From contig JBNKTL010000004.1 in NCBI GenBank assembly GCA_050298055.1, positions 66,223 through 130,222 of the forward strand: DNA of 64,000 bases, written 5' to 3'. This DNA comes from Spirochaetota bacterium (GTDB lineage Bacteria > Spirochaetota > UBA4802 > UBA5550). The position numbers were made by a program, and so were the translations under genes. Positions 1-64,000 of the stretch are shown here, piece by piece. Numbering within the stretch: position 1 is the stretch's first letter; each line of letters begins with the position of its first letter. The notes below the pieces were generated by a model, which made no database searches, was not told the DNA's origin, and was given only the letters and a program-made list of their open reading frames with translations.

Positions 1-380
1 TTTTCCCTGAAGGTCTTTTCATGACCCGCTTCCTTGAGGCTGTTACAGATACCGGCAGTACGCCTGCACTGCCAGACAATTGCGTGGTAAACCGGTTTAC
101 CGGTGTCCCTGTCCCAGAGAAGGGCGGTCTCCCTCTGATTGGTGATCCCTATGGCTGCCGCATTTTCTCCTCTCAGGTTGCCTTTCCTGAGGGCCTCCGG
201 GATGAGGGCATAAATGGATTCAAGTATTTCCCGGGCATCATGTTCCACCCAGCCCGGTTTCGGGAAATGCTGTGTAAATTCACTATAGGCGCTGGACAGG
301 GGCTTTCCCTCCTCGCTGAAGCAGAAAACCCTGTTTCCCGTAGTCCCCAGGTCCAGTGAAATGATAAATTTGCCGCTCAT
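1..380 (-). CDS. glpK: Glycerol kinase, N-terminal part (runs off the window start; not in the ORF track)
   Basis: The minus strand from ATG at 380 reads MSGKFIISLDLGTTGNRVFCFSEEGKPLSSAYSEFTQHFPKPGWVEHDAREILES. This matches the FGGY kinase N-terminal D-x-G-T-T and PKPGWVEHD motifs. Confidence 0.9.
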   Translation of the reverse strand, partial: MSGKFIISLDLGTTGNRVFCFSEEGKPLSSAYSEFTQHFPKPGWVEHDAREILESIYALIPEALRKGNLRGENAAAIGITNQRETALLWDRDTGKPVYHAIVWQCRRTAGICNSLKEAGHEKTFRE

Positions 381-470
381 ATAAAAATTAAAACATAAAA
401 AATTGTGAGTGTCAATCAATAAACCGGAATGTGGTTATTTTTTTTGAAAATGAGATGTTGTTTTTCCGGA

Positions 471-503
471 GTGCAGGCGGGATCACGTGACCCCGCCTGC
501 TAC
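471..503 (-). repeat. GTAG-initiated REP-like palindrome
   Basis: The minus strand reads GTAG-CAGGCGGGGTCACGTGATCCCGCCTG. The GTAG supplies the stop codon of the 500..964 ORF, and there is no U-tract on that strand. Confidence 0.45.
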
Positions 504-964
504 AGGGTCCCTGCAGCCTGAAGAGATCCGTATATGAGTAACAGGGAGAAAGCTACGGAAATTGCCAGGAAGAGAAGAATCCCCATGATAGTGATTTTTC
601 GTGAATTCCCGGGGTCTGGCCCCCTGTGAAATCTGTCATACCGGTGATATTCCTCTGAGAGATATTTAAGGCCGCCCCTTTTTTCACGTAAAATAATATT
701 TCGGGCATAATGTCTTACCCATTGCGGCATGTTGCCGTTTATGATAAAAGAGAAATAACACCTTTCCAGGAGTTTGATATCGCCCTCTTCTCCATGCCAT
801 TCAAAATATGCCAGCTGGAAGATCTGGAACTCTCCCACGTCGAGGAGTGAAGAGGCGCAGGCAACAACATCCTCCTCTGTTACCCCGGTGTCAAATAAGC
901 GGTGGTAAACATCGGCGATAAAACCCTTCAATGTTTCATTCTGATTGTTTATCTGCCGGTCCAT
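500..964 (-). CDS. Hypothetical protein with a C-terminal transmembrane helix
   Basis: 154 aa ORF with a purine-rich leader (GAGAGATGAG) and a hydrophobic C-terminal segment. Confidence 0.7.
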   Translation of the reverse strand: MDRQINNQNETLKGFIADVYHRLFDTGVTEEDVVACASSLLDVGEFQIFQLAYFEWHGEEGDIKLLERCYFSFIINGNMPQWVRHYARNIILREKRGGLKYLSEEYHRYDRFHRGPDPGNSRKITIMGILLFLAISVAFSLLLIYGSLQAAGTL

Positions 965-1291
965 CTCATCTCTCTTTTTTTGTGGATAATATAACTCAGT
1001 GGAGATATTGAGACAATAGGGGATACCCTTTCCTTCGTCGGGAGAAAACCTTTTTTAAACGGAGGGTTTTTCCTGCTTATCATTAATTAAGTTGAATCTA
1101 TCCGATCACTGCAGCCTCTTTAAGAGTGAACCGGAAGACCGTTTTGTACAGGGTAATATAATATGACAAAATCCCGGCTTTTTTCCTTCAATTTTCACGC
1201 AAAAAAATGCGATTATAGTAGTATAAAGAAAAAATCGTTCTTGTTAAAGGTTTCACAAAAATTAAAATTGTCATTAATAGAGTCATTTAAT

Positions 1292-2338
1292 ATGGAAAAT
1301 CCACTGTTTGAAAAATTCAAGTCGGAAAAGAGGCAATGCCTCTATATCGCGGAGATCGGGCTTAATCACAATGGTGATATAAGTACGGCAAAAGAACTTG
1401 TGAAATCAGCGGCAAAAGCCGGGGCGGACTGTGTGAAGTTTCAGACCTTCATCCCCGAAAAGATGAATTCCATCTATACCTCCTCGCTTTTAAAATCGGG
1501 GAGGGAAGAGGAACCTGATAAAAGCCAGGTGGAATTCTTCAGGAATTATCTCCTCACTGAGAGTGAGTACGGGGAACTGAAAAAACTTTCCGATGACCTT
1601 GGACTGGTCTTCTTCTCATCACCCTTTGACAGGGAATCCGTTGATCTTCTGGAAGGGCTCGATGTTCCCCTCTATAAAGTGGCATCCTCGGAAGTGACCA
1701 ATCACAGGCTGTTGAAAAGGATCGCAGAGACAGGGAAACCGGTTATACTCTCTACAGGCATGGCAGGGAAGCCGGATATTGCCGGTGCCCTGAAAATTTT
1801 CGGAAACAGGGATTGTGATGATATCGCCCTTCTTCACTGCGTTTCACTCTACCCGCTGGATCACTCCGCGGCCAATTTAAAGAGAATAAAGTCCCTGAGG
1901 AAGACCTTTGGCAGGGAAACCGGTTTTTCGGACCATACCCGGGGAAGTGAAGCAGCCCTGGTTGCGGCCTCACTGGGGGCCAGGATTTTTGAAAAGCACT
2001 TTACACTGGATGATGACTTTGACTGTCCCGACAGGGATGTTTCACTCAATGGGGAGGGCCTGTCAGCTTATATTGAATCTGTTGAGAGGGCGGTGAGGAT
2101 GCTGGGCGGCGGTGAGATATCCTTTGCCGGTGATGAGGCGGTAACTGCCCGGGCCGCGCGAAGAAGTATTTTTGCAGGGAGAGAGATCCCGGAGGGTAAA
2201 GTCATTATGGATGATGACCTGGTAGTTTTAAGGCCCGGCATTGGAATTCCGGCTTCCCTGATGGAAAACATTGTGGGGAAAAAAAGCTGTGTTGACATAA
2301 AAAAAGACTTTATGATAAGGGAAGAATACCTGGTTTAA
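1292..2338 (+). CDS. NeuB/PseI-family nonulosonic acid (N-acetylneuraminate) synthase with C-terminal SAF domain
   Basis: Motifs IAEIGLNHNG, ADCVKFQT, LLHCVSLYP, GFSDHT, FEKHFTL and RRSI...RPGIGI. Start moved to the ATG at 1292 because the upstream extension is AT-rich and unlike the family. Confidence 0.9.
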   Translation: MENPLFEKFKSEKRQCLYIAEIGLNHNGDISTAKELVKSAAKAGADCVKFQTFIPEKMNSIYTSSLLKSGREEEPDKSQVEFFRNYLLTESEYGELKKLSDDLGLVFFSSPFDRESVDLLEGLDVPLYKVASSEVTNHRLLKRIAETGKPVILSTGMAGKPDIAGALKIFGNRDCDDIALLHCVSLYPLDHSAANLKRIKSLRKTFGRETGFSDHTRGSEAALVAASLGARIFEKHFTLDDDFDCPDRDVSLNGEGLSAYIESVERAVRMLGGGEISFAGDEAVTARAARRSIFAGREIPEGKVIMDDDLVVLRPGIGIPASLMENIVGKKSCVDIKKDFMIREEYLV

Positions 2339-2352
2339 AAAAGGAGCATGAG

Positions 2353-2847
2353 ATGAATAAACGAGCAATGATTGCCATAATACTTGTTGCGGCTGTAACC
2401 GGCTGTTCGGCACTGGCTAAAAAGGAGAGTGATTTTTTCAACGGTAAGGAGATAAAAATGCTGGATGCCACAACCTCCGCGATTGGATACAATTACGGAT
2501 ATGATTCGGAGCCGGACCTTGACTATGTTTTCTCATTCACCTACAGTGAAAAAGGCGTGAAAAATAAGCCTGCAAAGTTAAAAGGCGCCCTTGATACTTA
2601 TGATAACAGGTCCCTGGTAAGGTTTTATGAGAAAGTCTATATTCTTAAGTTCAAGACAATCAAGGTCAGGGGCAAATACAGGGAGAATAAGAGGTGGAAA
2701 GAGTATACGCATGTGAACAAGTATCTCCTCCCCACCCTTGAAAAATATATTCAGCTCCTGGAGGGGCAGGTGCTGGTAAAGGTCCCTGAGTACAGGAGCA
2801 GAATTGCTTCAAGAAAAAAGGAAATCGAAGCGGTTTTTACAAGGTAG
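2353..2847 (+). CDS. Hypothetical lipoprotein
   Basis: AGGAG RBS; signal peptide ending in lipobox VTGC. Confidence 0.75.
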   Translation: MNKRAMIAIILVAAVTGCSALAKKESDFFNGKEIKMLDATTSAIGYNYGYDSEPDLDYVFSFTYSEKGVKNKPAKLKGALDTYDNRSLVRFYEKVYILKFKTIKVRGKYRENKRWKEYTHVNKYLLPTLEKYIQLLEGQVLVKVPEYRSRIASRKKEIEAVFTR

Positions 2848-2856
2848 CGCGGTCCC

Positions 2857-4134
2857 GTGAAGATAGCACCGTTTATATTGTCCCTCCTTCTCCTTTCACC
2901 GGGTCAGGGGAAAAGCCCGGGGGTCCATGTTCTGTGCTATCACGGTTTTCAAACAGATAAGAACAGGTTTTCCTTTCTTCTTACTGAGCTTAAGTCACAG
3001 CTTGATTTTTTCAGGAAAAGAGGATTCAGGTTCGTGACATTTTCAGATATTGATAGCGGCAATTTCAGCGGAAACAGGAATATCCTTATTACCGTTGATG
3101 ACGGAAACAGGAGTGTGTATGACGCATACTATCATGTTTTCAGACCCATGAAGATAAAGCCGGTACTTGCGATTTACCCGGCAGTTACCGGCAGGGAAAA
3201 ATATGCCCTTACATGGAAGCAGCTCAGGCGCCTTTCCGATGATGGCTGCGAGGTTGCCGCTCACGGCTATTCCCACAGGTATTTAAACAGCAGGCTTTAC
3301 AGAAAGGAGCGGAGGGCGTTTGAGAGGGAGATAAGCACCTCTCGGAAACTGCTGGAGAGAAAACTGGGAAGGTCTGTGGATATTTTTGTTTATCCCTACG
3401 GTGTAAAATCTCCCGAGGCGGTAAAAGCCCTTAAGAAAGCAGGCTACAGGTACGCCTTTACAATAAACAGCGGAACAATGTTCCTGAAATCTGCCCGGGG
3501 AGATTCGGTTTATGACCTTCCCCGGTATATGATTACCCGGGGGACCCGCAGGCTCATCCTGGACCGGATAGCACGGAAAACAGGCAGTGAGAAACAGGTC
3601 CTTGCACTGAACAATCACGGGGAAAAACCGGTCCCGGATATGAAATCCCTTATTATCAAACCGAAGAAAGTACCCGAACCCCTTGATGAGAAGACAGGGC
3701 CCGTGGTTGTATACCGGGACAGGTACAGGGACTATGGAAGAAAGAAGGAGAGCTCTCTCATTAAACTCGGCCTGAAGGACTCCCTTGTTGAGATTGATGA
3801 AAAACCGGGGGTCTCTCCTGATAATGGTTATACGTCTTACAGGGACGGAAAGTCCGGCCGGGAAACAGAGCTTGTCGCCGGTTTCGGGATTGTTGATATT
3901 CCCGGTACCCGCGGGATATACGTGCACACCGGCACCGGTGTGAAAACATTCCGGGATTACGGGGATACAAAGAAAGAGGGGAGTTGCCCGGTACTTACAA
4001 AATTAAAAAGCAGTTATAAGAAAACAGCAATCTCCGCTTACAGGTATTACTCCCTCTGGATCGACCGGCTCAGGGCGAGGATGCATGCCGTAAAGAGAAA
4101 AATCGAAAAACTGATAAATGATGTCTTTACCTGA
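2857..4134 (+). CDS. Polysaccharide deacetylase (CE4/NodB) with C-terminal extension
   Basis: Motifs VLCYHG, LITVDDG, AAHGYSH, FVYPYG and LPRY; N-terminal signal peptide. Confidence 0.88.
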   Translation: MKIAPFILSLLLLSPGQGKSPGVHVLCYHGFQTDKNRFSFLLTELKSQLDFFRKRGFRFVTFSDIDSGNFSGNRNILITVDDGNRSVYDAYYHVFRPMKIKPVLAIYPAVTGREKYALTWKQLRRLSDDGCEVAAHGYSHRYLNSRLYRKERRAFEREISTSRKLLERKLGRSVDIFVYPYGVKSPEAVKALKKAGYRYAFTINSGTMFLKSARGDSVYDLPRYMITRGTRRLILDRIARKTGSEKQVLALNNHGEKPVPDMKSLIIKPKKVPEPLDEKTGPVVVYRDRYRDYGRKKESSLIKLGLKDSLVEIDEKPGVSPDNGYTSYRDGKSGRETELVAGFGIVDIPGTRGIYVHTGTGVKTFRDYGDTKKEGSCPVLTKLKSSYKKTAISAYRYYSLWIDRLRARMHAVKRKIEKLINDVFT

Positions 4135-4792
4135 TACGGACCGCTTCCCACTGCTTCCTTATGCCCCCCACCGTATAGAACCCCTTGATGACTTTTCCGT
4201 TCTGCTCATAGGTCCCGGAGTAGTTCTGTGTAAAATATGACCCGGACCCTGTTCTCTTCAGCTCCTTTGCCGTGGTGATTGAACGGGTGAAGGTGATCCT
4301 GTTACTGGAGATCCGGATATACTTCAGGTATTCCCAGACCCCGTTCTTCCACTCCGGGAACTTTACGGAACCGTAGAGTTTCCCCTTTGAGACAAAGAGG
4401 TTGAGAATACCCTTATGCCCCGAGGCCACAATCCTGTAGCCGCCGATAAATTTTCCCGGTATACCGGAGATGCCGGTCTCATCATCGGGGGTTTCCGGAA
4501 TAATTTCTATCCGTTTCACTTCCCGGACAGGTATCAGCGCCAGTGTATAATCGGGGTCAGGGACTTCGAGGGCCTGTCGCCTTGTCCCATGGCTTTCACT
4601 GTCCCGGATACAGAAAAGAGTATTGCCTATGAGCAGTATCTTTTTCCCCCGGTAGAACTTTGAGTCTGAGTCAACGATCAGGACCGAATATCCAGGAAGA
4701 AGGGCGGCAGAGAGGGCCATGAGTACCAGGAGTGCAGCCGTAACAATAAGTGCCGGTTTAATAAATCTTCTGATGGTCTTTTTTCCCTTCAT
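4127..4792 (-). CDS. Hypothetical exported or membrane-anchored protein
   Basis: 221 aa ORF with an N-terminal hydrophobic helix and a beta-rich C-terminus. Confidence 0.7.
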   Translation of the reverse strand: MKGKKTIRRFIKPALIVTAALLVLMALSAALLPGYSVLIVDSDSKFYRGKKILLIGNTLFCIRDSESHGTRRQALEVPDPDYTLALIPVREVKRIEIIPETPDDETGISGIPGKFIGGYRIVASGHKGILNLFVSKGKLYGSVKFPEWKNGVWEYLKYIRISSNRITFTRSITTAKELKRTGSGSYFTQNYSGTYEQNGKVIKGFYTVGGIRKQWEAVRIR

Positions 4793-4847
4793 GTTCTCTA
4801 TTCAGGGTTAAGTTATGATATCAGTCAAGCTAAAGTCATGAAGCAGG

Positions 4848-5804
4848 TCAATTTTTGTTAAGTTTCTCCTGCCGGAGCCCCCTCTTTTCGAACTTTACCG
4901 CCGTATCAGGATCATCTATGAGCCTGTAGATATCCGCAAGGAAAAAGTAGGTATCGGTATTCCGGGGATTGATTTCAATGGCCTTCCTGAGGTTTTCTAT
5001 TGCACGGTTAATATAGAAGATCCTCTTTCCCGGCAGCTTCCTGTTAAAGTACAAACTGCCCAGGTAGAGGTAAGCCTTTTCATAACCGGGCTTTATGAAC
5101 TTCAGTTTTTCCATGATATCCGCCGCTTCCCGGTACATCTTCCTGTTCCGGTAAATGTCCGCAAGTCCCACATAGGCTTCCGTATATGCCGGGCTCAGTT
5201 CAATTGCCTTGTTGAGATTTTCAATTCCTTTCTCATATTTTTTCTCACCGTAAGCGGAGATCCCCGCGTCATAGAACCGGGCGGCTTTTATTTTGCCGGT
5301 CTCATAGCTGTTCCTGAAGTGCTTTTCGGCCTTTTCCTTTTTTCCCCGGAGGAGGTAGTAGCGGGAAAGCTCCAGGTTCGCTTTGATATCATGGGGCCTG
5401 AGATCTACAGCTTTTTCAAAATGGGAGACAGCAAGACGGTCTTCCGCGAAAAAACTGTAGAGTCCGCCGATCTTTGTGTGAATATCTCCCTGCCTGCTGT
5501 TTATGGCAAGGGACCTCTTAAGAAGTTCTATTCCCTTCTGCCTGTTGTTTCTCATTATGTATATATCCGCCAGGATGTTTAAAGCTTCAAAGAGGTCCGG
5601 GTTGCCGTCAAGGGCCAGCTGAAGGTTGAGGATAGCGTAGTCGTACATCTCCGCCCTGAACTGCAGCTTCCCCTTCCTAAGATAGTAGGCGGCAGGTCTC
5701 CTGGGGTTACTCTTCCCCTTCACCTCTCCGGGAGAAACTGAAATTGAGAAGAGCAATATTATAATTAAAAAAAAGTTGAAATATCTTATTGACATATTCC
5801 GCAT
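4848..5804 (-). CDS. Tetratricopeptide repeat protein, exported
   Basis: Repeated A..YL..G/LA..Y helical TPR units (e.g. KAIELSPAYTEAYVGLADIY) and a signal peptide. Confidence 0.85.
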   Translation of the reverse strand: MRNMSIRYFNFFLIIILLFSISVSPGEVKGKSNPRRPAAYYLRKGKLQFRAEMYDYAILNLQLALDGNPDLFEALNILADIYIMRNNRQKGIELLKRSLAINSRQGDIHTKIGGLYSFFAEDRLAVSHFEKAVDLRPHDIKANLELSRYYLLRGKKEKAEKHFRNSYETGKIKAARFYDAGISAYGEKKYEKGIENLNKAIELSPAYTEAYVGLADIYRNRKMYREAADIMEKLKFIKPGYEKAYLYLGSLYFNRKLPGKRIFYINRAIENLRKAIEINPRNTDTYFFLADIYRLIDDPDTAVKFEKRGLRQEKLNKN

Positions 5805-5831
5805 CTGTAATAAATGTGTATCGTCTTTAAT

Positions 5832-5904
<73 letters not shown>

Positions 5905-6215
5905 TTTTTTCATGCCCTCACATTCCCTTCATTAATAATAACGGCCGGTTTGGTTATAGAGTTGCAGATATTTTTCTTTGGAAATTTTTTTTATTCCCGA
6001 AAGTGTAATTATAACGCAAGTACTGGTTTCGTTCCGGGTTCCGTATTGATGATTCTGTCCTAACGAGCGCAACGTGGCTATCTGTTATGGCTTATTAGTG
6101 ATTTAACGAGTGATGCGAGGATGTCTGTTTATAAAATGTTCGCTGCTTAAAGGAACATTGTAATTTATGACAAACAGATCATGACGTCGCTCCACTCCTC
6201 AAGGTGACAGAGTCT

Positions 6216-6980
6216 TTAATGCGAAACTCTCCGTACAATCTCCCTCAGCTTCTCTTTGCCTGCAGGGGACAAACCCAGGGAGTCAATCACTCCTTCAAGC
6301 TCCTTCCGGGACCCGTATCCTCCCGCGAAGCCGTTTACCCGTGCCGCGGCCGTTGACTTGAGAAGATCATTCATGAGGGGATAGATCTTCAGGAATTCAT
6401 CCTTGATGCTTTCCCGCATCTGCAGGTAATACTTTTGATGGTAGTTTTCCGCCCGGGTGAATTGGGAAGCCGGTTTTATTCCCGTATGGATTTCCCTTCT
6501 GACTCTCTCAGCTGTTTCCGCGAGGCTTTTCTCCGCGGTCTTCTTCTGGGATTCGTTCTTGAAAAAAATAAAAGACCGGTACTGATTGCTCATAACGGCC
6601 CGTGTGGGATCGTGCCCTTCCCAGAACTCGTCCAGGAGTTCCCGGTAGCTGATAATATCAGGATCGTAAACGATCTCTATTGCCTCCGAGTGATTGCCTA
6701 TGCTCTTATAGGTGGGTCCTGGCGTTGTTCCGCCGGTATATCCCACCCGTGTTGAAATGACCCCTTTGAGAAGCCCGAACCGGGCATCGGGACCCCAGAA
6801 TCACCCCATGGCAAAAAGGGCGGTTTCGCTTCTTTTGTGTTTCACTTTATCGATTTGAGGGATTTCCCCTTTCTGAGACGCGTTGAGCAGCGGCCTGTTC
6901 ATATTATCCTTCTCCGGAAAGTCAGCAAGTATCCATATAATGAATAAACCTGCGGGAATAAGCAATAATTTTTTTATCAT
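6216..6980 (-). CDS. msrA: Selenocysteine-containing peptide-methionine (S)-S-oxide reductase MsrA, about 254 aa
   Basis: ATG at 6980 has a GGAG/AGGA RBS and is in frame with the 6216..6746 ORF. Codon 60 (6801..6803) is TGA in ETALFAMG-U-FWGPDARF...TRVGYTGG. The AENYHQKY motif lies downstream. Confidence 0.92.
6757..6803 (-). promoter_or_regulatory. Putative bacterial SECIS element
   Basis: The mRNA reads UGA UUCUGGGGUCCCGAU GCCC-GGUUC-GGGC UUCUCAAAGGGGUCA. The apical hairpin has a G-first loop shortly after the UGA, and UGAUUC can pair with GGGUCA as a lower stem. Confidence 0.7.
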
Positions 6981-7058
6981 GATATCCTATCTCCGTTTTC
7001 ATCGATAGAATTTTTAATACTTTAAGGATAGGGACAATGGATGTGGCAATTGTTACAG

Positions 7059-7084
7059 AATCAGCCCGTAGCCACGGGCTGATT
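7059..7084. repeat. Perfect 11-bp hairpin (REP-like or terminator-like)
   Basis: AATCAGCCCGT-AGCC-ACGGGCTGATT in a divergent intergenic region. Confidence 0.55.
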
Positions 7085-7263
7085 ATAAATAGTTTAAGTA
7101 AATCACCGCTTAAACCTTAAGCCGTTAAAGTGGAAATATTACCAATATTAAAAATTTATTCTGAATGTATAATGCGATGGTTACTATAAAATTGAATTTA
7201 ATTAAGTTAAATTACTCTTGACCTTCTGTAAAATACCCATATTCTGGATGCCAATTTAATAAG

Positions 7264-7665
7264 ATGTTCTGCTTTGAAATGATAATAGCGAATCATAAAA
7301 AACGATTTAACCAGGGCGCATCACATTATACCACTGATCGCTATCCCGGTCGCGGACAATGTGTGCGGAAAGTCTTGGAGCTTCTTGATCCACAGCAGGA
7401 CGATGTCATACTCGATCTTGGTTGTGGTCCAGGGATCCAACTCATTGAACTTGCTCATTCAATTAGATCGGGGTATGGAGTCGATCCGGCGGAAGAGATG
7501 ATCCGGCGGGCGAGAGCCGAAGCCGCTGGATATGTAAAAGTGTCTGAACTCCTGCCCGGCGGCGGGCTGTTTGTTCTTGGTGACCTTATGTTCAGTGACG
7601 TCCCTGAGAAACATCAAGATCTCTTTGAGTTTAATGAAACATGCATTTTAAAGAAAAAAAGATAA
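7264..7665 (+). pseudogene. Class I SAM-dependent methyltransferase, internally deleted or truncated
   Basis: Motif I (ILDLGCGPG) and motif II (GVDPAEEM) are present. The sequence then jumps straight to LPGGGLFVLGD, with the intervening motifs missing; only 133 aa. Confidence 0.6.
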
Positions 7666-7693
7666 ATATAAGCGATAAATTATTGTAAATAAA

Positions 7694-8869
7694 ATGCAAT
7701 TAAGTATTAATATTGTATCTCTCATAATTGGCACTGCAGTTATTTTAGGATTATTTATTTCCATCTTGATATTAACGGTTAAAAAGAAAAATAAATCACC
7801 GAATATTATTTTGGCTCTTTTTCTTCTGACTATAACCTTTCCCCTTTCGAATGTTATTCTTTATGAAACTAAGGCTTTCCAGTATATGCCGTATCTGATA
7901 CGATTGGGCGAACCTTTTCGACTACTCATAGCCCCATTTTTTTATTTTTATACTATAGCATTAACTAACGGCAGAATTAAGTGGAACCGATTCTTAATAC
8001 TTAATTTTATTCCTTTTACAGCCAATGTCATTTTTCTATTACCGTTTTATATGGAGCCATCTGACATAAAAGTCAGGTTTATTATGGGCCATTATTTTAC
8101 GCATAAAGTATCTTTTGTTGCTTATCACTTCATCTTCTTCATTATAATGCTGATACAGTTTGCCTTTTATCTCTTTCTGGCAAAAAAAGAGATAAAACAT
8201 TATGAAGTAAAGATAAAAGATACTTTTTCCTCAATCGAAAAAATCAGCCTCTCCTGGCTGAATTCCTTTGCCAATGTGGCTCTGGCATTTTGTATCTTCC
8301 TTCTTGTATTTTGTGCATTTCTCTTCATTTTTGTTATCATACTTGGGCCTTTTAAAAACCAGTTTAGTATTTCCATTCGCCTGTTTCCGAATATTGTTTC
8401 ACTATTGCTTATAGTCATTGTTTTTAAAGCATTGCGTCAGCCGCTGATATTAAGCGACTTTTCCGAAGACAGGAAATATGAGACTCCATTGGAAAAATAT
8501 GAATTATCTAACCTGATTCCGAAAGATGCTGAAAAATATTTGCAGAAACTCATCCGGTATATGGAAGAGGAAAAACCATACCTCCAGCCTGAACTAGCTC
8601 TTAAACAGATCGCAGATAAATTGCAAATCCCGGTACGGCATCTCTCGCAGGTAATTAATGAAAAGATTGGTATGAATTTCTATAATTACATTAATTCATA
8701 CCGTATTGAAGAAATAAAAAAGTATCTCTCCGATCCTGATTTTAAAAAGGAAACCATTCTCAATCTGGCTTATGATGCCGGCTTCAATTCGAAGTCCACC
8801 TTCAATGCTGTTTTTAAAAAAGCCACTGGCCTGACCCCTCAACAATACCGCCGGACAGCATTTAACTAA
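7694..8869 (+). CDS. AraC-family transcriptional regulator with N-terminal multi-TM sensor domain
   Basis: About 7 hydrophobic helices, then EKPYLQPEL...LSQVIN...NFYNYINSYRI...AYDAGFNSKSTFNAVFKK.TGLTP. Confidence 0.92.
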   Translation: MQLSINIVSLIIGTAVILGLFISILILTVKKKNKSPNIILALFLLTITFPLSNVILYETKAFQYMPYLIRLGEPFRLLIAPFFYFYTIALTNGRIKWNRFLILNFIPFTANVIFLLPFYMEPSDIKVRFIMGHYFTHKVSFVAYHFIFFIIMLIQFAFYLFLAKKEIKHYEVKIKDTFSSIEKISLSWLNSFANVALAFCIFLLVFCAFLFIFVIILGPFKNQFSISIRLFPNIVSLLLIVIVFKALRQPLILSDFSEDRKYETPLEKYELSNLIPKDAEKYLQKLIRYMEEEKPYLQPELALKQIADKLQIPVRHLSQVINEKIGMNFYNYINSYRIEEIKKYLSDPDFKKETILNLAYDAGFNSKSTFNAVFKKATGLTPQQYRRTAFN

Positions 8870-8875
8870 AAAAAT

Positions 8876-8898
8876 GTCCGAAAGGATGCTTTCGGACG
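8876..8898 (+). promoter_or_regulatory. Inverted repeat between araC and the ABC operon (operator or terminator-like)
   Basis: GTCCGAAAG-GATG-CTTTCGGAC directly after the araC stop, with no U-tract. Confidence 0.45.
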
Positions 8899-9010
8899 AC
8901 AAAACCACTTCATCGATAATATTATATAACCAAATGAACCAGACCGGCGGATAGCATCCCGGTCATAAACAAAGTTAACCTTAAAACTCGTTATCAGGAG
9001 GTAACTCATT

Positions 9011-9700
9011 ATGAGTTTGTTAACCATGCATGGTATTTCAAAGACATACCAGGCAGGAGAGATTCAGGTGCCCGCATTAAAAAATATTAATCTCGAAATC
9101 GATGAAAATCTTTTTATTTCCTTTATCGGTCCCTCAGGCAGCGGCAAAACCACGCTGCTTAACTTGATCGGCTGTCTGGACAAACCTACCGAAGGTGAAA
9201 TTTTTATTAATAATGAGAATGTAAACAGGCTGATGCGGAAAGAAGCGGCGGAATTCCGGGGCAGAAATATGGGGTTTATATTCCAGAGTTTTAACCTGGT
9301 GCCTGTGCTGACAGTTTATGAAAATGTGGAATACCCCCTTGTCATGGTGCAGAAACTGCCGGTATCACAAAGGAAAGAGAGAGTTCTGAGACTTCTCGAA
9401 AGGGTCGGCATGATTGATAAAAAAGATCAATTGCCCAACCAGATTTCCGGAGGGCAGAAGCAGAGGACTGCCATAGCAAGGTCGCTGGTATTAAATCCTA
9501 AAATTGTGCTGGCTGACGAGCCTACGGCAAATCTCGATACCGGAACGGCATACAATATCATTAACGTTATGCACGAAATGAAAAAAGAATTCGGAACCAC
9601 ATTTATTTTTTCCACCCATGATCCGAAGATCGTCGGGGAAGCAGAGATTATATACACCCTGGAAGACGGTATTATCATCGGTTCTAAAAAAGTTCATTAA
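9011..9700 (+). CDS. ABC transporter ATP-binding protein (LolD/MacB-like)
   Basis: Motifs GPSGSGKT, ISGGQKQR, LADEPTANLD and STHD; GGAGG RBS. Confidence 0.93.
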   Translation: MSLLTMHGISKTYQAGEIQVPALKNINLEIDENLFISFIGPSGSGKTTLLNLIGCLDKPTEGEIFINNENVNRLMRKEAAEFRGRNMGFIFQSFNLVPVLTVYENVEYPLVMVQKLPVSQRKERVLRLLERVGMIDKKDQLPNQISGGQKQRTAIARSLVLNPKIVLADEPTANLDTGTAYNIINVMHEMKKEFGTTFIFSTHDPKIVGEAEIIYTLEDGIIIGSKKVH

Positions 9701-9712
9701 AGGAGACAAAAA

Positions 9713-10963
9713 ATGAAAAGCATCTTGCAGATTGCACTAAGAAATCTCTTCCGCTATAAAAGGAGAACATATTTAACTACCGGTATTGTCATTTTCGGCG
9801 TTGCCCTGGTGATCGTTTTTTCCGGATTTTCGAATAGCATGAAAAAAGATATGATCAGCGCAATAACAGGCGGACTTTTGGGAGATATACAGATCCATGC
9901 GAATGGTTATGTAGCTTCTATTGAAAGCCTGCCTCTTTATCTTAACATAAATGAAACTCATTATCAGAAACTAAAAAAACTTCTGGATCAAAATCCAAAC
10001 ATTGAAGCTTTCACTCCCAGGATCAAATTCGGTGGCATGGTCAGTAACTATGCCAGAACTTCAGGGATGCGTTTCCTCGCAGTGGATCCTGTCAGCGAAA
10101 TGAAGGTTTGTACCAATCTTCCGTTAAGGATTAGTCCATCCCCGGATCCGGAAAAAGGAGTCATACAAAAAGGTGAAATAGTGATGCCGTCTCTTATCGC
10201 AAACGGCATGTCTATCAAGAAAGGGGATGAGGTTGTCATTCTGGCCAACAATAAAGAAGGCTCAATCAATGCCGTACCATTAAAGGTCGCAGGTATGTCA
10301 GATTCTGTTACAGGTCCGAGCGGACGCGATGCTTATATTCATATTGATGATGCCCAAACTTTACTCAGAATGGGCAGCATTGAGATAAGTGAAGTGGCGA
10401 TAAGACTTAAAAATTTTGATAAGTTAAAAAAAATCCAAAGGAACATCTCTCAGATTTTATCCCAAATTGAGGATGAAAACGGTAAAACCATATTTGAATC
10501 CCATACCTGGCAGGAGCTTTCCCCGGTTGTAACTTTCATCAATGTAATGGATATTTTTAGAATAGTATCCAGATTAATTCTGATAGTAATAGTTTTGATC
10601 AGCATTATGAACGTAATGATCATGTCGGTTTACGAGAGGGTGAGTGAAATAGGCACAATAGCGGCAATCGGGACTGTCCCCTCAAAGATATTATCTATAT
10701 TTCTTTCTGAAGGAATTATCATGGGATTTTTAGGGACCGTTCTTGGGATTGTCGCCGGTTTTATTATTAATTGGATAATCGGTCTTATGAAAATAAACAT
10801 GACCCTGGGGCATATGATGAGGCTGACGCCGCACCCCTTTGTTTATGCAGGTGATATTGTCAGCACCTGTGTTATCGTAATCATTATCGCAGGATTGGCA
10901 AGTCTGGAACCGGCGTTAAAGGCTTCCAAACTTGAACCCGTGGATGCCATGAGGCATAATTGA
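9713..10963 (+). CDS. FtsX-like ABC permease (LolC/E, MacB family)
   Basis: IALRNLFRYKRRT start, MSVYERVSEIGTIAAIG, C-terminal PALKASKLEPVDAMR. Confidence 0.92.
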   Translation: MKSILQIALRNLFRYKRRTYLTTGIVIFGVALVIVFSGFSNSMKKDMISAITGGLLGDIQIHANGYVASIESLPLYLNINETHYQKLKKLLDQNPNIEAFTPRIKFGGMVSNYARTSGMRFLAVDPVSEMKVCTNLPLRISPSPDPEKGVIQKGEIVMPSLIANGMSIKKGDEVVILANNKEGSINAVPLKVAGMSDSVTGPSGRDAYIHIDDAQTLLRMGSIEISEVAIRLKNFDKLKKIQRNISQILSQIEDENGKTIFESHTWQELSPVVTFINVMDIFRIVSRLILIVIVLISIMNVMIMSVYERVSEIGTIAAIGTVPSKILSIFLSEGIIMGFLGTVLGIVAGFIINWIIGLMKINMTLGHMMRLTPHPFVYAGDIVSTCVIVIIIAGLASLEPALKASKLEPVDAMRHN

Positions 10964-10981
10964 AAGATTAAGGAGGGATCT

Positions 10982-11749
10982 ATGAAATATAAGATTAAAT
11001 TGCCGGTATTCGTCATCATAATATTTTTTTGTTTAATATTGAATGTATTCCCGGGGGACAATATTTCGAAAAAAGGAAATAGAATATTGGAACAGATCGA
11101 CAGGAGCCTGATGCCTGTTTCATATGAATCCTACAGAAAGCTTATTAATATTGAACCGGATGGAAGAAAAAAAGAATTCGTATTATATACGATTAAACGC
11201 GGAGCGAATAAGCTTGCTATGCTCTATTTATCACCCCCGATTGACAAAGATAAGGCGACCCTTCGTCTGGGCGATAACATGTGGTTATATATGCCAAACA
11301 TCGGTAAACCGCTCAGGATCACAAGCATACAATCAGTCACAGGCGGTGTCTTTAGCAACGCGGATATCATGCTGTTGGATTATCACGTTGAATATAATGC
11401 TGTCAATCTGGAAGAAAAAGATGATGAATATTATCTTATGCTGAAAGCTAAAACCAATGCCGTGGCTTATGACAAATTAAAGATGTGGGTAAAAAAAAGC
11501 GGGACAATCGTTAAGAGTATCAAAAAGGTTGAATGTTACTCCGCATCCAATATGCTTTTGAAGACACTGGAATTTAAAAATATAAAAGATTTCGGAGGCA
11601 ACCTGGTCCGTCCTTCGGTAATCGAGACATACAGCCCTCTTTATAAAGGGTATAAATCATATATGATTATTTTAAAAGTTAAGGAAAGAATATTTCCGCA
11701 TGAAGTATTTTCACTTAATTATTTACCGCGGTTAAAGAATTTAAAATGA
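10982..11749 (+). CDS. LolA-like outer-membrane lipoprotein-sorting protein
   Basis: Signal peptide; pattern YLSPPIDK...LRLGDNMWLYMP...GGVFSNADI and AYDKLKMWV; operon context. Confidence 0.8.
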   Translation: MKYKIKLPVFVIIIFFCLILNVFPGDNISKKGNRILEQIDRSLMPVSYESYRKLINIEPDGRKKEFVLYTIKRGANKLAMLYLSPPIDKDKATLRLGDNMWLYMPNIGKPLRITSIQSVTGGVFSNADIMLLDYHVEYNAVNLEEKDDEYYLMLKAKTNAVAYDKLKMWVKKSGTIVKSIKKVECYSASNMLLKTLEFKNIKDFGGNLVRPSVIETYSPLYKGYKSYMIILKVKERIFPHEVFSLNYLPRLKNLK

Positions 11750-13068
11750 AAACAATAAAGTTATTATTGATTCTGCTTATAATCTCCAGGACTGCATTTG
11801 CTGCAGATGATGATATTGATGTCTCTAAGATCACAAATATCCCCGATATTGAAAAAACGGACACTCAAGAAAACAACATAATCGAACTTCCCCTTAAAAT
11901 CAGCGGTATTCTGGATGGGAAATGGCAGATATATCAGCTGAGAATAGGTTCGCCGTATTACAAACTTAATTATTACGGTCAGGAGAATATTAATCCAAAT
12001 CTATCTTTATATCTTTTTGAATTATTTCTCAATGGTGATTATTCAGGCAAAAATTATGGGCTTCATATAAAAACTCATAGCACATATATTGACGAAGAAA
12101 ATAAAGATTTTACTGTGTATGAAGCGTATAATTATTTAAATATCGGTTCAATGTTTTCCCTGGAGTTTGGTAAAAAGATATTTGGATGGGGGAAGGGGTA
12201 TATAATAAATCCTGCAGGATATTTTAATCCAAAAAAAGATATTGAAAATCCGGAACAGGCACAGGAGGGAATACTTGCTTCTCAAATCGAGTTTACAAAA
12301 AGTTTTAATTCGGATATATTGGGAACCTTTGCATTAACATTTGTCGTTGTTCCCCCATCTCCGGTTATTAATGACACATACGGTGAGTTGGGAAAGACGG
12401 AATACGGCGCTAAACTGTATTTTCTTTTCCTCGATACAGATATCGATTTTTTATCTTATTATATTGACCAAACTCATTATCAGTACGGATTGGATTTATC
12501 AGGAAACATAGGGGATTATTTTGAGGTTCACGGAGAATTGAATTATTTTCATAATAAATATGTATATCTTTTTGAAAATGATACTATCTTAAATCCAAAA
12601 AACAAAAAAGGTATAAGTTATCTTGCCGGCTTCCGTTTCGTGCCCCGGTATGATCTCAAAGTTATTGGTGAATATTATCATAATGACGCCGGATTGAGCG
12701 AAGATGAATATAAAGATTATCTTTCTTTTATGGAGAGAAGCTATGAGAGTAATGATCCGGCTATAATACAAAAAGCAAAAGGAATTGTTAAAAGCAATTT
12801 AAAATCACAGATGCTGATGAAAGATTATGCATATATGAAGATAACAAAAACGGATCTATTCGGTATTCTCTATCTTTCACTATCGCCTTATATCCTGTTT
12901 AATATTCGGGATAAGAGCTTTATCACCGGTCCGGAAATATCATATAATCCATTTTCAAATTTTGAACTGGCTTTAAAACAGTTATCTTTCATAGGAAAGG
13001 ATGATTCCGAATATGGCAGCAAACAAAATAGATTGATGTATGGATTTGAAATGAGAGTGTATTTTTAA
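11746..13068 (+). CDS. Putative outer-membrane beta-barrel protein
   Basis: Signal peptide (AFA), a GKKIFGWGKG..NP motif, alternating aromatic strands and a C-terminal VYF. Overlaps the upstream gene by 4 nt. Confidence 0.7.
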   Translation: MKTIKLLLILLIISRTAFAADDDIDVSKITNIPDIEKTDTQENNIIELPLKISGILDGKWQIYQLRIGSPYYKLNYYGQENINPNLSLYLFELFLNGDYSGKNYGLHIKTHSTYIDEENKDFTVYEAYNYLNIGSMFSLEFGKKIFGWGKGYIINPAGYFNPKKDIENPEQAQEGILASQIEFTKSFNSDILGTFALTFVVVPPSPVINDTYGELGKTEYGAKLYFLFLDTDIDFLSYYIDQTHYQYGLDLSGNIGDYFEVHGELNYFHNKYVYLFENDTILNPKNKKGISYLAGFRFVPRYDLKVIGEYYHNDAGLSEDEYKDYLSFMERSYESNDPAIIQKAKGIVKSNLKSQMLMKDYAYMKITKTDLFGILYLSLSPYILFNIRDKSFITGPEISYNPFSNFELALKQLSFIGKDDSEYGSKQNRLMYGFEMRVYF

Positions 13069-13203
13069 ATTAAAGGTTATTATTTATTATTTAGCAATAA
13101 ATTACTGCTGACCAGACCAGTAAGTGCGGCATTTGGAGAAAACACTTTTTTTTTTGCAATCTTTGCGTCCCGGCGGTTCAGAAAAAGTGTGAATGAAAAT
13201 CCT

Positions 13204-13590
13204 TCAAACAGAACTCGCACCGGAAAGGCTGAACCGAATAATCGAGTCATCCGATAAATTTACACTGATCTCATAGCCGAGAAAATCCGAGAGGGATTGA
13301 ACAAGGGGAAGACCCAGGCCGCTGTGCCCCGATCCGGAGGTCCGCGCGGTGTCCTTCCTCCAGAACCTTTCGAACATCCTCTCCAGGTCCTCATTGTATC
13401 GAATTAAGATCTCCTTTGAGATCTCTTTCCTGGATTTATTGCTGTTGAGAATATTTTTAATAAATTGGGATAGTTTTCTGGGACGAAGAATTATCGGGGT
13501 ACCCAGACTTATATCCCAGGTCAGTGATTTGTCAAATATTAATCAGATTGAGTTTTCTTCTCTTAACGGGAATAATATAAATTCTAACAT
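13204..13590 (-). pseudogene. Sensor histidine kinase C-terminal (HATPase_c) remnant
   Basis: The minus frame reads ...EDLERMFERFWRKDTARTSGSGHSGLGLPLVQSLSDFLGYEISV...* (F box and G2 box). There is an in-frame TGA at 13543..13545 and no H box. Confidence 0.65.
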
Positions 13591-13746
13591 TACGGGAAGA
13601 TGACTAAAAAATTAAAAAAATTTTGTCCTATTCATCTCTAAAATGCACTATATAATGATAGATCATTAATAAGGATATGTCCATACCGTGGTTGGCGGCG
13701 GTATATCTTTTATTATGTTTTTAATGAATATGATTATTATGCATAG

Positions 13747-14124
13747 ATGAGTCGTTACATCCGGACTATGAAAAATAAAAACTTTACACTTGAATATCTC
13801 CCCAATTCTATTATCCTGAAATTACATCTGGATGAACTTGACCTCATGACTTCACCTAAGATCGCACCGGGTATTGAGTCTGTGATAAAAAATATCAGTG
13901 ACACACATCTTATCATTGATATAGACAGGCTGGACTATATCGACTCCACGGGCATATCGCTTATCTTTTCCATAATAAAGACATGCAGTAAGAAGGAAGT
14001 GATCATATCCATAATCTGTAAAAATGAGAAGATCAGGCAATTCTTCAGTCTGTTCAGCATGAACTTCAACTTTACCTTTTATCCGGATATTGAAGAAGTC
14101 TTTAAAAAATTCCCCGATAAGTGA
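13747..14124 (+). CDS. STAS domain anti-sigma-factor antagonist
   Basis: ELDL...LIIDIDRLDYIDSTGIS motif. Confidence 0.85.
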   Translation: MSRYIRTMKNKNFTLEYLPNSIILKLHLDELDLMTSPKIAPGIESVIKNISDTHLIIDIDRLDYIDSTGISLIFSIIKTCSKKEVIISIICKNEKIRQFFSLFSMNFNFTFYPDIEEVFKKFPDK

Positions 14125-14151
14125 TTTTTCTAAAGTTCCGGTTTTTCTGTT

Positions 14152-15240
14152 TTAATCTTCACAGGACATATGGCAAATGCCTGTGGGGGTATCCTTTACA
14201 AAGGGGAAGTATTTCTTCCTGAAGCGGATGGCTACGTTTACAAGGGATATCAGTACCGGGACCTCTACAAGGGGCCCGATGACCGCGGCGAAAGCCTGTC
14301 CCGAATCTATCCCGAAAACGGCAATGGCAACGGCAATTGCCAGCTCAAAGTTATTGGAGGCCGCCGTGAACGAGAGGGTTGTTGCCTGCTCGTAGCTTGC
14401 TCCTGCTTTCATCGAGAGGAAAAAGGAGACCAGGAACATCACAAGAAAGTAGATGGTAAGGGGTATGGCTATTCTCATAACATCGAAGGGGAGCTGGACT
14501 ATATATTCGCCCTTGAGGGAGAACATCACAAGTATGGTAAAGAGAAGAAAGATAAGAGTCAGGGGGCTGATTTTCGGGATCAGCTTCTCCCGGTACCACT
14601 CTTCATTCTTCAGTTTTATTCCCGCCAGGCGTGTTATCATTCCCGCAAGAAAAGGGATGCCCAGGTAAATAAAAACCGATTCCGCGATCTGGCCCATGGA
14701 TATATCCACCACGGTGCCTTTCAGGCCGATTAATCCCGGAAGGACCGTAATAAACAGGTACGCATAGACCGAGAAAAAGATTACCTGGAAGAGGGAGTTG
14801 AAGGCGACCAGCCCGGCACAGTACTCCCTGTCGCCCTCTGCCAGGTCGTTCCAGACGATGACCATGGCAATACACCGGGCAAGACCGATAAGGATAAGCC
14901 CCGTCATATATTCGTGCCGGCCGGAGAGAAACGTGATTGCCAGGAGAAACATCAGTACCGGCCCGATGATCCAGTTCTGGACAAGGGAGAGGAGGAGGAC
15001 CTTCCCGTTCCGGAAAACCTCATGGAGTTTCTCGTACTTGACCTTTGCAAGGGGCGGGTACATCATCAGGATGAGGCCCACGGCAATGGGGATATTTGTT
15101 GTCCCCGCCTGGAACGAGTTAATGATATCTTTAATCCCCGGAAAGAAATATCCTGTCATGACTCCCGCAAACATGGCGGAGAAGATCCAGAGTGTGAGGA
15201 AACGGTCGAGAAAAGATAACCTTTTGCCTGTTTTTTCCAT
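14152..15240 (-). CDS. acr3: ACR3-family arsenite efflux transporter
   Basis: Motifs [41 protein letters not shown] and GPLVEVP. Confidence 0.95.
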
Positions 15241-15278
15241 GAGAGCCTCCTTGATTACCGGTTAATAAAAATAGCTTT

Positions 15279-15629
15279 TCAGCTGCAGGCGTTTACCTTT
15301 TTTCTCTTAAGGTAAGCAGCCATTTTGATCCTGTCTTCCCTTGCCTCTGAAGTAAGGGGCAGTGATGCCCGCAATGCCTCTATAAAATCATCTTCCGGGT
15401 TTTCCGGATCTCTCTGCAGCCGGTAGTAGTTCCACCGGTTCTCACGCCTGTCATCGAGCCAACCGCTGTTTTTCAGATAAGCCAGATGCCGTGATACCGT
15501 TGACTGGGGGAGCCCCAGGACCTCCATAAAGTCACAGACGCAGTATTCCTTTCCGTCAATGAGTATGGCCATTATCCGCAGACGCGTGACGTCACCCAGA
15601 GCCTTAAAAAGTTTTTCCACCCTTCTCAT
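15279..15629 (-). CDS. arsR: ArsR-family arsenic-responsive repressor
   Basis: FKALGDVTRLRI, EYCVCDF metal site and PQSTVSRHL; lies directly upstream of acr3. Start set at the ATG at 15629. Confidence 0.9.
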   Translation of the reverse strand: MRRVEKLFKALGDVTRLRIMAILIDGKEYCVCDFMEVLGLPQSTVSRHLAYLKNSGWLDDRRENRWNYYRLQRDPENPEDDFIEALRASLPLTSEAREDRIKMAAYLKRKKVNACS

Positions 15630-15637
15630 ATGGAACC

Positions 15638-15667
15638 AATATATCCGCATAAGCAGATGGATGTCAA
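15638..15667 (-). promoter_or_regulatory. sigma70 promoter of arsR with an imperfect palindrome in the spacer (likely ArsR operator)
   Basis: Minus strand TTGACA-N18-TATATT; the spacer overlaps ATCTGC-TTAT-GCGGAT. Confidence 0.6.
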
Positions 15668-15790
15668 TAGATTTTCATTTGTTAGTGATCTGTGAAAATC
15701 TTTCTCTTACTCTTCTCTGTGTCGAATTTATCGTCTTGACAAATAAATTCAGGACCGTATTTTTGCAAAAAAAATATGAGGGAGTGGAAG

Positions 15791-17053
15791 ATGATTGATC
15801 CCCGGCTGATACGAGAGGACCTTGATGGAATAAGGGCCATGCTGAAAAAGCGTCACATGGAGGACGCGGTTGATGTTGACTACCTGAAAAAGATTGATGA
15901 GGAGAGGCGTGAACTCACCCAGGGATCCGATGAACTGAAGAGCAAAAGGAACAGGATCTCCAAAGAGATCGGGAACAGGAAGTCCCGGGGCGAAGATGCC
16001 AATGATATCATGAAAGAGGTCCAGGAGATCAACGACCGGATAAAGGAGATGAGCGACCGCCTCGCCTTTCTTGACGAAGAGTACCGGGAGCTCCATCTTT
16101 CCATTCCGAATATTCTGGACGGTTCTGTCCCTGAAGGTGCCGATGAAAAAGACAACGTGGAGGTAAGGAGCTGGGGAGAAAAGAGGGAGTTCTCCTTTGA
16201 ACCGAAACCCCATTATGAACTGGGTACCGATTCCGGGATACTGGACTTTGAGAGGGGAGTAAAGATCTCCGGCGCACGGTTCTATCTCTACAGGGGACTG
16301 GCCGCGCGCCTGGAAAGGGCCGTCATAAACTTCATGCTGGACCTGCATACGGGAGAACACGGGTATACCGAGACATTCGGGCCCTTTCTTGTTAACGATG
16401 AGAGTATGACCGCTACGGGTCAGTATCCCAAGTTCAAGGATGAGTATTACAGAATGGAGAGGGACGGCCTGTCGCTCATACCCACCGCCGAGGTGACCCT
16501 TACCAATATTTACCGGGACGAGATCCTCAATCTTGAGGAACTTCCCGTAAACGTTACCATGCAGTCCTCCTGTTTCCGGAGAGAGGCCGGTGCCGCGGGA
16601 AAGGACACCCGGGGACTTATCAGGGTCCACCAGTTCCAGAAGGTTGAGCTTGTTAAGTTCGTTGATCCCGAAACATCCTTTGATGAACTGGAGAAGCTCA
16701 CCTCCCACGCCGAGGAGGTGCTGAAGAGGCTCAACCTCCACTACCGGGTGGTCCTCCTCTCAAGCGGGGACACCTCCGCGTCCTCCGCCAGGACATATGA
16801 TATCGAGGTCTGGATGCCGGGGCTTGACAGGTACCTGGAGATATCATCCTGCTCCAACTTCATGGATTACCAGGCCAGAAGGGCAAAGATAAGGTACAGA
16901 AAGGCAAAGGGTGAAAAGCCTGAGTACCTTCATACCCTTAACGGTTCGGGACTTGCCGCGGGGAGGACCCTTGCCGCAATTATGGAAAACTACCAGAGAG
17001 AGGACGGCAGCATCGAGATCCCCGAGGTACTGAAGCCTTATATGAAGGAGTGA
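15791..17053 (+). CDS. serS: Serine--tRNA ligase
   Basis: MIDPRLIR start with GGAG RBS; motifs [29 protein letters not shown] and TLNGSGLA. Confidence 0.97.
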
Positions 17054-17333
17054 AGATCCATTGGGAGTCCTTTAATAATATTAGAATTATTCACATCATC
17101 GTAGTTAGATATAAAGAAAATTTTCTTCTGCTAGTTTTTTGATATTATTTCAAAAGAATTTATTATACAGAACAGATCCTAAATAATTGATAGATAGTAT
17201 TTCTCATGAAAATGGAAACTAGAATGGAATGCTTTTTTTATTTGATATTGTAATAAGAAGTGGTGGACAAAAATTCATAATTGATATAACCAGTCATATG
17301 TATAGTGTGCATTAATCCTATGCAGTTTTAAAA

Positions 17334-20273
17334 ATGATGAAAATATCAAAAATATTAGAAGAAATTGGTATTTCAAAAGAGAATGATTATTTTTATCTCT
17401 TTAGTGATAATGAATGGAAGAAAAAAATACCTATAAGATTGCATAAAGGACTCATAGAAATAAATCCACATAGTTTTCTCCTTCATGAAAATAAAATTAT
17501 CGCTTTATTTTTCATCTTTACATCAAACGAAAATGTAAACATTAAAGTACTCTTTAAAAAAATCTGGAATTTGGGGGGGAGCCCGATAATTTTTATCATA
17601 TCTGAAGATGATTTAAAGATATATAATGGATTTTCATTTGATACAAAAGAATCTCGTTTTGATAAACTTAAAGTTGGAAACAAAGACGTAACAAGAGAAA
17701 ATATTAAAAGTCATCTATCTATTTGGGACATTATTTCCGGGAAAACATTTAAAAACCTAACAACAAAAAAAACGCAGGTTGATGAAAAATTATTAGAAAA
17801 CCTTGAAAATACAAAAGAAATCCTTATAAATAATGGATTAGATAATACTTATGCACAAAATATTATTGGCAGATTAATCTTTTCAAGATATTTACTCGAT
17901 AGAAGAGTAAAAATAAAATCAAAATATTTTACTGATAAAAAGAGTTTTCTTGAATTAATAAAAAATAAAGAATTGCTTTATGAATATTTTGATTATTTGA
18001 AGACAACTTTCAATGGGGACCTATTTCCTGTAAAGAAAAATGAAATTGATAAAGTAAATGGTCGACATCTCAAATATTTATATGAACTTTTTTCAGGAAG
18101 TTATATACATAATAATGGAATACAAAAGTCTCTATTCGAAATGTATGATTTCAATATTATTCCAATTGAATTAATATCAGAAGTTTATGAGCGATTTATT
18201 GGAAAAGAAAATCAAAAGACAAATGCCGCTTATTATACTCCATCATTTTTAGTTGACTACATACTTGAAAAAACTGTTAAGCTTCATTTGAATGGTAATA
18301 AAGCATGCAAAGTGCTTGATCCTTCATGTGGTTCGGGAATTTTCCTTGTTGAATCATTGAGGGCCATAATTGAAAATAACCTTGATAGACAGGGAAACAT
18401 ACAAAAAGAGAAATTAAAGCAACTTCTTATAGAAAATATATTTGGAATTGACATTGATGAAAACGCAATTAATTTAACAGTCTTTTCATTATGTTTAACA
18501 CTGCTCGATTATGTTGAACCAAAGGATATTACTAAATTCAAATTTCCTGAATTGTTAAACAAGAACCTTTTTACTGCTGACTTTTTTGATACTGAGCATT
18601 CATTTAATAAAACTATTAATAATTTAGACTTTATAATAGGGAATCCACCATGGGGGAGCAATAAAGAAGAACTTCATCTCCAATATATCAAATCAAAAAA
18701 TATTCCAATAAGTGATAAGCAAATTGCTCAAACGTTTACCATAAGGACAAAGGATTTTTCAAATAAAAAAACGAAGTGTACCTTGGTTCTACCAAGTTCA
18801 TCTATCCTGTACAACCTCAACGCAAAAGAATTCAGGTATTATTTATTAAATTCATTTTTTATTAAAGAGATTCTTGAACTATCACCGGTAAGAAATCAGA
18901 TCTTTTCAGGGGCGGTTGCGCCGACTTCAATTGTTTTCTATCAATATTCACATAATGTGAACATAGAAAATAATGTTGTATTGCATACCTCTGTTAAACC
19001 GAATATCTTTTTACAATATCTGAAATTAATTGTAATAGAAAAGAATGATATAAAACAAATCAAGCAGCATTACTTCATTAAGTATGATTATCTATGGAAA
19101 ATAATGCTTTATGGAAATGTTTTAGATTTTTATCTGATTAAAAGGCTTAAAGAGGAGCATGATAATCTTAATCAAGTTATAGAAAAAAGAAAACTTCTTT
19201 TTGGGCAAGGTTTTATTAAAGGAGATAAAAAAAGAAAATTTCACCCAAAACATTTACTTGGCAAAATATTCTTAGACATGAATAAGAAGCCATTATCAAA
19301 ATTTTACATAAAAAAAAGTGAATTGAGTGTTTATAATGACAAAAGTTTGATTTATCGGCGTGGCAAGTATGAAGGTAAAATATTTAAACCACCATATGTT
19401 TTATTAAAAAAAGGGTTTTCTAAGCAAAATTTTTCAATTGTATCTGCTTATACTGAAAATGAGTTTGTTTTTACTGATTCGATTACAGCAATAAAAGGGA
19501 AGGCGGATGATGGGTCACTGTTGAAGAATATTTGTGGCTGTTTAAATTCATCATTGTCCAGTTATCATTTTTTATTACAAGGTTCATCTGCTGGAATTGA
19601 AAGAGAGCAAGGTCATAATAAAGATGATAGATTTACTCTACCTATTATAATAAACAATAAAATCAGTAGCAAAGTTGATATAATACAAAACCTCTATAAA
19701 CAGTTGTATTCAGAGATAATGTATAATTATAAAATAGAATCACTTATTGAATCTGAACAAAAAAAATTAAATGAATTAATATTAAAATCATTTAAATTTT
19801 CAGATTTGGAAAAATCATTAATAGATTATGCAATTCGAATTACCATACCGCAGATAAATAACAAACCGGAACCGTTAGAAAGAACATCATCCGAACAATT
19901 ACACAAATATGCAGAAATATTTTTAGACCACTTTGCTTCGAGATGGAATGGGAATCCAAATTATTTTGCCATAGATATTTATTATGATAATAATATTGTT
20001 GGAATGAACTTCAAAGTATTAGATTCTAAACCTGATAATAAGGTGAAAATATATTCTGATAAAAAGGTTGAAGAACTATTTCAGCTAATAAAACTAGGAG
20101 AAGAAAAAATTACCGATGTTTTTTATAAGCAGAGAGATATCCGTGGTTTTAATGAGTTGTCTTTTTATGTGATAAAAGCTAACCAGTATAAAAATTGGCA
20201 CCATGCAGTAGCTCATGGTGATTTGCTTGAATTTGTTGAAGCTATGCTCCAAGCAGAAAAAGAAATTCCATAG
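17334..20273 (+). CDS. Large N6-adenine DNA methyltransferase (gamma class, type IIG/Eco57I-like architecture)
   Basis: ELISEVYE, YYTP, VLDPSCGSGIFL (motif I), GIDID and IIGNPPW (motif IV), followed by a TRD-like C-terminus. The gene is visibly AT-rich. Confidence 0.88.
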   Translation: MMKISKILEEIGISKENDYFYLFSDNEWKKKIPIRLHKGLIEINPHSFLLHENKIIALFFIFTSNENVNIKVLFKKIWNLGGSPIIFIISEDDLKIYNGFSFDTKESRFDKLKVGNKDVTRENIKSHLSIWDIISGKTFKNLTTKKTQVDEKLLENLENTKEILINNGLDNTYAQNIIGRLIFSRYLLDRRVKIKSKYFTDKKSFLELIKNKELLYEYFDYLKTTFNGDLFPVKKNEIDKVNGRHLKYLYELFSGSYIHNNGIQKSLFEMYDFNIIPIELISEVYERFIGKENQKTNAAYYTPSFLVDYILEKTVKLHLNGNKACKVLDPSCGSGIFLVESLRAIIENNLDRQGNIQKEKLKQLLIENIFGIDIDENAINLTVFSLCLTLLDYVEPKDITKFKFPELLNKNLFTADFFDTEHSFNKTINNLDFIIGNPPWGSNKEELHLQYIKSKNIPISDKQIAQTFTIRTKDFSNKKTKCTLVLPSSSILYNLNAKEFRYYLLNSFFIKEILELSPVRNQIFSGAVAPTSIVFYQYSHNVNIENNVVLHTSVKPNIFLQYLKLIVIEKNDIKQIKQHYFIKYDYLWKIMLYGNVLDFYLIKRLKEEHDNLNQVIEKRKLLFGQGFIKGDKKRKFHPKHLLGKIFLDMNKKPLSKFYIKKSELSVYNDKSLIYRRGKYEGKIFKPPYVLLKKGFSKQNFSIVSAYTENEFVFTDSITAIKGKADDGSLLKNICGCLNSSLSSYHFLLQGSSAGIEREQGHNKDDRFTLPIIINNKISSKVDIIQNLYKQLYSEIMYNYKIESLIESEQKKLNELILKSFKFSDLEKSLIDYAIRITIPQINNKPEPLERTSSEQLHKYAEIFLDHFASRWNGNPNYFAIDIYYDNNIVGMNFKVLDSKPDNKVKIYSDKKVEELFQLIKLGEEKITDVFYKQRDIRGFNELSFYVIKANQYKNWHHAVAHGDLLEFVEAMLQAEKEIP

Positions 20274-20283
20274 AAAAAGTAAT

Positions 20284-20907
20284 ATGGACGCATCTGTTTT
20301 TAAACATAGTTTTGGCTCTCATCTTGATTACATTAAGATAGCATATGTTTTTTTGATTGAGGCATATGAGGATTTGATTAGAAATAACTACATTGCTAAT
20401 AATGAAAATAGAATTCGTGATGATTTAGTAAAAATTGCTAAATTAAAAAAGAATACAAAATTTCCTTTTCGTTGGATTACGGAATTTCCTGATATTAAAA
20501 GAAATAATAGAATTGATATTGATTTAGCTACTCCGCAAAGCTTACTAGATGATTCAAGTGCAATTAAAATTGAATGTAAAGTTGTTGGAGTAAACGAATA
20601 TATTGATTCAAAAAAAACATTCAAGAGAATAAATAGTCCAACGAATGGTATTATGAGTTTTATTTCTGGAAAATATTCACCTAAGATGCCTTTAGCAGGA
20701 ATGATCGGGTTTGTTAAAGAAGGTGATATCAGTGTTAAAATTGATCGTATTAAAAAGAAACTTCAAGAACATCAAGATATAGTAACAATTCAAAATTTAA
20801 CACACTTTACAATTTGTAGTAATTTTAAATATAGTTATCATTCAAAACACAAAAGATCTAATCTGAAAGACATTTCAATCTATCATTTGTTATTTGATTT
20901 TTCGTAA
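20284..20907 (+). CDS. Putative PD-(D/E)xK nuclease partnered with the methyltransferase
   Basis: E(NRI)...RIDI...IKIECK catalytic-like pattern, plus GI.SF.SGKYS..AGMIGFV. Start set at the ATG at 20284, 10 nt after the MTase stop. Confidence 0.65.
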   Translation: MDASVFKHSFGSHLDYIKIAYVFLIEAYEDLIRNNYIANNENRIRDDLVKIAKLKKNTKFPFRWITEFPDIKRNNRIDIDLATPQSLLDDSSAIKIECKVVGVNEYIDSKKTFKRINSPTNGIMSFISGKYSPKMPLAGMIGFVKEGDISVKIDRIKKKLQEHQDIVTIQNLTHFTICSNFKYSYHSKHKRSNLKDISIYHLLFDFS

Positions 20908-20978
20908 GAATGAATAGGCATCTATAATTAAACAAGTATATTTGAATTATTGTATTGTTGATATCATATGGTAAATTA

Positions 20979-21980
20979 ATGCTTCACATTAAACCGGATT
21001 TTCTCGACTGGACCCTCGTAAGACAGGGGTTCTCCCTCTCTCTCGCAAGGCAGGTCCCCCTGACCCTGGAGGGAGCGGTCTCCTGGCTTGAGGAGAATCC
21101 CTTTTATAAAAACATCCTTAACGATATCTCCCGGGCCGCGGACGCAATGGGTGCCGGTTCCCCGGAGGTTTCCGGGAATGATATTATTTTCACTCCTTCC
21201 GGAATATCCGGAGGGAGTTTTTCCCTGGATACTCACCGGGAATCCGCCCTTTCAGAGACGGTGCTTTTTGCCGCCCCTTTTTTATTCGGCAGGAAACAGA
21301 GGACCCTCCTTCACCTGAAAGGTGTCACCCATCCCCTTGTTTCATTTTCAACAAACCAGCTCCAGGAGACCCTCTTTTCCCTTCTGGAACTTCAGGGTTT
21401 TTACGCGGGAGCGGTTTTAAAGCGGTATGGTTTTCACGGATCCGGTGAGGGAGAGGCAGAGGTGCGGATCTATCCCGGGGAAAAGACCGGTTTCACCTTT
21501 AATCCCCGTATTGATTCATGGGAAACACGGGACGGGGGCATTGTCTTTTCCGGGCCCTATATGAAGGATGCCGGGGATATCCGGGAGGTTCTTTCCCATG
21601 AAAAGGGCCTTGATGAGAGCAGGGTGAGGATCCTGGAGGTGCAGAATTCAGCGGGAGAGGGGTTCTATCTTTTTATTGTTCTCAATATTAAGCTTTCCGA
21701 AACCGGGAAAGAAATTCCCCTTGTTCTCTCCGGCGCGGTGGATACCCGCAGGGGGAGGGACAATTTTGAGGATGAGTGTTACAGGACACTGACCCGGCTG
21801 AAAAATTCGGTGCGGGCCATGGATGAAGAGAGACTCCTTCCCGCGGAACTGGTCCGTGAGATCATGCCCTACTCATTATTTACCGAAGGGATTGTTCCTG
21901 AAAAAATTCTCGAGGTTTATCAAGATAGTTCAGAAATTCAGGCTACTGCGGAACTGGTAAAGAGATTTCATTTGTTTTGA
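20979..21980 (+). CDS. Divergent RNA 3'-terminal phosphate cyclase (RtcA)-fold protein
   Basis: IIFTPSGISGGSFSLD, LHLKGVTH and LKRYGFHGSGEGEAEVRIYP align by eye with RtcA (F.P...G...FD.GTAGS; L.GGT; RRGFYP.GGG.V). The EGGGQ.LR motif is absent. Confidence 0.65.
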   Translation: MLHIKPDFLDWTLVRQGFSLSLARQVPLTLEGAVSWLEENPFYKNILNDISRAADAMGAGSPEVSGNDIIFTPSGISGGSFSLDTHRESALSETVLFAAPFLFGRKQRTLLHLKGVTHPLVSFSTNQLQETLFSLLELQGFYAGAVLKRYGFHGSGEGEAEVRIYPGEKTGFTFNPRIDSWETRDGGIVFSGPYMKDAGDIREVLSHEKGLDESRVRILEVQNSAGEGFYLFIVLNIKLSETGKEIPLVLSGAVDTRRGRDNFEDECYRTLTRLKNSVRAMDEERLLPAELVREIMPYSLFTEGIVPEKILEVYQDSSEIQATAELVKRFHLF

Positions 21981-21989
21981 CAATAATGT

Positions 21990-22919
21990 TTGCTCTCCCC
22001 TGCAGAGGAATTTTTTAAAAGTGAGGATAAGAGGATGAAAGATCCGAAAGAAGTTTTTGTTAAGCTGTTTTCCTTCCTGGTCTCCACCGATGAGGACCGG
22101 GAGCTTCTTAATGCCATGGCATCATACGTGTGCCATATTGAGACAGGGGACCGCGAATATCGTGTGGTCCTGAACACGCCCGGCAAGTGGTACCTCCTGC
22201 ACGCGTATCCGCCCCGGGACTCCGACCTGAAACCATCAATGCCCGGGGACTACCTCAAAATTATGCGTCACCATTCAGACCTGATGCTGTCGTTATGCTT
22301 TATGGCCAGTGATGTTGCCACAACACTGGAGAAGCAGGTTGCCGAGGATATTGGTGTCTCTTTCTGGTTTCCCGATTGGTGCGATCCCTATGACTGGTTA
22401 CGTACTCTTGTACAGGATTCTCCTGTGGCCGGTGACGAGGAGATTGATGCAATTGATTTTGTTCTTGGTTTTTCTTTTGGTTGTTACTTCCTGACAGGCT
22501 CTGACCAGGAAGACCGCCGAATGGTCTTTGTGGACCGCGATTCTCCTCTTCAGGGACTTGACGAGCTCTTCGGTAAAACGCAGGAGTCCGGAGAGGGGAA
22601 AGGATCCTCAGAGTACTCCCGTTTTGCCCGAATGGAAGTTGGTTCCCTGTATCTGAAACTTGCCTATCGGTTCGTTGTGGAAAGCATAAAAATTTATAAG
22701 GTTAAACTGGTGTCCGGGGGGAGCCGAAAGTCAGATACCATCAGTGGACTGAGCTCTCTGATGGGGATCAACCTGGAGGAAGCCCGGGACCTTGTGGAAC
22801 GTTCGCCTGTTATCATAAAAGAGGGGATTGAGACCATGGATGCGGCCAGAGAACTCGTGGAAAAACTTGAGGAACTGGGGGCAGTGGCTACGATGAGTGA
22901 TGAGAAAAAATTTCCCTGA
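21990..22919 (+). CDS. Hypothetical protein with a C-terminal ribosomal L7/L12-like domain
   Basis: C-terminal YKVKLVSGG.RK...GINLEEARDLVERSPVIIKEGI...LVEKLEELGA. Confidence 0.75.
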   Translation: MLSPAEEFFKSEDKRMKDPKEVFVKLFSFLVSTDEDRELLNAMASYVCHIETGDREYRVVLNTPGKWYLLHAYPPRDSDLKPSMPGDYLKIMRHHSDLMLSLCFMASDVATTLEKQVAEDIGVSFWFPDWCDPYDWLRTLVQDSPVAGDEEIDAIDFVLGFSFGCYFLTGSDQEDRRMVFVDRDSPLQGLDELFGKTQESGEGKGSSEYSRFARMEVGSLYLKLAYRFVVESIKIYKVKLVSGGSRKSDTISGLSSLMGINLEEARDLVERSPVIIKEGIETMDAARELVEKLEELGAVATMSDEKKFP

Positions 22920-24133
22920 TGAATTCATTAAAGATTGTCTTTATAATACTTCTCCTGTTAACCTGTCATTCATGTAAAAAGGACTCTCACCTCTCGCCGA
23001 AAGAGCTGCTGGGGAAAAAACTTTTTTTTGATGAGAACCTGTCATCGCCTCCCGGGCAATCGTGTGCAACCTGCCATGACAGGAAAGGAGGATGGGCCGG
23101 ACCAGATTCAAAAATCAACAGGGAAACCGGCATATACCCGGGGGCCCTGAAACCAAGATTTGGAAGACGCAAACCCCCTGCAGCGGCATATTCCGGGTTC
23201 AGCCCTCCACTCCACATTGACAAAGAAGGAAATTTTATCGGAGGCCTTTTCTGGGATGGCAGAGCCACAGGCTGGGAGACAGGAGACCCCCTGGCAGAAC
23301 AGGCCATGGCCCCCTTTTTAAATCCACTGGAACAAAATCTTGCAAACAAAGAGGAAGTCATTAAAAGAGTGATTGCATCAGATTATGCTGATCTTTTTGA
23401 AAAGGTATGGGGAAAAGGCGCACTTTCTCTTAAGGAGATTGATAAAACATATATATTCATTGTTCGATCCATTGCCTCATATGAACGGTCCATTGAATTG
23501 AATCCCTTTAATTCCAAATTTGATGACTTCTGGAAAAAGACCGTAAAGGCCGGCCTGGATGTAGAGAAAATTGATGCAGAGAATCAAAACACCTTCCGTG
23601 GCCTTGGTCTCGGTGAAAGAGAACTGAAAGGTCTTGTCATATTTAATACAAAGGGTAAATGTTCTCAATGTCATGTCTTAACCTCTGATGGTACACCGCC
23701 ACTCTTTACTGATTTCACATATGACAATCTCGGTGTACCACGGAATCCGAGGAATCCATTTTACAGGCAGGATAAAAAAATCAATCCCCTGGGGATAAAG
23801 TGGACAGATCCGGGCCTGGGTGAATTTCTAAAAACCGTACCAAAATTCAGGAAATACGCCCGCCGGAACCTGGGCAAACACAGGGTACCAACTCTGCGCA
23901 ATGTTGACATGAAGGAATCGGATAGATTTAACAAGTCCTTTATGCACAATGGCGTCTTCACCACCTTAAAGGAAGTTCTTGATTTTTACAACACCCGGGA
24001 TATTGCTGAAAAAAACTGGCCGAAACCTGAAGTAAAAGAAAATGTCAATACGGATGAATTGGGAAATCTGAAATTGACTGATGCAGAGATTGATGATGTG
24101 CTGATATTTCTTAAAACACTCTCCGATGGATAA
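22919..24133 (+). CDS. Di-heme cytochrome c peroxidase / MauG family, probable lipoprotein
   Basis: LGKKLFFDENLS, SCATCH, GLFWDGRA, CSQCH, VPTLRNV and FMHNG. Confidence 0.9.
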   Translation: MNSLKIVFIILLLLTCHSCKKDSHLSPKELLGKKLFFDENLSSPPGQSCATCHDRKGGWAGPDSKINRETGIYPGALKPRFGRRKPPAAAYSGFSPPLHIDKEGNFIGGLFWDGRATGWETGDPLAEQAMAPFLNPLEQNLANKEEVIKRVIASDYADLFEKVWGKGALSLKEIDKTYIFIVRSIASYERSIELNPFNSKFDDFWKKTVKAGLDVEKIDAENQNTFRGLGLGERELKGLVIFNTKGKCSQCHVLTSDGTPPLFTDFTYDNLGVPRNPRNPFYRQDKKINPLGIKWTDPGLGEFLKTVPKFRKYARRNLGKHRVPTLRNVDMKESDRFNKSFMHNGVFTTLKEVLDFYNTRDIAEKNWPKPEVKENVNTDELGNLKLTDAEIDDVLIFLKTLSDG

Positions 24134-24159
24134 ATTTTAAGCAGAGATTTAAAATTATC

Positions 24160-24438
24160 TTAAAAAATACCCGCCTTTTTCAGTTCTTCTTCGGAGAGTT
24201 CGGTTATATCAATGATGTCTTCCAGGGAGAATCCCTTCTCATGCATCTTTCGGGCATCTTTAAGCCTGCCTTCAAGAATTCCTTCTAATTTCCCTTCAGT
24301 TATACCTTCCCGTTTTCCCTGTTCTGTCAATCTTTGAGCTAATGACGGCATAATTTTACCTCCCGGGATTTCCTTTTCATCTATTATGTCGGCCAGTTTT
24401 TCAAAACTGATGCCCTTTACATGCATTATGTAGGTCAT
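24160..24438 (-). pseudogene. Rpn (recombination-promoting nuclease / Transposase_31) C-terminal remnant; possible stand-alone RpnS-like ORF at 24160..24351
   Basis: IMPSLAQRLTEQGKREGITEGKLEG...ARKMHEKGFSLEDIIDITELS is the typical Rpn tail. No nuclease domain lies upstream. GGAGG precedes the ATG at 24351. Confidence 0.7.
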
Positions 24439-24622
24439 ATCCTCGCCGGTTTCGGCATGCGGTTTTAATGATGAGTTGAGTTTAACCTGTCAGGCAACAT
24501 CTTAATAGCCCAAAAAAAGCAAAATATTTCGAGAATATTCTTGATGACATTACCCTTCTGAGAAAAATGGAATTGCAGATAATAATAAAAAAGAAACAGG
24601 ATGTTATTAAAAAGGGTATTCC

Positions 24623-26296
24623 ATGTTTGACTATATTGTAATAGGTTCAGGTTTTGGGGGAAGTGTTTCCGCCATGCGGCTTTCTCAAAAGGGTTATAAG
24701 GTCCTTGTCATAGAAGCGGGAAAAAAATGGGAGGATGATGACTTTGCTGACCGGAACTGGAATTTAAGAAAATACCTGTGGATGCCAAAAATCGGTTTTT
24801 ACGGAATCCAGCGAATGAATTTACTCAAGGATGTATTAATACTGGGAGGATCAGGTGTCGGCGGGGGAAGTCTTAATTATGCCAATACATTATATGTCCC
24901 GGAAAAAAATTTTTTTAAAAAAGACAGCATTAAAAGACTGGAAAAGAAAAGGCCGCTTATTCCCTATTATGACCTTGCAAAAAAAATGCTTGGCTGTACG
25001 GAAAATCCCTGCGAGACCGAACCTGACAGAATATTCAGAGAAGTCGCAGAGGAATATGGAAGAGAGGAGAGCTATACTCCAACCTCAGTTGCGGTATATT
25101 TCGGAGAAGAGGGGAAAAACAATCCTGACCCCTATTTCATGGGAGAAGGGCCTGGGCGCACAGGATGTGAGCTATGCGGAGCCTGCATGACCGGCTGCAA
25201 AAAGAACGCAAAGAACACACTTGTAAAAAATTATCTCTACTTTGCGCAGAAATTCGGCACTGAGATAATCCCGGAGCGGAAGGTTATTGATATTGTTCCC
25301 CTTTCCGAAGAGGGAGATGATGGATATGAGGTGACAACTGTCCGCACCACCGGCCTTTTCGGGGCCTTTCATCGGGAAACATTTAAAACCAAAGGAGTGG
25401 TTTTTTCAGCCGGAACCCTTGGTACTCTTTCCCTTTTATTGAAATTAAAACAAACAGGAAGACTTCCAAAGCTGCCTGATACAATCGGCAAAGAGGTCCG
25501 TACAAATAGCGAAGTCATTGCCGCGGCACGGTCCAAGAGAAGAAAAGCAGATTTCTCAAAGGGGGTGGCAATAACATCAAGTGTCTATCCCGATGAAAAA
25601 ACCCATATTGAACCGGCCCGATATGGACGGGGCAATGATATTATGGCATTTTTAAATGTCCTGATGACCGATGGGGGAGGTAAAATTCCCCGGCAGCTGC
25701 GTTATCTCGGAAACATTATAAAGCACCCTCTGCTTTTCCTCCGGACTCTTAATCCTTTTGGCTATGCTCATCAGGCAATTTTCATCCTTGCCATGCAGAC
25801 CCATGATAATTACATTGACATCCTGCGTAAACGGCGCATCCTCTGGCCCTTCAGCAAATCACTTACCAATGTCCAGGCCACTGAAAAGAAAAATCCTGCA
25901 TATATCCCCATCGCAAATGATTTTACCCGAAGAGTCGCCAGACGGATAAATGGATTTGCTGCAAATGCAATAACCGAGGTGTATATGAACGCTCCGATTA
26001 CAGCCCATATTATGGGAGGCTGTTCAATAGGCCGTACATCTGAATCGGGAGTAATTGATGAGCAAAACAGGATAAAGGGTTATCATAACTTTCTGGTCAA
26101 TGACGGTTCCCAGATACCTGAAAATCTTGGTGTAAACCCCGCACTTTCAATTACTGCATTCTCTGAGCGTGCAATGTCCTTTATTCCGGTAAAACCGGGA
26201 GAAAAAATCAAATTATTGAAAGTTGAAAAAAAATGGAAGATCAAGGACATTATAAATCCTCCAAAGAATACCTCAAAGTCAAAACAGAAAGGCTGA
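24623..26296 (+). CDS. GMC oxidoreductase, cholesterol oxidase ChoD-like
   Basis: IGSGFGGSV, GVGGGSLNYAN, CELCGACMTGC, TAHIMGGC and NLGVNPALSITA. Confidence 0.88.
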   Translation: MFDYIVIGSGFGGSVSAMRLSQKGYKVLVIEAGKKWEDDDFADRNWNLRKYLWMPKIGFYGIQRMNLLKDVLILGGSGVGGGSLNYANTLYVPEKNFFKKDSIKRLEKKRPLIPYYDLAKKMLGCTENPCETEPDRIFREVAEEYGREESYTPTSVAVYFGEEGKNNPDPYFMGEGPGRTGCELCGACMTGCKKNAKNTLVKNYLYFAQKFGTEIIPERKVIDIVPLSEEGDDGYEVTTVRTTGLFGAFHRETFKTKGVVFSAGTLGTLSLLLKLKQTGRLPKLPDTIGKEVRTNSEVIAAARSKRRKADFSKGVAITSSVYPDEKTHIEPARYGRGNDIMAFLNVLMTDGGGKIPRQLRYLGNIIKHPLLFLRTLNPFGYAHQAIFILAMQTHDNYIDILRKRRILWPFSKSLTNVQATEKKNPAYIPIANDFTRRVARRINGFAANAITEVYMNAPITAHIMGGCSIGRTSESGVIDEQNRIKGYHNFLVNDGSQIPENLGVNPALSITAFSERAMSFIPVKPGEKIKLLKVEKKWKIKDIINPPKNTSKSKQKG

Positions 26297-26319
26297 TTTA
26301 TGAAATAAAATTATTTCCA

Positions 26320-26570
26320 TGGTTGGATATGAAATTCCCCAGGCTGTAGAAGATATAAGCTGCCCTGCCGTCTTTCCCTGCGATTTTCTCCACCGGTTGA
26401 AGGATATGGGGATGGTGCCTGATGACCAGGTCCACACCTGTTTGAGGATAAGTGTTACAGGACTCTGATCCGGTTGAACAATTCAGTACGGGCTATGGAT
26501 AAAGAGAGCCTCCTTTCCGTGGAACTGGTCCGTGAGATCGAGGCCACGGCGGAACTGGTTAAAACGATTA
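26320..26570. repeat. Mosaic of duplicated fragments of neighbouring genes
   Basis: 26320..26440 matches 27400..27520 (capA-like; 5 mismatches). 26441..26539 matches 21765..21863 (rtcA-like; 12 mismatches). About 26541..26570 resembles 21940..21968. Confidence 0.9.
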
Positions 26571-27023
26571 TATAGAACTATGTGTGCATATGTTCAGAAA
26601 ATAAGAAAAAACCGTCATAACGAGAATAATAGTAAGGTTTTAATTTAAATCCCATATGTATCACTTATTATAAGCACTATAATTGCTAATATATACAATA
26701 CATAATATATGTCAAATAATTTATAAAATGTTTAAAAATAGTTGAGTTTTTCCCGCTGGTAACGGTAATCCCACACGTATTTTTCTCCCGGCAGGCATGT
26801 CGTCATTATCTAGAGCCTCAACGAAGATGCCGGGGGGCTTTATGAAAAAGTATCTGTGTATATCAGGGATTTTTTTCCTTATTACGTTCGTATCAGCGGA
26901 AAGTCTAAAATAAAAAAATAGATGACATTCCCAAAGTAACACCGTATCCTTTTCTGAAAAGGTCCTGAGAACTTTTTTTTGTGTATTGTTTTACTAAACA
27001 GTCAGGTGAAAAGAAGTACCGGA

Positions 27024-28268
27024 TCAATCTGTGAGAGGATTACCCCCGGTCTCCCCTTCAATGATCTTTATCTCCGGGAACCCGCCGTTTCTGAAGAGGA
27101 CTTTTTTTATCGATGACACCCTGGCTAAAAGGATTTTTACTTTTTTCTCAATCTGAATCTTCCTTCTGCCTTTGGATTTTTTCAGCTTCTCCTTAAGCCT
27201 TTCAATTTCATCAAAGAGGGGGACTGTCTGTATCACCCGTTTTCCTTTTCGGTCGCTCCTGATATTTACCGTGGTAATGGGCAGCAACCTGAATCCCGGT
27301 ATAATTTTTTTCTCCTTTTTTGTAAGGACCGCCGTTACCACCACAGAGTCACGAGTACTGGCCCGGAGATTCTTTCCCCCTATCCTCACACTGCTGCTCT
27401 GGTTGGATATGAAGTTCCCCAGACTGTAGAAGATATAAGCTGCCCTGCCGTCTTTCCGTGCGATTTTTTCAACCGGTTGAAGGATATGGGGATGGTGCCT
27501 GATGACCAGGTCCACACCTGCTTCCACGTATTTCCTGATCAGGGCCCTGTCCTTTTCCAGGGGGACAGGGGAGTACTCTTTCCCGGTGTGTAAAACCATC
27601 ACCAGGTAATCACACCGCTTCCTGATATTTTGGATATCCTCCAGAATTTTTTTTCCGGAATAGAAATTGTTTATGTAATAACCGTTCTGCTTTTTAGGGA
27701 TCCTGTAGTTTAATACACCGGTATATCCGATGAATCCAAACCTGATCCCGTTGATCTCCTTCACAACTCCCTGCCTGGCGGCTTTTTCGGTTGAATCAAC
27801 ACCGAGATAGCTCATGCTGTATTTCTTCAGGTGCTCCAATGTGCTCCTGACTCCCCTGTCGCCCTGGTCGAGGATGTGGTTGTTCGCGATGAACATCATG
27901 CTGAACCCTCCCTTCTGCATGGCGGGTATCACGTCCGGGTAACAGTTGAATATCCAGGGAACGCTTTTAAAGGGGGGGGATACGGGGAACTCCATATTGC
28001 CCACGGTGATGTCCGAGCTCTTCAGGTACGCGGAGGTTTTTTCAAAGAGAAAGTCGTATCCCCTGTTGTTCAGGGTACATTTTTTTTCTTTCGATTTTTT
28101 TTCGTGGTGCCGTGCCGCGGTCCTCACCGGCATATGCATGATTATGTCCCCGGTAAAGGAGAGAATCGCCTTCCTCTCCGGTTTTGAATAGCAGCCGGTG
28201 GATAAAAGAAAGAGGAGAGAAAAGGAGAGTAAAGTGTTTTTCATTGGGCCGGATATATTTTTATTCAT
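27024..28268 (-). CDS. CapA / poly-gamma-glutamate synthesis family metallophosphoesterase, probable lipoprotein
   Basis: FTGDI, GNME, ANNHILD, LHTGKEY, HHPH and YSLGNF; lipobox STGC. Confidence 0.88.
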   Translation of the reverse strand: MNKNISGPMKNTLLSFSLLFLLSTGCYSKPERKAILSFTGDIIMHMPVRTAARHHEKKSKEKKCTLNNRGYDFLFEKTSAYLKSSDITVGNMEFPVSPPFKSVPWIFNCYPDVIPAMQKGGFSMMFIANNHILDQGDRGVRSTLEHLKKYSMSYLGVDSTEKAARQGVVKEINGIRFGFIGYTGVLNYRIPKKQNGYYINNFYSGKKILEDIQNIRKRCDYLVMVLHTGKEYSPVPLEKDRALIRKYVEAGVDLVIRHHPHILQPVEKIARKDGRAAYIFYSLGNFISNQSSSVRIGGKNLRASTRDSVVVTAVLTKKEKKIIPGFRLLPITTVNIRSDRKGKRVIQTVPLFDEIERLKEKLKKSKGRRKIQIEKKVKILLARVSSIKKVLFRNGGFPEIKIIEGETGGNPLTD

Positions 28269-28557
28269 GCAAAAATTCGTAAATTAATTTTATCAAAGGG
28301 TGTCTTTTTAATAATCACTTTTACATTTTATGCATAAAATATGTCAAGAGGTATTGTTTTTAAGAGAGGTTCCGGAAATATATTCTTCCTTGGGATTTCG
28401 AACTTGTACTTTAAGATATGTCGAACTCCAGGTTCGAAATATCTTAATATTCCAATAATCACGGGTCCGGATTTTCAGTGACACTCTATTAATTTTATGA
28501 TTGCAAATTAAAAGCGGCTTTTTATATGTCAATATTTCAGTATTTATAAAAAAATAG

Positions 28558-28695
28558 TAACTACTCAGCTATATATGAAATAAGATGAACTAATAAACAA
28601 AATATACCTGATATGTGCCCGCCGCCTTCGGCGGCGGGCACATATTATTGGTTTTTTATTATATATACATATTTTGCCATATAGCTGAGTAGTTA
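28558..28695. mobile_element. MITE-like element with 17-bp perfect terminal inverted repeats and a central GC-rich hairpin
   Basis: TAACTACTCAGCTATAT (28558..28574) pairs with ATATAGCTGAGTAGTTA (28679..28695). Internal ATATGTGCCCGCCGCC-TTC-GGCGGCGGGCACATAT at 28611..28645. Confidence 0.7.
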
Positions 28696-28731
28696 AAAAA
28701 AATAAAAGAGCTAGCATCTTAATAGATCATT

Positions 28732-29598
28732 ATGATTTTATTGAATAAACAGCGAAAATCTCTCTTTAAATTCCTTCTTTGTGCACTTCGTGATCTTCGT
28801 GGTGGGAAAAATCTTACTCTGAATATTTTAAAAGTTATAATTATCGGAACTCTCACAGGCCTCATCTCCTGCGCCACCCTGAATGGAAATAAGAACGGAA
28901 AGGAGATCGAGAAGCTTAAGTCGGAGAACCATGTTATCCGGAAGAGGATCCTTCTTATTGAGCGGAGGAACAATATCCTGGAGGAAGAGAACATAATCTT
29001 CAAAAAGGACCTCAAGCAGAAGGACGCGAAGATAAGGAGTCTCGATTCCAATATGACTTCACTGAGGAGTAAATATAAAAATGACCTGAATCTCTGGACA
29101 AAGAAATATGAAAATATCCGGGAAAAAAATGCCATACTGGAAAAGAAGAGCAATGAAAAGATCAAAGAACTTACGGAACTGAACAGGAATATTGAAGAGA
29201 CCTTTACGAAAAAAGTGAATGAACTCAATGACCTCTTACGGACAAGGGAGCGGATGTACGCGGGGGATATTGAGAAGCTCACAAAGGAGTCTGCTCAGAA
29301 GGAATTTGATCTTTCGAAAAAGATCGAGGAGCTGAAGAAGACCATAAACGTAAACGATGAGAAAATACTCTCCCTTGAAATAAGTATCAAGGAACTGGGG
29401 AAGCTCCTGGAAAAGCAGAAATCCGAAACAGGGGAGAAGGACAGGACCATTAAAGAGTGTCTCGAAAAAAACAGCATGATGAAAACCGTGCTGGACAATC
29501 TCAGGAAGAAGCTTGAGGAAAAAAGCAGAGAGATTGAAAAGCTCACGTCCCTGAATGAAAAGATTGAGAAGAAAAAAATCCCGGAAAAAGAAAAGTAA
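28732..29598 (+). CDS. Coiled-coil lipoprotein (start uncertain)
   Basis: Hydrophobic stretch with lipobox LISC, then a long heptad-rich K/E region. Confidence 0.75.
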   Translation: MILLNKQRKSLFKFLLCALRDLRGGKNLTLNILKVIIIGTLTGLISCATLNGNKNGKEIEKLKSENHVIRKRILLIERRNNILEEENIIFKKDLKQKDAKIRSLDSNMTSLRSKYKNDLNLWTKKYENIREKNAILEKKSNEKIKELTELNRNIEETFTKKVNELNDLLRTRERMYAGDIEKLTKESAQKEFDLSKKIEELKKTINVNDEKILSLEISIKELGKLLEKQKSETGEKDRTIKECLEKNSMMKTVLDNLRKKLEEKSREIEKLTSLNEKIEKKKIPEKEK

Positions 29599-29662
29599 CG
29601 GTGAAGGAGAGACCCGGACCGGGAAAAAAGGCCGGAAATGAAGAGGAGATAAAAAGATTTAC

Positions 29663-31786
29663 GTGAATAAGTACAGGTTTATCAGTACAATTCTTTTTAT
29701 CTCTTTTTTTTCCACGGGAAGCGCATTTGCCGGTACTTCTCTCAGGATCGTTATCACGTCAAATCTCTCCGGGGCTTTCTCGCCGTCCGCTGAAAACCAG
29801 GAAAAAAATGATCCGGTCATTCTCACCGGGCAGTCGGTGATTTCGGAAAAAAAGAAGGGGGCCGATATTTATATCGACCTGGGGAACGCCTTCTATCCCG
29901 GTGTTATCGCAAAGTACAGCTTCGGGTCAGCCATGATGGACTTTTTTAAGTATACCGGCTGCGACCTGACCCTTGTCTCCTCTTCCGACCTGATGCTGGG
30001 GACCAACACCCTTGAATTTCTCCGGAAGGGGAGCAGTACCCGGCTTGTATCGGGGAACCTTTTGCAGAAAGGGAAAAATATCTTTCTCCCCTATCGCCTG
30101 GTAAAAAGGAAGAACCTCCGGATCGCGTTTATCGGCCTCTCATCCAGAAAGATCTTCGTAGACATAGCGGAGAAAAACCTCTATGAAGTTGAGCTTGGTG
30201 ATGAGCAGGATATATTGAACAGGGCGCTGGGGGATATTAAAAAAGCCGGTATTGAATACGTTGTTCTCCTGTCGGGCCTTGATGACAAAACAAATCTTGC
30301 TCTCCTGAACAGGTTTAAAGAGATCGATCTTGTCATAAGCGGCGCGGACAGGAGGAGAGGGATTTTCGATGAAAGGATCATGAGGATGGATGCGGCGGAT
30401 TCCCGTTCCCTCATAGGCGCTTACAGGGGATCGGGCTACTATCTCCTGGACCTCAATATGGACGGGAAAATTGAAGTGAAAAACTTCCGGTTCTTCAGGT
30501 CAGTCTACCATAAGACAGAGAGCAAAAGCTACCGCGAGTTCATAAGCAGGATCACCCGGTGGAAGGAACACTACCTGCAGAAAACAGGGAAAATAATTGC
30601 AGTTGCAGAGGGGAGGGTCATCAGGCTCAACGGCACTCTTGCCTCACACCTCATGAGGGACATCTTTAACACGGAGATCGCTGTTCTCATGAGGGACTCC
30701 GTAACATCATTTACAGGCGCGGATTCCGTCAGTGAGTCGAGTATCCTTGCCGCCATTAATGATATTTACCCTGTGTTTGTCTTTACCCTGAGCGGAAGCG
30801 AGGTGCTCAAAATAAAACCGTTTCTGGAGAGGATGATCACAACAGGCATTAAAGAGAAAAAGGTACAGGGGTACGATATTAGCCCGGAGAGGCTCTACAG
30901 GGTTTCCGCGACCCAGCCGGTTTTCGAGATGATGGAGAAGGAGCTCGGCAGAAAAATAGAGTATACAAACACCTGGAAAAACCTTGCCGAGATTGTGGTT
31001 TCGGACCTTAAGGGTAAGAGGGCCCTGCTCAAAAAAGATTTCGGCTACATTGACAACAGGTTCCGGATGACCGTTGATGTTCTGCTCTCAAACTTTTTCC
31101 AGAGGAGCACAATCAGGAACAGGGACAGGATTGACCCGCCCACGGGCCAGTCCGGGGAGTCTTATGAGAGATGGGGAGTTGAGGACAGGATTGACTTTAC
31201 CCTTTATAACAGGTATCACAGGTTTGTGCTTACACCCTATATCCATTATGTAAAAGAGGGAGAGGAATATATAAATAACCTCCTCCGGGGGACTTTTCTC
31301 TACAGCCTTAACTTAGGATGGCTTATTCATCCCTATCATAAACTGCAGGCTGATTCGGTTGTATCACGGGACGAGGGGAAGAGGCCCACCATTATGAGGG
31401 AGACCGTGGGAGGAAACATCGAGAGCGGTTTTATAACCGGAAAGATCGGTATCGGTTTTGAAAAACATATCCATGATGAACGTGAACCTGCCATATACGG
31501 TTTTGAGGCCCTGCTGACCGTGAAATATGATTTTCTCAAGATGTTTTCTTATTCGCTCAGCCTGGATTCTTTTGTTTCGTTCAGTTCCGCGGAGAGGATC
31601 ATGCAGGACCAGGGTTATCTCAGGGGTGAGATCGAAAACAAGCTTTCGCTAAAAGTGACAACATTGATAGATCTTTCCTTCAAACATAAGTACTATCACT
31701 ATTACCTGTTTGAAGAGGATAAGAAGTTTACCGAGTCACTCTTTGTCACTTCTCTGGACCTTAAGACAGACTTTAAGTTATTCTAA
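29663..31786 (+). CDS. Exported 5'-nucleotidase-like (degenerate metallophosphoesterase) domain fused to a putative C-terminal beta-barrel
   Basis: Fold landmarks LVSGNL, PYRLV, LRIAFIGL, VVLLSGL and IDLVISG; aromatic alternating strands and a terminal F. Confidence 0.65.
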   Translation: MNKYRFISTILFISFFSTGSAFAGTSLRIVITSNLSGAFSPSAENQEKNDPVILTGQSVISEKKKGADIYIDLGNAFYPGVIAKYSFGSAMMDFFKYTGCDLTLVSSSDLMLGTNTLEFLRKGSSTRLVSGNLLQKGKNIFLPYRLVKRKNLRIAFIGLSSRKIFVDIAEKNLYEVELGDEQDILNRALGDIKKAGIEYVVLLSGLDDKTNLALLNRFKEIDLVISGADRRRGIFDERIMRMDAADSRSLIGAYRGSGYYLLDLNMDGKIEVKNFRFFRSVYHKTESKSYREFISRITRWKEHYLQKTGKIIAVAEGRVIRLNGTLASHLMRDIFNTEIAVLMRDSVTSFTGADSVSESSILAAINDIYPVFVFTLSGSEVLKIKPFLERMITTGIKEKKVQGYDISPERLYRVSATQPVFEMMEKELGRKIEYTNTWKNLAEIVVSDLKGKRALLKKDFGYIDNRFRMTVDVLLSNFFQRSTIRNRDRIDPPTGQSGESYERWGVEDRIDFTLYNRYHRFVLTPYIHYVKEGEEYINNLLRGTFLYSLNLGWLIHPYHKLQADSVVSRDEGKRPTIMRETVGGNIESGFITGKIGIGFEKHIHDEREPAIYGFEALLTVKYDFLKMFSYSLSLDSFVSFSSAERIMQDQGYLRGEIENKLSLKVTTLIDLSFKHKYYHYYLFEEDKKFTESLFVTSLDLKTDFKLF

Positions 31787-31791
31787 AATAT

Positions 31792-33381
31792 CTATTCCAG
31801 CTTGAACTTCTCCAGGGACTTCTCCATGCCATGGGCTATTCCTGTCATGGTTGCCGAGTATTCATTGATCTTGTTAAGATCATTGAGGAACATCTTTATC
31901 TCGCTGAGGAGGGATATGATGTTTTTTGATATTTCCTTTATGTCACCGGTCTGTTCATTGCTCTTCCGGTGAAGGTCTTCAATGATCTCATTGACCGTGT
32001 TTGAGATAGAGATGATCTCCTTAATTGAAACGCCGATCTGCTGCGCCGATGTGAGGCCGTCATTCATGAGGAGGTTGCTCTTCTTTACAATCTCGGCGGC
32101 ATGTTTTGATTTCTCCTGTATCTCGTTGAGCTTTGCGGATATTTCCTTGGTAGAACTGGTTGTCAGATCGGTGAGCTTCCCGATCTCAGACGCGACCACG
32201 GCAAAACCGTGCCCGTGCTCACCGGCCCGTGCCGCCTCAATCGAGGCATTCAGAGAGAGGAGACTTGTCTGGTCGGCAATATCGTTAATGGCGCCGATAA
32301 TATGGTCGATCTCGATGCTGTCCTTTTCAAGCCGGGTTATAATGTCTCCCGCTTTTACCATCTCCCGGGATATCTCTTCGATTTTATCAACTGTTTCGGC
32401 AATTATTTCACCGCCTTCCGACGCGAGCCGGACGTTCTTAACTGAATTATCAGAGCTCTCCCGTATGGAACCGGAGCTTTCAAGGATCTCTTTTTCGATT
32501 TTCGCGATGTAGTTTTCAATATCATTTATCTGTGAAGAGTGCTTGGTAATATCTGAACTAAGTTTATTTATGGATTCGCCGATATGCACGATGGAGTTTG
32601 ACACATATCCCGCGCTCTCTCTCAATTCCGTGAAGGAGTCTTTCAGCATTCCGGTTGCGCTGTTATACCCGGTAAAGAGTCTCATGATTGTTTCGTCACT
32701 GCTTGTCTCATTGATTGAGGCAGTGAGGTCACCGGAGGCCACAGTTTCAATTGAATTGAGAATACGGTCCACATTGAGGTCCAGGTCCCTGCTGTAAATT
32801 TCCCTCTTCTCCTTCTCTTTATTGAGGACTTTCATGTAGTAGTAGATGGCAATGAAGGTAACCATGGATACGGCGATAATATTCATGCCGAAGAAGAATG
32901 TTGTGGCTCCGTGTGATACCCGGTCCAGTGCCAGTGAACTGAAATAGCTGTCAGAGACAAGTGAAACGATGACTAATGTTAAATAAGTAAATATCCAGAA
33001 GATGGAGCCCCTGGCGCTTTGAAGAATTATTGAACCGAATGGCGCCATGAGAGACCAGAGCATGACCGAACCGCTCTTATAAAACCCTCCCAGTACCCAC
33101 TGGAGCAGCACCGGTATTATCAGTATCATGGTAAGCTGGACAATGAGAAGGACCCTGTAGGTCTTGAAGAAATAGTAGAAGAGAAGCGCAAGGCCCACAA
33201 CAGCCGAAAATATCCAGGGAAGGTACATGGCCGTATAAAGGCCGAAGTAAACATAGATACCGCCCCATCCAAGTCCTGCCAGAGTACAGGCACTGCTTAT
33301 TATCAGAAGAGCCGTGACCTTCCCGGAATCAACCTGCTTTTCTTTTTCCGTCATTACATCAATATGTACATGTTCATCCAT
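31792..33381 (-). CDS. Methyl-accepting chemotaxis protein with about 6 N-terminal TM helices
   Basis: [33 protein letters not shown] signalling hairpin. Confidence 0.93.
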
Positions 33382-33666
33382 GACTACCCGGTTGTTTGAT
33401 TAATATTATCCATGACTCCCCGTTGCTTGCTGTGACAGGGAGATGGCAGCTTTATTTATTTTTCTCTATTTTTTGAAAAAACGTCTTTTTATACAGGTAC
33501 AATTTACATAAAAAATTTTTTTATTTTTTTCCCATTACTGGTTCTTTGTGATCATTCTCTCTAAAATAATTTGATCGTTTTATCCAGATAATTTAATCAT
33601 TTATATTTTGTATACGAATTTTTTATATATTTAATAAATTCCCCGGGAGGGGGAGACCTGTCTTTT

Positions 33667-35526
33667 TTATGGCAGGTTATCTTCGAGAAGTCTCAATTCA
33701 TCGTTGAATTTGCTGTTAAGGTTTTCCTGCAGGTCGGTAAGTTCTTCCAGTTCAGTGTAGAGCCGGTTGATGGTGTTTCCTGTTTCATGTATCTTCTTTG
33801 AGAGTTCACTTATCTTTTTCCCGTCCCCTGATGAAGAAAGTTCTATCATCCTGTTGTTGAGGCTGTCCAGCGTTGTTTCGTTCTTTTCAATGTCATATTC
33901 AACTTTTGCGATCTTTTCTTCAACGGGCTTGAGTTCCCCGGACTTCCTGCTGAGGACATGGGCCCTCTGCTTTCTCAGGTCCTTTTTGCTGATGTTCCCT
34001 CTTCTCTCATCAACCGGTTCCGGTTGACCGGATGGTTTCAGTTTTTCACTCTCCCATCCCACCCTGTTCAGAAAGTCGCTATATGCCCCTTCGAAAAGTA
34101 TTGTCTCTTCGTCCCGGAACACGATAAACCTCTCCGCAAGGGAGTTGAGAAACATCTCGTTATGCGTTACAATGATGACGGCACCGGGAAAGTCATCTAT
34201 GGCGGCAAGGAAAGCGTCGCATGATTCCATGTCCAGGTGGTTTGTGGGCTCGTCCAGGAGCAGGAGATTTGACGGAGATGCAAGGAGCTTGCCCAGGAGG
34301 ACCCTGCATTTTTCCCCTCCTGAAAGTACCGAGATCTTCTTCAGCGCATCATCGCCCTCAAACATCATGGCCCCCGCGATATTTCGTGCCTGCTGCCTGG
34401 GGGCCCCGGTCTGCATTATCTCCTCTTCGATTGTCAGTGAATGGTTCAGTTTTTCCGTATTGGTCTGCGCGTAGTATCCCATGGATGTGTTGGAGTGTGT
34501 GTGGATGTTCCCTTTCAGGGGTGAGAGCTCTCCGGCAAGGAGCCTCAGCAGCGTGGTCTTCCCCCTGCCGTTTTTCCCGATTACGCATATCCTGTCATGC
34601 TTTCCCACGGTTATGTTCAGGTCTTTTATGAGAGGGGGAGTGTCCTTCTCATATGAAAAGGTGATTTCCCCGCCACTCATTACGGTTCTGGCATTGAAGT
34701 CCCTGTAGGCGAAGGAGAACTCCAGGTTCTTGATGCTTTCAAGCTTTTCCAGGTGCTCCTTTTTCTCAAGGGCTTTTATCCGTGACTGAACGAGGCCGGC
34801 AAGACGTGCCTTGGCCCTGAACCTGTTTATGAAAATCTCCGCCTCCTTTCTTTTCTTCTCATCGTTGAGCCGGGTTTTCTCATGTATCTCCTCTTCCCTG
34901 GCAAGCTGCTCGTAGAGCTTTTCCGTGGTACCGGTTATTTTTCTTATCTTCTTTCTGTGTATACCCAGGATATGGGTCACCACAGAGTCCATGAATCCCC
35001 TGTCGTGGGTGATCAGTATCATCTCCCTCTCCCACTTTTTCAGGAAGTTCTTGAGCCACCTTATTGAGAGGATATCCAGAAAGTTTGTTGGCTCGTCCAG
35101 GAGGAGCATATCCGGCTCTGACCCCAGGACCTTTCCCAGGTTGAGCCTTATCTGGTATCCCCCGGAGAGTTCATGGGGGTCCCTTTCCAGGTCTTCCGAG
35201 GTGAATCCCAGCCCAAAGAGGATCTTCTCTATCCGCCAGGAGTCGTCTTTCTGCCACTCCGGGAGTTCCCGGCATCCCTCTTCAAGGACTGTCTTCCCGG
35301 AAAACCGGATCTCCTGTTTCAGATAGCCTATCCTGTAATCCCCGGGGATAACGATCTCGCCGGAATCGGGATGGTCGCTGCCGGTTATTATTCTAAAAAG
35401 GGTCGACTTCCCGTGGCCGTTTCTCCCGGTGAGGCCGATTTTTTCTCCCCTGTTTATCTGGAAACCGGTGTCATCAAAAAGTCCCTGATTTCCGAATGAT
35501 TTTGAAAGGTTTATTGCTTTGATCAT
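33667..35526 (-). CDS. ABC-F family ATPase (ribosome-associated)
   Basis: Two ABC domains (GRNGHGKST/LSGG/LLDEPTN; GKNGRGKTT/LSGGE/LLDEPTN), no TM segments, C-terminal coiled coil. Start set at the ATG at 35526. Confidence 0.92.
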   Translation of the reverse strand: MIKAINLSKSFGNQGLFDDTGFQINRGEKIGLTGRNGHGKSTLFRIITGSDHPDSGEIVIPGDYRIGYLKQEIRFSGKTVLEEGCRELPEWQKDDSWRIEKILFGLGFTSEDLERDPHELSGGYQIRLNLGKVLGSEPDMLLLDEPTNFLDILSIRWLKNFLKKWEREMILITHDRGFMDSVVTHILGIHRKKIRKITGTTEKLYEQLAREEEIHEKTRLNDEKKRKEAEIFINRFRAKARLAGLVQSRIKALEKKEHLEKLESIKNLEFSFAYRDFNARTVMSGGEITFSYEKDTPPLIKDLNITVGKHDRICVIGKNGRGKTTLLRLLAGELSPLKGNIHTHSNTSMGYYAQTNTEKLNHSLTIEEEIMQTGAPRQQARNIAGAMMFEGDDALKKISVLSGGEKCRVLLGKLLASPSNLLLLDEPTNHLDMESCDAFLAAIDDFPGAVIIVTHNEMFLNSLAERFIVFRDEETILFEGAYSDFLNRVGWESEKLKPSGQPEPVDERRGNISKKDLRKQRAHVLSRKSGELKPVEEKIAKVEYDIEKNETTLDSLNNRMIELSSSGDGKKISELSKKIHETGNTINRLYTELEELTDLQENLNSKFNDELRLLEDNLP

Positions 35527-35827
35527 TTTCTTTTGGTAGCTATTTAACTCTCTGACTATAATTAATGTCAATTAATGCCGGCAGGTTTTTTTTTCAATGA
35601 ATAAATGATTTTTCACGGGTTATCACCCACAAGGGGATTTTTGTCCGGGGGACCCGGACCTGGAAGAGTGTAAAGGGGCATCAACGCTCCTCGAAGGCGG
35701 GGTGAGGCATCTCATTATGGTAAAAATTTATTCCCCGAAAAAACAGAAAGTCCTTTTCTCTTTTATAAAAAAATATTAAAGTGCATCCTGTAGCTTCTTA
35801 AGAATAAAGAGTTTAGCAAAGGAAACA

Positions 35828-36325
35828 ATGATCAGTCCCTGCGAAGAGAAAGACTTTTATGAAATCCATGCCATTATTAATAATGCAGCCTCCGCATATA
35901 AAGGAGTAATCCCCGAAGACATGTGGAAGGACCCTTACATGTCCGAGGAGGAACTGCGCCGGGAGATCCGGAGCGGGGTGGAGTTCTGGGGATACTCTGA
36001 GGGTGATTGGCTCATGGGAGTCATGGGGATACAGGACGTTAAGGATGTGACCCTCATCAGGCACGCCTATGTGAGGACCGAACGGAGGCGGAAGGGGATC
36101 GGCGGCAGGCTCCTGGGGGAGCTTCTGAAAAAGACAGAGAAGCCCGTACTCATAGGGACCTGGGCGGACGCGGTCTGGGCCATTGACTTCTATAAGAAGT
36201 TCGGGTTCAGGAAGGTGAGTGACAGGGAGAAGGACATCCTCCTCAGAAGGTACTGGCCCATCCCCGAAAGGCAGGTTGAGACCTCGGTGGTGCTGGCAGA
36301 TGAGAGGCTGGGAGAGGTGGTGTGA
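35828..36325 (+). CDS. GNAT family N-acetyltransferase
   Basis: AYVRTERRRKGIGGRLL motif A and AIDFYKKFGF. Confidence 0.9.
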   Translation: MISPCEEKDFYEIHAIINNAASAYKGVIPEDMWKDPYMSEEELRREIRSGVEFWGYSEGDWLMGVMGIQDVKDVTLIRHAYVRTERRRKGIGGRLLGELLKKTEKPVLIGTWADAVWAIDFYKKFGFRKVSDREKDILLRRYWPIPERQVETSVVLADERLGEVV

Positions 36326-36337
36326 TCATTTTCCGCT

Positions 36338-36994
36338 TCAGATCTTTCCCTCCATTTCGTCTTTCAGCCTGCTGAAAAAGGTCTCCATGAACCTGTGCCT
36401 TTCCTCAGCCAGTTTTTTCCCGTGGTCCGTAAGCATCTTGTCTTTAATATGTCTCAGCTTGAACATATACTCCCTGTATGCCGAGTCTTCCCGGCTGTAA
36501 GCCTCGGTCGCGTGGATGTTTTCTGTGCTGTTGTGGAGCCGCGCACCGATCTCCCCGGAAAAGAGGAAGGCCCTGCCGATACCTGTTGCGCCGATTGAGT
36601 CGAGCTTGTCGGCATCGTAGAGTATCCGGGCTTCAATTGTTTCCGGCGGGTGGCTGTTCCTGTACCGGTGCGTGAGGATGCAGTGGGATATTTTTTCGAT
36701 CCTTTCCCGGTGGAGGCCGATCCCTTCCAGGAACTCTGCGGCTATCCTGCTTCCCAGCTCCGCGTGACAGAGCCTGCCGTTTTCCGTGTTTTCATCTTCC
36801 CGGGCCACATCGTGGAGGATGGCGGCCACCTTTACGATAAACCTGTCGGCACCCCCTTCTGTCTCCGCGATGATATCAGCCGTCTTTATGACCCGCTCAA
36901 CATGGTCCCAGCCGTGGCTGGAGTGATACTTCTTCATCCTGTTCCTGGCAAAGTCTTCCGACTGCCGGATAATTTCGGCTTCCGTGGCGGCCAT
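36338..36994 (-). CDS. HD-domain phosphohydrolase
   Basis: HGWDHVERV, AAILHDV and YDADKLDSIGATGIGR; overlaps the lepA stop. Confidence 0.9.
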   Translation of the reverse strand: MAATEAEIIRQSEDFARNRMKKYHSSHGWDHVERVIKTADIIAETEGGADRFIVKVAAILHDVAREDENTENGRLCHAELGSRIAAEFLEGIGLHRERIEKISHCILTHRYRNSHPPETIEARILYDADKLDSIGATGIGRAFLFSGEIGARLHNSTENIHATEAYSREDSAYREYMFKLRHIKDKMLTDHGKKLAEERHRFMETFFSRLKDEMEGKI

Positions 36995-38790
36995 CAGTCG
37001 ATCTTCAATATACTTAAGAATGCTTCCTGGGGCAGTTCCACGGAACCCACCATCTTCATCCGCTTCTTTCCCTCTTTCTGCTTTTCTAAAAGTTTCCTTT
37101 TCCGGGTGATGTCACCGCCGTAGCACTTGGCCGTAACATCCTTTCTCATGGCCGAGATGTTCTCCCGGGCGATGATCTTGGCGCCGATTGCCGCCTGGAG
37201 GGGGATCTTGAACTGGTGGCGGGGTATAATGTCCTTGAGTTTTTTGATGATGTCCTTGCCCCGCTGGTACGCCTTCTCATCGTGTACGATAAAGGAGAGG
37301 GCGTCCACCGGTTCGCCGTTGACCAGGATATCCACCTTGACCATCTTCCCCGGCCTGAAGTCCTTGATCTCGTAGTCGAAGGAGGCGTAGCCCCGTGTCA
37401 TGGACTTGAGCTTATCATAGAAGTTGAAGACGATCTCGGCAAGGGGTATCTCGTAGGTGAGCTGAACCCTCCGGGTGTCAATATACTCCATGTTGAGATG
37501 GATCCCCCTGCTCTCCGTGACAACCTGCATGATGTTCCCGATATAATCACTGGGAGTGACAATGGCGGCTGTCACATAGGGTTCCTCGATCCTCTCGATC
37601 GTCCCGGGATCGGGCATGTTCACCGGGTTGTCGATGACAAGGGTTTCCCCGTTGAGCTTTATCACATGATATTCAACGCTGGGGGATGTGGTGACAAGGG
37701 AGAGGTCGAATTCCCGTTCAAGCCTCTCCTGGACAATCTCCATGTGGAGAAGGCCAAGATATCCGCACCTGAACCCGAACCCCAGGGCGTATGAGTTCTC
37801 CGGTTCAAAGAGGAGGGAGGCATCGTTTAACCGGAGTTTGTAGAGGGCCTCTTTCAGGTCTTCGTAATCATCGCTGTACATGGGGTAGAGCCCGGAAAAA
37901 ACCATTGACTTGGCTTCCTTGAATCCCTTCAGGGGTTCAGGAGTGGGACGGGAGGCAAGGGTGACCGTGTCGCCGATCTTTGTGTCAACAACCGATTTTA
38001 TTCCCGCTACAATGTAGCCCACGTCTCCCGGTTCAAGAGACTCCCTCTTTTCAAGATCTATCCGGAACACTCCCACGTCCGTAACGGTGAACTCCTTCCC
38101 CGTTGACATCATCTTTATGACGTCATTTTTTTTCACGCAGCCGTCAAAGATCCTGACCTTGATAATAGCGCCAAGGTACTGGTCGAAAAACGAGTCAAAG
38201 ATAAGGGCCTTCAGGGGGCCCTCTTTGCTGCCCCGGGGCGGAGGGATAATTTCGATTATCTTTTCAAGAAGTTCATCAACCCCGGTCCCCAGTTTTGCCG
38301 AGGTATGTACGGCGATTTCCGGGTCCAGTCCCAGGCTTTTATCGATGCTCTCCTCTGTCATTTTAATATCGGCGCTGGGCATATCTATTTTGTTTATCAC
38401 GGGGAGGATTTCCAGGTCATTGTCAAGGGCGAGATAGAAGTTGGCAATAGTCTGGGCCTCAACACCCTGGGAGGCATCAACAAGGAGGAGTACCCCGTCA
38501 CAGGACGTCAGGGCCCGGGAGACCTCGTATGTAAAATCCACATGTCCCGGTGTGTCGATGAGGTTGAAGATATAATCCTCACCGCTTTTTGATTTATAGT
38601 TCAGTGTAATGGCATTTGATTTGATGGTTATCCCTCTTTCCCTCTCAAGGTCCATTGTGTCGAGGATCTGGTCCTTCTGTTCACGGGAAGTGAGGAGACT
38701 GCATTTTTCTATGATCCTGTCGGCAAGGGTGGATTTTCCGTGGTCGATATGGGCAATTATGGAAAAGTTTCTTATATGGTCTAGGTCCAT
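36994..38790 (-). CDS. lepA: Translation elongation factor 4
   Basis: [34 protein letters not shown] and [25 protein letters not shown]. Confidence 0.98.
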
Positions 38791-38830
38791 CTCCGGTCCC
38801 GGTCCTCTTTGTTTAAGTTTCTTAACATTT

Positions 38831-38925
38831 GTAATTACTCAGTTGAGTGATGACAATTTACGTATTATTATAAATAATACTATTTCCCCGTAAACATGAT
38901 TCTTATACTAAGATTGAGTCGTTAC
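38831..38925. repeat. Degenerate copy of the GTAACTACTCAG-ended element
   Basis: GTAATTACTCAGTT ... GATTGAGTCGTTAC. Confidence 0.5.
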
Positions 38926-39067
38926 TATTTTGAATCAGGGAATAATCCGGCATTGTATTAGGCAAGTACTTTTTATGAGGTGTAATAAAATCAGTAACAA
39001 TTCAATAACCTGAATCATTTCTTAAATCTTTGTTAAGATTTGTGGAAATAATACAGCTAAAATCGAT

Positions 39068-40462
39068 TTATGTAAGCTTCCGTGCCACAATAATCGTAAG
39101 GTCGTCATTCAGCAGGTCCCTGTCAATAAATGAGTAAAAATTTTTCAGTATATGGTCCAGTATTTCATGGGACGTTTCGCCTTTCGCGCTGTTCAATGAA
39201 TTAATCAGGCGGTTCAGGCCGTAGAATTCATTCTGACTGTTCATGCTCTCGATTAAACAATCTGAATATGCAAAGAGAATGTCGTCTTTTTCAATATCAA
39301 AACTTACCGTGCTGTAGTATATTCCCTTGTTAAAGATTCCCAGGGGTTTTCCTTTTACCGATTCCTCGTCTATAGCCAGAATTTTAACACTGTCGCTGCC
39401 CTGCTTTTTATACAGAAGATCGGGATGCCCGGCGTTGGCGTATTCTACCCTGTTGCCATTCAACCTGAGGATCAGGCCGGTAATATAATTGTCGAGATCT
39501 CCAATCTCATCAAACATCATATCATTGATCCTGCTTAATGCCGCACCCAGCTGAATGCTGTTCATTCTCCTGAAGATCCTGTAAATCATGGGTTTGGCAA
39601 ACATGGTAATAAGCCCCGAGGATACACCGTGGCCCGAGACGTCAAAGAGTGACAGCCCGCTGAGCTTTTCTCCGTTATAGTAAAAGTCGTAAAAATCACC
39701 GGAAAGACCCATAAGGGGTTTGAATGTCAATGCAATGTCCCATCCGGAGGAGTCTTTGGGGATGCCGGGGAATATTGAAGACTGGACATTTGAAGCAAGC
39801 TCCATGTCTACTACGGCAGATTCATGAAATGCTTCGAGTTTTGAATTGACCTGTAAAAGGTCCCGGTTCATCTTTTCAAGGGTTTTCTTTGCCGATTTTA
39901 CCGTCTCCTGTTTCTGGGTTGCTTTTTGAGAAATAAAGATAATTGCAAGAAAGGAGGGGAAAAAACACGCAATAAAGAAAAATTCGTTCTTTAAAAATCC
40001 TGACTGCCTCCCGTAAACAATGGCATAATATGAAACAGAAGCCTGTATCAAGGATGCTCCAAGAGACAATACTGCTGTCTGCCAGAGCATGGAAAATGAA
40101 AGGACAAATGTCAGGGCCACCAGCGCAAAGATGAGACCCAGTATTCTGATTTCATGAAGGCTGTATATCCAGAAAGTATACATGATAAAAAAAAGCCCCA
40201 GCTGGAGAAAATAGATGAGCCTGATAAACCTTTCTGTGATCTGGGACTTCAGGTGAGCCATGAAAATAAAAATTATTGTGCCTGAGATGACCACTATGTA
40301 GAGATAAATGATTTGTCTGTAGCTTATGCTTGTAAGATTAAGGATTTTCGCTGAGAGAGTGGCGATCAGTGAGATTATATAACCGGTTAAAACAGAAAAA
40401 CAGATGATAAATAACCTGTTTTTTCTCTTCCTGTTGACTTCCGGTGTTAATTTTTTTTCCAT
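39068..40462 (-). CDS. Membrane-bound PP2C/SpoIIE-family phosphatase
   Basis: Multi-TM N-terminus; LSGDFYD, DVSGHG, NAGHP, YSD and DDLTII. Confidence 0.9.
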   Translation of the reverse strand: MEKKLTPEVNRKRKNRLFIICFSVLTGYIISLIATLSAKILNLTSISYRQIIYLYIVVISGTIIFIFMAHLKSQITERFIRLIYFLQLGLFFIMYTFWIYSLHEIRILGLIFALVALTFVLSFSMLWQTAVLSLGASLIQASVSYYAIVYGRQSGFLKNEFFFIACFFPSFLAIIFISQKATQKQETVKSAKKTLEKMNRDLLQVNSKLEAFHESAVVDMELASNVQSSIFPGIPKDSSGWDIALTFKPLMGLSGDFYDFYYNGEKLSGLSLFDVSGHGVSSGLITMFAKPMIYRIFRRMNSIQLGAALSRINDMMFDEIGDLDNYITGLILRLNGNRVEYANAGHPDLLYKKQGSDSVKILAIDEESVKGKPLGIFNKGIYYSTVSFDIEKDDILFAYSDCLIESMNSQNEFYGLNRLINSLNSAKGETSHEILDHILKNFYSFIDRDLLNDDLTIIVARKLT

Positions 40463-40614
40463 TTAACTCTCTTTGAGAAGTAAAGGAGCAATGTGCAGAG
40501 GTTTCCTTTTCTCTTTAATGTTGTTTAAGTATACAGCAAATTAGTTATTTATGCAATTTATTTTTATGGGAACCTCTATAAATTAATTTTAGTATTTATA
40601 ATGAATGCTCCCTC

Positions 40615-41376
40615 TCAAACCGGTTTTTTGAGTATTTCATGGATAATGATTCCCGCAGCCACGGACGCGTTAAGTGAGGATATCTTTCCGGGGAGTTTAA
40701 CGGAGACGATCATATCACACTCCTCTTTTACTATCCGTCTCATGCCCTTTTCTTCGCTTCCGATGACTATGATGAGGGGCCTGTATCCGGCTGCTCCTGA
40801 GGGGGGGGTGTCCCCGTCCCCCGATGTTCCTGCCAGCCAGAACCCGGCTTCCTTTGCCCTGCTGAGAAAACCTGTTGTGTTGTTTACCGTAAGAACAGGG
40901 ATGTACGCGGTAGCGCCTGCTGAGGATTTAACCACGGTGGGAGTAATGCCGGGTGAGTGGGATTTTGTTATCATGATCCCGTCGCAGCCCAGGGCCTCGG
41001 CGCTCCTTATGATGGACCCCACGTTGTGAGGGTCCGTGAGCTGATCGAGGAACACGAGAACGCCTTTGTTATCAGCCGTTTTCCTGAGAAGTGTATCAAT
41101 ATCTTCCTTCCCTTCATCTCCGCCGGTACCACCGGTTTTTCCCGTACCTGCCAGGGCGACTCCCTGGTGGACCGATGAACTCCCGATTTCAGAAAAAAAT
41201 TTCTTCTCAGGGTAGCTTATCTTTATTCCCCTGTTCTTTGCTTCGCTGACTATTGTCCGGATAATTTTTCCGTGGGCATTCCTGTTTATAAAGAGCTCCA
41301 GGTTTTTCCCGGATACCGCGCTCCTGATGTATTCAAGAACGGGGTTCCGCCCGTAGATTATTTCTTTTTTATCCAC
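40615..41376 (-). CDS. rlmB: 23S rRNA Gm2251 2'-O-methyltransferase (TrmH/SpoU family)
   Basis: IYGRNPV, HQGV, DPHNVGSIIRSA, GSEEKG and SLNASVA; lies downstream of cysS. Confidence 0.9.
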   Translation of the reverse strand: MDKKEIIYGRNPVLEYIRSAVSGKNLELFINRNAHGKIIRTIVSEAKNRGIKISYPEKKFFSEIGSSSVHQGVALAGTGKTGGTGGDEGKEDIDTLLRKTADNKGVLVFLDQLTDPHNVGSIIRSAEALGCDGIMITKSHSPGITPTVVKSSAGATAYIPVLTVNNTTGFLSRAKEAGFWLAGTSGDGDTPPSGAAGYRPLIIVIGSEEKGMRRIVKEECDMIVSVKLPGKISSLNASVAAGIIIHEILKKPV

Positions 41377-42788
41377 CGTGTACCGTCTTTTGTGTCCTCA
41401 AGAACAATTCCTTCCGCAAGGAGCATCTCCCGTATCTCATCCGCCCTGGCGAAGTCCTTTGCCTTTTTCGCGTCACGCCTCTCCCGGACCAGGTCTTCTA
41501 TTCTCTTCTCGTCAACTTCACCGGTTTCTTTTCCCGGGAAGAAGATAAATCCGAAAACAGAATCAATCCGGTTCAGTTCATCAATGATCCGGCTGCTGTC
41601 ACCGGGAGAGAGTTTATCCTCCGAAATGAGAGAGTTTATGCTGTGAACAAAGTCGAAGAGTATCCCCAGTCCCCCCGAAATATTCAGGTCATTGTCCACT
41701 GTCTCCACAAAGCTCCGGTTAAAGTCTTCGATGATTTTTTCCAGTTCCGGGTTGTCTCCGGCTGTTGACCTGTTGTCCCTGAGACGGACCACCAGGTTGT
41801 CAATTCTCGAAAGGGCGTGGCCGGCCTGTTCCAGCCCCTGGAGTGTGAAGTTGAGCTGCTTTTTATAGTGGGCGGAGAGCAGGAGGTACCTGATAGATCG
41901 TGCCGGGTAACCCTTTTGGAACAGGTCCCTGAGGGTATAGAAATTCCCTTTTGATTTTGACATCTTCGCTCCATCTACAAGAAGATGTTCAATATGTATC
42001 CAGTGCCTGACAAACTGTTCCCCGTACGCGGCTTCACTCTGGGCAATTTCATTTTCATGGTGGGGAAAAATGAGGTCCACACCTCCCGTATGGATATCGA
42101 TTGTTGTCCCGAATATCTGCCGTACCATGGCGGAGCATTCAATATGCCAGCCCGGTCTTCCGCGCCCCTCTGATATTTCCCACGATACGTCTCTGTCACT
42201 CTCCGCTTTCCAGAGGGCGAAGTCCCTAATGTCATCCTTTTCGTATTCGTCCGTATCGTAACGGAGTCCTGTCTTTATTTCCCTTTTATCAAGCCTGCTC
42301 AGTTTCCCGTAGTCATCAAATTTTGAAATACTGAAATAGAGAGACCCGTCCTTCTCGTAGACGATACCCTTTTCGTCAAGTTTCCGGATAATATCGGACA
42401 TTGCCTCAATTGAATCGGTTGCCCGGGGTGTGTGTTCTGTCCGCTGGATGTTCAGGTCGTTGCAGTTCTCCATGAATATATCGGAATATTTTGTAGTATA
42501 CTCCCTGAGGGATATCTTTTCTTCCCTGGCCCCGGCGATTGTCTTGTCATCCACATCGGTAATATTCATGGCATGGTCAACACGGAAGCCCCTGAATTTC
42601 AGGTATCTCCTGAGAAAATCATTAAATACGAAAGTCCGGAAGTTGCCGATATGCGCGTAACTGTACACGGTGGGACCGCATGAGTATATGGTTACCGGGG
42701 GGTAATCTTCAATTTTCTCTTTCTCAATGCCGCCGGGTATAAGCCTGTCAACGGTTCCGGTAAGTGTGTTGTATATTTTCAGGGTCAC
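41358..42788 (-). CDS. cysS: Cysteine--tRNA ligase
   Basis: YSCGPTVY, HIGN, GRPGWHIECS, FPHHENE and KMSKS. Confidence 0.97.
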   Translation of the reverse strand: MTLKIYNTLTGTVDRLIPGGIEKEKIEDYPPVTIYSCGPTVYSYAHIGNFRTFVFNDFLRRYLKFRGFRVDHAMNITDVDDKTIAGAREEKISLREYTTKYSDIFMENCNDLNIQRTEHTPRATDSIEAMSDIIRKLDEKGIVYEKDGSLYFSISKFDDYGKLSRLDKREIKTGLRYDTDEYEKDDIRDFALWKAESDRDVSWEISEGRGRPGWHIECSAMVRQIFGTTIDIHTGGVDLIFPHHENEIAQSEAAYGEQFVRHWIHIEHLLVDGAKMSKSKGNFYTLRDLFQKGYPARSIRYLLLSAHYKKQLNFTLQGLEQAGHALSRIDNLVVRLRDNRSTAGDNPELEKIIEDFNRSFVETVDNDLNISGGLGILFDFVHSINSLISEDKLSPGDSSRIIDELNRIDSVFGFIFFPGKETGEVDEKRIEDLVRERRDAKKAKDFARADEIREMLLAEGIVLEDTKDGTRWIKKK

Positions 42789-42853
42789 GCCATCCAGTCA
42801 AAAGTTATCCGCACTGTTGTCAAATATTTTTTAAGGTCGGGGATTGCGGTTTT

Positions 42854-43348
42854 CTATTCATTGGGGAGGACGACTTCTTCTACTTCTTCATAAACAGACT
42901 CTACGATATCCTCGGTCTCTGCTGCCGGCCTGAATGTAATATCGGCGGGGATTTCTATTTCGTCGAGCCTCTCCTGGTTTGCGTTGATATAGGCGATGAA
43001 CATGTGGAGCTTTTTTATATATTCAATGAGTTCTTTCAGTTTTATATTTTTTCTCTCGATGGTTTTTTTTGATTCTTCCGCGAGTTTTCTGAGTAACACG
43101 GTCTGTTTCCTGAGTTTTGCCTGAAGTGATATGGCAGCATCATAGTATTCCCTGTTGACTTTCTGGAAATCTATTCTGGCAAGAACAACTTCGTCTTTGT
43201 CCTTCTCTTTCTCAATAGATTCAAGGATCTCGTTGAGTTCCTTCATGGAGAAGAGGTCATCGGCGGATGTCTGTATCCATTTCTTGCCCTCTTCATCCGT
43301 GAATTCCGTAAGGTCAGGTATAATATCTCTCTTGATTCCCTTTTTCAT
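42854..43348 (-). CDS. Hypothetical coiled-coil protein
   Basis: 164 aa charged ORF with no recognised motif. Confidence 0.7.
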   Translation of the reverse strand: MKKGIKRDIIPDLTEFTDEEGKKWIQTSADDLFSMKELNEILESIEKEKDKDEVVLARIDFQKVNREYYDAAISLQAKLRKQTVLLRKLAEESKKTIERKNIKLKELIEYIKKLHMFIAYINANQERLDEIEIPADITFRPAAETEDIVESVYEEVEEVVLPNE

Positions 43349-43435
43349 AATATTATATAGATACTTCTCTTTCTCTGAATTTCGGCTAATTTTTTATAAA
43401 ATAATACTTATTTTTTGTCAATACTTAGTGTTATA

Positions 43436-43666
43436 ATGACTGTTCAATTATATGGATAAAAATATACAGATTCCTGGAAATAATAATAATCTGAACTTTA
43501 AAATCCCCCGGCCTTCGGCTCCCCCTTTATTAAAGGGGGAAAGATTGCGGCAAGAGCCCCCCTTTATTAAAGGGGGAGAGGGGGGATTTAATAAGAAAAT
43601 ATTACCTGATTATTATTGACAGAAAATTGATGAAAAAAATACTATATTTAATAGCTGAGTAGTCGC
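43436..43666. repeat. Degenerate GTAACTA(C/T)TCAGCT-ended element enclosing CCCCCTTTATTAAAGGGGG palindromes
   Basis: Left end ATGACTGTTCAATTATAT (43436), right end ATAGCTGAGTAGTCGC (43651..43666). Internal AAATCCCCC...(CCCCCTTTATTAAAGGGGG)x2...GGGGGATTT at 43501..43589. Confidence 0.6.
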
Positions 43667-43667
43667 G

Positions 43668-44624
43668 TTGAATAATGAGATTATTAATATGATAACTGAA
43701 ATTAAGTATTCCGAAGAACTTGTGGACCACCTGGGAAGTCTGGGAACTGCAAGATTCAATGAACCGTTGAAGAATTACACGACGTTTAAATGCGGGGGGA
43801 ATGCCGATATCCTTATCTATCCTGAAAAGAGGGAGAATATTTCAAAAATAATCAAGGCGGCATGGGAAGAGAGGGTCCCCGTTACGGTCATTGGCGGAGG
43901 CTCAAACCTTCTTGTCGGTGACAAGGGAATACGGGGTATTGTACTGAGGATAAGCGATGATTCTCTTGTAAGCAGTACCTTGAGTATCCGGGATGACGGT
44001 ATAATATATGCCGATGCGTCGGTGCCAAAAGACAAGTTTATCGACTTTGTTATTGAAGCAGGCTATAAGGGGATAGAATTTATGGCCGGTATCCCCGGAT
44101 CTATGGGCGGTGGAATTATTATGAATGCGGGAACGGACACAGGTTCTTTTATTGATATCCTCCACAGTGTAAAGATTGTATCCGAAAAAGGGGAAGAGAA
44201 GTGCATTTCCGCAGAGAGTGATATGTCTTCCTACAGGTCATTTGATGCGGGAAAAGGCTCTATTGTTACCGGCGGATATTTCAATCTCAGTAAGACGAAC
44301 AGTCGGGAAAATTTAAGAAAGAGGGTGGATGCCATTCTTCAGGAGAGAAAATTAAAGCATCCTCTGCACCTTCCGTCAGCAGGTTCTGTCTTTAAAAATC
44401 CCGAAGGATTTTCATCATGGAAGTTGATTGATGATGCGGGGCTCAAGTGTAAAAGGATTGGAGGGGCCATGGTTTCGGATATGCATACAAACTTTATTGT
44501 AAATGTTGAGAATGCTTCGTCAGCCGATATTAAGAGCCTCATTGAGGATATTCAGGAGACAGTCTACAGGATGTTTGAAGTAAAACTTGAAACCGAGATA
44601 AGGATGATAGGAGAATTCAACTGA
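43668..44624 (+). CDS. murB: UDP-N-acetylmuramate dehydrogenase
   Basis: YTTFKCGG, IGGGSNLL, GIPGSMGG..MNAG, SAGSVFKNP and HTNF. The start could also be the ATG at 43689. Confidence 0.95.
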   Translation: MNNEIINMITEIKYSEELVDHLGSLGTARFNEPLKNYTTFKCGGNADILIYPEKRENISKIIKAAWEERVPVTVIGGGSNLLVGDKGIRGIVLRISDDSLVSSTLSIRDDGIIYADASVPKDKFIDFVIEAGYKGIEFMAGIPGSMGGGIIMNAGTDTGSFIDILHSVKIVSEKGEEKCISAESDMSSYRSFDAGKGSIVTGGYFNLSKTNSRENLRKRVDAILQERKLKHPLHLPSAGSVFKNPEGFSSWKLIDDAGLKCKRIGGAMVSDMHTNFIVNVENASSADIKSLIEDIQETVYRMFEVKLETEIRMIGEFN

Positions 44625-44629
44625 CAGGT

Positions 44630-46237
44630 TTACCATTTTTTCTTTAAACCGAAGGAGAGGTTATACCCGGATTCACCGGTTGAGAAGAGATAATCCTTCC
44701 CGTAACTGATATAAACTTCAAACTGATCGAGGACTATGATCCTCAACACCGGACCCGCAACAATACCCGCTTGTCTTCCCGTAAGATCATAACCTGATCC
44801 CTTGAAAAGAGTCCCGTCAAGATACAATCCCATATAGACATATTCTCTGAGTATGGATGTCCGCAGTTCGTTTGCCACTGACCCGATATTCCGTGAATAA
44901 TAGGACCTGTTCATGAAACCTTTAAAACTCCCTGAGCTTACGGCTTTTTCATGATAAAAAGGAACGTCACCCCATAACCTGTTGTATTCGGGCACAACCT
45001 GGTAAATTGTCTTTCCGGGCAGCCTGAATTCCGATTCTCCCATAATTTTTATTTCATGAAATATTCTGTTCCGGTAATAGTAGCTGTATGTTGCCTGAAG
45101 TTTCTGACTTGAAGGTTTCAGGTAATCAAAGGGAGTTCTGCTTAAAACCATCCCCAGTTCCATAAAGGGTATTTTCTGCACTCCTTCTTCAATAATAACC
45201 TGGCCGGTCCTCTCTTCGTCGTATGAACTGTCAAACTGAATATTATGCTCAATGCCAGAGCCCGTAAATAACTCAAATCTTTTCAACAGAGTGATTCCCG
45301 GGGCAAATACGGATCGTATCAGCCAGTAATCATAGGTAAGAATTCCCAGGTCATCCCGTGATGATTTTGATCTGTATATATTGCTGTACATATGTGGTGT
45401 AAAGATTTTCCGGAATAGAGGGGAAAAATAGTAACTTACATCAACCTGGAAGAACTTCATATGGGGCGGGTTTTTAAATTCTCTGTCAAGGCCGTACATT
45501 ATTCCCGCGGAGGTGCCTGCTTTAAACCTGTCATCAGGGGCGAATAAACCATAATTGTAATAGCTTACTCCCGGGATCAGTCCATTGGTGTAACTGGAAC
45601 GGAGGTGATAATCCACATATCCTTTTTTCCTTTTCTCCCGTGAAGTTTTTTTGCCGGAAATATAAAATTCAAGGTGGAACCGGTTCCCGTATTTGCTGAA
45701 AAACGGCAGCTGGGTTTCTCCGATAACGGGCAGGTTGAGTTTTCTATCGAGCTGAAAGTAGGATTTATCATAACTTTCCGATGGAATTAACCTGTAGCTA
45801 ACTTCCGGGAAATTTTCTTTCTTTTTGATTTCACGGACGATTCTTTCCACCCTTTTAATATTGAAAACATCTTCCTTCAGCCTGTACCTGTATTTTAACT
45901 TCAGTGTTTTCAGGGTATCAATATTGAGAAAAACGATCCTTCCAAGATTTCCTTCATCTATATAGAGTGACAGTTTTTCCCTGTTATTTTCTCTCACGTA
46001 AATTTTTACAATTGTGTAGCCCCGGGAAATATAAAATTTCCTTATTTTCCTGATGATCTCTTGCGCGGGTAAACCGGTGAGAGGTCTTTCGGGAAGGGAA
46101 AGTGTCTTAATAATTTCATTATCCCTGAATATCTTCATCCCGGTTAATAACAGGGATCTTTCTGCCGTATATGCTTCAATGGCGGTAGATGTAAATACAA
46201 GGAGAAGGAAAATCTTTAACAGGTTTCTCTTAATCAT
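44630..46237 (-). CDS. POTRA-containing Omp85/BamA-TamA-like outer-membrane protein
   Basis: N-terminal POTRA-like IRKFYISRGY...LYIDEG; beta-strand C-terminus ending in W. Confidence 0.6.
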   Translation of the reverse strand: MIKRNLLKIFLLLVFTSTAIEAYTAERSLLLTGMKIFRDNEIIKTLSLPERPLTGLPAQEIIRKIRKFYISRGYTIVKIYVRENNREKLSLYIDEGNLGRIVFLNIDTLKTLKLKYRYRLKEDVFNIKRVERIVREIKKKENFPEVSYRLIPSESYDKSYFQLDRKLNLPVIGETQLPFFSKYGNRFHLEFYISGKKTSREKRKKGYVDYHLRSSYTNGLIPGVSYYNYGLFAPDDRFKAGTSAGIMYGLDREFKNPPHMKFFQVDVSYYFSPLFRKIFTPHMYSNIYRSKSSRDDLGILTYDYWLIRSVFAPGITLLKRFELFTGSGIEHNIQFDSSYDEERTGQVIIEEGVQKIPFMELGMVLSRTPFDYLKPSSQKLQATYSYYYRNRIFHEIKIMGESEFRLPGKTIYQVVPEYNRLWGDVPFYHEKAVSSGSFKGFMNRSYYSRNIGSVANELRTSILREYVYMGLYLDGTLFKGSGYDLTGRQAGIVAGPVLRIIVLDQFEVYISYGKDYLFSTGESGYNLSFGLKKKW

Positions 46238-46349
46238 AGCGAGGGTTATCAGTTTAATATCTGCTCGTCAAGCCGAACATAATCTAAATAATTGCAATAC
46301 CCGGGGTATCCTGATAACTTTGTATTTAAAATGGTAGTACGAAGATATT

Positions 46350-46643
46350 TTATGAACAGTAATTGGTTTTAATTGTTTTCATTAATGTTGTGATTTGTTC
46401 ATCCTTCAGGGAATAAAACATGAAGTTGGCTTCTTTTCTTCGGCTGATGATATCCGCTTTTCTGAGAACAGTAAGATGTTGAGAGATATTGGAAATTGTT
46501 GATCCAAACTGTGTCTCAATTTCTCCAACATTCTTTTCTCCTTCCATGAGATAGCAGAGAATTTTCAACCGTATAGGATGAGCCATGGATTTTAACATTT
46601 CTGAAATTGTGTCAATCTGTGTATCTGAGAATATGATATTCAT
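46350..46643 (-). CDS. ArsR/SmtB family regulator (HlyU/BigR-like)
   Basis: LKSMAHPIRLKILC, EKNVGEI, ISQHL, and C-terminal YC. Confidence 0.88.
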   Translation of the reverse strand: MNIIFSDTQIDTISEMLKSMAHPIRLKILCYLMEGEKNVGEIETQFGSTISNISQHLTVLRKADIISRRKEANFMFYSLKDEQITTLMKTIKTNYCS

Positions 46644-46746
46644 TTGCCGATAGTATTACATCTATTTTAGTATTTTTTTATATATTAAATTCCCTGTTGG
46701 ATTTGTCAATTTATTTTTAAATTTAAATGAGAGAAGACCTGTAAAA

Positions 46747-47061
46747 TTAAGCGGATTTTCTTTTAAATTCTGTTTTGGTATCCGGTGTGAAATATTCCAT
46801 GATATTCAGCAATATAAGGATTTTTTCAACTGTTAGGGAGATTCTCAGCAGAAGAATGTTCCCTCTTAATATGAGATGGTGTTTCGCATGTATTAAGAAT
46901 CCCACAAATGATGAGTGCATATTAATTGTCTGGGTGAGATCAAAAATGATATTTTTACCCGACATCTCCTTTTCAAACCTGTCACTGAAAGAGGAAACAT
47001 CTTCAAACCTGATATCTTCCGGAAACGTCCATGTTTCCCATGTATTAATATCTTTCTTCAA
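46747..47061 (-). CDS. STAS domain protein
   Basis: IIFDLTQTINMHSSFVGFL pattern. Confidence 0.7.
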   Translation of the reverse strand: MKKDINTWETWTFPEDIRFEDVSSFSDRFEKEMSGKNIIFDLTQTINMHSSFVGFLIHAKHHLILRGNILLLRISLTVEKILILLNIMEYFTPDTKTEFKRKSA

Positions 47062-47345
47062 TTTTTTGTCCCCTTTTAATCCCTTAATCGAGGTATTTGC
47101 TCTTTAACCGGACGGGTGCCGGTATTATTATTTTCGTCCGGATTTTAATTATTATAAAGGAAAAAAGGCAGAGATCTGATATTTAATAATCTTACACTTT
47201 CCCCATATCTCCTTTCTTACACATCTTTCTTGTTCTCGGTGTCAGATTTGAATTCGGGACATACAGTTTTTTCATCGTAGTAAAATACTTGAAAAAAGCG
47301 GCATATTAGTTTTTTTTGTATTAAAAAAGATAAAGGTCAAAAACT

Positions 47346-49055
47346 GTGAAACTGGTTAAAGGAAATGATGAGAATATAAGGCATGTTAAAGCTGATTGGG
47401 ACCACCTGAGAAAGCTCTTTATCATGCCCGACACATCGGATAAATTTATTGAGTTCGGACAGGACCTCCTTGATCTGATCCACAGCTTTTTTCAGGACAA
47501 AGGCGGTATCCACAGTGCGATTTCAATACCTGAGCTCCAAAAACTCTTTTCCGATATCCATATACCCCAGAGCCCTCATCTCCTGAAGGATGTTTTGGGA
47601 GAAATCAAAAATAAGATCATTGCGCATTCGGTAAAGGTTGGAAATCCCTATTACATCGGGCATATGACCAGTGCCATACCCTATTTTATGATACTCATAC
47701 AGATGATCATTACCGCACTGAACCAGAACCAGGTGAAAATAGAATCGGCAAAAGCATCTACTTTTGTCGAACGTGAATATATTTCATGGATGCACCGCCT
47801 GATATACAATAAAAGTGAGGATTTTTACAGGGAAAATATTCAGAATCATGAGGTCTCACTGGGCAACATCACCCTTGACGGTACTATGGCAAATCTCACT
47901 GCCATGCTTGTTGCGCGAAACAAGGCCTTCCCCCCTGAAGGGAGATTTCCCGGAATACGGAAAGCGGGACTCCATGAGGCATTCCGGTATTACAACTGTA
48001 AGAAGGCGGTCATCCTGGTGTCCAGGAGAGGGCACTATTCATTTGACAAGATTGCCAGGATCATGGGGATAGGGGATGAAAACTGCATCAAAATCCATGT
48101 GGGGCAGAAGGACAAGATCGATATACGGGAAGTGGAAAAAACCGTAAGTGATATTAAGAGAGCGAATAGTACCGGTGGCGGGAAGATAAAGATCATCTCC
48201 CTGGTGGGGATAGCGGGAACAACTGAGACAGGAAATATCGACAACCTTACCGAACTTGCAAACATTGCCGGAAAAAATGATATCTATTATCATGTGGATG
48301 CCGCGTGGGGCGGGGCCGTTCTCCTTGTTGACGATTTCAGATATCTGCTCAAGGGTATTGAAAGGGCCGATTCCGCCGCAATTGATGCGCACAAGCTTCT
48401 CTACTCTCCCGTTTCCATGGGAATGGTTTTCTTTAAAGATAAGCATGACCTCGTGAACCTCAAACACTCTTCCAATTATATCATCAGGACAGATTCTGTT
48501 GATCTGGGAAGGTTCTCCATAGAGGGGTCCCGGCCATTTTCTTCACTGGTACCCTGGACGGCCATGAAGATCCTTGGCAGGGACGGTTTCAAGATAATCT
48601 TTGAACATGCCTTTGAGCTGACATCTTCTCTCAGGGGGATTGTTGAAAGGCACTGCAATTTTGAGCCCATGAACCACCCGGAACTTTTCATATTCAACTA
48701 CAGGTTTGTTCCCAAGGAGGTCTCTGAAAAACTGAATTCACTGATGCTGAAGCTGGGTGGAACAGACACGAAGAAGGACCCGGCAAACAGGGAGAGAATA
48801 AGAAAGATAAACAGTGTCCTCAATGACCTGAACATAGACCTTCATAAAGCTGCCCGGGATGAGGACAACAGCTTTGTTTCCCGGACGACAATTGATTCTC
48901 CTCTCTATTTCTACCAGAGAATTGTGATACTCAGGTCAGTGACAATAAATCCCCTGACCACCCCCCGAATACTCAAAGAGATCTTAAATGAGCAGGATAA
49001 GCTCGGCCTCAGGATCTATAACAGTGATTACCGGGACAGGTTTAATGAAATTTAG
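47346..49055 (+). CDS. panP: PLP-dependent group II decarboxylase, PanP-like aspartate 1-decarboxylase
   Basis: YIGHMTSA, LNQNQVKIE, GTMANLTA, GHYS, GIAGTTETG, HVDAAWGG, DAHK (PLP lysine) and EGSRP. Confidence 0.8.
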   Translation: MKLVKGNDENIRHVKADWDHLRKLFIMPDTSDKFIEFGQDLLDLIHSFFQDKGGIHSAISIPELQKLFSDIHIPQSPHLLKDVLGEIKNKIIAHSVKVGNPYYIGHMTSAIPYFMILIQMIITALNQNQVKIESAKASTFVEREYISWMHRLIYNKSEDFYRENIQNHEVSLGNITLDGTMANLTAMLVARNKAFPPEGRFPGIRKAGLHEAFRYYNCKKAVILVSRRGHYSFDKIARIMGIGDENCIKIHVGQKDKIDIREVEKTVSDIKRANSTGGGKIKIISLVGIAGTTETGNIDNLTELANIAGKNDIYYHVDAAWGGAVLLVDDFRYLLKGIERADSAAIDAHKLLYSPVSMGMVFFKDKHDLVNLKHSSNYIIRTDSVDLGRFSIEGSRPFSSLVPWTAMKILGRDGFKIIFEHAFELTSSLRGIVERHCNFEPMNHPELFIFNYRFVPKEVSEKLNSLMLKLGGTDTKKDPANRERIRKINSVLNDLNIDLHKAARDEDNSFVSRTTIDSPLYFYQRIVILRSVTINPLTTPRILKEILNEQDKLGLRIYNSDYRDRFNEI

Positions 49056-50109
49056 ACCTGCGGGACCATCTCTTCTTCTCTCCTTATTGCTGTCTTTTTC
49101 GGCAATCAATATTTTTGGTCCCTCCGTTCTTTACGCGGGGGGGCATGATAAATGCAGATGTCCTTATTTTATCTTTTCAGAGGGAAACATTTCAACAGGA
49201 ACGGGGAATGAAGAAAGGAAAGTTGAACTTTCGGGAGAGCTCCTGGCTTATGACTGTTCCGGGAAAAGCATCTACTATCTTACCGGGGCGGAGAGTGATG
49301 ATCCAAATGATGCCGGTCCCGTTGAAAGAAGCTTTCATCTGGGCTTTTTTCAACCAGGAAATGAAGGGGAGGAGAGAAAATTCGCAGCAGAAATTAAGCT
49401 TCTGCACGCCAAAGGGGGTGCTTTTAAGGTTATTGCCCGGGGAGAAAATGTCTTTATACTCAATGGTTCCGGTATCCTCTACCATGTTAACTTAAACAGC
49501 ATGGCTGTTTCACAGCGAGAAGGGGTTTCTGACGCGGCACTGGCGGGCATGACCCTTGTTTTACTTAAAGAAGAGGGGCGTGTCCTGAATATAAACGGAA
49601 AACATCTTCCGCTGACAATTACGGGAAAGTCCAGGATTAAAAGTGTTGCCGATAACAGGCTTGTTTCACTGACAGATGGTGAGGAGACAGAGCTTGTGGA
49701 TACGCTTACCGGTGAAAGTGTTTACCAGTATTCATCAGAGGGGACCTATCTGGTTTCCCCTGAGTACAACCTTATTATCTCAGCCCATGAGGAGGTCCCG
49801 GAGATCTCCCGGCCGGGGACCCGGCCCATGGTTTTTTACAAGGTCTTTATTGATGGTATTGAAACCGGCCGGACAGAAACAGGTATAAGCGGCGCGGAAA
49901 AGTTTCTCCGGACACGTGTGACTCCCGGCGGGTATCACGTTGTAAGGCTTGAACGATGGGAACTGAAGAGAAACAGGTACCGGCGGTCAAACAACCTCTA
50001 CCAGCCTGAAAGCTTAAGGATCTATCTGCCCCTGAAAAGAACAATAAAGCTTGAAGTGAAATATAACGGTTCACATTACAGCTTCAGTAAACGGGCTCTG
50101 AAAAAGTAA
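49045..50109 (+). CDS. Hypothetical exported protein
   Basis: The ATG at 49045 gives a signal peptide (MKFRPAGPSLLLSLLLSF); the C-terminus has a PEGA-like VFIDGIETGRT. Confidence 0.65.
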   Translation: MKFRPAGPSLLLSLLLSFSAINIFGPSVLYAGGHDKCRCPYFIFSEGNISTGTGNEERKVELSGELLAYDCSGKSIYYLTGAESDDPNDAGPVERSFHLGFFQPGNEGEERKFAAEIKLLHAKGGAFKVIARGENVFILNGSGILYHVNLNSMAVSQREGVSDAALAGMTLVLLKEEGRVLNINGKHLPLTITGKSRIKSVADNRLVSLTDGEETELVDTLTGESVYQYSSEGTYLVSPEYNLIISAHEEVPEISRPGTRPMVFYKVFIDGIETGRTETGISGAEKFLRTRVTPGGYHVVRLERWELKRNRYRRSNNLYQPESLRIYLPLKRTIKLEVKYNGSHYSFSKRALKK

Positions 50110-50171
50110 TTTTATTTTACCCTATTGTCATTGACAAATGAGCTTTTACCCCTTATGTAAGGTCCAGGATT

Positions 50172-52334
50172 ATGAAAAAATCATTTATTATTCTCTCTGT
50201 CACATTATTGATCCCAGTTGCCGGCTGCAAGCATGAACCGGTCAGGAAGGAGCCGTCCCCGGCATATAAGGACTCCCGCAGTAAAGTCCCCGGCTCAATG
50301 GAGGAAATCTCCCGCAAGGATTCCTCCGGTGAGAGAGAATCAACGGACCTTCCTGACATTCGGCTGGAAGATCTTACGGTAAAGGAGGAGAAGATAAGCT
50401 GGACTTCTCCGGTGAATATCGATTACCGGCAGTATGAGAAGGGAGCCCCCCTTCGCCTTGTTGTACAGAACAGTCATTCGGACCGGATTAACGACCTTGC
50501 GGTCAGTCCCGACGGAAGGATCATTGTCACCGCCTCCTCGGACAGAAAAATCAAGATCTGGAGCATCGAGGGAACTCTCCTTAAAACCATGCAATACCCG
50601 GGTAAAAGGATCAGGAGGCTGATCATAACACCAGATGGCAGAAGGTTTGCCGCTTCTTTTAAAAACCGGCTGATGGTCTGGAGTATTGACGGCAGGGTCC
50701 TGAATACATTTGAAGGAAAGGATTATAATATCAGCGACATGAGCATCACCGGTGACGGGAAAAAAATTGTCACATGCACCGGTAAACGGTTTTTTGACAT
50801 CAGGGACCGGGACTTTAAACCGGTTAAAAGGAGAGAGACGGGCTCTGATATTGACAGGATTGCTGTAAGCCCTGACGGGAAGCTCATAGCAACGGGAGGC
50901 CCTGCCTACAGGACCGGTGAAGGATGGCGGTCATATTCGGCGCTCTGGAACGGGGGCGGAAAGTTCATAATGGACCTTGATATCGAAGGGGCCGGTTTTG
51001 GCCCCAGGTTTAAAAAGAGTGAGAGCAAAAACTCAACCGGTGATATTAAATGGATCGTATTCAGCCCGGACAGCAGGTATGTTGCAACTGTGGGTGAACG
51101 GCACTATATCAATATCAGAAAAACAGATGGAGAGCTTATTAAGAGTATTAAATTTACTTTTGCCAATAGTTGTTTCTTTTCCCATGACTCCCGTGAACTC
51201 ATTACTTCAGGGTCTCACCATGTCAAGATATTCAGTTTTAACGGCAGGGAGAAGCTGTCAATATACATGAGGTCCGGGAAGGAGAGGGGGAACGTTGTCT
51301 CCTGTTTCGGCATGACCCCCGACGGAAGAAGGTTCGTAACCGGGTTCAGCTATCCCGTGAAAGGCCTTGTCCGGATCTGGGGCAGGAAAGGAAGGATGAC
51401 CGGTTCATTGGGAAAAAGGAGCAGGGAGTTTAAAAGGGTGCTGCTGGACCCCGGCTTCAGCAGGATAATCCTGGAACCGGACAGGAGGAAGAGCATATCC
51501 TTTGTCTGGGACCTGAAGAACAATACCCTCAAAGAGCTGGATGAGAGAATAGGCTTTTACAATGACGGGACGGAATACTTCTACTATTACGGCCGTTACA
51601 ATGCCTTCAACATAAGGGGGAGCAGAGGGTCCGGTAAGTTTAAAACGAGTTATGGGGCGGGGATAATACCCCTTGCGGACGGCAGGTTTGCCAGGTGGAA
51701 TCCCTCCTCCGGTGCCGTGATTATCCATGACCTGAAGGAGAATCCTCTCAGAAGGATTAAATACAGGCATTACAGCACCTCGGGTATCGGGGGGCCTTTT
51801 TCCTATGGGACTGAATTCAGTCCCGATGGAAAGTACTTTCTGCTGGAGGACTATACCAATCACGGAAAGATGAACTTTGTCTCATTGATTGATATGAATG
51901 GAAAAAAAATCCGGGAATTAAATGCCGAAACAAAACTGGCCACAGCTTCGGTGAGCTTCGACGGCAACTACATTGCCGCGGGGAATGAAGACGGAACGAT
52001 CCGCATATGGTCACGGAACGGAAAAGAAATAAGAAAGATTGAAAATGTCTCCGTTGAGATCGACAGCCTCTTCTTCAGCGGAGGGAACAGGTATCTTGCC
52101 TCAACCTCTCAAGACAGAATGATAAGGATCTGGAATATTAAAACAGGGAAATTTCTCACTATACAGCTTTTCAATGATAACAGGTGGATTGCCTGCGATG
52201 AATCTATGAGGTATGATACTTCCCCCGGGGGGAGTGAATTTATCGCGTTTGTCAGGGGCCTGACTCCCTTTTCAGGGCCGGAGGTTGAAAAAAAATATAA
52301 AAGGCGCGGTCTGCTTACCCGCTTCTACAGATAA
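50172..52334 (+). CDS. WD40 repeat (beta-propeller) lipoprotein
   Basis: Lipobox VAGC; repeated SPDG...TASSDRKIKIW units. Confidence 0.88.
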   Translation: MKKSFIILSVTLLIPVAGCKHEPVRKEPSPAYKDSRSKVPGSMEEISRKDSSGERESTDLPDIRLEDLTVKEEKISWTSPVNIDYRQYEKGAPLRLVVQNSHSDRINDLAVSPDGRIIVTASSDRKIKIWSIEGTLLKTMQYPGKRIRRLIITPDGRRFAASFKNRLMVWSIDGRVLNTFEGKDYNISDMSITGDGKKIVTCTGKRFFDIRDRDFKPVKRRETGSDIDRIAVSPDGKLIATGGPAYRTGEGWRSYSALWNGGGKFIMDLDIEGAGFGPRFKKSESKNSTGDIKWIVFSPDSRYVATVGERHYINIRKTDGELIKSIKFTFANSCFFSHDSRELITSGSHHVKIFSFNGREKLSIYMRSGKERGNVVSCFGMTPDGRRFVTGFSYPVKGLVRIWGRKGRMTGSLGKRSREFKRVLLDPGFSRIILEPDRRKSISFVWDLKNNTLKELDERIGFYNDGTEYFYYYGRYNAFNIRGSRGSGKFKTSYGAGIIPLADGRFARWNPSSGAVIIHDLKENPLRRIKYRHYSTSGIGGPFSYGTEFSPDGKYFLLEDYTNHGKMNFVSLIDMNGKKIRELNAETKLATASVSFDGNYIAAGNEDGTIRIWSRNGKEIRKIENVSVEIDSLFFSGGNRYLASTSQDRMIRIWNIKTGKFLTIQLFNDNRWIACDESMRYDTSPGGSEFIAFVRGLTPFSGPEVEKKYKRRGLLTRFYR

Positions 52335-52366
52335 AAAAAGCATTATCCCCTCACGGGGGATAATGC
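52333..52366 (-). terminator. Intrinsic terminator downstream of fcpA
   Basis: GCATTATCCCC/GGGGATAATGC stem with an A7 run on the plus strand (U-tract on the minus strand). Confidence 0.8.
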
Positions 52367-52421
52367 CTGTTCCAATCTATTGTTAAGGGGTAGATGTTTA
52401 CTTAATTGAGTTAGCCGGCTG

Positions 52422-53309
52422 CTATTTGTAATCGTTGATCCTTTCACTCTTCTTCTCATCCAGCTCAATAACCTCCTGGAGGCTCTTGAAGTGAGGAGAA
52501 TCAACTCCATAGATCAGTTCAACAGCCTGGAGCATGCTTCTGTTCTTCTTATTCTTGTAGAGCATGATATCTTCCTCTGTTGCGTGTTTGTACTTTGTGA
52601 GTACTGCTTCCATATACCCGTAGCAGCTTGCAAGGTATTTGTACGCCCATACGTCCTTCTTGTTTTTCTCAGAGAGAGTCAGGTATCTTTCAAGGATCGG
52701 GATGCACGGCTTGAAGTTATTCAGGTCGTAATTTGTGGATACATACATCTGGTAGAGCCGTGACTGGAAATTTATAAACCTGGCGTCCTTCTTTACTTCA
52801 ACTGATTTTATGTCATCAAGATAGTAGATAGACTTGGTGAAGAAGGTTATTGCTTTCATCTTGGCTTCATACTTTTTCCTGGCAATAATTCGCTGTTCCT
52901 GGTTTTTCCTGTCAATCTCCTGCCAGTAGAACCTTTCGTTCAGGTGTTTTTTGCCCTTCTGTGCTGTTTTGATCTTAGATACCTCGTTCTCCATATCCTC
53001 CAGGATATCCAGGCCTGTTGAGTATTCGTCAATTGCCAGCCTTAAAAGGTTTTCAGAATACTCCTTGTTCAACTTCTGGAGTTCCCTGATGGCTTTCACA
53101 TAGGGATGGAAGTCTGTAGTCCTCCAGCCGCCGGTATCCGAATCACCGCCCTTTGCCGGTTCTTTCACCGGGGTGGTCTTTTTATCACCGGCTGTTCCCT
53201 TCCCGGTACCGGTACCCTGGGCAGACAGTACTGTCTGAAACAGCAGTGAAAGGATAAAAGCACAGGCCAATCCTGTTGCATGGCTCTTCTTAAATATTGC
53301 AGATTTCAT
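52422..53309 (-). CDS. fcpA: Flagellar coiling protein A homologue (periplasmic flagellar sheath)
   Basis: W..TDF..Y.K...EL..L, YWQEIDRK, CIPILERY, YKYLASCY and ELIYGVDSP match my recollection of Leptospira FcpA; signal peptide present. Confidence 0.85.
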   Translation of the reverse strand: MKSAIFKKSHATGLACAFILSLLFQTVLSAQGTGTGKGTAGDKKTTPVKEPAKGGDSDTGGWRTTDFHPYVKAIRELQKLNKEYSENLLRLAIDEYSTGLDILEDMENEVSKIKTAQKGKKHLNERFYWQEIDRKNQEQRIIARKKYEAKMKAITFFTKSIYYLDDIKSVEVKKDARFINFQSRLYQMYVSTNYDLNNFKPCIPILERYLTLSEKNKKDVWAYKYLASCYGYMEAVLTKYKHATEEDIMLYKNKKNRSMLQAVELIYGVDSPHFKSLQEVIELDEKKSERINDYK

Positions 53310-53349
53310 AAAAAAACCCCTTTTATTCGCAGATAATTAATTGTTATTT

Positions 53350-53376
53350 TTATCGGCATATTTTGTTCAAAAATTA
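53350..53376 (-). promoter_or_regulatory. sigma-28 (FliA) promoter of fcpA
   Basis: Minus strand TAAT-N15-GCCGATAA, 40 nt upstream of the ATG. Confidence 0.75.
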
Positions 53377-53401
53377 AGGTATGAAATGAACAAATTTTCC
53401 A

Positions 53402-53481
53402 GTTCCCCTCGATACAATTTGCCGCACTTTATAAAGAGCATAAAGCACCTTATTAATAAATCGGCAAATCACCCGGGGAAC
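53402..53481. repeat. Long imperfect intergenic hairpin (REP-like)
   Basis: GTTCCCC..ATTTGCCG ... CGGCAAAT..GGGGAAC. Confidence 0.5.
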
Positions 53482-53627
53482 ACAACTAGTGCTGAGCCCG
53501 TATGATTTTGCATATTTATTTAAGTAATTACTAAAAATAATTTATAAAATTTACAGTATTATGGCAAATTATTAAAGCAATATTTGTTGACAGTTTTTAC
53601 TACCGGATACCATTTAAAACTCATATT

Positions 53628-54449
53628 ATGGACAAAACAGCGAAAAAAACAACAAAAATAACCTCTGAGAAGTACTGCGACTATTGTGACAGGACAGGTA
53701 TCGTTTATACTTCGGGATTTGAGATGCTGGGAACAGTCCCCCTCTCCCCCTGCCCGAAGTGTGTTGACCCCAAATGTCAATGCGACAAGAAAGAACCCTA
53801 CTACTATTACAATGACGATGAAATTAAAGACTGTCACTGCAGGGAGACCCGGATCAGGATAGACAGGATAAACAGGATCTACGGCAGGTCCGGTATCGAT
53901 AAAAAGTACAGGTGGAAGCGCTTCAACGACTTTGAGGCCGTGAGTAAGCTTACCAATGAAGCGAAGAATATGGCCTACGATATTGTCAGGAATTTCCCTG
54001 ACGTAAAAAAGGGGCTCTTCCTCTGGGGAAACCCGGGGACAGGGAAAACACTCCTCTCGTCGATTATCCTCACTGAGCTGATAATCCGGCATGCCATAGA
54101 AGGTCGTTATATCTCCATCTCCCGGTCATTTTTTAACAGGCTGAAAGCAACCTTCGTTGAGGGGTCCAGGACCTATGGGAAGTCCAGCGAGATAGAGAAG
54201 GAGCTGGAAGATGTTGATATTCTTGTAGTGGATGATTTCGGTGTGCAGAGGGATTCGGAGTGGGAGCAGGAGACCCTCTACAACCTTGTGGACGCGCGGT
54301 ACGAGGCCGAGAAGTTTACGATTTTTACGTCAAACGGCAATCCGCGGACCTCCTTCAAGGAACTCTCCCAGGGGAGGATACTCTCACGGATCAAGGAGAT
54401 GAGCCGCATCATGGAACTTACCGGTAAAGACTACAGGGAGAACCTGTAG
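53628..54449 (+). CDS. DnaC/DnaI/IstB-like AAA+ ATPase with Cys-rich N-terminus
   Basis: CDYC..G, CPKC, C.C, GNPGTGKT, LVVDDFG, R(Y)...FTSN and RILSRI. Confidence 0.85.
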   Translation: MDKTAKKTTKITSEKYCDYCDRTGIVYTSGFEMLGTVPLSPCPKCVDPKCQCDKKEPYYYYNDDEIKDCHCRETRIRIDRINRIYGRSGIDKKYRWKRFNDFEAVSKLTNEAKNMAYDIVRNFPDVKKGLFLWGNPGTGKTLLSSIILTELIIRHAIEGRYISISRSFFNRLKATFVEGSRTYGKSSEIEKELEDVDILVVDDFGVQRDSEWEQETLYNLVDARYEAEKFTIFTSNGNPRTSFKELSQGRILSRIKEMSRIMELTGKDYRENL

Positions 54450-54901
54450 TGCCGGAGGTCTATATCGGGATCGGGACGAATATTGGCCACAGGGAAAAGA
54501 ACCTTCTTGATGCCATGGAGAGACTGGGCGGTATCAATAAGATTGAGATTACCGGCAAGAGCTCCGTCATGGAAACAGAGCCGGTTGATTATCTTGACCA
54601 GCCCTTTTTTCTGAACCAGGTGGTGAAAATCAGCACCACCCTTGAACCCGGCCCGCTCCTGGATCTGCTGAAAGGCATCGAGTCTGATATGGGGAGGGAA
54701 AGCAGTGTCCCCAAGGGCCCGCGGATCATCGATCTTGATATCCTCCTCTATGATGACAGGATTATAAAAAGTGAAAAGCTGACCATCCCTCATCCGGAGA
54801 TCGTAAACAGGAGTTTTGTCCTGGAACATCTTCTTGAGCTTGATCCTGACCTTGTGGACCCGGTTACGGCATTAAAATACAGGGAGGCCGTTAAAAAATA
54901 A
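54449..54901 (+). CDS. folK: 2-amino-4-hydroxy-6-hydroxymethyldihydropteridine diphosphokinase
   Basis: YIGIGTNIG, FLNQV, GPRIIDLDIL, IPHP and RSFVL. Confidence 0.95.
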   Translation: MPEVYIGIGTNIGHREKNLLDAMERLGGINKIEITGKSSVMETEPVDYLDQPFFLNQVVKISTTLEPGPLLDLLKGIESDMGRESSVPKGPRIIDLDILLYDDRIIKSEKLTIPHPEIVNRSFVLEHLLELDPDLVDPVTALKYREAVKK

Positions 54902-54945
54902 GTATGGACCCTGTGAAAAGACTTTCAGGTTCCGGTTTAACCGGA

Positions 54946-56214
54946 TCAGGCCTTTACAACGGGGATCTCGTCCCACCGGGTCGTATATCTCTTTGAGAGG
55001 AAGGCCCGCCTCATCTGCCATTTTTTCGATACTCCCTCCGCTGCAAAAGAAAGACTCTCTCTTCCCATGGACCTGTTGATCCTGTCCAGGGTCCGCATCA
55101 GTGAGCGGTTCTCCTCCATCTTCCCGAAGGGGGTGAAGAGATCAAGCTGTGTCTCGCTTTCGGGTGTGATATCGGAGAGCATCACCCCCACCTTCTTGTA
55201 GCGGTAGTTCTCCCTGTATATTTTTTCCAGAAGACCCCCGGCGCATCCCATGAGGAGAGGGGTGTAGGAGGTGGCAACGGGGATTCCGCACCCGGCGGCG
55301 TTGGAGTACTGGGGATCGCCGGTAAAGGGATTGGTTGTTATGAAAACCGTTATGAATGAGGCGATGCTCTTCTCCAGGCGGAGCTTTTCCGCTCCCCGGG
55401 AGGTGTATGAGGCAAGGGCCTCTCTCAGCTGGCCGAGGTCCCGGACGGGGGTCCCGAATGACCGGGAGCAGACAATCCCCTGCTTGGAGGGAGGCGCTTC
55501 TTCCAGGGGGATGCAGGGTATTCCCCGGAGCTCATAGACTGTCCGGAGCCCCATTATTGTCATGTTTTTCTTTATCCATTTGTCAGGGGCGTCCCGGAGG
55601 TGAAGGGCGGTGGAGATCCCGTTCCTGTGAAGGAGCTTTGTATACTGCCTGCCCACCCCCCACACATGGGAGACCTCTATGCTGTGGAGGAGGGCGTCTG
55701 TCTCCGGATGGGAAGTGATGTTGAATGTTCCCCGGTGTGAGGGGTTCCTCTTGGCAATCATGTTTGCCAGTTTTGCCAGTGTCTTGGTAGGGCCGATACC
55801 CACGGAGACGGGAATGCCGGTCCATTGTTTTACTGTTTCCCTTATGGTCCTGCCCGTGCGAAGGATGCCCGGGCCGGCATCCTCCAGCAGGAGAAATGCC
55901 TCATCTATGGAGTAGACCTCCATCTCCGGGGTGAAGGTTGCCAGGCACTCCATGACCCGCCTGGACATGTCTCCGTAGAGGGTGTAGTTGGATGAAAAAA
56001 CGGCTATCCCCTCCTTTTTAATGAGAGGCTTCAGCCGGAAGTAGGGTTCCCCGAAGGGCATCCCCATTTTCTTCACCTCCTCCGATCGCGCCACAACATT
56101 TCCGTCGTTGTTGGAGAGCACCACCACCGGGGACCTCCAGAGGGAGGGGTCGAAGACCCTTTCGCAGGATATATAAAAATTGTTGCAGTCCACAAGGGCA
56201 TAAACTCCCTTCAT
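54946..56214 (-). CDS. umuC: Y-family DNA polymerase V catalytic subunit
   Basis: [40 protein letters not shown] and C-terminal W.MRR..LS.RYTT.W. Start set at the ATG at 56214. Confidence 0.93.
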
Positions 56215-56219
56215 TCCTG

Positions 56220-56660
56220 TTACCTCACTGTATGTATGACATGTATCACAACCCCCCACACCTCGAAACCGGATTCGGGGCCTACGGCTATGGGTGCGTA
56301 GCGGGGATTTTCGGCTTTGAGGAACGCCCTGTTGCCCTGGATAATAAGCCGCTTTACGGTGAGTTCGCCGTCCAGGGCCGCTATGACAATGCTGTTGCTC
56401 ACAGGTGTCTCGGCCCTGTCCACTATCAGGGTGTCCCCTGAGTATATTCCCGCCCCTGTCATGGAATCACCCGATACCTTTACGAAAAATGTTGCTGAGG
56501 GATGCTTTATGAGCAGCTCATTAAGGTCCAGTCTTCTGTCAATATAGTCATCGGCAGGGGAGGGGAAGCCTGCGGATATCCGTGCGGCAAAGAGGGGAAG
56601 TCTTATCCGGGTGTTGCATTTCACCCTGTAGATAGCTTTTCCGGTAAAGGGGTTGTTCAT
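56220..56660 (-). CDS. umuD: DNA polymerase V autoproteolytic subunit
   Basis: [10 protein letters not shown] cleavage region, GDSM (Ser) and TVKR (Lys). Confidence 0.93.
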
Positions 56661-56691
56661 AGGTCTTTTTGTCTCCTGTTGCGGGGAATCC

Positions 56692-57012
56692 GGGGGTCGG
56701 AGCCCTGTCTTAATAATATCAATATAATAAAGAGCGGGTATATGTCAACAAATGTTTAGTATGTTTTTCAGGAAAAGTCCAGGGGTCAGAGCAAAAATTT
56801 TTGGATTAAGAAAACAAAAAAATGGGGGTCAGAGCAGAATCTAATGTGACATAATCCTGGATAGAAGAGAAAAATTAATCTGTTGTGGGTCCTTAAAAGA
56901 TAATTGTATGTGAATTTTACCGATGCTCTGACCCTTTGCTTAGTTTTGAGGCGGTATTTGCCAAGTGCTCTGACCCTGATTCCCGGTTTGAATTTGCCGG
57001 TTGCTCTGGTCC
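56692..57012. repeat. Nested cluster of GGGGTCAGAGCA / TGCTCTGACCC REP-like repeats
   Basis: Forward copies at about 56693 (degenerate), 56782 and 56825; reverse copies at 56924, 56966 and about 57002 (degenerate). Confidence 0.75.
56721..56757 (-). promoter_or_regulatory. Putative sigma70 promoter of umuDC with a palindrome over the -35
   Basis: Minus strand AAACATTTG-TTGACA-N16-TATATT. Confidence 0.45.
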
Positions 57013-57032
57013 TCCGGTTTCGTATATTTTTT

Positions 57033-57701
57033 TTAATCTACCGGGACTATGCATTCAGGTGAGTTGTTTTTCGGTGAATTGACCAGGTCAGATACAGGGT
57101 GATACTTCATTTCATGAGAAGGGAAGGGTTTCAGAAGGGAAATGACTTCTTCAGCGGGGTGGTTCTCCGTATCCAGCCAGGTGTTAATATCCTGTTCATG
57201 GAGGATCACAGGCATCCTGTTGTGTATCGGCTCAAGGAGCCTGTTGGGGGTTGTGGTAATTATGGTGCATGTTTCCAGGACTTTCTTCTCTCCCGATACC
57301 CACTTTTCATGCAGACCGGCCATTACCATAAGTTTCTTGTCTTCAAGGTATACGTAAACAGGATGTTTCCCCTTTTTCTTTTTTTCCCATTCGAAGAAGC
57401 CGCCGGCAACAATCAGGCATCTCCTGGCAGAGAGTGCCTTTTTAAAGCCCGGTTTTTCCCCAATGGTTTCAGCCCGTGCATTAATCATCCTGTACCCTGT
57501 TTTCGGGTCCTTTGCCCAGTGAGGGACCAGGCCCCACCTGAAGTCTTTCAGTATCCTTTTCTTATTGCAAAAGACAATTGATGGTATGGAGTTTCCCGGA
57601 GCAACATTATAGCTGGGTTTCGCAGAAGAATATATTTCATCGATGTCATAGTATTCTGCAATGATATTAAGGTATTCGGTATTTGCAAATCTTCCGCACA
57701 T
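57033..57701 (-). CDS. SOS response-associated peptidase (SRAP/YedK/HMCES)
   Basis: N-terminal MCGRF, YNVAP, WGLVP.W, INARAET, GFFEW and IHNRMPVIL. Confidence 0.95.
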   Translation of the reverse strand: MCGRFANTEYLNIIAEYYDIDEIYSSAKPSYNVAPGNSIPSIVFCNKKRILKDFRWGLVPHWAKDPKTGYRMINARAETIGEKPGFKKALSARRCLIVAGGFFEWEKKKKGKHPVYVYLEDKKLMVMAGLHEKWVSGEKKVLETCTIITTTPNRLLEPIHNRMPVILHEQDINTWLDTENHPAEEVISLLKPFPSHEMKYHPVSDLVNSPKNNSPECIVPVD

Positions 57702-57800
57702 TTTTTAATCCATCAGCCTGTATCTGTTGTTCATAATATACAGTGGATGGTCAAAATTAAAGAAAAAAAGATTTGTACCTGATATTTTTTTTACCGGTTG

Positions 57801-57893
57801 GTAACTATTCAGCTATCTGACTAAAAATATGGGGGACACATCAGTTATTTTTTTCTGTTAACATGTCAATTTTTATACAGAGCTGAGTTGTAA
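57801..57893. repeat. Copy of the GTAACTA(C/T)TCAGCT-ended element
   Basis: GTAACTATTCAGCTAT (57801..57816) ... AGAGCTGAGTTGTAA (57879..57893). Confidence 0.55.
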
Positions 57894-58190
57894 TAATTTT
57901 TAAAAATTTATTTTTTTAGAATATTCTTAATATATAAAAATAAAGAAAAAATTTTATCTTGACATTTCTCTTATTTCTTTTATCTTTTTAGAAATAAGAA
58001 AATCATCCCAATAACAGAGGTTTTAATTGCTGAAAAGGTCTTGTTTTCTTTTTCAAGTGCATGAGTTTTTGTTTTGCAGATAATAAGTGCTTTTTAAGCG
58101 GGGTTAAATAAATTAGCAATTACTAAAAAATTTATTGACGCCGATTAAGATAAATTCTATGTATTCAAAAATTTAAAACGGAGGAAAAGT

Positions 58191-58436
58191 ATGAAGAAGT
58201 TTTTAACTCTTATTGCAGCAGTAGCGATAATGATTTCATTATCATCTGCTGACCTTATGGCTACAAAAAAGATTAAAAAAGCCCATGATGGTAAAAAAGG
58301 CAAAGACGGAGCTAAAATTAGCTGTTCTTACTGCCACAAAAAGGCCAAAGTCCCCAAGCTGAAAAAACCTAAAAAATACACAGGACAAAAAACAAATCCT
58401 TATTGTATGAAATGTCATGCAAAAATGAAGAAATAA
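58191..58436 (+). CDS. Small, highly basic, exported di-heme c-type cytochrome
   Basis: GGAGG RBS, signal peptide, CSYCH and CMKCH, an extra His (KAH), Lys-rich. Confidence 0.85.
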   Translation: MKKFLTLIAAVAIMISLSSADLMATKKIKKAHDGKKGKDGAKISCSYCHKKAKVPKLKKPKKYTGQKTNPYCMKCHAKMKK

Positions 58437-58472
58437 CCAGATATAATCTATATCTACTGGTTCATTAAATGA

Positions 58473-58499
58473 GGATGTCTTTAAGACATCCCTTTTTTT
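58473..58499 (+). terminator. Intrinsic terminator after the small cytochrome
   Basis: GGATGTCT-TTA-AGACATCC followed by a T7 run. Confidence 0.75.
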
Positions 58500-58823
58500 G
58501 TCTTCATAAAAGACCTGTTTATTGTTGATCTCTACGTGATTTTATCATACAGCTGAGTAGCAACTACACAGGCACAGGTTATAAGTACAACCAGTCATAA
58601 AAAAATATTGACAAAAAATTAAAAATATGTAGATTGAGCAGAGATGAAAAGATTTGCCTGAAAAATAATTTTTCACTATTTTCATAATTCCAGGTATCAA
58701 GTTATACAGGTCATACAGATCAGTTTTTGGAACATGATGGCTATCTGTATAAATACATAAAAAGCGATTTAATCCCAACATATTATAGTTTAGTTGCTCT
58801 ATTAAATAGAGGGGAGTGCTTTT

Positions 58824-60689
58824 GTGATAAAAATTTTAACCTACATATTCTATAGGAAAAATATTATATGTAAACTGTCTGGTGTTCTGAAACACCCATT
58901 GCTTTTGCTATTGGTTATTCTGTTCATAAACGCCTGCAGCGTCCTGAGAGATCAATTATCCGGGGAAAACAGCTCATGTGCCGCATCAGACTGCCACATT
59001 TTTACTGTTCTGAAAACTTATCCTCCGTTAAGCGGAAAACATGCTCTCCACCTCTCCCGGGATAATATCTTTTGTGACAATTGCCACAGTAACTATAATT
59101 CATTCCTCTCCCATAAGAACGGGACGGTTGATGGATACAGCACTTCCGTTAATATTGTATCTTTCGATTCAATTAATCCTTCCGCTTCCTGGAATAATTC
59201 CACAACAAGCTGTGAAAACCTCTCCTGTCATACAAATGCCGACTGGTACGGTACGGCATCATTCGGTTGCACCGGCTGTCACTATGGCGGTAGCGGGATA
59301 GATCCTGTTTTAATCAACGGAAACGGTATAGAGGGGAAACATCAGAAACATGTTTCGGACATGGGGATACCCTGTGAGAAGTGCCATTTTAACTATAAGA
59401 GCATGTTGACCCATGCCGACGGTTCTCTTGATACCGATAACAGTTCGGTTCTTATGACATACTTTGATACCTCCAATCCTTCCGGTTCCTGGACGGGAGA
59501 TACCGGAGCTCATACCGGAAGCTGCGCTTCTCTGGCGTGTCACGGAACATCAACCCTGGATTGGTACGGCTCTAATACATGGGTCCTCCCGGCATGTGAT
59601 TCATGCCACGGTGCACCGGCAGGGAACAGGAGGCAGGTGACCGGAACGGGAGGTGATTTTGCAGGTAACAGCTCCATCCTCTCCCTGCATGTGCGGGGAA
59701 GTTCCGATCCCACGGATGAGCAGTGTCAGGTGTGTCATGAAATGTCTGCCCACACGGGGGGGACTGTCCGACTGAAAAATGCGGATAACGGAGCGGCAAT
59801 AGTATACGACTCTTCCGATATATCCTCTCTTGAACCATTCTGTCTCAGCTGTCACGATTCGGATGGCGCCCTGTCCGGTTACGCATCTGGGGGATCTGCA
59901 GATAATCCCTTCAGTGACGGTAATAATCTCGGGATGCCCCCATATCCTTATTCAAAAAGAATTTCCGTAAGCTGGAATAAAGTTAACGGTCACGGTCCCA
60001 ACGGAGGTCATGGGCAGGGAGACAGGCTTACCTGTCTTGGTACCGGGGAACCGGGAACCGGCTGCCATGGCAATAACGGGAGTATAAATGCTCACGGTTC
60101 CACCTGGGATGCAATAAGTACAAAGGAATTCAAATATGATCTTCCGGACAGCTATTCCGAAAGCTATTTTGATCTCTGTTTCAACTGCCATGCAGGCTAC
60201 CCCGGTGTTACCAAAGAGGATATATTCGGTGTTAAGCCGGGTGGAGTATTTGACTGGGATTACGGTCCTTCCGGAGGACCTAACGGCAACAACCCGCCCT
60301 ATTATACCGGTGCAACGACCACCCATTTTGCCGATATGGGAGATACCGGATCGGGGCTTTTTTATGATGATTCTTTCTGGGGTGATCAGATGAATCTTCA
60401 CTGGTCCCATATAGGTATTCAGGCATCTGACTACAGGGGGACCGGTGTTGATTCCGGCATAACCTGTGTAAACTGCCATGATGTCCATGGTACCTCTACA
60501 GTATACGGAATGGTTTATTCCGAGATAGGGTATAGTAATGGAGCCGGTGCCGGTCCGGATATTTACGGTAAAATGAATGATGGCTTTCCGGGAAATACAA
60601 GCGGGTATCCTGCATATTGTGGTGGTTTTGCATGCCATGATGTATTTACAGGTTCCATGCATGTGTGGTTTTACCCCATGAACGAGTAG
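58824..60689 (+). CDS. Multiheme c-type cytochrome lipoprotein (CxxxxCH/CxxCH type, 12-13 hemes)
   Basis: Lipobox INAC; 8 CxxCH, 4 CxxxxCH and one Cx9CH (CLGTGEPGTGCH); GAGGGG RBS before the GTG. Confidence 0.9.
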   Translation: MIKILTYIFYRKNIICKLSGVLKHPLLLLLVILFINACSVLRDQLSGENSSCAASDCHIFTVLKTYPPLSGKHALHLSRDNIFCDNCHSNYNSFLSHKNGTVDGYSTSVNIVSFDSINPSASWNNSTTSCENLSCHTNADWYGTASFGCTGCHYGGSGIDPVLINGNGIEGKHQKHVSDMGIPCEKCHFNYKSMLTHADGSLDTDNSSVLMTYFDTSNPSGSWTGDTGAHTGSCASLACHGTSTLDWYGSNTWVLPACDSCHGAPAGNRRQVTGTGGDFAGNSSILSLHVRGSSDPTDEQCQVCHEMSAHTGGTVRLKNADNGAAIVYDSSDISSLEPFCLSCHDSDGALSGYASGGSADNPFSDGNNLGMPPYPYSKRISVSWNKVNGHGPNGGHGQGDRLTCLGTGEPGTGCHGNNGSINAHGSTWDAISTKEFKYDLPDSYSESYFDLCFNCHAGYPGVTKEDIFGVKPGGVFDWDYGPSGGPNGNNPPYYTGATTTHFADMGDTGSGLFYDDSFWGDQMNLHWSHIGIQASDYRGTGVDSGITCVNCHDVHGTSTVYGMVYSEIGYSNGAGAGPDIYGKMNDGFPGNTSGYPAYCGGFACHDVFTGSMHVWFYPMNE

Positions 60690-60877
60690 TGCCGGGGTAT
60701 GAGGTGAAAATTTATTACCATTAATACTTATTATGAAAAAATATATTGACAAAATTTTAAAAATATGCACGTTATTTTTTTTCAGGGATTTCTCGATTAA
60801 AAAAAGATCACAGCAAAATGGAGAGTTTTATTTTTGCAGATATTGCTCGGTAAATAATTCAACGGGATTAACTTATT

Positions 60878-63800
60878 ATGAATCAATCACATATATTCCT
60901 TAAGTTATCATGGTTACTGGCCACAGGATTCCTGATTTTATTCATTACTGCCTGCAGTGACCTCAAAGACACGGTTTCCCAACAGGGGAATAACTGCGCT
61001 GCTTCCGATTGTCATACCTCAACACTTCTTAAGCAGTATCCCCCCGATTCCGGTCGGCACACAGAACACCTTTCTACAGGGTTAAGCTGTGACAGCTGTC
61101 ATTTTAACTATAATGAAAATGCCCTCCACAAGAACGGAGTAAAGGATACGGATACCGGGGAGGTGATTGTTTTCTTTAATCTAAAGAACACAGCTGTTTC
61201 CTGGAACCAGCGGATAACAACATGTGAAAATAATTCCTGTCATAAAGATGCTGACTGGTACGGATCGGCCGTTTTCGGATGTACCGACTGCCATTCTGTT
61301 CCTGAAAGCGGATCGCACAAAAAGCATTCCGGAGATCTTTCCTATGAATGCACGGAGTGTCATAACGGGTACCGGTATGATCCTTCGCATACAAACGGGA
61401 CCCTTGATAACCCGGACAGTTCGCCGGGCATGATGAGTTTCGGTACCCTTAATCCATCCGGATCTTACGATAACAGTACCGATACCTGTTCAAACCTTCA
61501 GTGTCACGGATCAGGCACACCCCGCTGGGGGAGCAGTTCCGAATGCGGAAGCTGCCACGGGAATCCCCCTCTCACCGGGGCTCATTCAAAGCATGTGACC
61601 GATTCCGGTTTAGCATGTAATGAATGCCACCTTGAAAGGGGAAGCGGTACCTCGTATCATGCAGATGGAAATCCTGACGTTAATGTCACAACGGCAGTCA
61701 ATCCTTCGGGCAACTATACTCCGGGAGTCCTCCCGGGCACGGGTACCTGCGACAGCCTCTACTGCCACGGATCGGATACACCTGCATGGGACGGAACGGT
61801 CTCCTGCGGAAGCTGTCATGGGACTCCTCCCGCTACCGGTGCGCATTTGCGGCATGTGAATGATATGGGGTACAGCTGCAGCAAATGTCATAACGGGAAT
61901 GTCCACGGAAGTATGGCGGTAGAAGTGGGTTTCGATGCCACTAATCCCTCGGGGAACTATGTTCCGGGAAGCAGCCCCGGTACAGGCACCTGCAACAGCC
62001 TCTCCTGTCACGGGTCCGGTTCGCCTGCGTGGGACGGTACCATAACATGTGATGGCTGCCACGGGAACCCGCCCCTCACCGGGGCTCATTCAAAGCATGT
62101 GACCGATTCCGGTTTAGCATGTAATGAATGCCACCTGGAAAGGGGAAGCGGTACCTCGTATCATGCAGATGGAAACCCTGACGTTAATGTCACTACGGCA
62201 GTCAATCCTTCAGGCAACTATACTCCGGGAGTCCTGCCGGGTACGGGTACCTGCGACAGCCTCTACTGTCACGGATCGGATACACCTGCATGGGACGGAA
62301 CGGTCTCCTGCGGAAGCTGTCATGGGACTCCTCCCGCTACCGGTGCGCATCTGCGGCATGTGAATGATCTGGGGTACAGCTGCAGCAAATGTCATAACGG
62401 GAGTGTCCATGGAAGTATGGCGGTAGAAGTGGATTTCGATGCCACTAATCCCTCGGGGAACTATGTTCCGGGCAGCAGCCCCGGTACAGGCACCTGCAAC
62501 AGCCTCTACTGTCACGGGTCCGGCTCTCCTGCGTGGGACGGTACCATTACATGTGATGGCTGCCACGGGAACCCGCCCCTCACCGGGTCTCATTCAAAGC
62601 ATGTGACTGAATCCGGGTATGAATGCAGCCAGTGCCATTTCAGCAGGGGGAGCGGTACTTCATATCATGTAAATGGAAATCCCGATATTAATTTCAATTC
62701 TTCGCACAGCCCCAGCGGTCACTATTCGGAGGGAGCCTGTTCGAATATCTACTGTCACGGGAATTTTACGGGAGGTAATAACGGGACCATACAGCCGGTA
62801 TGGGGGGAAACGGTAAGTTGTTCAACTAACAGCTGTCATGGGGGAAATGCCAGTGGAAACCCCGCATGTTCGTCTGTACCTGACTCAAAACACGGGACCC
62901 ATATATCGGCTATCATGAACATGAACAATCCGTCAACCGGTTTAGTCTATACCGAGGAAGAATCCTGTTCCGTTTGTCACAGCGGCCATGGTTACGGAAC
63001 ATCAAGCCATATAAATATGAAAGTTGATGCGGCATTTGACTATACACCGCCGGAAGGCCTTGCGGGGACCATTCTCTCCGGGGGGGATTATGACACCATT
63101 TCGGGAAAATTCCAGAATATTGCCTGCAGCAGCACATATTGCCACGGGAACTTTGCAGGTGGGAATGCCGTTACGGTCAACTGGGGCGAATCGGTTTCCG
63201 ACCCGGGATGGTGCGGGAGCTGCCATACGACATCTCCGGTGAGCGTAAAACATTCGGAACACCTTGCCCTTTACCCGGGGGAGTGCGGGTACTGTCATCA
63301 GGGGTATACTTCTTCATCTGCTCCGGCCGGTCATGTGTCGCTGGTGAAAGATGTTAAATTTAACTATCCTCATTCACTGTCAATATCATCGTCATATGAC
63401 AACGCTACAAAAACCTGCTCGGGTGTCTACTGTCACGGGAATTTTCCCCCGGTAACCTATACGAACAGGTATGATGTGACAGCTGTAATAAATCCCGGTA
63501 ACAGTGACAACCCGGTCTGGCAGGATTCTTCAACGGCCCCCTGTGGTTCATGTCACGGGAATCCGGATAACAATTATTCATCGTTAACTCACGGCGGGCA
63601 TACAGATGCAATAAGATCTTATGCAAAATCCATATTTTTCGGGAACCCCCTGAGTATTGAAAGCTGTGATGCCTGTCATAACTATGGGGACGACACCGAA
63701 AGATCTTTTGATACTACCAGTACCCAGGGAAGTTACAATACCGTAAATCATGCTGATTTTTCCATTAACGATTCGGGAGTCAATGATGATGTTAACTTTA

Positions 63801-64000
63801 AGGCGGATGACTCAGACCTTGCTTCCCGTATAGGAAGTCTTGTGGCCTCAAAAACCAGCTGGGACCCTGCCACCACCACATGTTCAAATTCCTGGTGTCA
63901 CGGGAACTTTTCCAATGGTGTTGACATCACCGGTTATAACGGGACGCCAGACTGGCTTAACGGGACAACCGGAACCTGCGGTACGGAGGCATGTCACAGT
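60878..64000 (+). CDS. Giant multiheme c-type cytochrome lipoprotein (at least 31 hemes; runs off the window end; not in the ORF track)
   Basis: The frame is open from the ATG at 60878 to the window end (1041 codons): MNQSHIFLKLSWLLATGFLILFITAC-SDLKD...CAASDCH. Hand count gives 18 CxxCH and 13 CxxxxCH. Confidence 0.93.
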   Translation, partial: MNQSHIFLKLSWLLATGFLILFITACSDLKDTVSQQGNNCAASDCHTSTLLKQYPPDSGRHTEHLSTGLSCDSCHFNYNENALHKNGVKDTDTGEVIVFFNLKNTAVSWNQRITTCENNSCHKDADWYGSAVFGCTDCHSVPESGSHKKHSGDLSYECTECHNGYRYDPSHTNGTLDNPDSSPGMMSFGTLNPSGSYDNSTDTCSNLQCHGSGTPRWGSSSECGSCHGNPPLTGAHSKHVTDSGLACNECHLERGSGTSYHADGNPDVNVTTAVNPSGNYTPGVLPGTGTCDSLYCHGSDTPAWDGTVSCGSCHGTPPATGAHLRHVNDMGYSCSKCHNGNVHGSMAVEVGFDATNPSGNYVPGSSPGTGTCNSLSCHGSGSPAWDGTITCDGCHGNPPLTGAHSKHVTDSGLACNECHLERGSGTSYHADGNPDVNVTTAVNPSGNYTPGVLPGTGTCDSLYCHGSDTPAWDGTVSCGSCHGTPPATGAHLRHVNDLGYSCSKCHNGSVHGSMAVEVDFDATNPSGNYVPGSSPGTGTCNSLYCHGSGSPAWDGTITCDGCHGNPPLTGSHSKHVTESGYECSQCHFSRGSGTSYHVNGNPDINFNSSHSPSGHYSEGACSNIYCHGNFTGGNNGTIQPVWGETVSCSTNSCHGGNASGNPACSSVPDSKHGTHISAIMNMNNPSTGLVYTEEESCSVCHSGHGYGTSSHINMKVDAAFDYTPPEGLAGTILSGGDYDTISGKFQNIACSSTYCHGNFAGGNAVTVNWGESVSDPGWCGSCHTTSPVSVKHSEHLALYPGECGYCHQGYTSSSAPAGHVSLVKDVKFNYPHSLSISSSYDNATKTCSGVYCHGNFPPVTYTNRYDVTAVINPGNSDNPVWQDSSTAPCGSCHGNPDNNYSSLTHGGHTDAIRSYAKSIFFGNPLSIESCDACHNYGDDTERSFDTTSTQGSYNTVNHADFSINDSGVNDDVNFKADDSDLASRIGSLVASKTSWDPATTTCSNSWCHGNFSNGVDITGYNGTPDWLNGTTGTCGTEACHS
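61551..62690 (+). repeat. 504-bp (168-aa, 6-heme) intragenic tandem repeat, two full copies plus a diverging partial third
   Basis: GCTGCCACGGGAA recurs at 61551, 62055 and 62559. The first two units are nearly identical. Confidence 0.92.

Follow-up and report, generated by a model that had tools for sequence, protein, structure and literature searches.

Spirochaetes of anoxic sediments and digesters are usually regarded as fermenters or as H2/formate syntrophs, and a run of multiheme cytochrome genes on a spirochaete contig raises the question of whether such a bacterium carries its own route for electrons across the outer membrane. An earlier note on the window (the whole 64,000-nucleotide stretch of DNA analysed here) had described three co-oriented c-type cytochrome genes, the last one incomplete, and had interpreted them as a candidate extracellular electron-transfer (EET) system. 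All three open reading frames were recovered (Table 1), and extension of the contig placed the stop codon of the third gene 90 bp past the window. Just beyond it lie three genes missed by the earlier note, which encode a predicted outer-membrane β-barrel as porin candidate, a 16-heme cytochrome and an OmcZ-related octaheme cytochrome. The order at the locus is di-heme, 621-aa, 1070-aa, barrel, 16-heme and octaheme genes, with all six reading frames open and 70 heme-binding sites summed over the five heme proteins. Together, the six genes probably specify a conduit by which electrons of the quinone pool would cross the outer membrane and reach an acceptor, be it a mineral, a humic substance, an electrode or a partner cell. 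The earlier interpretation is thereby supported, surface exposure and electron transfer being predictions; the location, contacts, direction and acceptor of the conduit are what we infer.

Table 1. Features of the locus, with coordinates in the window, in the genome (G000, contig C4) and in the extracted locus (L001).
Feature	Window position	Genome or locus position	Strand	Evidence
Exported di-heme c-type cytochrome, small and basic, 81 aa	58191..58436		+	2 CxxCH; nearest Atlas clusters
Terminator-like hairpin after di-heme gene	58473..58499	L001:1696-1714	+	8-bp stem and T run, consensus match only
24-nt TTGACA-containing upstream motif, copy 1	58606..58629	G000:C4:124828-124851	+	exact match
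Lipoprotein cytochrome, 621 aa, 12-13 hemes	58824..60689		+	motif count, TIGR01904, lipobox-type Cys
24-nt upstream motif, copy 2	60744..60767	G000:C4:126966-126989	+	exact match
Lipoprotein cytochrome, 1070 aa, 32 heme motifs	60878..64000	complete G000:C4:127100-130312	+	motif count, TIGR01904
Internal tandem duplication in 1070-aa gene	61551..62696		+	self-blastn: period 504 bp, 92.5% identity over 642 bp
Predicted 22-strand plug-less outer-membrane β-barrel, 441 aa, C-terminal Phe	past window end	G000:C4:130651-131976 (L001:7652-8977)	+	AlphaFold
Exported 16-heme cytochrome, 414 aa	past window end	G000:C4:131991-133235 (L001:8992-10236)	+	starts 14 bp after barrel gene
Exported octaheme, OmcZ-related, no C-terminal tail, 233 aa	past window end	G000:C4:133410-134111 (L001:10411-11112)	+	PDB matches

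Lipoprotein cytochromes

The smaller lipoprotein carries eight CxxCH and four Cx4CH motifs, twelve in all, plus a possible Cx9CH site formed by the unpaired Cys404 and Cys414-His415, whose two Cys and His are invariant in a 94-row alignment (A4), in agreement with the 12-13 motifs first counted. In the larger one, for which at least 31 motifs in more than 1041 residues had been noted, 31 fall inside the window and 32 in the complete protein (18 Cx2, one Cx3 and 13 Cx4), mostly ordered as 4-2-2 triplets. When each protein was shuffled 1000 times, the mean number of motifs was 0.02 (81 aa), 0.15 (621 aa) and 0.63 (1070 aa), with maxima of 1, 2 and 4. The proposed kinship with CxxxxCH/CxxCH cytochromes is borne out by TIGR01904 scores of 31.9 bits (621 aa) and 235.7 bits (1070 aa) against a cut-off of 27, and PF09698 is exceeded by the 1070-aa protein only (38.7, cut-off 21.7). 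Both proteins contain a lipobox-type Cys (C38 and C26, respectively) 13 residues before the first motif, lipoprotein status being judged by this motif without a signal-peptide predictor.

One N-terminal module is common to lipoprotein arms of 4 to 78 motifs, and in the 621-aa protein this lineage-type module is grafted on a body that shares 50-56% identity with lipoprotein cytochromes from other bacteria. Arms of relatives bear β-helix, GEVED or laminin-G domains, which are typical of surface proteins. Among the 122 genomes of the order, TIGR01904 is above cut-off in 10, all within the 16 that carry the barrel, a count taken over kin that are not independent. The duplicated unit of the 1070-aa gene comprises 168 aa with six hemes, and the duplication is recent. 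Read sets were compared for the two lipoprotein genes; the three DNA runs belong to one study and may be the source sample. In run X1, possibly the source sample, both tandem copies appear as separate contigs. The only contig from an RNA library (717 nt, labelled 'mangrove metagenome') may be DNA and is no proof of transcription; it has 10 differences, and because six of these equal the second repeat copy and four are new, no conclusion was drawn about a one-copy allele.

The AlphaFold model of the 621-aa protein has a pLDDT of 81.9. VIA-align returned only two weak matches at Z≥2 among 48,161 chains (6r2q_A and OmcE), so its fold is left unassigned, and a Foldseek search at E≤0.001 came back empty. 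Searches of PDB sequences gave no match for the 1070-aa protein, and for the 621-aa protein none beyond two antibody chains at E>0.05.

Barrel and 16-heme cytochrome

The barrel model (pLDDT 78.1) has 22 predicted strands and no plug, a lack on which identity as a TonB-dependent receptor was rejected, and the structures it resembles most are barrels too (highest Z 18.7, with rmsd 5.0 over 361 aligned residues). The protein matched no Pfam or NCBIfam family, and a PDB search with its profile gave one chance match (E 0.26). Since no such family model exists, homology-based screens for EET would probably miss it. Its mature form is acidic, with 40 K+R and 59 D+E.

The barrel occurs in 16 of the 122 genomes of the order. 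A multiheme gene stands directly behind it in all 24 loci with downstream DNA, seven of which lie outside the set used to build the profile, and a same-strand cytochrome precedes it in 15 of the 16 loci with this type of barrel that could be scored; locus L025 has a barrel with no upstream arm. The gene order is preserved across several genera and into a second family, where genome G033 keeps the small cytochrome, two arms, barrel and 16-heme gene. The barrels form one supported clade in which all labelled rows are spirochaetes (SH-aLRT 99), in a quick tree of 57 rows with 39 of 87 library matches chosen by hand and the root untried, from which neither donor nor direction is read. Named homologs, a minority of the 87 library matches, are spirochaetes and one Cloacimonadota. 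Two matches from a search of the phylum, G326 and G342, cover 75 residues at 22-24 bits and were discarded because they are not genuine barrels. This genome has a second barrel-cytochrome pair, on contig C5, adjoining Wood-Ljungdahl, heme and ccm genes.

The protein encoded behind the barrel has 16 motifs and no free Cys, as befits an exported non-lipoprotein, and intact relatives have 11-21 motifs. It consists of c7-like repeats followed by a conserved basic six-heme segment at the C-terminus (29 K+R and 7 D+E in residues 270-414), and is probably long enough to bridge the periplasm alone.

OmcZ-related octaheme cytochrome

The last of the six proteins matches PDB entries 8d9m (E 2e-16 with the single sequence, 2.4e-23 with a profile) and 7lq5 (6e-16 and 7.6e-22), both OmcZ of G. 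sulfurreducens, and the next profile match is at 7e-6. Compared with the reference motifs and structures of this nanowire cytochrome (PDB 8D9M, 7LQ5; PMC9473688, PMC13748539), it is colinear with the filament-forming part from the signal peptide through heme VII, and its eight motifs are accompanied by eight His that belong to no motif. The OmcZ pairs H40-41, H96-97 and H182-183 are kept as H68-69, H108-109 and H171-172, and the distal His of region 2 (H215) and the Arg203 before heme VII as H205 and R193, all in five of five rows. Over regions 3 and 4 (GxGHxG, DCxGCH), H210 and motif VIII are invariant and the region-3 glycines absent, the HMMER alignment stopping at 211. Unlike OmcZ, the octaheme keeps only the Pro and following Tyr of region 1 (DGHY-V/I-P), without Asp-Gly-His, has CxxCH in place of the Cx14CH loop, has a shorter linker before heme VIII and ends 13 residues after it, without the C-terminal Ig-like inhibitor domain (precursor of 233 aa versus 473). 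OmcZ has the OzpA protease as neighbour, and no protease gene lies in the cluster here, one subtilase-like gene being found on another contig. Identity as OmcZ proper was rejected; the protein may polymerise into a filament. Matches occur in five of the 122 genomes of the order, and G045 and G046 have the octaheme alone, both giving no barrel match.

Di-heme gene and transcript layout

The first protein is small, basic and exported, as had been described (K+R 23 versus D+E 3). It has a c7-like match below the family cut-off, and its nearest Atlas clusters are c7/c3-like proteins of 74-80 aa (score 0.92). Its proposed role as a dedicated periplasmic shuttle is weakened, and a dedicated partnership was rejected, because matches occur in 48 of the 122 genomes versus the 16 with the barrel; its likelier role is that of a periplasmic carrier used generally in this lineage, with only a loose link to the cluster. 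The three cytochrome genes of the window probably do not form one transcript, given the gaps of 387 bp (di-heme to 621-aa gene) and 188 bp (621-aa to 1070-aa gene), the hairpin and the 24-nt motif shared before each lipoprotein gene. This motif has only those two exact matches in the genome, the next best having three mismatches. Total counts in promoter (34 versus 29.0) and terminator (17 versus 13.1) scans did not rise above shuffles.

Host genome and supporting systems

The window's LepA shares 86% and 80% identity with the LepA proteins of two MAGs titled Spirochaetes/Spirochaetia bacterium, which agrees with the spirochaete host assumed before; both MAGs share the order barrel, cytochrome, octaheme and a gene that we take to be panB. 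Three FlaA matches pass the cut-off, and the fcpA previously reported on the contig (52422-53309) is FcpA-like in kind with a score below the family cut-off (198 versus 400 bits). The assembly is 98.3% complete and 0.77% contaminated, and a chimeric contig was rejected.

Cytochrome c maturation genes of the CcmB, CcmC-type, CcmE and CcmF kinds are present, and ResB (system II) was not found in the genome. It encodes MenD, with no futalosine-pathway MqnC found, and a search for quinol oxidoreductase candidates yielded four NrfD genes. A pentaheme/4Fe-4S/NrfD complex is encoded on contig C22, and its pentaheme occurs in three of the 122 genomes; the accessory parts, octaheme and C22 pentaheme, are rarer than the barrel. 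GspD, GspE and GspG above cut-off represent a type II secretion system, and LolA is present. Genes of CODH/ACS (Wood-Ljungdahl) and of the octaheme tetrathionate-reductase family were found, together with genes presumably of NiFe-hydrogenase and formate-dehydrogenase type. A regular expression for type IV pilin matched nothing in the genome but also missed the gsp pseudopilins, so its outcome carries no information.

Comparison with known conduits

Porin-cytochrome (Pcc) clusters combine porin-like barrels of 18-22 strands with periplasmic cytochromes of 5-14 hemes, and are present also in bacteria incapable of reducing Fe(III)/Mn(IV) oxides (PMC4245776). Like those of Geobacter sulfurreducens (OmbB-OmaB-OmcB, Ext), the present locus joins a barrel, whose 22 predicted strands fall within that range, to an adjacent periplasmic multiheme and lipoprotein multihemes. 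It differs in its order (lipoproteins, barrel, periplasmic cytochrome), in the 16 motifs of the periplasmic partner, in its outer partner, a chain of TIGR01904 repeats whose length varies, and in its spirochaete host; among the named homologs of the barrel, a minority of the 87 library matches, there is no Geobacter-named protein. The long modular heme chains resemble other TIGR01904/PF09698 cytochromes and a 27-heme wire cluster, similar wire cytochromes being predicted extracellular in Desulfuromonadia (PMC11492766). That cluster is reported not to belong to a porin-cytochrome operon, whereas the chains here, compared by description, stand directly before a barrel and have a lineage-type N-terminal module.

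MtrCAB of Shewanella, a barrel with an inserted multiheme and an outer lipoprotein cytochrome, serves as a working model, and its complex supplies the only fold match of the 621-aa model at Z≥5 (chain A, 6r2q_A, Z 5.1). Membership was rejected, because 22 strands are predicted versus 26 in MtrB-family barrels (PMC12133095), the barrel matches no MtrB family, and the 16-heme protein, unlike the decaheme MtrA, has 16 motifs and scores 30.9 bits with the DmsE/MtrA family (TIGR03508), cut-off 192.2. MtrB is also missing from the 50 barrel matches listed, an absence that is not decisive. OetABI of ANME-partner sulfate reducers (PMC10553843) likewise unites a barrel with periplasmic and lipoprotein multihemes in a syntroph-like host; accessory genes separate its barrel and heme-rich genes and none do so here, where dsrA is also missing, and membership was rejected on gene order, compared by description.

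Proposed mechanism and alternatives

In the conduit favoured here, menaquinone would be reduced by fatty-acid β-oxidation and acetyl-CoA oxidation, and the pentaheme/4Fe-4S/NrfD complex (C22) would pass electrons into the periplasm. The 16-heme protein would bridge the periplasm with its c7-like repeats and reach through the acidic barrel with its basic six-heme segment. After export via Lol and type II secretion, a lipoprotein cytochrome would dock on the outer face of the barrel through its conserved N-terminal module and extend the heme chain, its length being tuned by gain or loss of three-heme repeats. The octaheme would be an accessory carrier, for which polymerisation is possible and not required. 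Points against this conduit are the L025 barrel with no arm before it, a second pair of arms in this genome, on C12, with no barrel as neighbour, the octaheme of G045 and G046, the rarity of the accessory parts and the Pcc clusters of bacteria that are no reducers of Fe(III)/Mn(IV) oxides.

The same conduit might run the other way, a partner organism, metal, an Fe(II) mineral or a cathode serving as electron source for Wood-Ljungdahl CO2 fixation or reduction of sulfur compounds. Flow could be inward because Wood-Ljungdahl genes and presumed NiFe-hydrogenase-type and formate-dehydrogenase-type genes are present; CODH/ACS, the C5 pair with its neighbours, the tetrathionate-reductase-family and NrfD genes as possible sinks, and the import proposed for OetABI conduits of ANME partners (PMC10553843) point in the same direction. 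Uptake nevertheless appears unlikely, since 18 acyl-CoA dehydrogenase matches suggest a fatty-acid oxidiser in need of a sink, no dsrA was found in the 98% complete genome, and Spirochaetota of class UBA4802, to which this genome presumably belongs, have been described as syntrophic fatty-acid degraders (PMC7382037).

Lipoprotein arms can also face the periplasm, at the inner membrane or on the inner leaflet of the outer one, where they would act as spanning wires or electron stores, with the barrel and 16-heme protein serving a small soluble or surface-bound acceptor. The range of 4 to 78 motifs is hardly favoured by a fixed periplasm width, adhesin-type domains are fused to arms of relatives, arms passing TIGR01904 occur in barrel-positive genomes only, and the 16-heme protein probably bridges the periplasm by itself, all of which make this arrangement quite improbable, even though sorting is not readable from sequence here, arms without an adjacent barrel exist on C12 of this genome and at G009:C10, the largest arms of G009 lie near a tetraheme/4Fe-4S/NrfD operon, and Desulfuromonadia are predicted to possess long wires in the periplasm (PMC11492766). 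It is very improbable that we see a newly gained or degenerating island, its genes adjacent by chance and without coherent function: against its patchy distribution (16 of 122), the umuC and SRAP genes upstream, the group II intron downstream and the split or short arm or barrel genes of relatives (L041, L072, L074, L078, L105) stand the six open frames, the order kept over several genera and G033, the single supported barrel clade, and a GC3 of 0.41-0.51 in five of the six genes (0.31 in the di-heme gene) versus a contig GC of 0.44.

Implications

No description of such a conduit for Spirochaetota was found in the literature, in line with the earlier remark that the system is uncharacterised in the phylum; that remark needs qualifying, multiheme expression having been reported in fatty-acid-degrading Spirochaetota (PMC7382037). 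Porin-cytochrome clusters in additional phyla are by now expected, which limits the surprise. A wider proposal, of a lineage with complete wiring of its own (a lineage-specific barrel conduit, lipid-anchored arms of 4 to 78 hemes growing on a constant docking module by tandem gain of three-heme repeats, nanowires of a tail-less OmcZ relative formed without protease maturation, and fatty-acid oxidation by direct electron transfer to minerals or methanogen partners), is speculative and rather doubtful. A conserved conduit, if real, would be the hardware behind the published multiheme expression, and some spirochaetes would become candidates for the reduction of metals, humics or electrodes and for direct electron transfer between species.

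Cytochrome genes of the cluster

The cluster carries 70 heme motifs as a whole and belongs to a 4.7-Mb assembly that is 98.3% complete and 0.77% contaminated and in which the window occupies G000:C4:66223-130222. The three co-oriented multiheme cytochrome genes that the earlier note placed at the end of the window were confirmed in position, and their motif counts are 2 (81 aa), 12 or 13, including a possible Cx9CH (621 aa), and 32 in the complete third gene (1070 aa), against maxima of 1, 2 and 4 in shuffled sequences. Both large proteins exceed the TIGR01904 cut-off, have a lipobox-type Cys 13 residues ahead of a CAASDCH motif, and are paralogous across their first 270 residues (43%). The motifs of the 1070-aa protein are arranged mostly as 4-2-2 triplets, and its gene contains a 504-bp tandem duplication (92.5% identity) that added six hemes and whose two copies occur as separate contigs in one public run, possibly that of the source sample.

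Residues 146-621 of the 621-aa protein share up to 50-56% identity with a wide family of 4-18-heme cytochromes, mostly lipoproteins (192 matches, the best 120 of them listed). Among the matches listed, the named relatives are four Nitrospirota/Nitrospiraceae and one Spirochaetota, and the N-terminal module typical of the lineage reaches at least 40 bits in 9 of 119. Because these relatives so rarely carry it, the 621-aa protein is, judged from sequence, a lineage-type module on a grafted body. Its AlphaFold model (pLDDT 81.9) matched just two of 48,161 chains, 6r2q_A (Z 5.1) and OmcE (Z 2.4), both weakly. The di-heme protein has matches in 48 of the 122 genomes of the order; among 11 other di-heme loci examined, one lies among multiheme genes, and two heme motifs were confirmed by script in only two.

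The lipoprotein cytochromes that share the N-terminal module, hereafter arms, range from 4 to 78 motifs. The second arm pair of the genome stands between genes that we take to be recA-like and leuA-like, and the 78-motif lipoprotein of genome G009 has a paralog with 30 motifs as its neighbour, along with a two-component system and an operon of tetraheme, 4Fe-4S and NrfD genes. The umuC, umuD-like and SRAP genes flank the main cluster, and since a SRAP-like gene also precedes the paralogous arm pair in G009 (L041), SRAP-arm-arm looks like an older unit.

Cytochrome, barrel and neighbouring features (G000, source genome; G009 and G019, other genomes searched; C, contig; L, locus, L001 being the main one)
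Feature	Position	Remark
Di-heme MauG/MbnH-like gene	window 22919-24133	below family cut-offs
umuC, umuD-like and SRAP genes	window 54946-57701, - strand	
Group II intron, intact 431-aa reverse transcriptase/maturase	L001:11297-13121 (G000:C4:134296-136120)	just past terminator-like hairpin of octaheme gene
Second arm pair, 14 + 33 motifs	L002:11107-16895 (G000:C12:67106-72894)	shared N-terminal module; no barrel
Second, distant barrel type, 13-heme gene, convergent six-heme lipoprotein	L004:7825-12015 (G000:C5:71824-76014)	
Octaheme cytochrome	L005:11229-12674	above tetrathionate-reductase-family cut-off
408-aa protein with C-terminal Phe, directly before tetraheme gene	L007:6424-8138 (G000:C24:58423-60137)	possible third barrel-cytochrome pair
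Further octaheme cytochrome	L008:7791-9332	upstream of membrane genes
2803-aa lipoprotein, 78 heme motifs	L039:5723-14134 (G009:C10)	
Arms with fused beta-helix, GEVED and laminin-G domains	L043:11044-14844, L044:1975-5070 (G019)	
Subtilase-like protein	L131:323-2263 (G000:C13)	sole one by motif in genome

Predicted barrel and 16-heme cytochrome

Beyond the window end, on the same strand, lie genes for a heme-less 441-aa protein, a 414-aa cytochrome (16 motifs) and a 233-aa cytochrome (8), followed by the group II intron. The 441-aa protein, which found no match in a Pfam/NCBIfam search, was modelled by AlphaFold on an 18-row alignment with 22 strands and no plug (pLDDT 78.1), and supplies a candidate for the porin that the earlier note had suggested seeking. 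The closest structures to this model are outer-membrane barrels, headed by plug-less TonB-dependent receptors (Z 18.7, rmsd 5.0, 361 aligned, 8% identity). Among Atlas clusters, those nearest to the 441-aa protein (score 0.98) hold unannotated or porin-named proteins, most often from Zixiibacteriota and Thermodesulfobacteriota. The 16-heme protein has c7-like repeats, whose number differs from one relative to the next. Its profile matched 3ov0 best in the PDB (E 3e-21), which we take to be the Geobacter dodecaheme GSU1996. The second barrel type is positioned between heme/ccm genes and Wood-Ljungdahl genes, and its three-gene layout recurs in two genomes of another family (G130 and G179). The 408-aa protein found no match in a Pfam search.

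The octaheme cytochrome and OmcZ

The 233-aa octaheme protein matched 8d9m (E 2e-16) and 7lq5 (E 6e-16) in the PDB as a single sequence, and a five-row profile raised these matches to 2.4e-23 and 7.6e-22, the next being 7e-6. Both structures are G. sulfurreducens OmcZ, according to the available portions of PMC9473688 and PMC13748539. The alignment of the two proteins starts at the signal peptide and is colinear up to and including heme VII; the octaheme retains three His-His pairs, as well as H215 and R203 (OmcZ numbering); its eighth motif and preceding His are present past a shorter linker than in OmcZ, in a stretch outside the alignment. On the other hand, region 1 has no His, the Cx14CH loop of OmcZ is a plain CxxCH, the C-terminal tail is absent, and no protease gene was found in the cluster. 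At the level of sequence, then, the octaheme is OmcZ-related, and its identification as OmcZ proper was rejected. Shewanella oneidensis is reported to serve as an expression host for OmcZ (bioRxiv 10.64898/2026.07.18.739370). The subtilase-like protein is unlinked to the octaheme gene. The octaheme is found in 5 of the 122 genomes of the order and in 4 of 401 in the phylum sample, standing alone in G045 and G046, and the intron is absent from the corresponding place in loci L024 and L025.

Distribution of the locus

The barrel profile matched 16 of the 122 genomes of the order and 20 of the 401 in the phylum sample, two of the latter being dropped as weak; five barrel-positive genomes of that sample belong to two families outside the order. 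L024 and L025, possibly identical to matches of the order search, were counted once. Directly behind the barrel, all 24 loci with downstream DNA (25 examined) have a multiheme gene from the family of the 16-heme protein, 17 of these genes having built the 16-heme profile and seven not. Among 17 loci of the main barrel type, one of them lacking upstream DNA, a same-strand cytochrome lies within 6 kb upstream in 15 of 16 (three of the 15 being weak, short or truncated at the end of a contig), and in none of eight loci of the second type. TIGR01904 is above cut-off in 10 of the 122 genomes, all barrel-positive, although kin are not independent. Barrel homologs P0025 and P0026, named 'Leptospirales bacterium' and 'Spirochaetia bacterium', sit in the same barrel clade, and further classes of spirochaetes may therefore have the conduit too.

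Host and metabolism

The spirochaete origin was upheld, as the LepA encoded in the window shares 86% and 80% identity with its counterparts in two MAGs titled Spirochaetes and Spirochaetia bacterium. The same two MAGs hold the sole barrel loci among 185,579 species genomes (single-sequence pattern scan), in the order barrel, 21-heme, octaheme and then the same housekeeping genes as here. The FlaA cut-off was passed three times, compared with 0 of 14 controls, while the reported fcpA is present as an fcpA-like gene but scores under the FcpA cut-off. The uncultured class UBA4802 is the probable placement of this lineage. Maturation genes, another check proposed earlier, are present on C5 as CcmB, CcmC-type, CcmE and CcmF, beside what are presumably heme synthesis genes; a genome search found no ResB. 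The genome has 18 acyl-CoA dehydrogenase matches and CODH/ACS, and dsrA was not found in a search of this 98.3% complete assembly. The membrane genes that follow the L008 octaheme look like sulfur transporters.

Proposed electron route and alternatives

The cluster most likely encodes an outward porin-cytochrome conduit, for which we infer location, contacts, direction and filament formation. Quinol electrons would pass through an NrfD complex to periplasmic carriers, then to the 16-heme protein, which would be threaded through the predicted barrel, and from there to a lipid-anchored arm on the outside of the cell, with the octaheme as an accessory. At the quinol end, menD is above cut-off and the genome has four NrfD genes, candidates for the oxidoreductase that the earlier note had hoped to find; one sits behind pentaheme and 4Fe-4S genes (C22), and proteins closely related to that pentaheme occur in 3 of 122 genomes. 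Reversed, the same parts would carry electrons inward, a serious rival that we consider unlikely.

At the barrel, the C-terminal six-heme segment of the 16-heme protein has invariant His/Trp residues in the alignment of relatives and is strongly basic, whereas the barrel is acidic. As for the arms, LolA is present, and GspD, E and G of type II secretion are above their cut-offs and GspC and F below; that the arms face the periplasm is also a serious rival, to which we assign a still lower probability.

Relation to published work

A porin-cytochrome conduit of spirochaetes, or a spirochaete relative of OmcZ, is not described in the accessible parts of open-licence PMC/bioRxiv full text; spirochaete members could still appear in supplementary OetI/OmcZ trees and alignments, in the PMC7382037 tables or in papers behind subscription. 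The earlier suggestion that such a system is uncharacterised in the phylum thus holds for the conduit but not for multiheme cytochromes in general, whose expression in fatty-acid-degrading Spirochaetota is reported in the available part of PMC7382037. In the portions available, PMC13248872 names UBA4802 among candidate butyrate syntrophs and does not mention cytochromes. An electrode enrichment described in PMC13374861 included Spirochaetota, although its current is ascribed there to Desulfobacterota. Spirochaetes are unmentioned in the accessible text of PMC4245776, PMC11475568, PMC13748539, PMC11492766, PMC12545173, PMC12133095, PMC13013709 and bioRxiv 10.64898/2026.05.27.727921, and likewise of PMC10553843, where the sole match is a Halodesulfovibrio species name. 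The 78 motifs of the G009 lipoprotein approach the record of 86 hemes that the available part of PMC12133095 cites, and such cytochromes are described as gained and lost fast (PMC12977616, as far as available).

The locus is real, intact and conserved, and it varies a known type of system in a phylum where that system was found undescribed. It offers two testable oddities, namely arms that telescope on a constant module and a tail-less relative of OmcZ.
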